NCBI GenBank assembly: GCA_013265495.1 | Contig: MU058221.1 | Coordinates: 372,001 to 436,000 of the forward strand | Length of the DNA: 64,000 bases | Direction: 5' to 3' | Source: Vicugna vicugna | Taxonomy: Eukaryota | In this document: positions 1-64,000 of the stretch, piece by piece | Numbering within the stretch: position 1 is the first letter of the stretch | How the letters are laid out: each line of letters starts with the position of its first letter | Program-made: the position numbers and the translations under genes | The notes under the pieces: model-generated | What the model was told of the DNA's origin: nothing | The model's input: the letters and a program-made list of their open reading frames with translations, nothing else | Databases searched by the model: none

Positions 1-365
1 GGATGAACAGATGGAGCACAGGGATTTTTAAGGCAATGGAATTATTCTGTATGATCCTATAGTGGTGGCTACGTCATTATGCATTTGTCAAATCCCATAG
101 AACGTACAACATCAAGAGCGAAACTTAATGTAAACTACGGACTTTGGTTGATAATAATGTGCCCGTGTTGGTTCATCGATGGTACCAAATAGGCCACACC
201 GATGAGGGATGCTGGGGGGAGGGTAGGGGAGTATGTATGTGTGGGTGGGGAGGGCTATGTGTGAACTCTGCATTTTCTGCTCAATTCGGTTGTGAACCTG
301 AAACTGCTCTAAAAGAATAAAGTCTACTAAAATAAATAATACATAATAAACAAATAAATAAATAC
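1..365 (+). mobile_element. Ancient LINE-1 3' end (L1MC-like) with A-rich tail
   Basis: Matches recalled L1MC 3' UTR motifs (cttaatgtaaactacggactttgg; gtgaacctgaaactgctctaaaagaataaagtcta), followed by a (TAAA)n-like tail. Confidence 0.85.
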
Positions 366-1080
366 ACAAAGGCTGGCGTTTCTTTCTTCCAAGTCTAGCC
401 ACCCATGTTTTCCCTTTCAGCCTTCTTATCCAGATCACCAGCCCCAATCCTTAGTTCAATGAAGCACTGCCATGTTCTTCTCTCTAAATCAGGGTTTAGC
501 TTTTTTTTAAAATCATATACCATTTTCATTTCCATACTTATGTGTGCATTTACCCTCAAGTTTCACTACTTTCCTCTCAAATTTCTTTAAGGACAAAGAG
601 AGAGTCAATTTAGAGAAAAGTAAAATGGCAAGTAGTAGTAGGAAGAAAAGGGAAATGTTTGAATGTCTAATTAGAAGTTTATAAAGCCAATAAAATGAAA
701 GAAAAACAAAGGGACCAAAAAAACCTGGATGTTTAAGTCACAGATAGGGTCTCAAAGAGGATCTCACATGTCGAATTTTGCAGGTAACAGCTGCCAGGAT
801 CATAACTGAGTGGTATCAAAAGGAGAGAAGTTATTTTCTCTTCTTCTTTTTTTTAAAAAAAAAGATCATGAAACAACAGTAGAGAAGCTTCAGGCAGAGG
901 CCCAGAGTGTGCTTTCTCCTTTCTTGTGTCCCTGAGCTGGAGGGCAAAGGAAGTGTCGGCTGGAGGAGTTAGTGCGGCCACACCAGCCACATTCACCCGG
1001 TAGAGATGCCAAGGAAAATCCGAGGTGAAGAAAACGCCTACAGACCTGCCCCTTATGGCCGAATCTTGGTCAGTTTTATC

Positions 1081-1340
1081 TTTTTTGCATACATGTATAT
1101 ATTTATTTATTGAAGTATAGTCAGTTTACAATGTTGTGTCAGTTTCCGGTGTACAGCACAAGGCTTCAGTCATCCATGAACATACATGTATTCATTTTCA
1201 TATTCTTTTCACCATAAGTTACCACAAGATACTGAATAGAGTTCCCTGTGCTGTACAGCATGGACTTATCTATTTTATATGTAGTAGTTACTATCTGCGA
1301 ATCTTGAACTCCCAATTTATCCCCCCCCGCCCGCTTCCAC
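1081..1340 (-). mobile_element. Young lineage-specific L1 3' end, 5'-truncated
   Basis: ttgaagtatagtcagtttacaatgttgtgtca... is the reverse complement of the L1 3' ends at 52062-52637 and 57932-58348 in this window. Confidence 0.85.
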
Positions 1341-3179
1341 AGTTAATTTTAAAGTGCAGTAACTGCCACATGTGAATCAGTCTGTTTTCTCTAGTCCAGG
1401 ATCTGGCCAAAGCCAGATTTCAATAAATGCTTTTTGAATATGGTGTTGATTTATAGATATTTCATTTGCGTGATAAGAAACACCTCACACTAAAGAGAGG
1501 ACCTGTAAGTGGTCACCACAGTGCGCGGAATCCTTACGACGGCTTCGTCACGTCAGGCAAAACTTGGAAGTTGGATGTCACGATGCTTCCCATTTTGATT
1601 TTTATTGAATCTTGATACACTTGTTTTCAAAATTCAAAATCAAACTAAATTTATTAATTATTTGATTACCTACTTTGTCATAGTCATAGTCATCATAGCA
1701 TAGTTTATATGCAACTTATTATAATATTTTCTACATTTGTCTTGTCTTTTAATTGGCCATAATATTTGAACTTAAGGAATGTCAAGGTTGAGTCCCTTAC
1801 CTAGATACAGAAACAGAACGACAAAGACAGCAGGAATCGTACACGATATGCCCTTCCATTCAGTCACGCGCAGTGTGTCACTTTTTGTCCAACTTACCAT
1901 GAGAGCCGTTGAGTGTATATGACAGGACATATATCTGACTGCTGAAATGATGGACGTCTTTGAATGTGTGGACCTGGCTTAATGAGAGAATATTATGAAT
2001 GTGCAGCGTTGAGGGCAGGTTCCAAACAGTGAAAATGAATTTCTACCTGATGCTGCACGAAGGTTCTGGGATATTTGCCCTGTTAGGGCAGCTGACAGTT
2101 TGCATGTGTTTTAACTCTGGCAATCAGTCAGCCTTCTCTTGATGGGTAACTTTTTTCACTTCAATTGTCACACACGTCTTTAATATCCTTTTTCACCATT
2201 AGCTAGACTGACAACGTTGTTTCAGACAAGAAAGAAGGGAAGGATTTGCTTTTTTCCTAGAAAAACACAACAGTTCAGCTAAATTATATAAGTAAAAAAC
2301 TAACAAATCTTTGGAGTAGACACTTAAGATTCAAATAAATGATACTGTCCAATGTCACATTCATGCATCGATCAGTATAAAACTAATAACGTATTTTGTT
2401 GACGTACACAAAGTCAGTCAAGTTATTTTAGCTTGTGGAACAAAGAGCCATGAATGCATTTTGAAGGTTGGAACTTTTAGAAATTACTTGATGTGGATAT
2501 ATTTTCTTTCTTTAAATTTTAAATGCATTTTAAGCTAAAGCATATGACTTATTTTTCTAATTAAATTATATTAAAGTAAAAAAGTCTATTAAAATAATAT
2601 GTCATAAGAAAGGCTATAAACAAGATGAGAATTGATATAATGAAGAAAATACAATTACTAATCATTTTATCACAAAATAACAACTTTGATAGGTATTTCA
2701 GACACGCACACACAGTCATTATTCTTTATCACTCTGATGGACGGTTAATATTCATTCTACCAATTCTCTTAGTGTACATTTGAGTTTGGGTAATATTTAA
2801 CTTTCATAAGTTACATTTTAACATATAACGTTGAGATTACATGCATGAAGACACCTTCATTACTTCTTTATGATGAACAATGGAAAAAAGGAATTGCTGA
2901 GATGAATGGTCTACTCTTAGACCTTTTACTTCTGATGTTTAATTTTTCAGAATTTGAACTTCTAGTAGTAGAATGTAAGAATTTTTATTGTTTCTTTGAC
3001 AACTTAATACATTAAGGAAAAACAAAATTACTCTTGCTGTTTTCATTAGACTTGATTCCTGGTGGATAAGACGTGAAGATTGGGCATTTTTATATCTTGT
3101 GTGTATTTCTAGGTGAATGTGTGTATGAAATGGTTGTTGTCAAACTCTTGATCATTTCCTCATATTTTTCTGTATAAGT

Positions 3180-3560
3180 TAATTTTTAAACATTTTGTGT
3201 TGAGATAATTATAGATTCCTTAGAAAATGCAAAAATAATGCAGAGTTCTAATGTAAACTTTACCTTGTTTTCCCAATATTTGCCTCTTGCTTCACTATAA
3301 CACAATATCAAAACTAGGATATTGACATTAGCACAATATGTATTTAAAATTATATGCCATTTTTGTCATTTTGTGTAACTAACATTACAATCAAGGTGCA
3401 GAACCATTTCATCACCGCAAGGGTTTCTCTTGTGCTGTGCGTTTATAATCACACCCACCTCTCTCTTTCCAACATGCCTGACCCCAGATCTGTTCTCTAT
3501 CTCTATGATTTTGCCATTTTAGTAATGTTACATAAATAGAATCACTAGTTTATCTTTTTA
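3180..3560 (-). mobile_element. Old L1 3' end (L1MD-like)
   Basis: gagataattatagattc...acaatatcaaaactaggatattgacattagcacaat resembles the recalled L1MD 3' UTR in antisense. Confidence 0.6.
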
Positions 3561-3599
3561 GGACTTTATTTATTAAAAATATTGCATAATTGTAATTGT

Positions 3600-4390
3600 T
3601 TCTTTACGTTGCAAATTTTTCTAAAGGACCGTTTTACTTTGAGACATTCCTTTTAGAGTTTTATATCTTATTTATTAAATATATCATTTTTATGGTTCCT
3701 ACTTTAGCATTTTCCTAATATCCATTTACTCTATATCATTCTTGTGGACTTAATGCATATGTTTTTATATTTGTTAAATTATTTAAAATTTCACAGTTAA
3801 ATATTTCTACTTTGATTTTATTTTGATCCATGTTATAAACTAGAAACTCTGTTGTTAAAGCAATTTTCTCAATATAAGTAGTTGAATTATGGATATATGT
3901 ACTTTTTTTTGAAATTTGAAGGAAATATATACATTTCTCCATTTTGAAGAAACTAACTTTATATGTATGCACACACATACTTATACCTATATACTTATAA
4001 TATTCTTTTGGGTCTGTTTCTGGAATTTTTTAGTTTTATGTGGACCATTTTTCTCTTCCAGCAAGTGTATCCTTCTCTTAACTATTGTGGCTTAATTATG
4101 TTTTTAATTCTGAAGATGTAATTTTACCTTCATAATGTGGCTCTTCGCATATATTTTTGAAGCCTTGATGATATCAAAAAGTAGAAACATCCCATTAGGG
4201 TCGTAATTGCATTAATGTTAAATTTAGAACTTAATTTGGAAAGAATTAACATCAACACAGGATGAATTCCACTCGCTTAGTAACGTCCAGGCCTTCTGCT
4301 TTTATTCAGTCTCCTGTCCTGCAAGCTACGTGCGGCCCAGTGCTCCTATGAGGCTCGTACATTCCTAGGTATTTTATACACAGCACCCAT
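3600..4390 (-). mobile_element. Highly degraded ancient L1 ORF2 fragments
   Basis: T-rich, with residual antisense L1 motifs (gggtctgtttctgga; taatttggaaagaattaacatc; attcctaggtattttata). Confidence 0.55.
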
Positions 4391-5279
4391 CCACCTCACC
4401 GTAAAGGCTTCTGCCGGGTAGCACCCCTTAAAGGCGCCCTAATCACTGGCGCCAAGTCAACCCCGACATGAGGGAGCACTTGCCAGCCATCTGGGTGGGA
4501 AGTGGGCAGCCTTGCCCAGCTAGGGCGTTCACAGAGGAACTCGGCACGGTCACCTGCTGCCTTTGCAGAGTCCCCGTCTCTCGGGGGATCTTAGCAGCGA
4601 CAAGCTGGGAGAAACAGCGGCCTGGCTGGGGATCTGGCTCTCACAGCGCAGGACTGCTGTCCCCTCCATCTCTTGCCGCTGTCTAGCAATTAGGTCGTGC
4701 TCCCCTAGGGGGCCCTCCATCCAGACTCTCCACAGCAGCTATTTGGAACCTCCAGCTGTGTTCTCAAACCTCAGATCCCACCACCTCCCCTCTCATTCTC
4801 TGCAAATGACCGGTGACCCACTCCACAGGGGAAGAGAAGCTGTCTTGACACTCTCAGCTCCGGTGACTTCCCGCCGTGCGCCTGTCCCCCCCCAGTTCGC
4901 CGGAATCTGCCCCACCCGCTTTCTCTAACTACTATCGCAAAAGCGCCACCTCTCCTTTTCATAGCCTGTTTCTCAAACTGCGCTCTTGTTTTCCTCAAGA
5001 CCTCGCCGTATTGATTCCCCTTCTTGTGTTTCTTCAGTACGGGCCTATCTACTGTCCTCTTTCCCTCAAACTTAGAACATTTCAAGCTTCCCCCATCTTT
5101 AAAAAAAAATCCAATTTTCACATCATCTCAAATTACAGTTCTCTGTGGTAATATGACATTTGTGACTGTTCATCCTCCAGAGCGTTTTCTGACTAGCCTT
5201 GGCAGAAGGCTGTCTGCTGTGTTGATCTTTTTAAATAACCAGTGCCCAGACTTCTTCATAAAGCCTTAAATGTTTTACA

Positions 5280-6200
5280 TTTTCCAATCTGTCCATTTTG
5301 TTCTTCCCCTTCCTCCTGTTTTTAAATGTCTTATCCCCCTGTATTTTTACCTCTAGTCTTTAGAAGCAGAGATCCTGTTTTTTTTTTATTTCTCACTCAT
5401 TTAATTAAATGTGGGATTCATGAGCTGCTGCTTCTTGTTTTATAATGAAAAAATTTGTTGCTACTGTTTTTCATCTGATTTTACCTTTAGTTGCATTTCG
5501 TATGCTTTGAAATATAGTCTTGTCATTTTCATTTTTTTCTTTAAAGCCTGTAATTGCAGCTTTGATTTTTTTTTTTGACCCAAAAGCTATTAAGGATACT
5601 GCTTTTAGATTCCAAGTAGTTTGATTATTTTGGTTTATTCCATTATTACTTTCTGGAATCATCTAGTGGAAGTCAGATTACATGACCTTCATAAGAGAGT
5701 CTTTGTTACTTCGATTTTTAAAGACATTTGCAGACATTTATAAACAGTATATTCTCTGTAGGGTACAACATTTAATATGAAACTATTAAAGCAATATTAT
5801 TATTAAGATAATATTCTATCCCTTATTTTTTATATTTACTTTTTCTCTTTTTCATTTGTCAAGTCTGATTTTCCACTAAAATTAGGGTTTGGACAATGTT
5901 TTCATGCATTTGGATGCTATGGATTTAATTGTATAAATGCTTATGACAAAACGCTTTTACCCTGGAGTGAAATTTTAATCAAAATAATATAATCCTCTTT
6001 ATCTAATTTTTCCACCTGGATTACTAACTTGCTTATTAATATTGATATTGCTAATATGGCTTGCCTGATATGGTTTTGCTAACCTGTTTATGGTTATTTT
6101 TCAATGGATGATCTCATAATCACCATACAGATGCATTTTGTATTTTGACCCTTTTTTGAGAATTATATTTTAATAAAATTTACTTACACATGTATTTATT
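5280..6200 (-). mobile_element. Highly degraded ancient L1 fragments
   Basis: Residual antisense L1 motifs (tttagattccaagtagtttga; aaacagtatattctctgtagggtacaa). Confidence 0.45.
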
Positions 6201-7459
6201 AAATAACCCTTTCAGAATGTTGCAAAATTCAAAAGGTGTGCATCGGCATAGGTGGAGAAAGTCAATCTGTATTCCTCCCCTGCCTCCCAAGTATCAATTC
6301 ACTGTTCTCAGTGGTCATGCCATTAACTCTTAACCATGTGTGTGTTATATTTAAGATACTTCACACATTTACATACGTTTGTGCATGTGCTTCTTTTTGT
6401 CAAATTGTAGCATATTGGTCACACGTTTTTTTTTTCACCTGATAGATTTTACTTAGCTGTAAGACTATGCATAATGCCTGTCTGTTCATAAACAACTACC
6501 CTGTTCTCTTCAGTGATTATAAAATATGCATTGGTTTCCTGTGTCATTTCTGCCAATCTTCTTTTATTTCCTTCACATGTCTAGCTTCCATTGAGATTCT
6601 TTTTTTTTTTGGTGTAGATGAATTTTGATATGATTAATAAATCTGAAAGTAACAATTAAAACTAGTCTAAGACTAATGCATGCACAGGAATAATCCAAAT
6701 GCATTTCAAAATTGACACTCTGTCACTCTGAGCTACATAGTTGTGTAATCAAATCACTCTTCGACTATAAACATTGACTGTATTGACTTATTGATGGAAA
6801 GGCATAGAAAGTTCTCATAGTAACACTTGTTTCTTCAGGCAGTTCTGCCGCACAGGTGTAACCCTAGCACCATTAGGTCAAGATGCGTGAGAGGTGAATT
6901 CTAACACCGCTTGCTTATGAACTCGTGTATCTTCACCCTTAAACACCCTCCCTGCTAGCGCTGCTGCTGCAGAATATTACTATCTATGTAAAATAATTAT
7001 CATTTATTTTATTTTGGTTAATTCCCCTACAAAAGAAACAAAAATGTGTCTACAGATACTGCATTTTCAAGTATATTTTTACAGAAGCAAACATCTATTG
7101 TATTTAGGTTCCAAGAGACCTGAATGCTGGACATACAGTTTTGCAAATCTGAGGTTAGAAAAATTTTGTGCAGGTTAGCATCTGGCTCCATCCTTTTCAA
7201 AATGTATTTCTCCACTATCCACACATTTCTAAGGCCAAGTAAGGAATGTGCACCTTGTGATTTAACCTCTGGCCATTTATCTTCAACTGTGAGCGAGTCA
7301 GCAGACCAGGAGGCCGCTATATTCCTGGAAGCCATTCCTTCCCTGGGGCAAAGTGCTGTAATTTAATTGCAGGCAGAGGTTCCTGTGAAACACACAAATA
7401 TATCCCTCTAACTCAGCCTACATGTATTCTCTGCAAAATTTCCTTTTGCCTGCGTGTTT

Positions 7460-7893
7460 TAAGTCTTTTTGGTACATTGACCTCTCTGGCAATCGAGCCT
7501 GTGGACTTTTCAGAATAATAAGTACATCAAGAATATACTAATATTACAAAATAAATCAGTTATATTGAAATACATATATAAAGAATGAAGCATACTATAT
7601 TAATATACATGTGTCTTTATTTTCACATTAAATAAAAGGCTCTAATTTCTGTGGTCTCAGGTAGTGATAAATAATATGCTGAGGTAGCTAACCGCATAAC
7701 GCTACACAGACATAAAATACACGGAAAGTCAGTTAGGGGCTCTGGTCTCAGGTGAGTGATTATTTACACAGGTTTAATGCTGCTGTTCATAAGTGAAGGA
7801 AATGCTATCACTGAACATAAAGGTGTGCTTTTTTCACCCAAATTCACACATAAATTCTGACTTCTATCTATTGATCTGTATGTTAAGACCTCA
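7460..7893. mobile_element. hAT-Charlie DNA transposon fossil (MER119-like)
   Basis: ctctggcaatc...cctgtggacttttcagaataat...atcagttatattgaaatac and the terminal gttaagacctc resemble the recalled consensus; family name uncertain. Confidence 0.45.
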
Positions 7894-7899
7894 CACAGA

Positions 7900-8132
7900 T
7901 CCAACTGTTCATGACCATCCCAATGTCACTAGGAGGAGAGGAAGGGTAATGAACAGAAAGTCATAATGGGACAATATAGCAATTTTACCAATTGCAGTTA
8001 AACTTTACTTTTGTAGATTCCACAAAAATTCAGTGACTATATGGGCACATTGTTAGATTCTCTAGAAAAGGTCCATAAAAACGTGAAACCCTGAAGCTTA
8101 AGGTCCATTTAGCTTTTTGGTAAATTCATCTT
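7900..8132. mobile_element. hAT DNA transposon fossil (Arthur1/MER69-like)
   Basis: ccctgaagcttaaggtccatttagctttttggtaaattc resembles the reverse complement of the recalled terminus; family name uncertain. Confidence 0.45.
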
Positions 8133-8467
8133 TATTTAGATTCAAGGCAAATCCACTTGTGCATAATATGTGTATTTGATTTCTATTTCTCTATATGTCT
8201 CACCTTTTAACTCTGCATTTTCATATTTCATGGTGTGAAAACAGCTCTAATTAATCAAAACGTTTCATTTCTTGAACATAATGGCATTTTCTGTTTGATC
8301 GTTTTCCACTAAGGGATATGTACACCTACCCTATAGGGAACTGAACTGAACCAAAAGACATGCAAGTTAAATTTTGGACCTTTTAGTTCAGAATAAGGAA
8401 CACGAGAATGGTGCAGAATCATTACAATTTTCTTCCACCAATCAGAAAAATAGCTATGTGCCCAGTC

Positions 8468-11126
8468 TCTTTTTTTAATTGAAGTATAGTTGGTTTACAA
8501 TACCGTATGAATTACAGATGCACAACACAGTGATTCAGTATTTTAATAGACTACACTCCATTTAAAGTTATTATGAAAACATTGGCTATCGTCCCTGTGC
8601 TGCACAACGCATCTCTGCAGCTTACGTGTCTCATACAGAGTGGCTGGTACCTCAGTCTCCTGCCTCTGTCTTGCCCCTCCCTCTGCCCTCTCCCCACTGG
8701 CAATCACGTTTGTTCTCTGCATCTCTCTCTTGTTATATTCATTTATTTGTTTGATTTTTAAGATTCACGCGGAGGTAACAACATGCGGTTTTTGTCTTTC
8801 TCTGTCTGACTGACTTCACTAAGCACAATGCACTCTGGGTCCATTTAGGTTGTTACAACGGACGGAATTTCATTCTTCTCTAGTGGCTGAGCAATAGTTC
8901 ATTGCGTATGCTTACCGCGTCTTCTTAATCCATGCACCTGCTGATGAACACTTAGATTATTTCCATGTCTTGGCTGTTATAAATGATGCTGCCATGGACA
9001 CTGCGGTGCATGTATCTTTTTAATTCAGTGTTTTCATTTTCTTCAGATAAACACTTAGGAGTGGAAGGAATTGTTCAATCATATAGTACTTCTATTTTTA
9101 GTTTTCTGAGAAACTTCCATGATGTTTTCCACAGTGGCTGCACCAATTTACATTCCCACCAACAGTGCACACAGATTCCCTTTTCCCTTCATCCTTGTCA
9201 ACATTTGTTATTGTTTCTTTTTTTTGGGTAATAGTTATACTGACAGGTGTGAGGTGGCTTTCATTTGCATTTCTCTGATATTAGTGATGCTGAGCATCTT
9301 TTCATGGGCCTGTTGGCCCTCAGTGTATCTTCCATGAAGAAAGGTCTATTTAGGTCTCTTGCCAACCTTTCAACTGGGTGGTTTGTTTCAGTTTATTTGT
9401 TTTTGATATTGAGTTGTATGAGCTATTTATATTTTGGGTGTTAACCCCTTATTAGTCATAACGTTCACAAACATTTTATCCCATTCTGTAGTCTTTTTGT
9501 TTTATTGACGGCTTCCTTTGGTGTGGAAATGTTTTAAGTTACATTAGATCCCATTAGTTTATTTTTGCTTTTATTTCTTTTGCATGAGGAGACGGATCCA
9601 AAAAATGCTGCTATGATTATGTCAGAGTGTTCTGCCTATATTTTCTTCTAGAAAAGTTACGGTTTTCAGTCTTCCATTTTGATTTTGTTTCCGTTTATGG
9701 TATAAGAAAATGCTTTCGTTTCATTCTTGTGCAGGTAGCTGTTCATTTTTCCGAGCACTACTTACTGAAGAGACTGTCTCTTCTCCGTTCTGTGTTCTTG
9801 CCTCCTTCGTTGTAGATTGGTTGATGCAAGGGCATGGGTTTATTTAGGGCTCTCTTTCTATTCCACTGGTCTCTGTGTCTGTGTTTGTTTGGGTTTTGTC
9901 TCTTTTCTTTTTCTCGCTGTATTGATTACTGTAGCTTGCAGTGCAGAGTGAAGCCAGAGTTTACGATTCCTCTAGTTCTGGTCTTTTTCTCAAGTTTACT
10001 TCAGCTGTTTGTGGTCTTCTTTGGCTTCATACACAATTTTGGATTATTTGTTCTAGTTCTGTGAAAAATTTGTAGGTTTTGTGTAGATTTCTTGGGGTAG
10101 TGCGAGCATTTTAACAACGTTAAGTCTTCTAATCCATGAGCAGGATATATTTTTAAGTTTATTTGCATCATCTTCAGTTTCCTTCATCAACGTTTTACGG
10201 TTTTCAGAGCACAGACCTTCCCCCATGCGGTTTGTGTGTCTTGACCTGTGACTGTATCTAGTGGTTTTAAACGGGTAGTCATTGACGTCCAAACACATTT
10301 TGAAAGATCTACAGTTTTTTTACTCCCCTTCCCACATTGTGTGTTTTTGACGTTATGTCTTGCATTTTCATGTTTATCTCTTTACTACTTACTGAAAATA
10401 GTTGATTTTGAAATTTTGTTTTGCTTACTATTTGTATTAGCTTTTTAAAGTGGTTGATTCACCACCTTTACTGTACATATTTGTCTTTTTTAGTGGGATT
10501 TTTTCTTCCTGTAGATCCTTATGTTTTGCTGTAACCATTTCTGTTTCACGTAGAGACACCCCTTCGTCCTGCTGTGGGGCTGCATTCCAGGGCGAGAGGG
10601 GCGCCCGCCAGTGCTTGGCTCAGGCTGGGGTGTGTGCCAGGGTCGTCTCAGGAAACCCGCCGGAGTCCTGAGGAGTCTAACTCTGCTTCCTCCACCTCGT
10701 CTGGGGAATAAGCAGGTGTACGGGTGCTCTTCACAGAGTCTAGGTTTCTCACAGCCCCCTGGAGTCCTACTGGCTTTCAGATCAGCTCAGGGGACTCACC
10801 CTCCCAGCGTGGGGCCTTAGGGCTGGGGCACTCAGTGTGCAGTTTGCACTTCTTACTCCTCAAGGAGGACCTCCAGGCCCGTGGATCCTCCTCCGCCTCT
10901 GGGCCCCTCCCCAGGTGCTGGTCCCAACCTGACTGGTTCTCCTCCCCCTCCACCCGGTCCCTGTGGCCTGTCTTACAGCCCTGACCATGAGTCTTTCAGC
11001 CGGTCTTCAGTTTGCTTTCGGTGGTAAGCGCCCCACATGCAGGTTTTTAACTTGTGTTGTATTTTTGACGTGTTTTTTGGGTCGTGAGCCCCATATTCTC
11101 CTCCGCTGCCACCTTGATCTCTCCCC
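8468..11126 (-). mobile_element. LINE-1 with both ends but two large internal deletions (3' UTR + ORF2 C-terminus / inter-ORF piece / 5' UTR)
   Basis: Poly-T and ttgaagtatag at about 8470. ORF2-like peptide in ORF 10053..10298(-) (ENRKTLMKETEDDANKLKNISCSWIRRLNVVKM). GC-rich 5' UTR at about 10570-11126 ending ctccgctgccaccttgatctctcccc. Degenerate TSD atgtgcccagtct / acgtgtgcagtct. Confidence 0.8.
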
Positions 11127-11408
11127 GACGTGTGCAGTCTTAGGGAGCTCCAGGTAGTTGTTGTGGCAAGGAGTGTACTCTTCCCTCTCAGTAAAAGCTT
11201 TCCTGTCTTTGCTAGGTCAGCCGGAGCTGGACAGGGCCAAACGTCCTTTATTAACTCACGCAACTGACAGCATAAGGGGTCTCCTGTGGTGAACGGAATT
11301 AGTGTTCACCCATAATCAGTGCCTCTCAGCGTAGTGCCCCTCCCAGGGGGCAGCTTACAGATCCTCATACTGCTGGAATTAAGTCCTGAAATGTGACTTG
11401 CTTTAGGC

Positions 11409-11628
11409 CAGTGGTTCTCAACCAGGAGCAATGTTGCCACCAAAGGGACATTTGTCAATATCTGGAGAACATATTTGGTTGTCACAGCTGAAGGAGGGGT
11501 TATTATTGGCTCTGAGTGTATAGCAGCCAGGAACGCTGGTAAAACGTTCTGTGATGCACAGGACAACTCTTCACAGCAACAGATTATGCAGCCCCAAATA
11601 TCAATAGTGCCAATGTTGAGAAACCCCG
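11409..11628 (+). mobile_element. MER20 (hAT-Charlie)
   Basis: Termini cagtggttctcaa...gttgagaaaccccg, 220 bp, 8-bp TSD ctttaggc (11401-11408) / ctttgggc (11629-11636). Confidence 0.9.
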
Positions 11629-11789
11629 CTTTGGGCAATACAGTGTGAAAATAGATGGCATTTCTCCCTCCAGGGAGACAACTTGAGAGTAATTTCATTA
11701 ATTATTATGTCCTCTGATAATATTGCAGAGAGAAGTTGCTCCATCAACCTGGTTCCTGGAGTAAAAACAACATGGAACCATCACCAACT

Positions 11790-12262
11790 GTGAAGTGTCT
11801 GAGATTTTACTCTACTTGCAAGAAAACAGTTTCAGCCTTTCACTGTGTTAAAATGGGAGGCATGAGACTCTTGGGTCAGAGGGAAAAATTATTACGCACA
11901 GCACAGGCACGCAGCATGAGCACCACGCATCTTGTCAGGCTGCCTTGTCCCCAGTCCCCAGGGGAGTGACATGGAGGACGTCAGGTTGACGAGCACATGT
12001 ATGGAAGTCTTGAGTTAGAAAACTCAAATCTTTTAATGTGGATTGAAACAAACCTACACAATATCTGCCCTGGAGGGAAAAAATTAACTCTTATTATACT
12101 GCACATTAAACAAGCACCCAGTTTACTTCAGAGGGAGACACTCTGTCTTCTGAGGCTGTTCAATGTGTAAAGTTCTCTGAAAAGACAGTCTGGGATGCTG
12201 TCCAGCAAAGCCTCTGCTTATAAAATATTCATGTGAGAGAAACACGGAGGGATGTCTTCCAA
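11790..12262 (-). mobile_element. Old ERV solo LTR (MER110-like)
   Basis: tgtgaagtgtctgagattttactctacttgcaag...gagactcttgggtcagag resembles a recalled ERV LTR consensus; family name uncertain. Confidence 0.55.
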
Positions 12263-13786
12263 AAGGAAGAGAACTTCAACAAAGCTGCCCTGAACCTACA
12301 GCATGAGCTGGGAATAAGCGTGTGACGCACATCACTGTGACTTGGGCCACTCACCCCCTTTACTGGAAATTGTATGATTTCTTAGTCTTGATCCATTTAC
12401 CAAACTGTCACCAGCTAACTAATTCTAACAAATCAATGACCCTTCTTTAGCCCAAATTTATAGTTGCTCTCAGTTTTTAACAAGAAAATTAAAGAAGATC
12501 TACAAAGTGGATCCCCGGATACTTTCAGGATATGTTTGTGTCAAGCCTCATCTGCCTGGCTGGCAGCTAACTTGTAAATTGTTTAACAGTTACTGGAATT
12601 AATGCGTATACTGATTAATACTAGAGAAATTGATACCTTGCAAATATTTTGCAAGGAATTTATTTGCTGTCCATCATAATTGTATGCATTCTGCTACATG
12701 ATAGATTATTTCCAAAGGCTAATGTGCCTTGTGAATGATTTATAAATATTTGCAAACAATCTGTCTCATACAATGGTCCATAAATAATTTGTCATTTGTA
12801 CATTACCACATACTTATAATCTTCTGTTTACCATAAATATTTGAATTCCTGGAAATCCATTTAATGCTATTGAGTTCCAGAATGATCTATTGTAGTTCGC
12901 TGTGACTGAGAAGAATAACAATAAGGCTTTATAGGGGGTTGATGATTGCTTTTATTTTAGCAATTACATATATATCAATGTCTCTAAGTATTTAGATGAT
13001 GTGATTATTTATGGTGAGATTGCCAATTTTAACAATAACAAATAATTTGTAAAACTGAATAAGCATCAATTTGAAAATGATTTTGATCCACATACTGTAT
13101 CAAGAAATGCTCCTGTTTCAAAGTTCACATCTGAAATCCTCTTCTGGAGTTGTCGTCTTCATAAACTTGAACTTTTTCTGGATTTAGTCTATAAATCTAC
13201 CAACTTTACTGAAAAAAAAACCAAATTTCTCTAGTTTCCTTTCCATGAGTTACCTTCTTCACTTACAAATAACTTTCTTCCTTATTACAAATTCACTTTC
13301 GAATGTGCTGAGACCTGTGTTCCCCTCAGCCTTCCATCAGAAATGGTTTTCTTGAATGACAGATCTCGTGTGTATATATGTATGTGTGTTTGTATACGTT
13401 TTCTGATTGGAAAAGTGGCACAAATTCACCACAGCATTTTTGAACAGCACAGAAAAATAAAAATCAGTAAATCTTGCCGCCAGGAATCTGTGCCACTGCT
13501 ACTTGGGTGGGCAGCCTGCCTTCTGTGGTCTTGCTGTGCTTTCCCAAATATGAATGTAATTCCTTACACAAATTTAGAGATAACAGCAATTTTACATGTG
13601 CTTTCAGGCTATGAAGACTTGGTCTTTGAGGACATACACTGATCAGCTGGGGATGCTGAGAAAACTAGTGAATCTCAAAACAGTGTTTTTGAAGCATTTT
13701 TAGCCGTGATCTATGTTAAAAATACATTTTTCATTGTGCTCAGTTATACACATGTATTCAAAGTGTCATAAGACAATTCCTAGTGC

Positions 13787-13798
13787 AGTGACGTCACT
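13787..13798. promoter_or_regulatory. Perfect palindromic CRE (ATF/CREB) motif AGTGACGTCACT
   Basis: TGACGTCA at 13789-13796 within a 12-bp palindrome, about 150 bp from a CpG island. The motif is seen directly; function is not shown. Confidence 0.35.
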
Positions 13799-13949
13799 TT
13801 CAGTGTTTTCTATGCTCTCTTCTGTTTTACTTCTGTGATACGACAAGTGGTTCCCTTAGTGGATCACAGGCAATGGGTCACAATACATAGTTTGGAAAAC
13901 AATGGTCTGCGCTCACTGAGGGCTGGAAGGGCCTGGCCAGCATTGGGAG

Positions 13950-14830
13950 TGAGAGGCCCGGAATGGCGGGGCAGCCGTCGTCTCTGCTGTTGCCGGCTGT
14001 CTTGCCAGAGCTGAGCCCAAAGCCTTCAGTAAGAGCCTGGAACTGAAGGCAGCTAGGAGGCAGAAGCACAAAGCAGCGGCTCTGCGTGCGGGTGGCGCTC
14101 TCGGAGCGAACAGCGTGCCCGCCTTTCTCCTCGGGGCACAGCTCAGAGCGCCCCCGTCCGGCCGGATGCCTGAGGGTCTGCGGAAGCCCGGCGCAGCGCC
14201 GTCGCCTGGAGCCCGGCCGCGTCCCCGGCGAGCCGAGCAGCTCAGAGCCGGCGGCCCGGAGCGGCCGCGCTGCGCAGCCGGCGCGGGGACTCACAGCGGG
14301 CAGGCGCCTGCGGAGCTGCGAGCCCGTCTCGGGGCGGGGCTTCGCGACGACACAGGGAGCAAGCCGGGAGCAGAAGGCGATGCCCGTCCGCAGCAGTCCC
14401 TGGGAGGCTCCCTCCCGACTCTGGCGAGTCTGTCCGGCCTCGTGGGGCCGTCCGGGCGTCGGGAGGCTCATCCGCCCGCGACCTGCTCTGTCTGACGGAC
14501 GCGCCCGGCGCCAGCAGGGACTTCGGGGGCGCCGGCCACTGCCCTGAGAGCAACGTCCCGTGACCCCCTTCCTGGGGGACGACTCGGAATCCAAGCAGGA
14601 CTGTAGGTTCCAGCCGCCAGAGTGAGGAAGCAGCAGCAGGGGAGCCAGGAGCGCCGGCCCGGACAGGCGGCCTGCGCTGGGGGCGGGCCTGCTCGCAGGG
14701 GCTTGCTGATTGCTCTAAACGCAGGCGGCCAGCAGGAAGCCGAGAGCCAGTCCGCCTGAGCGTCGCCGTTGCACTGTTTCTCCTTCAGCCTTACGCGCCC
14801 GCGCCTTGTTTGTCGTAGATTCACCATGTG
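13950..14830. promoter_or_regulatory. Orphan CpG island / GC peak
   Basis: Abrupt, very GC- and CpG-rich block of about 0.9 kb in AT-rich flanks; GC box ggggcggggc at 14331-14340; no recognisable coding exon. Confidence 0.75.
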
Positions 14831-15729
14831 ACATGATGACTCTCAAAAAGCAGCGTTAGGGCAGACTCACTGCTTTTGGCCCTGGACGTCACATTTAACC
14901 ATATGTCCAACTGTGCAACATGCACGTTTATGGACGAGCTGCTCGGGAGGGACAAGTGCCTAGCCGGCTTTAGATCGTCTCGGCCAAAGCAAATGAAATG
15001 GCCAAGACCTGGCTGCCTGTTGAATCTTCACAGCCTCCGCTCCATGTGGCACCAGCTTCTCTGACCCAGGATTAAAGGATGGGGTCCGTGTCACGCACCA
15101 CACTTTACCTGATATTCCTTCCAGTGATTAAGCAACGTGAAAACGTACACTGCACACCCACATCCACAGATGCTGCAGCTCTTGCACTGGGCTCTCCGGT
15201 CCAAATGCATCAGACACTATGGGTCTCTTGCCTGAACAAAATATTAAATAAAAACGGCATTTCAGAGACTGGGTTGAAAGGGGAAACAATGATGAGGTAG
15301 GTAGTACGCCCAAAGGCAGGACCCATGCTTCAGGGACAGCACACATTTCGTGGAGGCTTACTTACAAGTGCTGCGGAGGGCAGACCAGAAGGAGGGAGCG
15401 AGGAGAAATACAATAAACTCTTTGATTCTCTCTCTCGGAACTGAATCTTGAATTGTGTGCTTTTTATTTCCAAAAGTTTGGAATTTAGTAAGAAATTTCA
15501 TTGTAGAGAAGACTTTAATATTATACAAAAATTATCCAAATGTTGTAAGAAAGGCAGAAACCTGTGCTATTTTAAGCCACTGAGATCTGAGGATTATTTG
15601 TAATTGCCGTTTAACCTAGCCACTCCTCAGGTGACACAGAAATGGCTTTATCATTACCTGAAGGTGAATGAATAAACAAGCAGAAACAGCCAAAACAAGC
15701 AGAAAATGGCCTCTAGGAGTTACTGGGTA

Positions 15730-15902
15730 ATTTAGGGTGTGTCAGGATTACCCGGAGGGCCTGGCGGAACACAGCTTGCTACGTCCCACTCTCGGAATTT
15801 CTGATTCAGCAGATTGGGAGTGTGGCCCAGGAACTTGCATTTTCAACACATTCTCAGGAGGCGTGGATGCTGTTTATATGGAACTCACCTTTGAGGACCT
15901 CT
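15730..15902. mobile_element. MER5A (hAT-Charlie)
   Basis: atttctgattcagcagattgggagtgtggcccaggaacttgcattttcaaca...tttgaggacctct. Confidence 0.8.
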
Positions 15903-17150
15903 AGCCAGAAACACTTTCAAAAGAATATTAATGATGGTGAGAATGCACATATTTTATCATATGATAAAATTCCAATAATTCAAGTAGGCTGACCCTCTGA
16001 CACCAAGGAAGACATGTTAATAAAATTGACTGAAAGTTCAGGACCAAATATACTGTTATAATATAGCATAATTATACCTATAGTTGTAAAATATTAAAAA
16101 AATAAATTGTGTATGTAATTCAGAGCTTCCCCTCTCCCCCACAACTTTCTCATCCCAACCTCAGGTTGAACTTGTGGAGGGAAAGTCACCTCCCAGTCAG
16201 CGGCCACTACCTTGCCTCCTGGTGTCTGCGTCCTAAGTGCTAAATGCAGTAGACACCTGGCGACCGCCTGGTGTGCCAGCTGGCCCCTTCTTGTATGTTT
16301 GTGACCATTGTGATGTGAGCAATTGCACTTCTACAGGGTAGCAATGATCCTAACCAAGGTGGTTGCCTTGGTGAAGACCCTGTGCAGTGCGATTATTGGT
16401 GTGATGGGAAGTCTAATCCCCAAGGCTCACCTGGCATGTGGCCCTTGGCAGGACTCAGCTGTCCCCAGGCTCGCCCACTCACCCTCTGGGAGCGTGCTGC
16501 GCTTCACGCGTGTCACTCCATCAGTCCACCACAGCCGCAGAGCCCGCTTCCACTGTCCTGCACCTTCTCATGTGAACCAGGGTAACTCTGGGGGTCTGCC
16601 TGGTTTTTTAATTTGGCTATTAAGTGAAGAGATGATCCTTTTCTTTCCTTAATTAAAACGCTTACTTAACCATTTTTTGAAACTCCTGAAAAATAATGTA
16701 GGAAAAGCAGCAGTTTTTCCTGATGAAGTTGCTACTCCAGGGAGACACTCTCCAGAGCTTCATGCCTTCAGAAATATTCAGACCAGAAACGAGCTCTGAA
16801 TCCTACGTCTGTGAACACCCAGCATTTAGTGGATATGCATTCAGTAGATACTCATCACTCCGACTTGGAGAGAGGGTGGGATGCTGTAGAGTCTAAAAAA
16901 GTCGTATTCAACATGAACTTCCTGCGCTTGATAGATGCCCTTCCTGGTTGTGCCCTTCTCTGTCAATGACTCCCTTTTGACTTCTCCTGAGTCCCTTGTA
17001 TGGCTCCTGAAGTGTATTGGGGGTCATTTTGCCAAGAACCAGGCATGCTTTAAACTTGGCCTTGGAGAATTTGATAATTTTATTTTCATTGAGCTGCTTT
17101 TCTCAAGGATTATCCTTGTTATATTTTGTAAACTTCTTAGTACTTCACAC

Positions 17151-17653
17151 TTTAATAGGGAAGAACAAATCTGACTCCACATTATACCTGTTCCTTTAGC
17201 TCTAACCCTATACTCTGTCTCCTGTTCTTGGTCCTGTTGGTTCTGCACCTTTTGTAAAAGAACATTGTCTATTGTCTGAAATATACAAGTAGCCCATTCT
17301 CAAGGCTCAGATCTTTAAAAGTATAACTTTTTTCACTTATAGAAATAAAACATTGTGGAATAGAGAATAACCTTTGTCTTGTTGGAGGTTTATAGAAACA
17401 TTGTGACCAGACCTATGTGGACAGCTGCAAGAATAAGATTCCAGCACTAAGAAGTTTGCAACAATCACACCTCTCATTCCCTTTTAAAATAAAAGAAGCC
17501 TGAATTTTAACTCGACTAAGATGGTTCTTTGGGACACTGGTCCACCATCTTCTTGGTGAGCTGGTTTTCTGAATAAAGTCACTTTTTTGCCCCAACAACT
17601 CATCTTTCAATTTATGAGCCTGTCGTGCAGCAAGAAGTAGGAGCTTGGTAACG
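17151..17653 (+). mobile_element. ERV1-type solo LTR
   Basis: About 500 bp, AATAAA near 17572, U5-like end ...gagcttggtaacg, 4-bp TSD acac at 17147-17150 and 17654-17657. Confidence 0.75.
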
Positions 17654-17784
17654 ACACCATTATGTTCTATAACTGCGTGTTATTTGGTAAATGTGGTGTT
17701 TTTACTCAGTGAGGAAATAATTATTTCACATTAGGTCCTGAAATAATCAGTTAACATTTAAAGAAAAAATATATATTGAGGATA

Positions 17785-17990
17785 AGTAATATTAACTGAA
17801 TGTTTACTAAGCTTTATGCTAGAGTTGATACCATTAATATCTTATTTATTCCTCACAGTAAAACCAAGAGCTGAATCATATAATCATCTCTACTTTGCAA
17901 ATGAGAAAACTGAGATTTGCAGAGGCTAAGAAATTCATCAGACTTTCAGTTTTGATGCCGGTCTGGAGTACTTAACCAGGTGGTTATCTG
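17785..17990 (-). mobile_element. MIR SINE
   Basis: Core motif ctactttgcaaatgagaaaactgagatttgcagaggctaag. Confidence 0.75.
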
Positions 17991-18429
17991 CCAAAGTAAG
18001 TTCTAGATGAATTCTGGACATGAAAAATGAAGCTCTAATAAACATGAATGCATTTGTATGTTAAATGCTAGTGCTGCTTAGATAAACAATAAATCAGACC
18101 AAATGAACCACATAAAAATGTAATTTTAACCAAAACAAAATACACTTGAATTTGTGTTGGCCTAGATCTTGATACATCTGAAAACATAAACAAAACATTA
18201 TTTTTATTCCAGATATTTCATCATCATCTGTGGAACTCATGAAATGATCATTCTTGATGTATAGTCTTTGAAACAGTCATCAGAATGATGAGGTACGGAA
18301 CCTCCCTGTAACAACCTGTAACTATAAAAGAACATTATGGGTAATTATTTTGGCATAGAAAAATATTAGTAATGCACTAGAATCAAACCAAGGTGAGTAT
18401 GCAAATCATTTTGAAAATTTTACAAACTA

Positions 18430-18919
18430 TTTGCACCAAAAGCAAAAACAGCAAAAGCAAAAATAAATACAAGAGACTGACTACATCAAACTAAAAAGCT
18501 TCTGCACTGCAAAGGAAACCATTAAAAAAATGAAAAGGCAACCTGCTAATGGGAGAAATATTAACAAATCATATATCTGTTAAGGGGTAATATCTAAAAT
18601 GTATAAAGCTCTTATACTACTCAAAAGTAAAAAAGCAAACAAAAAATAAGCAGAAGCTCTGGTTAGACAGTCCATTTGTGGCTAGCATCTAAAGGAGGCA
18701 TTTTTTTCAAAGAAGACATACAGATGGCCAACAAGTGCATGAAAAACTGGTCAGTATCATTAATTATCAAGTAAATGCGAAGGACAAATGCCATTCGAGC
18801 ATTGCAGGTGGGGATGTAAATTGTTGCAGCCATTATGGAAAATAGTATGGAGGCTTAAAAAAACAACTGAAAGCAGAACTGTCATTTGACTCAGTAATTC
18901 CAGTCCTGGATGGATGGAG

Positions 18920-18954
<35 letters not shown>

Positions 18955-19485
18955 TATATAGAACCATATATATACATATATATATAAAACCAAAATGCTA
19001 ATTCAAAAAGATACATGCACCCCCATGTTCACAGCAGCATTGTTCACAGTTGCCAAGGGATGGAGACGACCCACGTGTTCATCGAAAGGTGAGTAGGCAA
19101 CACAGAGGTGGTGCATATGCACAGTGGAATACTGCTCAGCCATAAAAAAAGAATGAAATTTTGCCACTTGCAACAACATAGATGGACTTGGAGGGCATTA
19201 TGCTAAGTTAAATAAGTCAGACAGAGAAAGATAAATACTGTACATCATTGATTATATGTGGAAACTAAAAAATACAACAAACTAGTGAATACAAAATAAA
19301 AGAAGCAGACTCACAGACACAGAGAACAAGCCGGTGTCTTCCGGCATTGGGGGAGGGGTCGTACAGGGATGGAGGAGTGGGAGGTGCAGACTAGGGTGAA
19401 GATGCCTCAAGGAGGTAAAAGGGAAGAAAAAACAAACAAGCAAGCAAACCAAAGAGCACCACCTCAAAAAAGAAAAAAAAAAAAG
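18430..19485 (+). mobile_element. L1 3' portion (ORF2 C-terminus + 3' UTR)
   Basis: ctacatcaaactaaaaagcttctgcactgcaaaggaaacc; atgttcacagcagcattgttcacag; A-rich tail at about 19466-19484. Confidence 0.9.
18920..18986. repeat. Compound (TA)n(CA)n microsatellite inside L1
   Basis: Seen directly in the sequence. Confidence 0.9.
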
Positions 19486-20244
19486 AATTTCAAAGCCTTC
19501 TCTGTTACCTGGAAGAATATCAGTAAAATGTATTTAAATTGCAAATGTAAAACTTTGTAAAGTCGTCCTTCCTAAATGCTAGTCAGCCAGCCAATCACCA
19601 TGAACTTTACAGCACAGAAAACACAACCTTGTTGTGGGTAGCATGGAAAATCATCTTTCTCTCATGAAGACATTTACCCATTTCACCAGCTAACTAATAG
19701 CCGATAGACCATTGTGAGTCATTCAATCCCCTCTTTGTAGACTTTCTGAGCCAAACAGTGTAGGATAAATACTGCTACCCACTGTGGCCATGCCCTCCTG
19801 GAGTAACTCCTCTCTCTTAGCCATTTGGGCCTGTCTCTCTTTTTTTTTAAATAAAATTCTTAAAACACATTCAGTAAATTGATGTTAAAATACTTAGATA
19901 TACTTTGTATCATTAAAACAAGGAGCAGTTAAAATGCTACCATCATTGACTACATTGGTCCAAAAAATTCTAAGATTCTGGATGATCCTGACATCACTAG
20001 TTGTGGTCAGTGTGTACAGGGGCACGTGGACTGTACACCCTGGGTGCTCCACCCAGTCTGCGTGCTCCAAGCATGGACACAGATTTGTACAACTGTACAA
20101 CATTGGGAGGATGCTACTAGATATATGTTTTATAAGGGTTTTTTTAATCACATTTTACTATGAAATAGGCTTTGTGTGTTATAGGGATTCTGTTCTGTAA
20201 CAGTTTAAACTTCAGGTAGGTATCAAGAGTTACAAATAAATAAT

Positions 20245-20373
20245 GGGGGAGGGTACAGCTCAAGTGGCAGAGTGCACACCTAGCACGCCTGAGGTCCTGG
20301 GCTCAATCGCAAGTGCCTCCTCTGAAACATCAAATAAATAAATAAACCTAATTACCTCCTCCCGCAAAAAAAC
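20245..20373 (+). mobile_element. tRNA-derived SINE (camelid Vic-1-like)
   Basis: tRNA-like head with A-box (cagctcaagtgg) and B-box (ggctcaatc), tail taaataaataaacctaattacctcc+A-run, perfect 17-bp TSD gagttacaaataaataa (20227-20243, 20374-20390). Confidence 0.9.
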
Positions 20374-22771
20374 GAGTTACAAATAAATAAGGCTAAATAA
20401 CAATATAGAATTAATACATATCTTAAACAATAATAAAAGAGAATAAATTGGTACTTAATGCCCAATGAACAGTAAAAATAGCTGGAATTTAGAGGAAGAA
20501 AAGAGCATTCAATGTGAATCTATTTTCACATTCAGAATCCTAGTTTAAATAAAGTATAACCTTTATCAACGGAAAGATGCCACTGACATGTAGCTCTATC
20601 TAAAAGGAGTAGAAGCCATTCTTATAAAAATTATTTCCTTATTTACAGTATCCAGATATGTTGGTCTCATCAACAAATGCTACATAATTCTTGCTCCCAA
20701 GGTAACTGTTTACAACCAGATTAAAGACTAGTTAGGCAGGTGCCACATGTAACTTCACAGATCATTATACTTCATTATTTTCTTGTCTACACCTGAATAA
20801 ATCATATTGCTATTTGGGTTGATGTTTCAAATTTCTCAATGTGTTTGTACTGTTTTCTGTTAAAAATAGATTGAAATTAAAGGGTTATAAAGTCTGAAAA
20901 TGCATTTTCACAAAGAAACTGTACTTGAAAAGGAAAATTACATTATCCATACAGCAGCTAGTCAATAACTCCCAATTTCTACACTGAGAGTAGGATAAAG
21001 CCACACTTAGCCAGAAAGAGTATTTCATATCCTGAGGGATTCAACAAAGCTGATTGCAAGGAAGTAATGATTTCAAATAGCTAGTTCATTAGCATATATG
21101 TGGATAATTTACGTTGCTCTTTGAAATAAGTAATTGATCTTGAGAAGAGACATATACAAATTAAAGGCATATCCCAAGCAGAGTAATTATCTCACTTTTG
21201 AGGGCACTTATTATGGTCTGTAATTGCTCTGGGGATAATTCCCAATGTCATGGCAAGGGTACCTGGGTCTTATTCTTTTTAATAAACTCATGTTAAGAAT
21301 GTAGATTCCAAAAGGTAATATATTCATTGAAAAGTTAGCATGTAAGATAGATAAGAAAAGAGCTTAAAAATAACTGCAAAATTGAGAAAAATAAGCGTGA
21401 CGTTGGGATGAGTGAGCAATCAAGGGATTCGGGGTGGGCAGAAAACCCAAGAGGATTGTTATTGAAAAGAACATTTAAGAAAACTATTTCAGTGGATGCT
21501 AATATTTAGAATTAGGCTCGTTTAGTGCTAAAGTAACTGACTAAAGACATTTCAAGGTTGTAGAAGCCTCCTTGTATTTAACTGATAAAGTAAGTATTGT
21601 TTATGAATGTTTTGGAATTGGTATTAGTCATAGTGAGCTAAGCTTTGCAGCAATAACAAAACCCATTAATTCTCAGTGGCAGAGACTTCCAGTCACGATA
21701 GTGGAGTAGTAGAACCATGATCTCTCCTCTCCTCATGACTAGAGCAAAACCACAACTGACTTCTAAACAACCATTAAAAAAAAAAAAAGACTAGAACCTA
21801 ACAAAAAAATCTGGAAACATAAAGAGGGAAATTCAGCAAGATGGTAAGAGGGGTCTGCTCATGATATAATTGAGCCCCATACCCTCTAGGTGGGTGACCC
21901 ACAAGCTGAAGAGTAATTAAGGTGCAGAGGCCCTTCCACAGGTGTGAGAGTTCTGAGCCCCAAGTCAGGCTCCCCAGCCCAGGACTCCAGCATTGGGTGG
22001 AGGAGACTCCAGAACATTTGGTTTTGAAGGCCAGCAGGGCTTAAGTCCAAAAGCCCCATGGAACAGGGGGAAACACTCTCCTGGGAAGTGCACACAGAAT
22101 TTTTCATGTGCTGGGTCCAAGGGCAGAGGCAGTGACATCATCAGAACCTGGGCCAGACCGACCTGCTGGTTTGGGAAGGTAAAGGGGGGGAGAGGGATAA
22201 GGGGCAGTTGTGGCTCACCCTGAGGACATAAAAGCTGGTGGCAGACATTCAGGAAGTGTTCATCTACTTAGCTTTCCTGGATGCTGACATCTTGCTTGGG
22301 TCATTAGCACCAAGACCTAGCCCTACTCAAAAGCCTACAGGCTTATGGGCTGGGAAGCCTCAGTCCAAACAAAATCCTGGGTGAGAACACAGCCCCAGGC
22401 ACCAGCAGACTTCCAGAGTCCACAGCTGCCTCTCAGCACATCCCTAGGCACCACTCCACCCACCAGAGGGCCAGGACCAAGCTCCACCCAGCAGTGGGCA
22501 GGCATCGACTCCTCCTACCAGGAAACCTGCACAAGCCTGTACCACCAGGGGCAGATGCCAGAAATAAGTAAACTGCAATCCCAAAGCCTGTGGAAGGAAT
22601 CCACAAACACAAGCCAGACTCAACCCTGGGATAAGCTGTACCCTGGCCCTTGGGTGACAAAAGTGAAGTGTGCTGTTGAAATGCATTGGACGCCTCCCAC
22701 AGAGGGACACTTCTCTAAGGTTTAGAAATGTAACTATCATACCTAAAAATACAAATAGAAAGTTAGACAAT

Positions 22772-23627
22772 ATGAAGAAGCAGAGGCATATCTTCAAGGC
22801 CAAGGTAAAAAATAAAATCTCAGAAGAAGAAATAAGTGATGAGGAGATAGGCAATCTAACTGAGAAAGGATTTGGAGTAATGATGGGGACGAAGTTCAGA
22901 GAACTCAGGAAGAGTATAGATGCACGAAGGGAAGTTTTTAGCAAAGAGAAAATATAGAGAATAGCCAAACAGAGTTGAAGAATAAAATTACTGAAATGAA
23001 TAACACACTAGAAGGAACCAAGAATAGACTAAATGAGAGAGGAGAATGGATCAGTGAACTAGAAGACAGATTAGTGGGAATCACTACCACAGAATAAAAA
23101 AAGAAAAAAGAATGAAAATGAAATGAGAATAGTTTAAGAGGACCCTGGGACAATGTGAAGTACACCAATATTTGCATTCTCGGGGTCCCAGAAAGAGAAG
23201 AAAGAGAGAAAGGACCTGAGAAAATATTCAGAGAGATAAAGCTGAACACTTTCCTAACTTGGGAAAGGAAACAGTCACCCAAGTTTAGGAAGCACAGAGA
23301 GTCCCACACAGGATTAAACCAAAGAGGAGCACACCAAGGCACGTAGTCATCCAGCAGACAAAAATTAAAGATAAAGAGAAAAGATTCAAGTCAGCAAGGA
23401 AAAAGAAACAAATAACATATGAGGGAACTCCCATAAGGTTATCAGCCGATTTTTCAGCAGTACTTAAAGTGATGAAAGGGAAAAACTTACAACCAAGAAT
23501 ACTCTATCTAGCAAGGGTCTCATTCAGATTTGATAGAGAAATCAAAATTTTCAAAGATAAAAAAAAGCTAAAATAATTCAGCACCACCAAACCAGCTTTA
23601 CAACAAATGTTAAAGGAACTTCTCTAG
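22772..23627 (+). pseudogene. Disrupted L1 ORF1
   Basis: Fragments MKKQRHIFKAK...EIGNLTEKGFGVMM and KYTNICILGVPEREEREKGPEKIF, with stops and frameshifts. Confidence 0.85.
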
Positions 23628-23707
23628 TCATAAACCACAAGAAAGAGAATAAAAAGAAGAGAGAAAAAAAAAAGATTTACCAAAATAAACCCAAAACAAT
23701 TAACAAA

Positions 23708-24886
23708 ATGGCAATAAGAACATATGTATCAATAATTATTCTAAATGTAAATGGATTAAATGTTCCAACCAAAAGACATAGATTGGCCGACTGGATACAA
23801 AAATGAGACCCACATATATGCTGCCTATAAGAGACCCACTTGAAAGCTAAAGACACATGTAGGCTGAAAGTGAGGGTATGGAAAACATTCCAAGCAAATG
23901 GAAACCAGAAGAAAGCTGTAGTAGCAATACTTTTATCAGACAAAATGGGTTTTAAAATGAAGACTATTACAAGAGACAAAGAAGGACACTACATGATGCT
24001 CAAGGGATCAATCTAAAGAGAAGATATAATAATTGTAAATATATATGCACCCAATACAGGAGCACTTCAGTATATAAGGCAATTTTTAACAGACATAAAA
24101 GGAGGAATCCACAGTAATACAATAATAGTGGGGGACCTTAACACCCCCACTACATCAATGAGCAGATCATCCATACAGAAAATCAATAAAGAAATACAGG
24201 CCTTAAGTGACACATGAGACCACATGGACTTCATTGCTATTTATAGAGCATTCCACTCAGAAGCAACAGAACACACGTTCTTCTCAGGTGCACATGGAAC
24301 GTTCTCCAGGATAGATCACGTGCAGGCCCACAAAGCCAGCCTCAGTAAACTTAAGAAAACTGAAATCATACTAAGCATCTTTTCCAACCAAAATGAGATC
24401 AGAAATCAGCTACAAGCAAGACTGCAAAGGCTGCAAACACACCGAGGCTGAACAACACGCTACTAAGCAAACAGGGACGCAAGGACTTTGCAGTGTCCAC
24501 AAATCAACCAATGCGATACACCCCATTAACAGACTGAAGAGTCTGTTAAAAACCACGTGATCATCTCAATAGATACAGGAAAAGATTCTGATAAAATTCA
24601 ACATCCATTTATGATAAAAACTCTCCAGGAGGCGGGCACAAATAGAATATACTTCAACCTACTAAAGGCCATATACGACAAACCCACAGCTAACATCATA
24701 CTTCATGGTGAAAAGCTGAACGCATTTCCTCAAAGATCAGGAACAAGATAAGGATGCCCACTCTCAGCACTTTTATTCAACACAGTTTTGGAAGTCCTAG
24801 CCATAGCAATCGGAGAAGAAAAAGAAATAAAAGAAGTCCAAATCAGAAAAGAAGAAGCAAACTGTCATTGTTTGTGGTTACATGAC
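23708..24886 (+). pseudogene. Disrupted L1 ORF2 (endonuclease + part of reverse transcriptase)
   Basis: IYRAFH...HTFFSGAHGTFSRIDH (EN; ORF 24224..24451) and [22 protein letters not shown] (RT; ORF 24557..24751). Confidence 0.9.
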
Positions 24887-25705
24887 CTTCCTCCGTACTC
24901 TGGAGGATATAGGAAGAGCTAGGTGAGCTACCAAATGCTTTAAAATTACGTACTTGAAGGAGAAAATTGCAACATCCATGAAGCAGCTATTCAACATTTC
25001 ACACATTTCTGCACAGACAGCACAATATTTTGTTTGATTACTTGATAGAGCATTACAAATGTGCAAAAACGGGCTTCCCTGGGCCATATAAATGCTCATT
25101 CATTTGTTTTACCTACTAAGAGAAAGAGGACTTAAATATATAAATTCAAAACATACAAGATTACCAGTGAGGAATAAAGAAGGGAGACAGATGAGAATCA
25201 TTCTTCTAAAAGGAGAAAAAAAACATTGACTATATAATATAAAAAAGCATGACACAAATCTCTTGTGATTTCCAACATCACAATTATCTACCCATCATAC
25301 TCTGTGTGAGTAAGTAAACACAGAATCCCAGTTTTGTACAAACCATGGTAAAATATTGAGAACAGATACTCTGCTTATGTAGAGTGTGTGCTCTATGCAT
25401 TGTTTGTAAAATTACTCTGATCAAAAGCTCACATATTTACTTTTGATTAAAAATTAATCACTTCTGTTTTAGAGTAGACTATGTTCTGGGAAGTTACATT
25501 TTTTAGATATTAGGATTTTATACGTACACTAAAATCTCCCTTGCCTTCACATAGCTCTTCATTAAACACACAACAAGCTCTTAAATGTACTCTGTGGAAA
25601 AGTATCTCTACAGGTTCTCAATAGTTGTTATTTCAATGAAGAATATTTCACGATTCAATAATATTGGGAAATAATGAATTCCAACACCTTCCTTACTATA
25701 GGGAT

Positions 25706-26330
25706 TCTCATAGATTTTCATCTGCGAATGAGCACTGAGAACGTCTAGGAGGGTGGATAAAACACACAGCTTGCCCTTGAGGTTGCTTGACCTTGGAACA
25801 CTTTTGTGCGAAGCACATCGCGGGACTGAAGGAGCAGGAAGCTACCAAAATGGCTTCCCTGATGCTAAAGCTGTCTGCCGATCCATTCTGACCTAAAGCT
25901 CTTGCAACTTGTTTTTCTCTTTTCTCTGACAAACCCCCAAGCTTTCAATTACGCTCTCTACTCCCTAGACATTCTTCACCCAGAATAGCTTATCCTTTAA
26001 CCCAGAAGCTGTGTTCCAAGAAGGTGGTCATGGGCTGACAGCGTCAGAAGAATACAGAGTTTCCTCATGACTCCAGGTGGATTCATCAAAACTAAGACGA
26101 ACACAGCACCTCAGAGAAACACCCTGTTTGTTGTTGCCTTTCTGTTCTGCCCAGCTTTTCTGGGAAACCTCAGGACACAGCCCCAAGACGAATCACAGTC
26201 TGAGGCACTACCCTGCTGACGCCCCTTCGCCTGGCAAAGCAGTAAAGCTGCTCTTTTCTGATTCTCCCAGAACTCTGCCTCCAGGTCTCAGTTTGGCCAT
26301 CGGGGTACAGAGCTTGGTTTTTCAGCAACA
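25706..26330 (+). mobile_element. ERV solo LTR
   Basis: Ends ...gcagtaaagctgctcttttc...tttcagcaaca; 4-bp TSD ggat at 25702-25705 and 26331-26334. Confidence 0.65.
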
Positions 26331-26408
26331 GGATTAGTGTAAAACCAATTTGGGGAATAACTGTTGAATCCTGCATTCTGCAGCTGGTGCTTGGTTTGGT
26401 TTTCTATC

Positions 26409-26780
26409 TGCTGTGGATTGACCTGTACTCCCCCAAGGCCACACATCAAAGCCCTACCCTAGAGTCGGGCTGTGTTTGGAGACGGGGCCCACAGGAGGTG
26501 AGAAAGGTTAAGTGAGGCCACATGGGTGCAGTCCTGATCTGAGAGAATTTGTTTATTGATAAGAGGAGACACTGAAGAGCCCACGCTCGCTCTCTGCTGT
26601 GAGAGGAGCATCAGGGAAGTGACTGACTGCTTGCAAGCCAGGACGAGAACTCACACCGGAAACCAAACCCTGCCGCAGCCTTGATCCTGGGCTCTCCAGC
26701 CTCCAGAACTGAGAAAACAAATTTCTGTTTAAGCCAAATAGTCTACGGTATTTTGTCACGGCAGCCCAAGCAGAGTAGTG
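26409..26780 (+). mobile_element. MaLR LTR (MLT1A-like)
   Basis: tgctgtggattga...aggttaagtgaggcca...ccagcctccagaactgagaaaacaaatttctgtttaagcca...ggcagcccaagcaga. Confidence 0.88.
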
Positions 26781-27589
26781 CGTTGCCTGATTAATCCGTG
26801 CATCAGTCATCTTCCATCAGATTCCCTCTCAGCATCCAAAATCAAGTGAGTGGCCCCCTAAAAGGACACAGCCAAGCGCAAGAATTTAGATAATGTGGCT
26901 GTTTTTGACCTTAGGGTGCACTTATCACATAGTTCTTCTTACGCATTTTTATTCTTGTATCATTTTGAAAAATAAGTAATACGGAGTTTAGAAATTCTAA
27001 AATCCATTCTAACACCATGATCAATTCCTTGGCTCTGCTAAGGACATGACTTAGGATAAACCAAGGTCCATGTTTGGTCCTCTCACCAACCCTTCCCCCA
27101 GAACCTTATTTCCTGTCTGAGGATAACCTCTGACCTAGAAAACAGAGGAGTGAATGACGTTGCTTGAGGCTAGTGGCGGATCAGGGATTTGTCAGCTTGG
27201 ATAATCAAGGCTGCCTGTATTACTGCGTGCTCTCTGGTGATTTATTATGATTTTGCACTGCCTTGCACAGTAGAAACAATGGGTCTAATCTCCTCCAGGG
27301 GAAATGGAATGTCGTATGGAGAGATCTATTTTCCATTCATGATACCAGGTTCTTATCATTCTAATTATTCATTCTCATTTAATTCAGATGAATTTGACAT
27401 TTGCTTAATTATTAGTGAAATTAAAATATATTGAGTACCCGATTTAAAAAAAGAAAAGCCTTCCTGCATCTCGGAAGTGAGGGCACATAATGTCGCTTGT
27501 GCAATATGGAAATAGCTACCTGCAAAGGTGCGTGCTTTTCTCGGTAGGCAGAGGGAGAGCATTCCTTGACTCAGCATTTCCCAGGTGAG

Positions 27590-27800
27590 TTCCATGAACG
27601 TTAGTTCTGCGGGGTTTTGTTAGGTTGTAGATTAAGGAAGGACGTTGTGTTTGGACACATGTAGAAAACCCAGAGTTAAGCAAAGTCAAGTGGGTTTTTG
27701 ACCACAATATTTTCTGATATTCTTTAAACGTTAAAGTGCCTTGTGAATCTCCAAAGGGGGCACGTCACACGCAACATTCTATGAATTCAGTTTGAACTTC
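27590..27800. mobile_element. hAT-Charlie fossil
   Basis: gagttaagcaaagtcaagtgggttttt...gtgccttgtgaatctccaaaggggg resembles a recalled Charlie-family MITE. Confidence 0.45.
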
Positions 27801-28054
27801 TGCTGTGGTGGCTGTTGCTGACTCTGTTTTGCTTCTTTGCTTTCACAGGAAGCGTCTTCCAATAGTGCCACACGGCACCTTTTAGAAAATGCTCCGTGCG
27901 TCACGGTGCAGGCCTCTCCTTGCACGATGTTTCCACTTAAGTCAGTTCTTATTTTAAAGATTTATTTAACAGACATTCTAAGCAAATGTCAAATACAAAG
28001 TCTGAGTCTTTATAGAGTTTCCAGCACCTGGGGACGTGACTATCTCTGCTGCAC

Positions 28055-28248
28055 AGCAAGCGGTCCTCAGAACGTGGTCCTCAGAGTGCCGCCAGCAGCA
28101 GCGCCTGGGGCTTCCTGGCGGTGAGCTTCCCCAGAACCCGCCCGGCTCCCTGTGTCTCACCTGCTGGGAGTGGTCCCACCCGCCTGTCTTTACAGGCCTT
28201 TCAGGTAGTTGTCATCATGCGAGCATCTGAGAACCTGAGAACCACTGA
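28055..28248. mobile_element. MER5A, GC-shifted
   Basis: agcggtcctcagaacgtggtcc...cagcagcagcgcctgggg...tgagaaccactg. Confidence 0.75.
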
Positions 28249-29628
28249 CTTTGCATATTATGACCAAAACAGTGACTCAGCCCTCCACTGAGTAGAATGG
28301 GCGACTTTTTGGAAACTGGGTTGTACCCCTGGATTAGCCACAAGCTCAACCATGTTAGATGGGAAGTTGAGTAGCTACTAGCAGGGCATCACATCAAGAG
28401 ACTAGAGCGCCTGCCCCAGAGGTAGTACCCAAGGCTGGTCCAGCAGGGCGCACTGGACGTTTGAGCAGCTGAGGTCATTGAGAGGCGAGCAGAGCAGGTT
28501 TGGTTACAATAATGATGGATTCCTAGGTGGAAATCAGGTGCCTGGTAACATGACACTGCAGGATCCTAGAGATGTGCCCGAGAGAACTCGGAATTCCAGG
28601 GAACAAAACACTGTTGTTATAGGAACAGTGCTGAGGCCAAGGCCGTGACATTGCAGGTGTGCACTTGAACTGGGTGAGATTGAACCTCAAGGTCAATGAT
28701 AGGTAACCTGCGTTTCTGAGCTTGGACTGGTAATGCTTTTCTGAATTAAAGGAAATCCACCGTCATAAAGTGGAGTGTGGCAAATACGCCTTTGCGAGAG
28801 GCCACGAGGCCTCAGAACTTAGAGAGGTGCAGAGACAAGGAGCTTGGCAGAGACCCAGACCGGTGATCGCCACAAGAGCCTTGGATCGTCAGCTAAGTAA
28901 CGCTGTGTGGCTGCCGTGTAGTCAGTCTGCAGAGCAGAGTGAACGAGCGGCCTCTCTCTGCTTCTCTTTACTGCCTGGCTGTCTGTGGTCCTTTAATAGC
29001 TCCCCCGGTGAACGGCCCTGCTTTCACTTCTCCCTCAAGCAGGGACACACACTGCAGATCGCACGACTTCAGTGTTCTTCTGCCCGTTCCTGCAGATGGC
29101 CCTTTGCAGATACGACACTGATACTGAATTCCACGTGTGCTTCGACTAGTAAATTTAGAGTCGACCAATAACATTCCTTATTTAGGACATTCCTATGATT
29201 TCTTTTCCCTTAGGTGGCCTTATTTCACTATTGAGTAATGATAAGCTATCTGTCAACCAAAATTTCGGAATTTAATCCACATGCATGGATGCTCGTAAAA
29301 CGCAGTTTACAGCCTGGGGTACTACATGCTCTCCCGTCTCAGTTTCATGACATGAGTCACTTTGTAGTGTAGATACGATGAAAAAGAAAACTGATAAAAG
29401 TGTGGCGTCAAGACCAAGGACAGACGCCAGGGGCATCCTTCTAGAGGCCTCCTTCCCCTCACACGCGTCATTATTGAGTGAAAGTATTTGAAATATTACA
29501 ACTTAGGTGACTTTTAATTTTGAAAGTGCTTGGGGCTTTTGGCATTCTGCAATGATGACTTATTGTTTACATCTGTGGGTGCAGAAGGTCGTGTGAAATG
29601 TCGTCGGGTGAAAATTTAACCATGGTTA

Positions 29629-29631
<3 letters not shown>

Positions 29632-29659
<28 letters not shown>
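29632..29659. repeat. (GT)14 microsatellite
   Basis: Seen directly in the sequence. Confidence 0.95.
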
Positions 29660-31999
29660 CAAGCTTTTGATTTTACATATTTAGACAAAAGCAAAGTCAG
29701 CATTACTAAGGATATTTATGAAAAGCATTAATTAGAAGGTTTGAATAATTGACTATTCCAGTCTATGTCACGTTCATAATTCTTTTCAGGCACGGTTTTT
29801 ATGGCCTTGCTCTGTAAGTGCTCCATGTTACTCCTCGACCTGCAAAGCCCTCGGAGGTTAAATATATATAACAGTCTAAAATCAAATTACCCATAGGGTG
29901 GTCTTGAAATAAAGCGTAACTTGTTTGGGAGCTCTTTAACTTTTTAACATGGAAAATGGGTATAATCAAAATACTTCTTGAATTTTAGAAGACAGTAAAA
30001 AATCCTCTACCCGGAGGAAAAGGATTCAAAACGCCTCTAAGGGTGTGACGTATTTCTTCCCCTGTACACTAGGAGAATGCCAAGTATGCCCTTTGACGCA
30101 CTGAACGGCACCGTGTAATGTGGTCACAGTTCCAAGTTACAAACACTCTTCCATGTTGAGGGAGAGGGACTCTGGGGCAATCAGTTTGCTCAGCAGAGCA
30201 CTTGGACGAACCAGGAAGGGCGGTGGAAGTGACACAAGTGACAAGGTGGCTCCATACTCTTGAAGCGTCCAGACAGCAGTTCAGTCTGAGTGGTGAGGGA
30301 CAGAAGCCTTGTGTCCTTGGTTACGCCAGGCTTTCGGCATAGCCGTGACTGCTTTGTGGGCTTAAGGACCAACAATCCACTATTTCGATCTTAAGTCCTC
30401 TGTTGAAAGCTGTTTTCTCTAAGTATCTACTTGACCCCTCATCCAACACCAAGCCTGAATTTTTCCACTAAGACCTTTTCCAAGCTACTCAAGCAGAGGG
30501 TGTTTTCGGGTTTTCGGTTTGCTGGCTGGTTTGGCTTTCTATTTAACCATCAATAGATTCCCAAAGCTCGGTGTGAAATTGTTCTGGGATATGTGAATGC
30601 TATTTAAAAAAGTCTCCAAATGTTTACGTATTCAGAAGGTACAGCGTTTTTATAATACTATTTCTTTTGCTAGCATTTCACTGTTTCACATTAGACTTGC
30701 GGCAACTGTTGGCCAAATATGCCAGTTTTATAATAATATAAATAAAATAATATAAATAATTCATAATATAAAGAATATTACTGATTCAGGACACTTATTT
30801 TTACTTACAAGAAATGGAAATAAACAGAGCAAATTGCTGATTTAAGCCAAATTTGATGAAGGCTTTTTGTTTTGACCTCTAGGAAGTCACCCCGGCAGAC
30901 GTAGGGCGGCAGACGGGATACACGGGGGACGGATAGATGGAGACGAGGGGAAGAGCCAGAACAATTCTCGTTACTTGGGCAGACAGCCCAAAATGTTCTG
31001 CTACAAATCTATTAAATAATTCTTAAATAAAAAGTCAGAATGCCAAAAAAAAATCTATCTTTAACTTTTAAAGTCACAGTCAATTCACGCTACTTGAAAG
31101 GTTAGGAAACATACCCGGATAGCACATAATCTAAATTATAAATGTTAACAGGAGACTTACCAGACAGCAGCAGCCTGCATTCTAACGTAAAACTTCCTTT
31201 AATTGAATTTTATTTAATATGACATAATTTTTTTATCAATTAAGATAGAATTTAACTTCCAGTGTAATTTAAAACGGTAGTAATTCAGGCTGATTTTGAG
31301 AAAACCATATTCAGTACTCTGTGTTAGTTTACTTTGATGCAAAGGTATTGGCATGGCTCTTCTATTATTATTTTAGTAGAATTTGGAATTAAATGGATGG
31401 CAGCTATCAATTTACTTCTTCAGAAATTCACTGGCATCACTATGTACTAGCACCTTTCAGAATGCAAAATCTAACCCCACAAAGGACAGCACAAAATACA
31501 TAATTTCAGTTTATTTTCCAAATGGCACATCGGATGAGCGGCTGGATCAGGATGACGTCCAGAGTGAACCGGTGAGGTGGGGAGATACAGCGTCACAGCA
31601 CTAAGGAAGTCAAGGGAAGATGGTTCGGCTGACGTGGGCACAGGTGGCTCCTTTGTTAAAAGGTCCTATGTTTCTTGCAGGTTGTTATCAACATACACAT
31701 GATTCTTTCTCTACTGGAAGACCATTCAACATTCAACCCTTTCATGGATACTTTTTTCTCATATTGTTATCTAATTTTATTTGAATTACATCATCTCTAA
31801 AAATAGTTATGAAAGCAGTTAATGCATAAGATATCTCATACTTCTTTCCTGCATCTCGTGGGGCTTCCCCGTCTTAGGGTAGAACACGCAGAAGGCACTT
31901 GATAGACACCAACACTGTCTTCTTGGATTGCTCTGCTACAGTCTGGATTCTACAATGCAGAGACCAAGCACTCAACATTAGGTGGGCTGTGGTGTACCA

Positions 32000-32928
32000 A
32001 CCACAAAATAATATATTTATTTTTTCCAACATGTTTTCTTTTATTGATTAAAAACTACACAAGAGCTAACTGGTAATTTAGAAAGCAATGTTACACATCA
32101 TCTTGTGTTTAGAAATTTGCCATCTTGGTGGTTTCGCTCATTGACCACATGGCCATTGCTCCCCCTGCACCCCCAGTCCAGTGAGAATATTGCTGACGGT
32201 CTTCCCATTTGGAAGTCTTCAAAGACTGCTGGTAGGCTAAAAAACCAAAGCTCACACTGTGTACACTGTGCCTTGAAGGATCATTCCCCAGATTTGATTC
32301 GATTTTTCATTCCAATAGTTTTTTTTTTTTTTTTCAAACTTTGTGGTCAACTTTGTTTCTTTGCCGTCAGTGGTAAAGCAAATTTTCTTTTGGTACAACA
32401 TAGGCTCGGACGCCCATGCTTAGAATTGGAAACGGAATCACTTGACCAGGAAAAAATAAAGTAAAATAAAACAACAAGAACAAATGATATTTCTAAAAGA
32501 AAAATGAAACGGAAGCAATTGAAATAAAGGCTGTGAGCTACACGCACGTCACAAGGAAAGCTGCGCGGTTCCCCAGCGTCCCACCCACCCCTGGTGTGAC
32601 GCCCCCGCCCCGCCCGCGGCGGTTCTCCAGCCCAGGAACCATGCAGGGTAGAAAAAAGCCAGATACACAAGGAGCCTATATGCAGCCAGGGCGGGATCTA
32701 TTTTTCCTAAGAACCGGACGCTCGTACTATGTACATCCGGGAGTACTTCCGTTGGTTTGTTTGTTCGATGTCTTAAAGCAGAGCGAGTGGCGCAGCTCCC
32801 CGGCCCCGCGGGCGCGCGCGGCCTCTGCGCGCAGCTGGGTTCCTGCCGGCCGGCCGCGCCCGCCGGCGCCCCGCGTCCTTGGCTCCGAGGCCGCCCTGCC
32901 GCGTCGAGACCCCGGGGCGGCCCCGCTG
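32000..32928 (-). other. LRRTM4: LRRTM4 3' UTR (long isoform), approximate
   Basis: Stretch free of recognisable repeats between the TAG stop and the tandem polyA signals. Confidence 0.65.
32016..32045 (-). terminator. LRRTM4: Tandem AATAAA polyadenylation signals of LRRTM4 long isoform
   Basis: TTTATT on + at 32016-32021 and 32040-32045; GU-rich ttttgtggttggt downstream on the minus strand (about 31995-32008); about 0.9 kb past the stop codon. Confidence 0.6.
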
Positions 32929-33260
32929 CTAGTTCGTTATCCTCTCCAGGTAGAGGGCCGGCGCCGCCGACCTGGCGATGGTGGCGATGAAGCCGCGGTC
33001 GTGCCCGAGCTCCAGGCCGGGGGCCTCGTCGCGCTCCGGGCGCACGGCCCCGCGGCCCCCGCCGACCCGGAGCGGCTGGTGAGCCGGGCAGTACCCGAGC
33101 GCCGGCTGCTCGAAGCCGTAGTGCGGCGGGGGCCTCACGTGGCGCAGCATCTGGTGGGAGAGAGAAAGGCGGGCTGTGAAAACGCTCTGGGTGAGAGGAG
33201 CGCGCGCACGGGCGCGCGGCTTGCTCCCCTTCCGGAGTCATCAGCTGCCGATCCAGCTGC
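32540..33260. other. CpG island / GC peak over the LRRTM4 last exon and proximal 3' UTR
   Basis: Abrupt, extremely GC- and CpG-rich block with AT-rich sequence on both sides. Confidence 0.85.
32929..33150 (-). CDS. LRRTM4: Terminal coding exon of leucine-rich repeat transmembrane neuronal protein 4, long isoform (last 73 aa of the cytoplasmic tail)
   Basis: Acceptor ctttctctctcccaccag|ATG (phase 0). The peptide [27 protein letters not shown]...[30 protein letters not shown] aligns without gaps to the human LRRTM4 long C-terminus as I recall it ([27 protein letters not shown]...[30 protein letters not shown]). The ATG is internal, not a start codon. Confidence 0.93.
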   Translation of the reverse strand: [73 protein letters not shown]

Positions 33261-34137
33261 TAGAGAGCAGTTACCGAGATAAGGACGACTAGTATTTAAC
33301 TCGGCGTTGTTTTGTCCATTCATACACAAAGGATTTATACTCACTTTGCATATAAAATGATACATAAAGGGTTTTCAGTGCCTGCTCTATTACCCGGCCC
33401 TCCGTCATTTATTACCTGTCACCAGGGAGGAAGTTAGACACAACCTACTTCCCATCAACAGGGAATTTTAAAATGTATTATGTACTCGTGCATTTGAGTG
33501 CAGATAATACCAAGATTGGGGAGTATTAACCTGTGTAATATGACAAGATACTACATTAAGTGAAAAAAATTAAGGCATAAAGAATGTATAGTATGATCCA
33601 TTTTGTGAGAATAAAACTGTAAACATAGATTTTTTTTTACTTTTAAAATGTCTTTATATACAATTGAAGTCTTTATTAGGGTATATAACTTTCATTTAAT
33701 TTTTTTTTGAGTGACAGTTTCTCGATTATTTCCAACAACCCTGTAATTTCTGGATAAGAGCACCCTGAAATCATGGAAGTGGGCACATCTTTGTATTTAT
33801 GGTGTGTAATACTATAGATTTTAAGCTAAGAAGCTAAAACGTGTCTTAATGTTCAAATAATAGATCTGAATAATGATCTACAGAAAGCTTATTAATGGGA
33901 AAAGCTGAAAATGTTTAAACTATAGTAATTTTGATTCTTTGTGCAGCTTTTTATTAAACCACACATTCCTGATAAAGAAAAATATGTCTCAAAGTTAGAA
34001 AAAGGAAAATAATGATTGCTTAACTCTTGATCCCACACTAGAGCTTTCTCATGCCCCCCTAGATCCAAACTGACACTCTCAGTAAGTCCACAGATGAGGA
34101 ATTTCAAAGGCTTCACCATCCTGTGAGGTTAGAGGCT

Positions 34138-34640
34138 GTGGCAAGTTAAACTCTCATCTCCTGGTTCCGGCCCTCCCTCTGCAGTCCGCTGTGACAATGC
34201 TGGACAACAGCTTTGGAAACCACCTTTGTGTCTGACCTGCTGCTCCCTGTGAGACCTTGCCAGTGGGGACCCCTGGAGGAAGTGGCAAGACTAGAGGAGA
34301 CAGAGGGGATTGCTCCTCTGGTGGGCTTCCTCTCTGCTTTTTCCTGTCCCAGGCATTTACCCCGACATCACGTCTTCGTTCTGGCTGTAGCAGCGCCTTT
34401 CCATAACCGCAGATCATTCCAGGTTGTAGTCTTTGCAACACTTGGTCCCCTCATGTCTCCCTCAGAGCCTCCAGCACCCAGGGAGCCTGGGGTTCATCTC
34501 CCAAAGCTCTTCCTCCAAATGTTTAATTGTAATGATTCCGGCATCTCCCTTTATTTCTTCCCTTATTTCTGTAATTAGTCCTACAGGTGGCAGGGGTGGC
34601 AGTTATAGCCTGAAGCTGCTGTTTTTGTTACACTGTGACA
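34138..34640 (-). mobile_element. ERVL-type LTR (LTR33-like)
   Basis: gctgctccctgtgagaccttgccagtggggacccctggaggaagtggcaagactagaggag resembles the recalled LTR33 family. Confidence 0.5.
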
Positions 34641-36423
34641 CTATCGTTTGGTCTTTGCACGAATTGAGCTAATAGTTCCCTGCGTACTTACTAGCACTTC
34701 TGTATACAGTTCTTGTTAAAATCACATTCTTCCAGTTACCATAAATCCCTCAAACGGTCTCTACGCTAGGTCTTGTGCTTTCTTCCTGGTACCTCATTAA
34801 TGTGTTAAATAAAGTTTTGACACAAATTCGCTATCAGTTTGTATAATAATTAGGTTTTTAATACCTCTATGCTTGTTAAAAGTCACCTCCTCGCATTATT
34901 AAAGATGTAGATCAAAGGAGCGTCTTCTATGTCAGGTCACAACTCATTAGTGGGTTACAAAATCAATGTAATGAATCCAGATAAACATTTTAAAAATAGA
35001 ATCAACTAGAATAGAAGGTATCAAGAGTATATCACATGAGTATGTTTGTAGTTTCATGAAATAAGCTAATTTGTTTCACAAAAATTTCGTTCCAGGTTTG
35101 TGTGTACATATGAGTGTGTGTCTACTGAGTCGTACTGTGAGTTTTTAAAGAAAATTGGGATTCACAATAAAAGATGTTTTTAAAAATAATCAAAGCACAT
35201 ATTCAGATTACAGTTCATTTTAACGTGATTAGCAATGGCTTGAATACATTTCCATTCTGCTTTTACTATTCTTTTTTTCCCTAAGCCATAATTCACTGTT
35301 TTTCTCAACAAGTGAGAAAATTAAACTAATATATATTGCTTAGTTTTTTGGATGAGGCTTTTAAGAATTTCTTACCAAACAAGATATTGATATAACATAG
35401 AATATACAATTCTGTTCTCAAAAAAATCTGAAAAATACATACTAGGTCAAAGTTGTGATTTATACAGAAATGTTTTAGACATTAGACATTCCTTTCTATG
35501 CTGACAGTAGAAGCGGGGAACAAATTTTGAGACAATATGGCTGAATTACTAAATACTAAATATAAATTAAGGTCTTCCCCAAATCTGTAATGTTTCTCTC
35601 TCTCTTTTGTTTTTCTTACTCATGTAGACCGCTCCTTATAGCTCAGTCCAGCCCCAGACCTGCAGTGCTGGCCAGCAAGCTCTCGTTTAGGAAATGGCAT
35701 CGGGTTCTGCACCCGATGTGCACCCAGGGTACTGACAGGAGGAGACATCTGCGACTGGTGTCGTGGATCACCACAACTCTGAAAAAGCGTGGAAATGAAA
35801 GCACGTTGCTCTGACATTTCAGCAATAAGAATTTCATGAAGAAGACCTTCATAAAGAGTTAGTGTCCACTTTTATTTGTATTACTACTATTGTAGGTGGA
35901 ATAGTATAACTCAAAACATTAAAAAAAAACCTCATCAAGTTATTTCAAATGACAGCAACATTCACTGGTATAAAATATTTTTTGCACATTTTTATTTAAA
36001 GGGATGACTCATTGTCTCCAAATTAACCAAGTTACTAAAAGACATCAAAATAAACATTAAGCATGGGATTTGATTTTGTCCAGTCTTATAGCCCCATGGA
36101 GAGTATTGTTACAGTCACTGCAGTGAGAAGACATTTGAATCTACAAACATGTATGATCAGAGAATGTGAGCATGAGACAGGGTCTTAAAGACCCTTCTGA
36201 AAGCCAGGTTAATCTACAGATGAAAAACATTAGCTCATATGTAAACAGGATTGAATTTCCAATAGGAAATAAAACCTCGAAAGTTGAACTGCACTGGGAA
36301 TGAACAATCCCATGCCTAAGATGCCACACCATGGCATTGTCTTCAAGTGAAGTTGATTCAAGTGTCAAGGGACCTGCCTTGACTTCAGACACTTGTTGTA
36401 TAGATTGTACCATCTCTGGACTT

Positions 36424-36465
36424 GGAAAATTTGATTTGCTGTTAGGAAAATTTGATTTGCTGTTA
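36424..36465. repeat. Perfect 21-bp tandem duplication (ggaaaatttgatttgctgtta)x2
   Basis: Seen directly in the sequence. Confidence 0.95.
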
Positions 36466-38369
36466 CAGTTGGTCTAGTTTACTTTTCACTTCGATGAGCA
36501 AAGTCTCCTGCCATTTTCCCTATTATATTTGAGACACTACTGTACAGGGTAAAACCATTGTAAAGCTATCCTCCTGCACAACAGCCTGAGAGCAAGACTG
36601 CGAAAGCTAAGTGGGTTGGCAAGCTCTGAAAGGATACCTGCAATGTTTGCTCATTTACTCTGAAAGTCTATTCTGTAGGGCACTATTTAATCAACTGACT
36701 CTGTGGTGTCTGATAAGCTAAGAGACTGAGGTCTTGTACTTTATAGCAATAATGTACAGTACATTAACCACCTGGGCCCCTGTGAGTATCACTGTGTCCT
36801 TTCCAGCAGTCAAAACAAAGTATCCTTAAGATCCCCTGAATGTGTATTTAGTATTTTTGTAAATGTGTTCTTAGAGCTTTTCCATACAGTCCCTGTGTTC
36901 CAGCAGCTCTCTGATGGACTTCGCTCTGCAGCACAGCACAACAGCACTGCTCAAACGTGGCCTCGTTCGCACGCCTGACTGCTCATTGACCTCCTTGGAA
37001 ACTGCACATTACTTACAGATAATGGGTGTGGTACATGGAATGAAGGGATCTCGTTGCAGGGGATATGTTATATTAAAATTCTGTTTGCTTCTCTCAAGAA
37101 TATGAACATCTCAAGTCAAACTGGATTTAAACTTTTGTGGAGGCATATAAACGTCCATAGAGGCATATTTCATAACTAAATTTGAGGCAGGTTCCAAAGG
37201 GGAGGAAATACTATTATCATTGGTTATCAGTCTCTAATCCTGCTGAGTTTCCTGTGAATCTGCTGAAAATGGGGATACTAAGGGCACTTCACTTACTTCT
37301 GTGAATTTCAGGCAACTCTGAAAGTGCTCCCCGATTCTCAAGGGAGAAGGAACATGCCGAAAAGACACATTCCTACTCAAGTTTTACTCAACACTGAGTG
37401 TCTTTCCCGGAAGCCACGCCCCGTCTTTTGTCCTGTAGTTCCCAATAAGGGAGATGCCAGGACACGATGAGTCAGAGAGCAGCTCGTTAACAGGGCCTTT
37501 CATTCCTACTTTGTGCATTCAGAGGCTTAGAATCCTTAATGTGTGCTCTGGTTTTCTTAAAAAAAGCATTATCTTTTGCCTAGAGTATATATTCCTTCCA
37601 ACATACTGGAGGGAGTGTAACAGGACACGTTCCTCTTAATTTCAGTGATTTATAGTGTTAGTGATTCAAAGAGGGGAGTCAGGGAAAGAACATTTTTAAA
37701 CCTTAGGAGGAAGGGCCAAATTATAGAGGGATATGTGGAGCTTCAGAAATCTGAAAATTGATTCAGATCACAGAGTTTTACATCCATAATAATTACATTT
37801 AAGATGAGAAATGAATGTGTCTGATAGTAAAATGAGACAGCAATGTCATGTGGACTCGATAAATGTGATCATGAAAGGCTTTTGAGGCTCAGTTTTGATA
37901 TAAGCTCGAAGTTCCAACATCATTACCCTTTCTTCTCAAAGGTACTAGTATTAGTCATAAGTAGTTTAATAGCCTGATCGTTCTAAAATTACAACGCACT
38001 GTCATTAGTCTTATTTATTAACTTTTCATGAACATTGTTCACATTTCAGTATGAGTTCTTTCAATTGAAGTCATAAAAAGTTGATTTTCAATTTTCTAAA
38101 TGACATTTGGTCTCTAATTTTTAGGATTAAAGGGTGATGTCTGACTACTCAGACCTTTTAAAAAGTGCCATCCTACAAATCCAAATGAGGAGTTCGATAT
38201 AATTGAGTTGCTTAATGAAGATAGACACTTGGTTTATTGGAAATAAAATTGATTAAAAAATGAAAGGCAATAGCTAAATGAATATATATAACTTAGCCTT
38301 TATTCTACGCACTGTATTTGTACGAGAGAAGAATGGACAGAGAATAAGGAAATGCAAATCAGTTTGGGT

Positions 38370-39000
38370 ACAGAGGATTTTTTCCCAAGAATTCTGATTA
38401 AAGCAGACAGAATCTCAACATATTTGTTAGGTAAAAGGGAGACTTAACTGAATCACAGACACAAGAAAGAATTTAACAGCAACACTGGGGGAAGTGCAGG
38501 GGCACCACTAGGTCTCAGGAACAACTACAACTATGACCACACATGTGGGCAGGCTCCTTTCAGTCAGTCAGGCCTTATAACCTCTGTAAGTTACCTTCAC
38601 ATCCTGACTGTTGAACCTGCTTGATTGTGCGCGTGACTTAGCTCCAAAGTTGCACTTTTTCTAGCCATCATGAAGTGCACAAATGATAACAATTCCTATG
38701 GCTCCTCTCCTCCAGAAATAGAGTCTGTCTCTCCCTGCCTTGAGTACTGGCTGGGCCTGTAACTCTCTTTGGCCAATAGAACAAAGTGGCAGCAACACTG
38801 GCTGGGTTCCACTGCTCTCAGGATCCCAGCCGGGGTAGCCACCATTATGTGCACAAGCCCGGGCTAGATCATTGGAGGATGGAAGACCTTGTGGGGGCGC
38901 TCAGGCATCTCAGACCAGCCAGTAACCCCACAACAGCCCGTCACAGGCACATGAGCCCAGGAGGAAAAGCCCCGCTGGCCCCAGAGGAGCCGAACTGCTC
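38370..39000. mobile_element. MaLR MLT1 LTR fragments
   Basis: cctccagaaatagagtctgtctctccctgccttgagtactggctgggcctgtaactctctttggccaatagaa is a typical MLT1 motif. Confidence 0.65.
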
Positions 39001-41635
39001 AGTCTCGTCACCTCGTTCCAAAACGCACATGCGCCTTGGACGGAGCTGTAAAATTAACAGCTCCTACAAGCCCAATTCCATCTCTCTCTCTTCAACCGAG
39101 AGAATTAAAATAACAATTGCCTTTTCCTAAATCTTACCTTCTTGGGTTTGAATGTCTGAAGACATAACACAAAAAGGAGACACAAGATAAGTAATGAATG
39201 TTAATCAATTTATCAAGTTACATTTTTAGTTCCATCCTACAATAAAACATTCTTACTCGTTTTTTTTAATGCAGGCTTGCTTCTTCACTAGAAAACACTG
39301 ATTATCTAAGCATTAGTTTCTGTTAATTAAAAAGTAAAACTTTCACATCACATAATTTTTTTTAAATTAGGGATGTTTGTGTGTTTTTCCATCACCATAA
39401 TAAAGACACCCAGAAACTTCTGCAAGAAGGAGAGGGGGATGGATTAAAAGAAAACTTTATTAGCATATTTCTATGCAACTGGAGGAAAGGCTAGTTTTGT
39501 CTGGGGGAAGTTCCTTTGCAGGACTGTGAAACACCAGCCTTGGGTGTGCAGGACTGGTGTGGAGGGAGGGAAAGAAAAGGCTGGGTTTCGAACAATGCTT
39601 TGGTGGAGGAGAGGACTGAGCACTCGCTCCCAGGGTTCACACTGTGGGTCACTAAGCAGAGTGAGGGTGTGTCTGAGCCAGAAATCCCACCTTCTATTTT
39701 AGAAAACGGTGGATGCTTCAGGTGAACAAAGCGAAACAAACCTCCTCTGCCTGCTGTTTTAATTCTTGCTGTTCAGCTGCCTTCGCCAATAACCTCTCTC
39801 TCAGCCACCTCGTCACCTTCAACTAGTTTACTGATTAAACAAAACCGATTTCTTTAAAAAGAGGCCCATGCTGCCTCTAACATCCTAATACCTCAAACAC
39901 ACACGAAGACCCTTCTCCCTGTGTGGTAACTACACGCCAGTGAAGAATCTCCCAAAATAAGAAAGAGAAGATGACACATCACTGGATTAGAGAAAAGGGC
40001 AAGATTTACTAAAACTAAATGAAAATAGAAACAATTTAAAATGCATTTTCATCATCATCTAGACAACTGTTAGGCGATAGGTATGCACATATTGGTTCAA
40101 TGAAAGAACAGTGACAATCTTATCTTCCCTCTACTTTGTTTTGAAGATTAAATAAGCCACAAATGTGAAAAAAATGTAAAATAATCTATTCATATTTGTT
40201 AAATACCCTCGTTAAATGTATTGACCTTGGTTTTAGAAAAATATTTAAAGGAACACATAATGATAACGGTGGAAATTAATAACTGCCCCGCTTCCATGTT
40301 CTTCAGACGCTAAGATGTGTCCGGTGGCTCCAGCACATGCTGAACACACAAGATGGTGGCCTTTTATATTGAATGGGCTGTTTGGACCGTTTCAAACTCA
40401 GGTTCTGACAAAGTTACACGGCAGCCGTTGTTTTTCTTATTTTGATCTCACTTAAAGGTGGGAGTGCGCACTATTTGTGCACTCACGGTTGTCCTGATTT
40501 TAACGTCTAAGTCCCTGGTGGGGAAACAGAACAGAACATCCACTTACGTCTTGATTGCTCTCCTACTAGGACACCTCGTCTGTGAGGTGTCCAGAGAGTT
40601 GATTAAGTTAATGAATGGAGTACTAGCTATTCTGTGAAGTTAGCTTTGACGCTATTAACTGGGAAGATTATTACATGAGCAGCCCTCTCAGCATTCAGTG
40701 AAGTTTTGAGCTAATGAGCTGGATTGATTACTTAGTGTTAACTTCTAAACATCTTTCCTGCTGCAGCTCTGGCTTCTGAATTCAAAAGAGTGCATAACAA
40801 CTGAACATACTGTTTAAGTGAAATCTACATGAATTTGCTTCCAAAACACTTACATTTTAAAAAAGACAGTAAAATTGCAAAATCCGTATCTTTCCCCTCC
40901 AAAAAAAAATTATGAAATTTTCAAGGATACACAAAGATGTGCAGTAGACAAGTCTTCCCTAAAACAAAAGAAACTGATCATTACTTGAGCCTAAATCCAC
41001 TCCCCAAACCTTGAGAACAAAACAAAAACAAAGCTTATCAGCACACGCAACAGTCTCAATGTCAGATTTACTTCGTGATCCCTTCTCAGAAACTTGGAAA
41101 AGGAAATAAAAAGCAGCAAGAAGGCCAGCAGCAGGAAGCTGTGAGCAACGGGCACGAGAGCCGTCCTCCTCTCAAGCTCACTTTCAGTTTCTCCATAGGG
41201 CAGCCTGTTTCTCGTTTCCAGATGAATTTCTATCGTACACATTCGGTCTTAAGTCGTTAATCGTGCCTGTAACTTGCTTTACGTGAGAGCGCACCTCTTG
41301 TCCAATCCGAATGTGACCTGTTCAGCGTTTGAAGATATACCCACTTTGCGCTCCTCCCAAATAACCAATTCACATACTACAGTGAGTGTCCAGCAAAACC
41401 TGGAATTTGTTTAAAAATGTAGAGGTAAAATGAGATGGAATTCACACATAAGGGAGGTGAGTGAGTTTCTTGCAGTCGTGTATTTTTTTTTTCTCCCAAA
41501 CAACTCTGACTTTATTCAGTTTAATATTGTATAATTCAGGGAAGGCGTGGAGTTGAAATTTACTTTGGGACCTTTCTCAGAAAAGGCTGAGCTGAGCAAA
41601 CAAGTAAACAAGGTGAAAGGGGAATGTTTACAGGT

Positions 41636-42062
41636 TTTTTTTTTAAACATTTTTTATTGAGTTATAGTCAGTTTACAATGTTGTGTCAAATTCCAGTGTA
41701 GAGCACAGTTTTTCAGTTATACATGAACATACATATATTCATTGTCACATTCCTTTCTCTGTGAGCTACTGTAAGATCTTGTGTATATTTCCCTGTGCTA
41801 CACAGTATAATCTTGTTTATCTGTTCTACAATTTTGAAATCCTGTCTATCCCTTCCCACCCCCTGCCCCCTTGGCAACCACAAGTCTGTATTCTATGTCT
41901 ATGAGTCTATTTCTGTTTTGTATTTACACTTTGGTTTTTTTGTTTGTTTGTTTGTTTTTGTTTTTGTTTTTGTTTTTTAGATTCCACATATGAGCGATCT
42001 CATATGGCATTTTTCTTTCTCTTTCTGGTTTACTTCACTTAGAATGACAATCTCCAGGAGCA
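41636..42062 (-). mobile_element. Young L1 3' end
   Basis: Poly-T, tattgagttatagtcagtttacaatgttgtgtcaa...tagattccacatatgagcgatc. Confidence 0.9.
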
Positions 42063-42493
42063 TCTTTTTAAAGCAGAATTGGATATCACAGGGGAAAAGT
42101 TTAGAACCAAATGACAAAGAAGGCAGAACACCTCAGAAGGACACACACACACTTGACAGAATGAGGTGAGTGGCCCGATTCTGACAGAGTTTAAGTAGAA
42201 CTTCTTGGGGGACTGGCTGATCTCATGAAAAGAAGTGTGGTGATGTGTGTTTACTTACAAAAACAGGAGAAGCCATGTAGAAAACACAATTTTAAAAATT
42301 CTGGTTGAATATATTTTAAAACAGCGTGGCAGAGCGATTCATAAATCTTTAATAAAATGTGTTCCGACCTAGGTTAGTGCCTGGCTCTGTGCCGTGGAGC
42401 AGACACTACTGAGGAGTAATTATAGCAAAGTAAATTTGCCATTATAGTTCATTTATTTATGTGTTCGTTCATTTACATGGAAATTATTTATCA

Positions 42494-43290
42494 CAGGGGC
42501 TGGCAAACTTTTTTTGGTGAAAAGCCAGTAGCAGTATTTTAGGCTTTCAACCTGTAGTCTCTGCCTTAAGGAGCTGACTCTATCGCTAGAGCACGAAGGT
42601 ACATAGTGTGGGCGAGAAGTACTGCAAGCCACAAACCACATCAGTAAACAACGCAGAAGCCATCAGGCCATCAGCGGCTGCCCCACCCCCCAGTGAGGAC
42701 CAGCCTGCAGCCTGGCCTCTGCAGCCACTCACAGTGGTGCTCCTTGAGGGGACTCAGAACAAGAAAGGATGGGACACTGGCCCTAGACAGCTCGGTGCTT
42801 GTCAAAGGAATGAATTCGATGAGCCCAAACGTTTGCTCCCTCCCATACATAGAAAAGCGCTAAATTCTTTAACTTGAGATGCCTGGTTTTCTATAGTTAA
42901 CAAGTAACCTTTTATTGTTCCAACTCCCTGGTCTGTGTTGTGAAGCTCCTGTACATCCTGGCTCCTCCCCTGCCTCTTCGGAGCAGCCCCTCAGAGCGAC
43001 CTGAGAGGCTGTCATCCCGGCTCGCGTCCTCAGAATTGTCCACGGAATAAAACATAACTCGGTTTTTAGGTTGTGCGTTGATTTCAGTTGCCAGTAGGCT
43101 TTGACAAAATGTAAATGAGCGAATGTGGCTCTGTTTCAATAAACATAAATTTATGAACACTGAAATCTGAATTTGATACGATTTTCAAGTGTCACAAAAT
43201 ATTTATATACTTTTGTTTTCTCAACAATTAAAAAAAGTGAAAAAAAAGACTATTTAGGCAGTGGTCCGTGTACTAAAAGCTAGGCTTTGC
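42494..43290. mobile_element. MER58-like hAT element interrupted by an LTR
   Basis: caggggctggcaaacttttt...[LTR]...atgtaaatgagcgaatgtggctctgtttcaataaac...tttatgaacactgaaatctgaattt. Confidence 0.75.
42607..43093 (+). mobile_element. ERV1-type solo LTR
   Basis: TG...CA termini, aataaa near 43046, flanks atag / gtag (degenerate 4-bp TSD). Confidence 0.8.
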
Positions 43291-43829
43291 CGTCGGTGCT
43301 CGGCACCTGAAGAGTGAAACAAGAGCGTTTTACTCAAGGAGCTTGTCCAGAACTGGCAGAAGGAGGCAAGCCCTATTCCTCTTCCCTGTGTTTTAGGTGA
43401 CGGAACCCGAATCACAAAGCAGAGGGAGAAAGGTGCCCCAGCCAGAGGGCGTCACGGCTGCCTTGTGCGGATCCAGGCCTCTGCTCCAGAGCAAAGCTCT
43501 CGGTGGAATCCAGACAAAGAGCTGGACTTGCACAACCCGGGGACTTAGAAGTCAGACGTGAACCTCCAGGTGGGAGCTCTGAAGTCACCGCTCAGGTCAT
43601 TTAGAGCAAACATGCTCTGGCAGAATAAATGCCCAGCGACCTTGTAGCGAAGACCTTAAGCAACACTCGAGAGCCGGCGACCCTGGCCCTGGTTGTACGG
43701 CGGTTATGCTGCAACGGCCAACTTTGGGGACTTTGTACAGGAGGTGAGGTTCACGGGGCGTCTCATCATAAACAGGTTTTGTTTGCTTTTGTGGACAAGT
43801 GAAAAAGCCTTCTCTCCATTTCTGAGTCT

Positions 43830-44220
43830 CACCAAACCTCTTCCACTTCAGGGCCTCTGTCCTCGCCTCTCCCTTTGCCTGCGGTATTTTTCTTCCAAGT
43901 TTTTGCAGTGAAATTATACCAACCTCACGAGTCACAGTTTAAATGTCATGTTTCTAGAGGGGATTTCTCTAATCACCTTGCTTACAATGCCATCCCGCCC
44001 CTATCCACACGTGTCAGCCGTTTCCTGGTTCAGTTCTCTACTTCTTTTCTTCACAGCATTATCCAAATGTTGACTAGCCCTGGTTGTGCGTCTCTGTTCC
44101 TGTACTGTTTTCCCCCCAGTGCAAGCTCCATGCTGTGTTCCGTGCTCCAGGGCTTTCCTGACTGGCGTCCTGAACTAGGGTTTTTCAATAAATATGTGCT
44201 AAAAGAATGCATGAATTTAT
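43830..44220 (+). mobile_element. L2 3' end
   Basis: ccacttcagggcctctg...cagtttaaatgtca...ttcaataaatatgtgctaaaagaatgcatgaat. Confidence 0.65.
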
Positions 44221-45059
44221 GAGAACCATTTGTGAAAGAATTCGGTTTTATTTGGAAGAGGTTTTCTTTGTCCTTTTCTACTGCCCCCCCATTCATTCTC
44301 AGCTGAGAATTTAAGGAAGGGGTCTAGGATAGCACACAAACATTTTCTATCTGCAAAAAGGTGCGTGCCTGGAATTGTGCTGAGAGCTAAAGCCACAAGG
44401 GTGACTAAAGGTGTCCACGAACTTAAGAAACAGGAACAACTTCGAGAGTAAGGAACCCACAGCCTCATATGGAGGACAAATCTGGGCAGATTTACGATGT
44501 AACGTCACTCACATTAAAAAGCAGTACTAGAGGTGCGTGAAAAATGACGAGGAAGGAAAAAAGGAGTGAGACCCTCATCAGGTGGTTTCTGATCCAAATG
44601 CGGATGCTGCTGAAGTCACCAAGAGGAAGTCTGCTGCCCCCTGGGGCTTCTGTGCTATCAGCGCTGCCCGTGTTGCCTTGGCGGAGGGCTCCCTGAGTGC
44701 CCACTGCCCAGCTGGCGTGTATCAGAAAGCTACTTAAAAACAGATCCTAACTGTCTGTCCAGCTCACCCCGACTCACCTTCCACACCCTCAGTCTCCTGA
44801 GACTTTGTTCCCTCATCTCTGCCCAGCACTGCCCGAGCCTCCAGCAAACGCGGCCCCAAAGCCACAAGAACCAGCAGAGACTCACCGTACCTCTGGGGGT
44901 GGAGGGAAGACGGCGCCTACTCCTGCTTCCTCTCAGCGGCTGGGGGACCACCAGGCCGCGCCTGCCTTGATGGCGCCAAACCATGGGGTGTCCTGTCCTC
45001 CCTTTGCACTTGCCTCCCTTCTCTGGATTTCTTCAACCCCACACACTGCCCTTGAAAGC

Positions 45060-45240
45060 GAGGGTTCTCAGGTCTGGCTGCAACTTCAATACGTCCATGG
45101 TGGTTTTTAAATACGTCTATGTTTTCCTAGTCCAGGTCAATGAAATCAGAATTTCTAGGGTGTGGCCCAGGCCACACTATTAAAAAAAACAAAAAACCTC
45201 AGATGATTCCAATCCGCAGCTACAGCTGCGAACACAGCTT
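45060..45240. mobile_element. MER5-family element
   Basis: agggttctcaggtctggctgca...aaatcagaatttctagggtgtggcccaggc...gatgattccaat. Confidence 0.7.
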
Positions 45241-46199
45241 CTTGTTAAATTTAGATGCTTTCCTTTAAAGACGTAGACTTGGCAGGGAGTCCAAGTATGA
45301 TTTACCTAACTTCCCACGCCTGCCTGGAGACCGCCTGGCTCAAAACAAAACCAATTACTTCCCACCCAGAAGTTACCAAACATGTGCACGTGTGTGGGAT
45401 TTTTTTTCACTCTTTTATTAAATTTTCCTTTTTCTTAAGTTCAATTCATTACTGCTAATTGTTCTGTCTTATCAATCTGAGCCTCTTAACTTGGCTCTAT
45501 TTATATTCAAGTCGGTGATTATTCTGTCATCTTTTCAGCTGTCATCAGTTGGCTAAGTGTATATATCCTACTCTTCTGTCTAAAGTTAGGTGTGATTCAG
45601 TCGGGTAAGTTTAACAGCTATCATTATACACATGTTTTTTAAATAGCTACTTGTAGGTGAATTTACCTCACCTTGATGGCAAGGTGCCCGTCAGTGTTCA
45701 GTCCCTGGAGAACCCCTTTGGCTAAACATTTTCACAATCTATTTCTTTTATTTTTTTTAAAGTAATTTAATTTACTGGGTGGTAGTAATAGCCCATTCCA
45801 CTTTGCACTATGGGGGAGAAAAGATATTTTTATCTACTTAAAAGCTAATAAAGTCTCCCACTGTTGAAAAATACTCACACCTCTCACTTATTTCCATCAA
45901 GCGATAAATTTAAAAGAAAAGAGGAAGAATTAAAACCCAAAAGGGTTAGCAAGTGAGCAATAATGACTTGGGGGGAAAAGAAAAAAATGTAGGGAAGGAT
46001 CATTAAATTCATCTTTGCCTTAAAACAGCGTGATACTCAAATACACAGGAAGCTGTAAAGGGTGTCCTCTGCCCCTGGAAGCAGTGAGAGTTGACATACA
46101 ATTGATGAAATTTACAATCTGTGGTTGTAAATCAGAGGAGGAAATGGTCCACATGTGTGAGACCACAGACCCCAGCTTGAATGAGCTGTTCTTCCATCG

Positions 46200-46945
46200 G
46201 CCACCCCCAGCTCCCAGCCCAGCTGCCACCCATCCCGGAGATCCCATGGCGTGTTCTCTTGTCTTACTGTCATGTTCCACCACAGGCCACCATGTCCGCA
46301 TGCTTATCACCTCCCGGCATTCTGGAGTATTAACTTTACAGACTACGTCAGTAAGTCCCTACTTTAAACGATGCTAATTTGAGAGGTTGAATTGTTCGAC
46401 ACACTTCAGCAGCGCTGGGTAAATCCATTATGCTGTGCTTCATTGTCTTCCCTGGCCAACACCCCAAATTTAACCTCTCCTGGGTATCTAAACCATCTCT
46501 ACACCAAGCCTGTAATCTTCTGTTTCTTTTTTCCTACCTAAATAATTTTCTACATTGCCTTAAAAAAAAAAAAAGCCACCCTGTCTCCTTGAATTCTGGT
46601 TCTATCGTTAACTGCACTTCATCCCAAAGCACTTCAGTTAATTGCATGTGGCGCCTCTGCCGTTTATTGTGACCGGCATCACTTCTACTCCTGACTGTCT
46701 AAGTAGGTCACTTCTAATCTACTGCTGTGTTCTAGTTTTGTCTGTTTCTCCTAGCGTCTGATCTTCGGGTGCGTGACCCTAGTCAAGGTGTTTATTTTAG
46801 ATCCCTAATTTCCCACTGCTCTTAACAGCTGGATTTGGAAGCTCTCATTTCTGAACGGTATCTTAATATAGACAAACCACAGCAATTACTAAGACTGGCG
46901 CTCACTGAATACTGTGGAGAATGCTCAATGGAATGACTGACCGAA
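46200..46945 (+). mobile_element. Degraded L2
   Basis: ccccaaatttaacctctcc...ctcactgaatactgtggagaatgctcaatggaatgactga. Confidence 0.45.
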
Positions 46946-49634
46946 TTGTGGTTTACCGGTTTAGTATTATCAATCATAATACTTATTGATAATACTAAGT
47001 TACAAATAAGCTTATTTCTAGCATATTAATATGTTATTGTATATTACTTTATTATTTCATGGTGAACTTAGACCCTCAGAAAAGTTCTAGTTGCATGGAA
47101 TGGAGTCTAGCATTGGGAGTTTGAGAGAGAAAGGACTCGCAATGTTATTGGATACATTTAATTTTATATGGCTTCTATACAGCAACCTAAAATGCCATTT
47201 TTTCAGGATGGCAAGTAATTTATATTTAACTGACTACAGACATGAAAAGGCCCGATTACCTTTTTTTAGCTAAAAATGTAGTCAAATCTCATTGATTTGG
47301 ACTAAGAGGTTGATTCAAATTCAGTGAGAATTATAAATTATACAGCATTAAAAAATGTAGTTAACTTCACTGAGTAAAATAGGAAATTTGTGTTTAAGTA
47401 ACCTAAGGTCAACAAGGTACTAGTTATGTAGACAATATACTTTCCCACCTCTGTCTAACCCTTGCCGGGTGGTGTCTCTGGGCCACTAGCCTGTAAGTGC
47501 CTGATGTGAATCAGCCCATTCACTGCTCTGTGGTTTGGGTGACAGTAGGGTTCTCACGTAGAGGACACTGAAGCTGAGGCACGTGGCTAAAGGACTTGTC
47601 CGGGTCACTGGAGCAGGCACATGTCTTCAGGAAAAAAAACGCTGTAACATCTGTAACAAAAAGCCATAAATTGTGCAAGTGAACCATTCAAGGGACCACA
47701 AAGGTGGTGGCGTTCTGCACCCACTCCACACGTCCCGTTTCCTTCTTTCCTCATCTTCCTCTTGCCTCCTGCCTTTTCTCTTTCTTCCTTTTTGTTTCTC
47801 TTCTCCCTTTATTCTTGTAAGCCTCTGCACTTTAACTCTTTCCTGTTTTTGCAAAACTTAGGTCCGCCTCGGACACCTAAATGTTAAAACAAGCTAGGTT
47901 CATTTTTCAGTCAGAATGGCACTTAACTCATCAGGAACAGAAAGACTGTGTGAAATATTGATTAAGCCTCATCCTAGGATCCAATGAAACATTAACCATA
48001 AAATCACTTAAACTTTAGTCTTCCAAGTGCTAGTGTCTTGAAGCAACAATAGAGCCAATTTCATAAGGAGCTTGTGATATGTAATTAGTTGACTCTTAAA
48101 ACCTCTACTTCAAAAACGCAGAAAAAGCAGGTGTTAATATTTATGCATATGATATAGAGAGATGAAGCTTTTTAAAAAGGTATAGTTTACTTATGTAAGG
48201 GCTTTGGTCTGAAAATATGAAACTCTGATATTTAAAAGTAGTAATTCCTCTGAAAATACTTTTAAAAAGTGAGTAAATGGATTCATTCTCTAAGGAATTA
48301 TGACAGTAAGAAAAAAAGTGTAGTTGTCATTTCACACGCGACAGTGCTAAGGACGGTAGCCTAGTCCATCCATTTTTCACAGCAAATGTGTGCAGTACTT
48401 ACATCAAAAACCATGTCAGCTTGACGCTGTGATAAATGGGTGTCTCGGCAGATGACTGAAATAAGATTTTATCTTAGAGGAAATACTGGCTTTTCATTAA
48501 GTCAACTGAGAATTGATAACACGCAAAAGAATTGATGTTTTTTAAAAAAGAGATCGAAATACTCTTTCTAAAGATATTCAAGTTACCTTTTGCCAGGGAA
48601 GTAATTATCTTCAGTTTCTATGACTAATTGAGAACAATGCAACACGTACTGGTCCTAAACATGCATGTAGAAAGAGCTAAGACTGGATGTTTATGCCTAT
48701 AAATCCTACTGCAAATGCTCTTCTACTTTGTCTTCTTATGGGAAAATAAATCCTCAAAAATAAGAAAACAAAGCGCTCTTTTTCTCATGGCGCTTTTCTC
48801 TGAAAACATCCCACTCACAGGGTGAAAACAAAGGCATTCTCTTGGCATTTCAGAAATTTAGCTCAAATCAGGTTGAATTCCTCCTGCCTAAAACTCTTCA
48901 GGATAATTGAAGAACTGGGAGAGATTAATTGCCTTGTTCATTCTTTGCAGGGAACAGAATGTGCTGGGGGCACAGCATTCACACGAAACTGACACCAAGG
49001 AACATCTTTTGATGTGCAGGTCTCCTAATTAGTGTTGCGAAGAGGTCTGAACGGCGACATGAAATGAAGCACCCAGGGCACTTCTTAAGAAATGACTCAT
49101 GTTTCTTTGAGGGGTTGCTCTTAATCACCAACTAGTTCCAGGAACAGTGAGACTATAAAGTGTGTATGTCACTTCATCACCAGTCAAAGAGGCAGGTGAC
49201 GGTCAATAACCATGCCACAGGACTTGAGGGGTCCTTCTGCTGCCTTGGCTTCATAAACTGTCGCTGCTCATTAAGGAGCCCCTCTTCATTTAGACTCAAT
49301 CTACCCTGAAACAAACAAGCAAACAAACAAAAGAAGTTTTCTCAAATGATTCTACCGTGTTTTGCTCATTCCCAATCAGATATAGAGACAGAAAAATGTA
49401 AAATGAGATGATTAATTTGGAAGATGTTTAAGGTCCACTTTGACTTTATTCTGTGTTTTCTGTGACAATGAAAAAGTTTTCCGTTGGGAGTAATTCACAG
49501 TGACAATGTAACTGAAGCTGTGAAATGAATGAGATGAGTGGGATTTGAGATGTCCCTTAAAAGAAGCTCATTTGTTACTGAAAAAAACACTAAAAAGGTT
49601 GTTAAGGTGCTGTGCCCCATGCCTTTAACATCTT

Positions 49635-49780
49635 GCTCCTAGCGTAGTTCCCCCGACCCGGGGAGCTTGTCAGAAATGCAAATCTCAGGTCTCACCCCAG
49701 ACTTAGTGAAGCTGAGCCCACATTTGAGCAAGGCTTCTGGATGTTCCACGTGCACATGCGGGTGCGTGAAGCACCGTGTT
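49635..49780. mobile_element. MER5A fragment
   Basis: cccggggagcttgtcagaaatgcaaatctcaggtctcaccccagac. Confidence 0.7.
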
Positions 49781-49824
49781 AGCCATCAGTTGTTTCACGG
49801 TAATCATCTATCAGAATGGCGACA

Positions 49825-49859
<35 letters not shown>

Positions 49860-49944
49860 TGTTGGGTGAACCCAATGTTTCCATTATGCCCAGATCAAAA
49901 ATATATTAAGAGAAAAATTCATCTTTTTGGTCTTAGATTTCAGA

Positions 49945-50125
49945 GACCTGGTCTTCTAGACCGGCTGCAGCTGCATGACCTGAGAACTTGTTAGAATTGC
50001 AAATAATGGTACCCCTCACAGACCTACTGAGTCAAGACCGTGGGTCTGGGGCCCGGGAACCTCTGTCTGAACAGCCTTACATGTGACTCTGAGGCACAGT
50101 GTAACCTGTAGAGTGGGAGCCAGAG
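49945..50125. mobile_element. MER5A fragment
   Basis: cctgagaacttgttagaattgcaaat...cagacctactgagtcaaga...ggggcccgggaacctctgtctgaacagcc. Confidence 0.7.
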
Positions 50126-51225
50126 AGTCGCCCGACAGGTAACAGGCTGAAAAGCAGCTAACTGGAGTTACCAAGTGAAAAGAAAACAGCAGTTCCAGAA
50201 AGGGCCTTCGAAGGAAAATGAACACATTTCCCAAATCCTGCTATGTTTTAAAGGACCAGTGACATAATACGTGTGGAATGGACTGTGGTGGTTATATTTC
50301 CTTCGACTCCATCCATCGTTGTCCTTTAAAACTCGTAAAACACCGGCTCCTTCGGGGAACCCCGTTCCCCCAGAGAGCACTGTTTTGCTGTTCTGAACTC
50401 CCACCCCCGTTATCTGCACAGGGGACCCTAGGGGCTGCTTCAGATGTAGAACTTCCCAAGGGTAGAGATTTGGCCACGTCTGTGCAGCCCACAAGGGGCT
50501 GGCAGTGTATGTGCGTACAGTTGGTGTCTATCTGTGCTTATTTATTTATTTGTTACTGTTTTGTTTTGAGATGAAAAGACCTATTCACTTTCCTGGTTTG
50601 GGGATCATCCTAATTGTATTTAAAGATGAATAACTGCATGCAAAGTACACTGAGGCCCCTGGCTAAACGCAAGCTGTGTTAAGAATGTCTCCTTTCATAT
50701 GCTAAGCACTAAAATCTCTACCAACAAAGTCACAGAAGGTCTTCTAGCCCCCAGTGGTACAATCGAAGCATTTGACATAACATAAAATATGTCCCCATTT
50801 TCATCCATTTAAATCTCTAATTGTTTCTGTGTCCCTCGGAGAGCTTTTCTAGGTTAAGCAAGCACTCGCACTGTGCACGTGTTCCGAGAGTCCGCGTTAG
50901 CTTCACCTCTAATCCTCAAAAACAGGATGCTAGCAAACGCTCACTCACCCAACAGCTAGAAAAGATCCAGAGAAAAAACTGACCCTTGTCAAGGACAAAC
51001 CCATCCTGTTATTGGATTTCTTGTCAACAACTGTGTTCTTAGCTCCCTAATAGTTTCCCTTTTCTCAGGTTTAATCCTGGAAAACAAAACGAACAAAAAT
51101 TAACCACAAGAATAACAAAATAAGGGACACAGAATTGTTGAAAATACAGTGATGTGATCACAAATATCTAACTCACTTTTGACTCAAAGAAATAATTAAG
51201 GGACAAAAGATTGTGGGGAAGGGGC

Positions 51226-51321
51226 GTGTGTGTGTGCGCGTGTGTCTGCGTGTGTCCGTGAGTGTATGTGTATGTCTGTGCATGTGTCTGTGTGTGTGTG
51301 CATGTGTGCATGCGTGTGTGT
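51226..51321. repeat. Imperfect (TG)n microsatellite
   Basis: Seen directly in the sequence. Confidence 0.9.
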
Positions 51322-52061
51322 ACAGGGGTTGGAACTGCTGTATCAGCTACTTAGAAACAATGTAAAGCACCATCAGTTTGCACTGATCTTAGAGGACTTC
51401 CGTGAGATTTAATGCAGTGAGAGCCAGATAGAAGAAAGGAACACAATGGCACGCTCAGAACTGCACGGTCTGACTTAGATGAGATTCAGGCAGAAGTCTC
51501 ACTGAAGGACTTTGCTTGTAAGAATGGAATGGAGGTGAGGTGGGACAGCAGCAACGGCTCCGCGTGGAAGCCCTTTAGCCGCCGTGTTTCCGTGCTGTCC
51601 TGAAGGAGCTGCCTGGGAGGGCTGACGCTCAGTGCTGTCACTTCAAACGCCTTTGGCTGGGAAGTGCCCCTAAGGCATCAAGGAGGCTGTGTGCTGTCCC
51701 CCTGAGTCACGGCCACATGAACTGAAAACCTGTTTGGTTTAAGACTGGCCTCGAATGCACCCCATGACTAATACAGAAGTGAGTCCAAACCAGCACAGAA
51801 AGGATCTTGCTCTTGACAGACCCAAGGGACTGATCCCTTCTTCTGCATCTAATGCTGTAGGATCCTGAGTTCAGGGTCTGTTTTCATCAGCAGCTCCTAC
51901 CACCTAAAATCCAAAAGGAATCTAATGCTCTCCACGTGAGCAGTGGGACATCTGAGGAAAACCCACCCGTGTGACTTTGACGGAAACTGCAGTTTGGAAT
52001 TTTTCTCATCACCTCAAAGAGATAAAAGAACAAAACAAACACCAACATCAAAACACAAATG

Positions 52062-52637
52062 AATGTTCATAGCAGCACTATTTACAGCAGCCAAGACATG
52101 GAAATAACCTAAATGTCCATTGACAGAGGGCTGGATAAAGAAGCTGTGGTATATTTATACAAGGGAACACTACTCAGCCATAAAAACGATAACGTAACGC
52201 CATTTGCAGCAACATGGATGTCCCTGGAGACCACTATTCTAAGTGAAGTAAGTCAGAAAGAGAAAGAAAAATACAGTATGATATCATTCATATGTGGAAT
52301 CTAAAAGAAAGAAAAAGACAAATGAACTTATATATAAAACAGAAACAGACTCACAGACAGAATACAGACTTATGGTTGCCAGGGGGGAGAGGGTGGGAAG
52401 GGATAAGCTGGGAGTTCGAGATTTGCAGATTCTGACTGGTATGTATAAAACAGATAAACAAGTTTATACTGCATGGCACAGGGAAGTATGTTCAATATCT
52501 TATAGTAGCTCATGGTGAAAAAGAATATGAAAATGAATGTACGTATGTTCATGTATGACTGAAGAGTTGTGCTGTGCACCAGAAATTGACACAACACTGT
52601 AAACTGACTATACCTCAATTAAAAAGGAAAGAAAGAA
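52062..52637 (+). mobile_element. Young L1 3' end with TSD
   Basis: aatgttcatagcagcacta...gtaaactgactatacctcaattaaaaa; TSD aaaacacaaatg (52050-52061) / aaaacacagatg (52638-52649). Confidence 0.92.
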
Positions 52638-52789
52638 AAAACACAGATGGCTGTGTGAGACAAATGTAAAACTTTACAGGAAACTACTTAAGGACAGAAA
52701 AAAAAAGTGGTTATAAGAGAACAGGGAACTTAGCAATGTCTAAATAAAAGTTGACAGTGTACTATGTATGAAAAATAAGTGAAAAAAGA

Positions 52790-53335
52790 ATTTTTGAAAG
52801 AGACAAATAAGTAAAAGAGATCCTTAACTGACCAAGACAGCGTTTGCCCTCCCTTCAGCTGTACTAAACTTTAGACAAGAATCTTCCCGATCATAGGCTT
52901 CAGACCTACATTTTTTTTAAAGAGCATTTACTTTAGAAAACTTGAATTATAAATTGTTTCTCTGCCCCCTGTGGAAGGTAAGCCTTCTCCCAGCCTCTTG
53001 GCAGTTGTAGAACCCAGGAGTGGCTTTCTCAAGGACCTGGAACCATCGCTTTGAAATGTAAACATCAAAAAAATAGCACCCCTATCTCCCAGTCTCTGTG
53101 GGACTGCAGGGGCCTTCGCTTTAATAAGCACAGTTAGCAACGCAGATAGCTTAACCATATTGATCACCTTTCTCCCCTAATGCTCTCCAGCAACTTTCCA
53201 CGAGCTCGTGGAGGGCTTTCAAATTGTCTAGGCTTTGTTTCAGCAGAGTTCAGTTTACTCTCTCATCCTTACTGCAGTAGTCTCTAATTAAATCTTTCAT
53301 GCCTATTTAAATCTGCCCAGAACAATTTTTCTAAT
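52790..53335 (+). mobile_element. Old ERV1 solo LTR (MER31/MER34-like)
   Basis: cagctgtactaaactttagacaag...agagcatttactttagaaaacttg...ctcaaggacctggaaccatcgctttgaaatgtaaacatc. Confidence 0.7.
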
Positions 53336-53399
53336 GCAAAACCCATATAGTTTCAATAAAGCTGTATATAGTATGTGCTGCATATAATATATGTGGGCC

Positions 53400-54350
53400 A
53401 AGAAAGTGATACATTTTTCATCACCCTTTCATATGTAATCCTATGTAATTTCAATCTAGAAGTTGAAGTGAAAGAAAAAAAAGTTAACTCCAAAGTAGAT
53501 TCAAAGCAAAGAAACAACTAAAATTAAGAAATAAAAGGTAAAAGTTAATTAAATTAAAATTCTCAAAGATGTGATTTTTACACAGAATACTACATCAAAG
53601 AAATATATAAAACCAAAATATTTTAGAGGAAAAAGCCTCTAGAACTCCAAACGAAATTGAGTAATTCCTTTTAGTTTTTGATAGACCATGTGGACAAAAT
53701 TATAAAGAATATAAAAGGTTTAATTTTGAGATCAGTAAGTTTTGTTTACTACTAGACATAACATATTTTCGGAATTCTTAAATTCCATTGTTGTCAAATA
53801 CATCTGAAATTTAAGATAATTATAGCTCTCCAGAGGAAAAATGAACAATATAATAAATAAAATCACATTAAGGTTGATTTTGAATTACTTTATGATTTCT
53901 GAAATTTTAAATTGTTGCTGGGGAAACAATTTAAATTGTGAGGTGAGCATGTATTAGAATACACATACCAAACTTGTAACAATTATTTAATCCTTTATTC
54001 AAAGTTTATAAATTCCTTAAAAATATCTTTTAAACTTTATTTATATACAAGAACTGTCAGAGAAGCATTGTTTACAGAATGGCCAGTGATAATTAGTATT
54101 GGGAACGATTCAAATTCCACCAACACAGAATAAATAAGTAAACTGCATTATTTTCACTTAAAGGAAAATGTAGAAAGTTAATTTTTTATGATATCAAAAA
54201 GATGAAAAGCAAGAAACTGAAACAAATCTTAGAAGGTAATGAAATAAATCTGTGAGAGAAAAAGATCTCAAAAAGTGATTTAACAAAGTATTGAATACCA
54301 TGAAATTAAACAATCACCGCTATTCAGTGAATCATTTAACGTTTTATCTG
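53400..54350 (+). mobile_element. Ancient L1 (L1ME/MC-like) degraded ORF2 and 3' UTR
   Basis: A-rich; acaagaactgtcagagaagcattgtttacag...aaattccaccaacacagaataaataagtaaactg at about 54045-54150 is a degenerate L1 3' motif. Confidence 0.55.
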
Positions 54351-54469
54351 AAGACGGCTATAAAATATGACAAACACGTTTCCTCCTGTTAATTTGTGTG
54401 TTCTTTTTTCCTGGGGTAAGTGTGTATTATTTTTAAAATATCCGCCTTTACTGTCTGCTAAGGTAGACT

Positions 54470-54710
54470 CCGGGCGGGAGACACAGCAGGGCAGCGCGCC
54501 GAGCGGGCCGAGGGAGAGCCGCGCAGGGGCGCCGGCAGGGGAGCGCGGCGGCGGCCCCGGGGGAGGGGGGGGCCGGGTGGCAGCGCGCGTGCGCGGCGCG
54601 CTTCGACTGCAAAGTGCAACGGCGAGCGTTCCAGACCCGGAGGCGGGTGTGAGCGCGCCTATGGTGAAGTAACCCGTAACGGAGGTGCTTGGTGCTGTCT
54701 GCGTCGTTCA
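54470..54710. other. Short, sharp GC/CpG peak
   Basis: About 240 bp of mostly G/C with dense CpG inside very AT-rich flanks. Confidence 0.85.
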
Positions 54711-57700
54711 GTCAGGACAAAAGGAGAGCTGGAGGGTTGGCAAAATGTGTGAATTTTAAAAAGCGTTAGTTACTCCGTGCATTTTCTGACTTTATTGTGA
54801 CGGTGAGAAAATGCGAATAATTATTTTTGGAAGTTAATTCCCGAATACACAGTTCATGACATATTCGTATTTATCTAATTGAATGTCCAGACCTGACTAG
54901 ATGTGTCACAGAAAAAGATGCATAGGCCCCACTGGTTATAACATCCGCTATGATGTTATTCAGGTAAATAACTTACACCGCGTCAACTTGTGCATCATAA
55001 TCCTACAGAGACGGAAAACATGTGGAAAACATATGTCAGATCGTGAGAAAGCTTTAATATATACGGTCAGATGAGAAATGGAAACAAAAAATTATTACAC
55101 TCCCATTAAAATAAATCTAACGCACAAGCTTAAATGCTTTGTTTTTCACTGGGTGATGAGACTAAGCTGTTTGTGCTGTTTTCCTGTAACCAAATAATAT
55201 GAATAAATGTTATAGTTTTAAAATGAGATATTCTGTGTAATGTCATTTATTTAAATTGTGATTATTATTGGGCACCAGCGATTTTGAAATGACAAGTGTA
55301 ATGTTCTCTTTATTTCATGCATGAAGAGCTTCCCACAGTCTTATTAATACCATGATTCCACATCTGTATAGCTTTTCAAAATGCCAGTAACTGTGTTGGC
55401 CAGTGATTTTGTCAAGACTGGATTTCTTCCCACGTGATTTTTTTATTAACTCATTTTAACAAAAATAAAATACTAAGGCAGTTAAGTAAATGTGCCTTAA
55501 AGAAAACTGTTTGCTCAGCCCAGCGTGTAGTGCAATGCCTTAATTGTGAAATCAGTGAGTCTGCACACAACTAATTTAGTTCAAGCAGAAGTTCACAGTA
55601 ACTGAGTGGCGGATTGCGCTCTGAGAGGCACCGCGATTTGGGACTTTGTCACTGTGTTCTAGTCTCGCTTAATTCCCTAGAGGCAGTCTTTTCTAGTTAT
55701 TTACAATCTGACTATATCAACATTAAACTCTTGCTGCTGTCAAAAATAAACTACGGAGTTGTCACTCCTCTGAAGATACCTTGCTATATGCATTCTCAAA
55801 AAAGGAAGTATTAAACAACAAATTGAAAATTCTGATCTTGTGTCTACATCAGCATCTGTATTTTGAATGGTTTGCGTAAAATTTAGGAATGAGAACCTTT
55901 TAAATAATCAAATTGCAGTATTTGTAACGTGAAGAATCTTTTCTCAAATGTCCAGCTACAGTTTTCCTTCTGAAGTTAAGTGCATGGAACAAGTGGTCTG
56001 ATGAAATTAACAATTAGGAGGATTAAGCAAAATACAGCACTAATTTATTATGATGTTCTGTATAATAGCAATAGTATATATTTTTTAAATGGCTCACGGA
56101 AACTTCTAATAAGGCCATATTTCATGAGAATGAATTTGGTGGGAAAAATAAATAGTTTCTATCATATTTTAGAAGTGGGTTATCACTAACCACTTTTCGT
56201 ATGGTAATCCTGGAAGAAGTCTCTTTTATTTAATTTAGAGTGTGCTTCCAGTGTTTATATTTTCTACCAATAATTTAATTTGAACATATATTAGTTGTGG
56301 TCTTTTTCATAAGAAGTTGTAAGTAGAGCAGATCATTATGTGGTTATATAGTAAGATATAAAGTAAGAAAACACTTTTTTTATCCTTCTCATATTTAAAT
56401 AGTTGAGATGTTGCCAATGCCTGGTGGAAAATAAAATTGATTTGGGTATACAAAAAGCTTAACAAATTTATATTTAAACAGATAGCATGGCTTCCCATCA
56501 TGTTCTTAATTTTATAATGATGGTTATTAAAAGACAAAGACCATGCAGATAGCATCTACAGAGTTAGATGAGAAAGGAAAGTCTATTCCTGTTGGTCAAC
56601 CAGAAACAAAACGAGCCCAGGGTAGGAATATCTGCCACGAAAGTCAGTCAGCGACAGTGCACTTGCCTGGCTACTGGGCAGTGAGCACGTTGGCTGCGCG
56701 ATACCTACCTGCTCCTACATTTTGATAGTTTGTGAGTCCAGGAAACACAAGCTGTGCGAGTGTCTTGGCAAGCTACGTCTTCAGCCCTCACCTCAAATTC
56801 AGCTGCGTCTGGGAAACCTGCCGTAGCTGACTGGAAAAGAGGGACAAATTCTATCCTATTCACAGAGCAGTAAAGACAGTTTCTGGCCTGTCTTCCCCAT
56901 GAGACGCGAACCATGAAGAATAAGCCACACTTAAAACCGCTTTTTCCAAGGGATTGATTTTACTTAGATTCTAAGTTTGAAAGTGACATAGACTGTATTG
57001 ACTGAGAATATTTATAACATATGGGAAATAAAATCAAGAAAAATTGAATTATAAATGAGTAAATTGTCTGAGTTCCCCAAATTTCTTAATTTTGTTTAGC
57101 AGACTTTGTACTATATTTAAATGTCTGTCATAGGTTTCATTGCCATAATACTCTAAAAATAAAAATTAATTACAATTAAATTTAATGGAGATTTGGAATA
57201 GTTGTCATGTAGCTCCTTTAATCCTTGAAGGAGTTGTCTGATTCAATTGTCCTTCACCTCTTCTCCATTTTATCCTACAAAAGGAGCAAAATAACAGGAG
57301 ATGCACGAGCAGAGAGGTAATTTAGTTTTAAAAATATTTAGGGTAGGTACAGATGAATTCAGACAGCTTCTCCCATTTGATTCCTGCTCTGCAAGTGGAC
57401 CCCTTTCAACTTCTTTGTCTTACATCAACAGGCTGTAAGATTCAGCAAAGGAACACATCATTTTCTTGGCTGACAAACTAAAAATAGTTCGCAGAGGAAA
57501 CAGGGTTTTTGCGTTGCTTCTCTTGCAGTTATTTTTATTTTTCTTCCCTTCAAAGTGAAGTCACTCCAGTCAGCAAGTCCTGACACTCTGATTGGCTGAC
57601 CACTGTGAAAGCTTGTTGGGGAGCAAATTTAAATGCCACCTCTTCTCTGTTTCCTTCCATGGCCAGGTACCTTGGGAAGCCCCCAAAGGCACATCAAAGG

Positions 57701-57931
57701 GAAAGACACTGGAGTGCTCTGGAGAGAATTCCCACCTCGTTAGCCACGGGTGGAGCAACTCAACATGTGACAAGGGACATGGAAAGGCAGTGTTCATGTT
57801 GTAAAGGAAACAGTGATTTGTCAGGCAGCCAACAGTATCTCTAATCCAAAAGGCAGAAGGGTATGGAAAATAAAAGTGATTTGGGAAACATGGCGGTTGG
57901 CTGGAGAAAGATCACGCCGGAGATAAAGTGC

Positions 57932-58348
57932 ACACCCAGAAACAGAAGGAAAAATACCTTATGATATCACTCATATGTGGAATCTAAAAAAAAAAAAAAA
58001 GAAAAAAAGAAGACACTAATGAACACATCTACAAGAGAAACAGACTTGAAGACACAGTAAACAATCTTATGGTTACTGGGGAAAGGCGGTGGGAGGGGAT
58101 AAATTTGGGAGTTTGAGATTTGCAAATGTTAACCACTATATGTAAAATAGATAAAAAACAAATTTCTTCTGTATAGCACAGGAAACTATATTTAATATCT
58201 TGTAATAGCTTTTAATGAACAAGAATATGAACATGAATATATGCATATGTATATATGTGTGTATATATATATACATGATTGGCACTTTATGCTGTACGCC
58301 AGAAACTGACACATTGTAACTGACTGTACTTCAGTTTTTAAAAAAAAC
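57932..58348 (+). mobile_element. Young L1 3' end
   Basis: atatcactcatatgtggaatctaaaaa...acattgtaactgactgtacttcag+A-run; aagtgca on both sides. Confidence 0.9.
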
Positions 58349-59397
58349 AAGTGCATAATTGGCATAAGGAGATTTGATTTGCTCTCAAAATGTGCAGCTT
58401 GCCATCACTGGCCATTTTCAGCCCGTGCTGATCTCTGTTTGTTTTTTTTTTCCCCTGCATTGATATATGTTGCCTACTTTGCATAATTTCACGTATTATG
58501 TTCCACCAATTTATACACTTTCAGAGTTCAAGATTAACAGGTAGGAAGCTCCATTGTCTGTTGAGTTCACTACAAAATATTTAATGATTAGATGTTGAGT
58601 TGAAAATAGAGAGTGAGGATTGAAAACGTGTAAAAGAAAAAAAAAAGGAATTTTCTCTGGAGTTAGGAAAATTTGGTGTTTTGGTTAAATTTAACAAATA
58701 TTATCTATTTTGTGAAGATTAAAAGAGTTACAAGGAAAAAATCTGTGCTTCAGTGGAAAATTATGCTTTTTCCAGAGTGCACTTCTCCAGGTTATCTGAT
58801 CTTCATCCCAAAGGAATTATTTTACAACTATGAGAAAATAATTTTTGTCTGTAGATAAAAAATGTAGTCTTTCAGATGAAGGTTCCGTTAACTTCTCTTC
58901 CTCTCCATGGAAAAAGCCAGTTTCTCTTTGTAGACTCATTTCACCAGTGCTCTATGTAAATTTGTGCTTGTTGTAACATCTGCCTGGAAACTTCATTATG
59001 TGTTAAGTAAAATCTTTAAACATGTCCATTTATGTTTGTATGAGGTTTGTGATTTTTACCACTTAAAATATTATTCTTTAGCAGAACTAATATGTGTGAA
59101 AACAATTAGAACCTTGTCTAGTATAAAGAGAGATGAATACATGTTGCCCTTTTTTGCTGTTATTTGTATGAGCCAGCATTCTTGATGCCAAGTGCTAGAC
59201 ACAGTCATGATTAAAACTGAAGCAGGTCAGAGTTTAGCAGAAAATCAATCAAATAAATAGTTCCAGCACAATGTGTTTAGAAACGTAATTGAATTAAATA
59301 TAAGATCCTATGGAAATGTGGGCAGAGCAGCAATTGACTCCGTCTTAGGGTCAAGAGAAGAATGGGTTTTGGGAAGGGCAATATTTGAGAGTCAGAC

Positions 59398-60057
59398 TGT
59401 TGCCGGTGGATCCAACCCATGTTCCAGGTTCTCGTCCCGCCGTCCCAGAAAGAATTCAGAGACAAGACGTAGAGGTTAAGAAAAGTGAAGTGAGGATTTA
59501 TTAAGGGGTGGACAGGACACTCTCAACGGGGGGAGCGGGCAGGCTCAGGGAAGCAGCTGCCCTGAGTTTCTTTGGCAAGCTGGTCACATAGGGCGTAAAA
59601 AAGAATGGGGGAATATTCATTGGGGAGGGAGTGGTTTGGGATCGTATTCCTTGATTATCATCCCAGCTCCACCTTCCCAAAGGGAGGAGGGACTTTTGTC
59701 CTTATTTAGTCTGGATCGGAAGTGTCATGGTGTCGGTGCATGCTGGGAACTTTTGATCTGCAAGGCTGATTTTATTGAAATGAGGGCATAATGAGCAAAA
59801 GGTCACATTCGAACACTGGAAACTCCTGCCTTTTCTCACCTTTCTTTGTTATCTCCAGGCCACTCATCACCCCAAAACGTGTGACCCCTTATCAGCCCAG
59901 AGGTTCCTGCTTTCCTTCCTCTGCCCAGGGACCCCTGGAGCTTATATGATGTGTGGTTTCCTGCATTTGGCCTGGGCCCCTCCTTTCTGCCCAGGTCCTG
60001 CCATGTGGCCTGCGTCCCCCTTTCTCTGCTCACATCTAGCTCTCTGCTGCTCTAACA
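59398..60057 (-). mobile_element. ERV solo LTR (young-looking)
   Basis: tgtt...aaca inverted termini, 660 bp, TTTATT near 59497 (polyA signal on the minus strand). Confidence 0.75.
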
Positions 60058-62385
60058 AAATCAGAAAGAGAGTTAGCCAATCCCGTTACTGTTCCTAGCC
60101 ATCCTTGATAAATAACTATAATCAGACATTGTAACATTAAACACAGAATCAGGACAAAATCAATGAGTGAATAAACTCTCTTTTACTCAGTCAAAACTGA
60201 AATGAACTTGATCACAAGGTCACACTTGCTAGCCCTAGCAAGTCAACAAAGATATGAAGTGCTCTCTATTTAACCTGTGCAGACATAGCAGTGGCTGAGA
60301 TTAATCATAGCGAGGAAAAATAAAAGATGTAATTTAAAAATAAGTGCAAGGAAGTTTATAAAGCAAAGTTAAGCTTAGATAAAAATTTAAGGCTAACTTT
60401 TTTTTCAGAGAGAAATCACAGAAGAGAAAAAAAGTAATTATACAAATTTGAGGCACTGTGGTCTCTGTTCAATGTCCTTTTATACATATGTTATCTTTGC
60501 ACCCTTGGAAAACAGACCCTATGAGTTCATTTGAGGAAGGGCTATTACCACTGGTTCATAGTTAAGGACTCATAAACAGAGAGTTTTTTTATGTCAAGAT
60601 CTGATAAAAATGATAAATGTTTTTAGTGCACATGGTGTTTATAGTTTCAAATATATTTTCCATATACAGAATTTCCTTTGATTTCCTAACCACTACTGAA
60701 GAGAAAGTTTTATTTTTCATCTCTTAAAAATGAGGAAGCTGAGTCCTATAGAAATGAACTTTCTGATGCCAAGTCAAACAGCAAACACATGCCCGCGGCT
60801 CTTCTGACTGAGCATTCTGTGCCTCCTGCAAGTTGATTTTCAGTGCAAATGGAATCTTAGGCTTTGGAGGTGTTTTGAGGGTCACGGAGCTCAGGGCCGA
60901 GGACCCAGTGGGGCGAAGGACAGAGTGTGAGATTAGGGCCACGCGCTGGAGCTGTCACTGTTTCCTACTTTGGTTAAATGCCAGAAGAGTGGGCGTGGCT
61001 TTGGCTGTCCTTCCATTTTGCTCCCCCTCTCATGATGCCAGGACGCAAGAAGGAGCAAATGCTTGTTACGACAGTCCATCCCAGCACTGCCATATTTGCT
61101 TTACGTTCTGCCTCATACAAGAAAGCTATTTTAGTTTGTGGAAAAATGACACAGGGTTCGTTTTAGTTTACAGAAAACATGCAAAGATCGAGGCAAGTCC
61201 TGACAACCCCCTCACAGCCACGTGAGTTTCCGTAAAGTTCATGTTTCACAGAGAAAACAGTGTAGGATAAGCCCAGAACTTTCTTGTTTTCTTCCTCGCG
61301 TGGAACCCAGGGTGCCGGTTTGTTCTGCAGTGCAGCTTGGGCCGCGTTAGCCGCTGCATGCCTGGCGTATTGACTAAGTTATCAGCTTCCAGCACCACCA
61401 CCCAGGACTTGTCAGACTGCCTTCCAGAGCTGCGCAAGCGAACGAGTGAGCTCCCCTCCAGCCGGTGCCCCAGCCACGCTTTCTCCCCGGAGGGGAGCGC
61501 CTGCCTGGAGCTGGACTGCAATTATTTGAAAAGGATTCGCAGCCTTGTTCGCACCAAGGCGCAGGATTTGCTAGCAGAGAGTAGCTTCCATTCGGTGTTC
61601 TCCACCTCTTCCAGGAACTCTTACCCTCGAAGAGTCGTCCAGACCGCGCGCGTGGTGCGATACCCTTTGGAAGGGCTTCTGTCTTGCTAAGTAGATCGCT
61701 ATGAGGGAAATTCCAAAAAGTAGTGAAATTTTGTTTTAAAGTTTCAGTGACATTCTAAATTTGTAAGACTTTCATGTGTTTCTTGGTTTAGTGAGAACTA
61801 AATTTTAGGAGGAGTTTATGACACCTCTTTCTTGGCTTCCCTTCACCCTCTGTACTTGAGTATGAGTCACAGTCACGAGGCAGGAGTGTTGATCTGGAAG
61901 AGCCAGATTCTGGTTCTTAAGCCTGCAGATAGAAGCTTCAAAGGGACTGAAGCCACGGAGCACAAGGGCACAGTGTCTTCCATTCTCAGTCTTTCTTCCC
62001 TGTTTCCTAGTTGACAGGTGACGCGGATTCATTTGCTTTAGAGTAAGGCCAAACTGTCTTCTTGTCTCCAGGTTTTCACCTATTTTGCTTACAGCTGATG
62101 ATTCTTTCTTGAAGCCACGAGGACCAAAGGCAGCCTCCTCCGGTGGGTCGTCTGAGCGACCTAGGACAGCTCTGATGGGAAGATGTGGGCATTCGCTCTC
62201 TCTTGCTTGTTCCTTCTCCTGCGCGTCCTGCATCTTGTCAGAAGATCTCTCCTGGCATCACAGACTCTGGCTTGCTTTCAGCAGCACCAAAGCAGTTATT
62301 CCAGACACAATGAAGGGAACACCATGAAGCTGAGGACTGTTCACTAGACACCTACTCGGTGGCTAGGAGTTAAAGTCAAATTGAC

Positions 62386-62905
62386 GATGATTTCATTTCC
62401 TTTGGCTACCAGTCCAGAAGCAGAATTGAATCATACAGTAGTTCTATTTTTATTTCTTTTGAGGCCCCTCCATACTGTTTTCCGAAGGAGCATCAGTTTA
62501 AGATCCTACCAACACTGTGCAAGGATAAGCCGTGCTGGTTTCTCTCTTGTCTTTTTGATGGTAGACACTCTGGCAGGTGTGAGGTGATAGGTCACTGAGG
62601 TTTTGGTCTGCGTTTCCCTGTGGTTAGTGATGCTGAGCGCCTCTTCATGTACCTGCTGGCAATTTGAATACCTTCTCTGGGAAGGTGTCTGTTAACATCT
62701 TTGGCCGTTTTATATCGAGCCATTTGTTTTTGTCTGTGTTTTTTGTATGCTTTTGTTTGCTTGCTTGCTTGCTTTTGCTGCTGAGCTGTGTGAGTTCCTT
62801 ACGTATTTTGGAGGCTGACCTCTTACCAGATATGTGGTTTGCAAATATTGCACTCTGTAGGTTTCCTTTTACTTTGTTGACCATTTATTTTGCTTTACAG
62901 AAGCT
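62386..62905 (-). mobile_element. L1 ORF2 C-terminal fragment (antisense)
   Basis: ORF 62645..62884(-) IFANHISGKRSASKIRKELTQL is L1 ORF2-like. Confidence 0.85.
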
Positions 62906-62909
62906 TTTA

Positions 62910-63356
62910 ATTTTGAGATTTGCAGATACTAACTAATACATATGAGGCAGATAAACAACAAGTTCCTACTGTACAGCACAGGGAACCGTATTCAGTACCT
63001 TGTAGTAACTTATGGTGAAAAACAATGTGAACATGAACACATGTGTGTGCATGTGTGACTGAAGCATTATGCTGTACACCAGGAATCAATGCAACATTGT
63101 AAACTGACTATACTGCAATAATATATACATACATATATATACAAAAATTTTTCTATTGTGTATTTGAAAGCTGTTAAGAGAGTAGATCTTTAAAGTTCTT
63201 ACCACAGGAAAAAACTTACAATCATGTGTAGTGATGGGTGCTGACTATTGGATGGCTAATTATTTCATAGTATATACATATACCAAAGCGTTATGTTGCA
63301 CACTTTAAACTTATACAGTGTTGCATGTCAATTACATCTCAGTGAAACTGGAAAAC
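62910..63356 (+). mobile_element. Two consecutive L1 3' ends (young type 62910-63145; L1MA-like 63155-63356)
   Basis: tttgagatttgcagatac...aaactgactatactgcaata, then tttgaaagctgttaagagagtagatc...gtcaattacatctcagtgaaactggaaaa. Confidence 0.85.
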
Positions 63357-63499
63357 AGTAAAGCCTAAACGAACGACAGGGCAACTGCTGGCCTTCTTTG
63401 GCAGTCATCGCGTTGGTGTTTACTCTGCCAGCGTAGAGTCGTGCAGGACCTTCCTGGGTTGCCTCTGGTTTTGGCTCTGAGCAAAGACAGACACGTGTA

Positions 63500-63725
63500 A
63501 GGGGCCAGCACCCCCTCAATGGGTTAGTTGCTCTGGGCTCCCTGCTGTCTGGGCTCAGAGCCCAGCTTCACACCTTTCTGGACACACGACCTTGAAGGAG
63601 CCTCCGTTTCTTCCTTTCCAAAACGAGGACAGTGGAAGCTGCTTCACAGAGGGCTGCGAAGTTTAAATAAGAAGGTACGTGTAAAGCCTGACAAAAACTA
63701 GCCCCCAGTAAGCATTAGTTATTAA
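63500..63725 (+). mobile_element. MIR SINE
   Basis: cccagcttcacacctttctggacacacgaccttg...gcctccgtttcttcctttccaaaacgagga...gtaagcattagttatt. Confidence 0.65.
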
Positions 63726-64000
63726 TAAAGCAACTCCCATTGCAATGCCTCATGAGCACAATTAGATCTTTTGAATTTGGGGAAAATATATGGGACTGTT
63801 GATTAACTGGATAACCTCCCTGGGGAAATCTAACATACAAGATGCCGGTATCTTCTTGTTGGTTTAAATTGACTCTTTGAGATCATTTGATATAACTCTG
63901 CAGTTTCTGCCATAGGTAAGTCTCATCATGTACTTAACGTGCTCCTCTATCTGGAAACCTGACTGGGGCAGTAACGCTTTCCGACTGGACCCCAGGGAGG

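What the first reader, a model, noticed from the sequence alone, without database searches (positions are those of the whole stretch)
32929..33150. LRRTM4 long-isoform tail exon shows extreme GC-driven accelerated evolution (candidate gBGC hotspot overriding purifying selection)
Seen: 71 of 73 codons end in G/C (only GCT and ATA do not), and the GC peak spills into the intron and UTR in an otherwise AT-rich locus. Against the human sequence as recalled from memory (same length), I count 26 differences. Of these, 17 are to Gly/Ala/Arg/Pro (GC-rich codons; e.g. TKGYET>GGGRGA, H>R, Q>P), and three Tyr are lost. The last 20 aa ([17 protein letters not shown].N) are almost untouched. Known: GC-biased gene conversion at recombination hotspots fixes AT>GC changes at synonymous, non-synonymous and non-coding sites alike and can mimic positive selection. 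Inference: a long-lived hotspot has remodelled the cytoplasmic tail of this synaptic organiser in this lineage, and the terminal motif is the truly constrained part.
Basis: partly seen in the sequence, partly recalled or inferred. Interest (0 to 1): 0.78.

Follow-up and report, generated by a model that had tools for sequence, protein, structure and literature searches.

The report
GC-rewritten LRRTM4 tail exon
In this even-toed hoofed mammal (probably a camelid), the last exon of the synapse gene LRRTM4 and the intron beside it have been rewritten almost only from A/T to G/C, changing about a third of a normally conserved protein tail; the likely cause is recombination-linked biased gene conversion, a known process, and the same exon shows a milder shift in a pangolin, a wild dog and a bird.

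Summary
Observation confirmed: the single-copy last exon of long-isoform LRRTM4 has G/C at 71 of 73 third positions. Of these, 20 codons need at least one A/T>G/C step, none needs the reverse, and 9 of 33 amniote-invariant residues changed. The adjacent intron, read through relatives' in-frame proteins, shows 20 W>S against 0 S>W, so protein selection is not the driver. The last 20 codons are spared (1 of 21 sites against 22 of 52). Best reading: long-lasting GC-biased gene conversion (0.85), probably at a CpG-island hotspot independent of PRDM9, whose exons look open here. Relaxed constraint on codons 1-53 is not excluded. Added here: pangolin, Lycaon and an antbird show parallel GC-ward changes in this exon, sharing residues with the window. 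Recombination, methylation, polymorphism, expression and other camelids could not be tested. The scan has noted similar GC peaks elsewhere in this genome. A strong new example of a known process.

The parts
32929..33150 (-). Last coding exon of long-isoform LRRTM4 (73 codons + TAG), cytoplasmic tail; GC3 71 of 73
32992..33150 (-). Codons 1-53: 22 of the 23 lineage-specific amino-acid changes; 22 of 52 non-synonymous A/T sites at codon positions 1-2 now G/C
32932..32991 (-). Codons 54-73: constrained terminal motif; GC3 19 of 20 but only 1 of 21 non-synonymous A/T sites converted (I66L)
   Evidence: also 0-1 changes there in pangolin, Lycaon and antbird
33151..33235 (-). 3' end of the intron with acceptor; 20 W>S, 0 S>W, 1 S>S at 51 informative sites against P0096
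32801..32928 (-). Start of the 3' UTR, GC 0.86-0.88, CpG-dense; no orthologous DNA was available, so direction of change not shown
32726..33250 (.). Core of the GC/CpG peak (200-bp windows with GC at least 0.7 and CpG o/e at least 0.9); wider 32530-33300 has GC 0.68, CpG o/e 1.03
32016..32045 (-). Two AATAAA hexamers, candidate polyadenylation signals (use not shown)

Best explanation
This is the orthologous, still coding last exon of long-isoform LRRTM4, lying under a roughly 0.5-0.8 kb tract where meiotic recombination has recurred for a long time. Mismatch repair in heteroduplex DNA favours G/C alleles, so A/T>G/C mutations were fixed at synonymous, intronic and weakly to moderately constrained coding sites alike, while the strongly constrained last 20 residues resisted. 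Shown: orthology, single copy, acceleration, W>S direction in exon and intron, sparing of the terminal motif. Inferred: that the cause is gene conversion (0.85); that the hotspot is of the stable, unmethylated CpG-island type that needs no PRDM9 (about 0.65); that changes at formerly invariant residues were mildly harmful and fixed against selection and not after relaxation (about 0.65).
For: 23 changes in 73 codons against 20 in 516 for the gene's large exon (P=7e-12). 23 certain W>S steps (14 A>G, 4 T>C, 4 A>C, 1 T>G), 1 W>W, 0 S>W; 8 of the 23 are outside present CpGs. Intron: 20:0 against P0096, 11:0 against P0112, 13:0 against P0026, 25:6 within 140 nt but 10:4 beyond it against P0117. 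Conversion of A/T sites is alike in intron (20 of 39) and codons 1-53 (22 of 52; P=0.41) and far lower in codons 54-73 (1 of 21). A repeat copy under another peak of the window shows 56-79 W>S against 2-12 S>W in 5 pairwise comparisons. CpG o/e about 1. Parallel GC-ward excess in Lycaon (canids lack PRDM9; PMC11161765), pangolin and antbird. Magnitude: about 0.7 W>S per A/T site after correction, against 0.17 uncorrected further out; human PRDM9 hotspots last about 1 Myr at B of 9-15 (PMC4510005), too short for this (inference).
Against: No recombination, methylation, polymorphism or RNA data, and no DNA of any relative. The intron test rests on back-translated unnamed proteins, sees only determined codon positions, uses my own alignment and is unpolarised; the hippo-like-tail record P0117 gives 6 reverse differences near the exon. 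The ancestral GC3 of the exon is unknown and may already have been high. The large exon is W>S biased too (17:1), so part of the bias is gene- or lineage-wide. PRDM9 exons appear open in this genome, so repeated PRDM9-directed hotspots are possible. Pangolin and Lycaon were picked after ranking, are classed at amino-acid level with unknown codons, and the lineages are not independent.
Confidence: 0.8

Rival explanations
1. Gene conversion sets the direction, but codons 1-53 had also lost their constraint in this lineage (for instance the long isoform is little used or only its end matters), so nothing was overridden.
For: Non-synonymous A/T sites of codons 1-53 were converted about as often as intronic ones (22 of 52 against 20 of 39); 9 of 33 amniote-invariant residues changed; Y13, D14, I18, K31, E34 and S53, identical between LRRTM3 and cat LRRTM4 tails, are changed.
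Against: Frame, length (73), stop position and acceptor are kept while the neighbouring intron has a 3-nt gap. GC-neutral replacements, which conversion does not push, number 1 certain (Y13F) and up to about 5, against 0-2 in other artiodactyls, a test of low power. Y20, C21, H24 are kept; C21 corresponds by count to human C538, named in a macular degeneration report (reference title in PMC13100631). Strong conversion alone predicts near-neutral fixation of mildly harmful G/C alleles (established theory).
Confidence: 0.25
2. The bias came from a succession of PRDM9-directed hotspots attracted to increasingly GC-rich DNA, not from one stable default hotspot.
For: The genome holds a PRDM9 locus with open KRAB, SSXRD and SET exons and a zinc-finger exon.
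Against: Narrow peak, CpG o/e near 1, parallel shift in PRDM9-lacking canids and a bird; the excess needs many hotspot lifetimes at one spot (inference). The zinc-finger array is interrupted by N, so no motif could be predicted.
Confidence: 0.15
3. No fixation bias: the tract became unmethylated or was selected as a CpG-island regulatory element, and GC rose through spared CpG decay or selection on DNA.
For: 15 of 23 certain W>S changes now sit in CpG; CpG o/e about 1.
Against: Loss of methylation lowers S>W but does not raise W>S; half the intronic A/T sites changed. Eight W>S changes lie outside CpG and 5 are transversions. The same one-way change hits a repeat copy in the window.
Confidence: 0.07
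4. Positive selection remodelled the tail for a lineage-specific synaptic function.
For: [quoted passage not shown]
Against: Direction is dictated by base, not by residue chemistry; silent sites and intron are equally affected. Each recurring residue is a G/C-ward or GC-compatible step.
Confidence: 0.03

Closest known systems
gBGC-accelerated exons (Berglund, Pollard and Webster 2009, PMC2631073; abstract and headings seen)
   Same: Single fast exon, clustered W>S changes, bias in flanking non-coding DNA, excess amino-acid replacement mimicking positive selection.
   Different: Here a third of the residues changed and third positions are saturated, which points to a much longer episode than the human-branch cases; recombination and polymorphism were not measured here.
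PRDM9-independent ('default') hotspots in placental mammals (Joseph et al. 2024, PMC11161765; abstract, passages, part 3 of 8, Dataset S3 seen)
   Same: Narrow GC peak on CpG-rich DNA, stable over long times, coexisting with an intact PRDM9, strongest in canids.
   Different: That study has no camelid or pangolin among its trios and defines loci by mouse or dog maps; this site is a terminal coding exon more than 0.5 Mb from the gene's 5' part, and its methylation is unknown.
Episodic gBGC in coding exons with later compensation (Riffis et al. 2025, PMC12290510, listing only; bioRxiv 10.64898/2026.10.02.756222, abstract and introduction)
   Same: Exon- and lineage-specific bursts of non-synonymous A/T>G/C change; the preprint reports thousands of such episodes in five taxa.
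   Different: No S>W replacement that could mark compensation is seen here; camelids are not among the five taxa named.
LRRTM4 long isoform of other amniotes
   Same: Same exon length, position, terminal motif; large exon 94% identical to peccary.
   Different: Tail only 67% identical to peccary; three tyrosines and six other invariant or near-invariant residues replaced.

Membership tests
LRRTM4 long-isoform terminal exon (orthologue) | Best hits are LRRTM4 tails; single copy; downstream of the LRRTM4 large exon on the same strand | tested here: met
LRRTM4 long-isoform terminal exon (orthologue) | Spliced and expressed | not testable with these tools
   Acceptor and frame intact; no sequencing run was listed
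gBGC-accelerated exon | [quoted passage not shown] | tested here: met
   22 against 1-14 changes in 28 placentals; 23 of 73 against 20 of 516
gBGC-accelerated exon | W>S excess among substitutions, transitions and transversions, also outside CpG | tested here: met
   23 W>S, 0 S>W; 5 transversions; 8 outside CpG; non-synonymous sites only
gBGC-accelerated exon | Same bias in flanking non-coding DNA | tested here: met
   Intron 20:0 against P0096, 25:6 against P0117; indirect, unpolarised; UTR not tested
gBGC-accelerated exon | W>S alleles at higher population frequency than S>W | not testable with these tools
   No reads available
gBGC-accelerated exon | Elevated recombination rate | not testable with these tools
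   No map or DSB data
PRDM9-independent (default) hotspot | Germline-hypomethylated CpG-rich DNA | tested here: inconclusive
   Sequence proxy only: CpG o/e 1.03 over 771 bp, GC 0.68
PRDM9-independent (default) hotspot | Activity at the orthologous site in PRDM9-lacking species | tested here: inconclusive
   Lycaon 9 changes in 72 (7 GC-up, 0 down) against 1 in 516 in its large exon; antbird 14 (7 up, 0 down), but other birds 0-3; protein level only
PRDM9-independent (default) hotspot | Breaks form without PRDM9 binding | not testable with these tools
   PRDM9 exons open, zinc-finger array broken by N
Positively selected exon | Acceleration restricted to amino-acid-changing sites and independent of base class | tested here: not met

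The most novel reading that the evidence does not exclude
The LRRTM4 terminal exon is an ancient default recombination hotspot, far from any promoter of the gene, that is used whenever a lineage leans on PRDM9-independent recombination. It has rewritten the same protein tail in camelids, pangolins, canids and a passerine, with identical non-adaptive residues (R28, A43, G45, R52, G53, L18, E14). Camelids would be an unrecognised extreme of this mode despite an intact PRDM9, with three such peaks in this 64 kb alone.
Probability: 0.35. Interest if true: 0.65.

Novelty: new member of a known kind. Interest (0 to 1): 0.42.

Why it matters
The process is known, and the scan has met it repeatedly in this genome, so the case alone is not surprising to a specialist. 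It is useful in three ways. It warns that LRRTM4 would score as positively selected or convergent in camelid, pangolin and canid scans for non-adaptive reasons. It acts as a natural mutagenesis of a tail with no Pfam family and no solved structure: four lineages spare the last 20 residues, and Y20, C21, H24 also survive here, marking the likely binding surfaces. And it points to camelids and pangolins, absent from the 52-species survey, as test cases for default hotspots coexisting with PRDM9.

Tried and rejected
Diverged duplicate: rejected. Wrong strand or chance ORF: plus-strand reading and three overlapping long ORFs are GC by-products; none of the 3 looked up is in the protein collection. 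Camelid orthologues of the tail: none returned by three word searches and one HMMER search; only 15 of 223 and 15 of 742 members of the two large clusters were listed, so they may be there. PRDM9 loss as explanation: not supported, exons open. Tandem repeats: none at the exon. Structure or family for the tail: none significant; no fold was run, as a short probably disordered tail would not bear on the question. G19 was counted as ancestral; if it is a reversal it would be a 24th change. Rows left out: blue whale and duck tails (truncated or mispredicted), short isoforms, and monotreme, turtle and frog tails (indels) from the invariance count.

Full report
What is there. Window 33150-32929 on the minus strand encodes 73 residues and a stop behind a pyrimidine tract and CAG acceptor. 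Its best database hits are LRRTM4 of peccary, muntjac and shrew at 64-67% identity. The genome (2.03 Gb) holds one copy. A conserved panda tail finds only this exon and a weak match 162 kb behind the LRRTM3 large exon. The LRRTM4 large exon lies 588 kb upstream on the same contig and strand, 94% identical to peccary. So this is the orthologous last exon of the long isoform. A protein tree places the genome among artiodactyls, outside ruminants plus whales, with moderate support. Earlier notes of the scan call it a New World camelid (not checked further).

The observation. GC3 is 71 of 73, exon GC 0.76, CpG o/e 1.07. Controls in the same genome are 339 of 516 for the gene's large exon and 30 of 69 for the LRRTM3 tail exon. 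The peak core spans 32726-33250 and includes UTR and intron. Five of these are not this lineage's, and two of its own are hidden by parallel change in apes. Against an artiodactyl ancestor inferred from 28 placental tails the count is 23.

Rate and direction. The 23 of 73 compare with 20 of 516 in the large exon (P=7e-12). The 28 placentals differ from consensus at 1-14 of 72 sites. Using the window's real codons and shortest paths, 20 codons need at least one W>S step, two are W>S or S>S (I1M, D14E), one is W>W (Y13F) and none needs S>W. The certain steps are 14 A>G, 4 T>C, 4 A>C, 1 T>G and 1 A>T; 8 of the 23 W>S lie outside present CpGs. Distinct changes in 26 other placentals run 11 up and 20 down. 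Nine of 33 residues invariant in 37 amniote tails are changed.

Non-coding DNA. No relative's DNA could be had (one search listed no run). However, several gene-caller products of other artiodactyls read in frame from the intron into the exon, which exposes the determined letters of the orthologous intron. Over the last 84 nt the window differs from P0096 (whale-like tail) by 20 W>S, 0 S>W and 1 S>S at 51 informative sites. It gives 11:0 against P0112 and 13:0 against P0026 (ruminant-like). Against the longer P0117 it gives 25:6 within 140 nt and 10:4 beyond (P=0.18). These five records overlap and are not independent, the alignment is my own, and direction is not polarised by an outgroup. A second GC peak in the window falls in a dispersed repeat; against 5 of its 32 other listed copies it shows 56-79 W>S and 2-12 S>W, while the most skewed of 10 pairs among those copies reaches about 3:1.

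Constraint. Of A/T sites at codon positions 1-2 whose transition changes the residue, 22 of 52 were converted in codons 1-53 and 1 of 21 in codons 54-73 (P=0.002), although GC3 there is 19 of 20 and the UTR behind is 0.86 GC. The intron's 20 of 39 cannot be told from codons 1-53 (P=0.41). The end of the tail is thus under strong purifying selection, and the exon is probably still used. Whether codons 1-53 were overridden or relaxed stays open. GC-neutral replacements are not clearly raised (1 certain, up to about 5), but the test is weak. C21, which by count is human C538 of a macular degeneration report (reference title only), is kept. What the terminal motif binds is unknown to me: no Pfam family or solved structure matches, and keyword passages of three LRRTM4 papers did not address it.

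Other lineages. After the window, the most changed placental tails are pangolin (14; 9 up, 1 down) and Lycaon (9; 7 up, 0 down; 1 change in 516 in its large exon). An antbird has 14 changes from the sauropsid consensus (7 up, 0 down) and an unnamed sauropsid-type tail 9 (5 up, 0 down), while seven other sauropsid tails have 0-4. All spare the last 20 residues (0-1 changes). Residues shared with the window are E14, R28, A43, G45, R52 (pangolin), R28, A43, G53 (Lycaon) and E14, L18, G53 (antbird). E14, R28 and G45 also occur in further placentals, so they are easy changes. A frameshifted unnamed record with a pangolin-like tail shows G/C at 27 of 30 letters that correspond to third positions; no ancestral baseline exists for that figure. 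These lineages were chosen after ranking and classed without codons, so their P values (0.003-0.004) are indicative only.

Mechanism. GC-biased gene conversion explains rate, direction, the spill into non-coding DNA and the sparing of the most constrained sites (established; PMC2631073 abstract; PMC4510005). The corrected excess is about 0.7 W>S per A/T site near the exon against 0.17 uncorrected further out, roughly fourfold, and more if the outer part lies in the skirt of the peak. Human hotspots reach B of 9-15 in the top 0.3% and are under about 1.3 Myr old. One such hotspot on a branch of some 55 Myr (recalled) would raise the mean rate by about a third, so many millions of years of activity are needed (inference). 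That, the CpG o/e near 1 and the parallel shift in PRDM9-lacking canids and a bird favour a stable default hotspot. PRDM9 has open KRAB, SSXRD and SET exons here and a zinc-finger exon interrupted by N. Coexistence of both hotspot kinds is reported as common in mammals (PMC11161765). Against a purely local story, the large exon is also biased (17 W>S, 2 S>S, 1 S>W).

What is known. No paper in the library holds both 'LRRTM4' and 'GC-biased gene conversion'. Searches combining camel, alpaca or camelid with gBGC terms gave nothing on camelids among those listed (15 of 57 listed; 10 of 40 for pangolin and convergence). Camelids and pangolins are absent from the main text hits, the four supplements searched and the trio list of PMC11161765, and camelids from the main text of PMC10691551. 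Subscription journals are largely missing from the library. The bioRxiv supplements of the 2026 Riffis preprint are closed and the supplements of PMC2631073 and PMC12290510 were not searched; they could list this exon for other taxa. The scan's own notes describe similar peaks at RYR2, LYST, TBCE, ARID4B and several repeats in this genome (8 of 70 shown; unchecked), and none at this locus or its look-alikes.

Verdict. The recurrence of the shift at this exon in unrelated lineages is the part worth following. Interest 0.42.

Noticed in passing
window 14051-14790: Second GC/CpG peak (GC 0.73, CpG o/e 0.89), partly inside a dispersed repeat with 32 other listed copies; pairwise against 5 copies 56-79 W>S and 2-12 S>W. 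Repeat family not identified.
   Followed up: partly
window 54426-54725: Third GC/CpG peak (GC 0.72, CpG o/e 1.09) with sharp edges in AT-rich, unique DNA inside the LRRTM4 intron. The three peaks lie about 19 and 21 kb apart.
   Followed up: partly
L002:1501-3056 (LRRTM4 large exon): 17 of 20 lineage-specific amino-acid changes are W>S, clustered in the signal peptide, the stalk and the exon end.
   Followed up: partly
L016-L018 (G000:C4951:23343-36386): PRDM9 locus with open KRAB, SSXRD and SET exons; zinc-finger array interrupted by N. Not every exon was checked.
   Followed up: partly
L004:1501-3012: The LRRTM1-like exon on the same contig has GC3 0.94, against 0.54 and 0.50 for the two other paralogues; not compared with other mammals.
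   Followed up: no
window 33174-33178: A/T>G/C change in the intron appears to have made an extra AG 23 nt upstream of the acceptor, out of frame; use unknown.
   Followed up: no
P0030, P0108 (unnamed records): Both carry the pangolin-like tail from residue 12 on but a different start, suggesting a rearranged or differently read exon start in those records.
   Followed up: no
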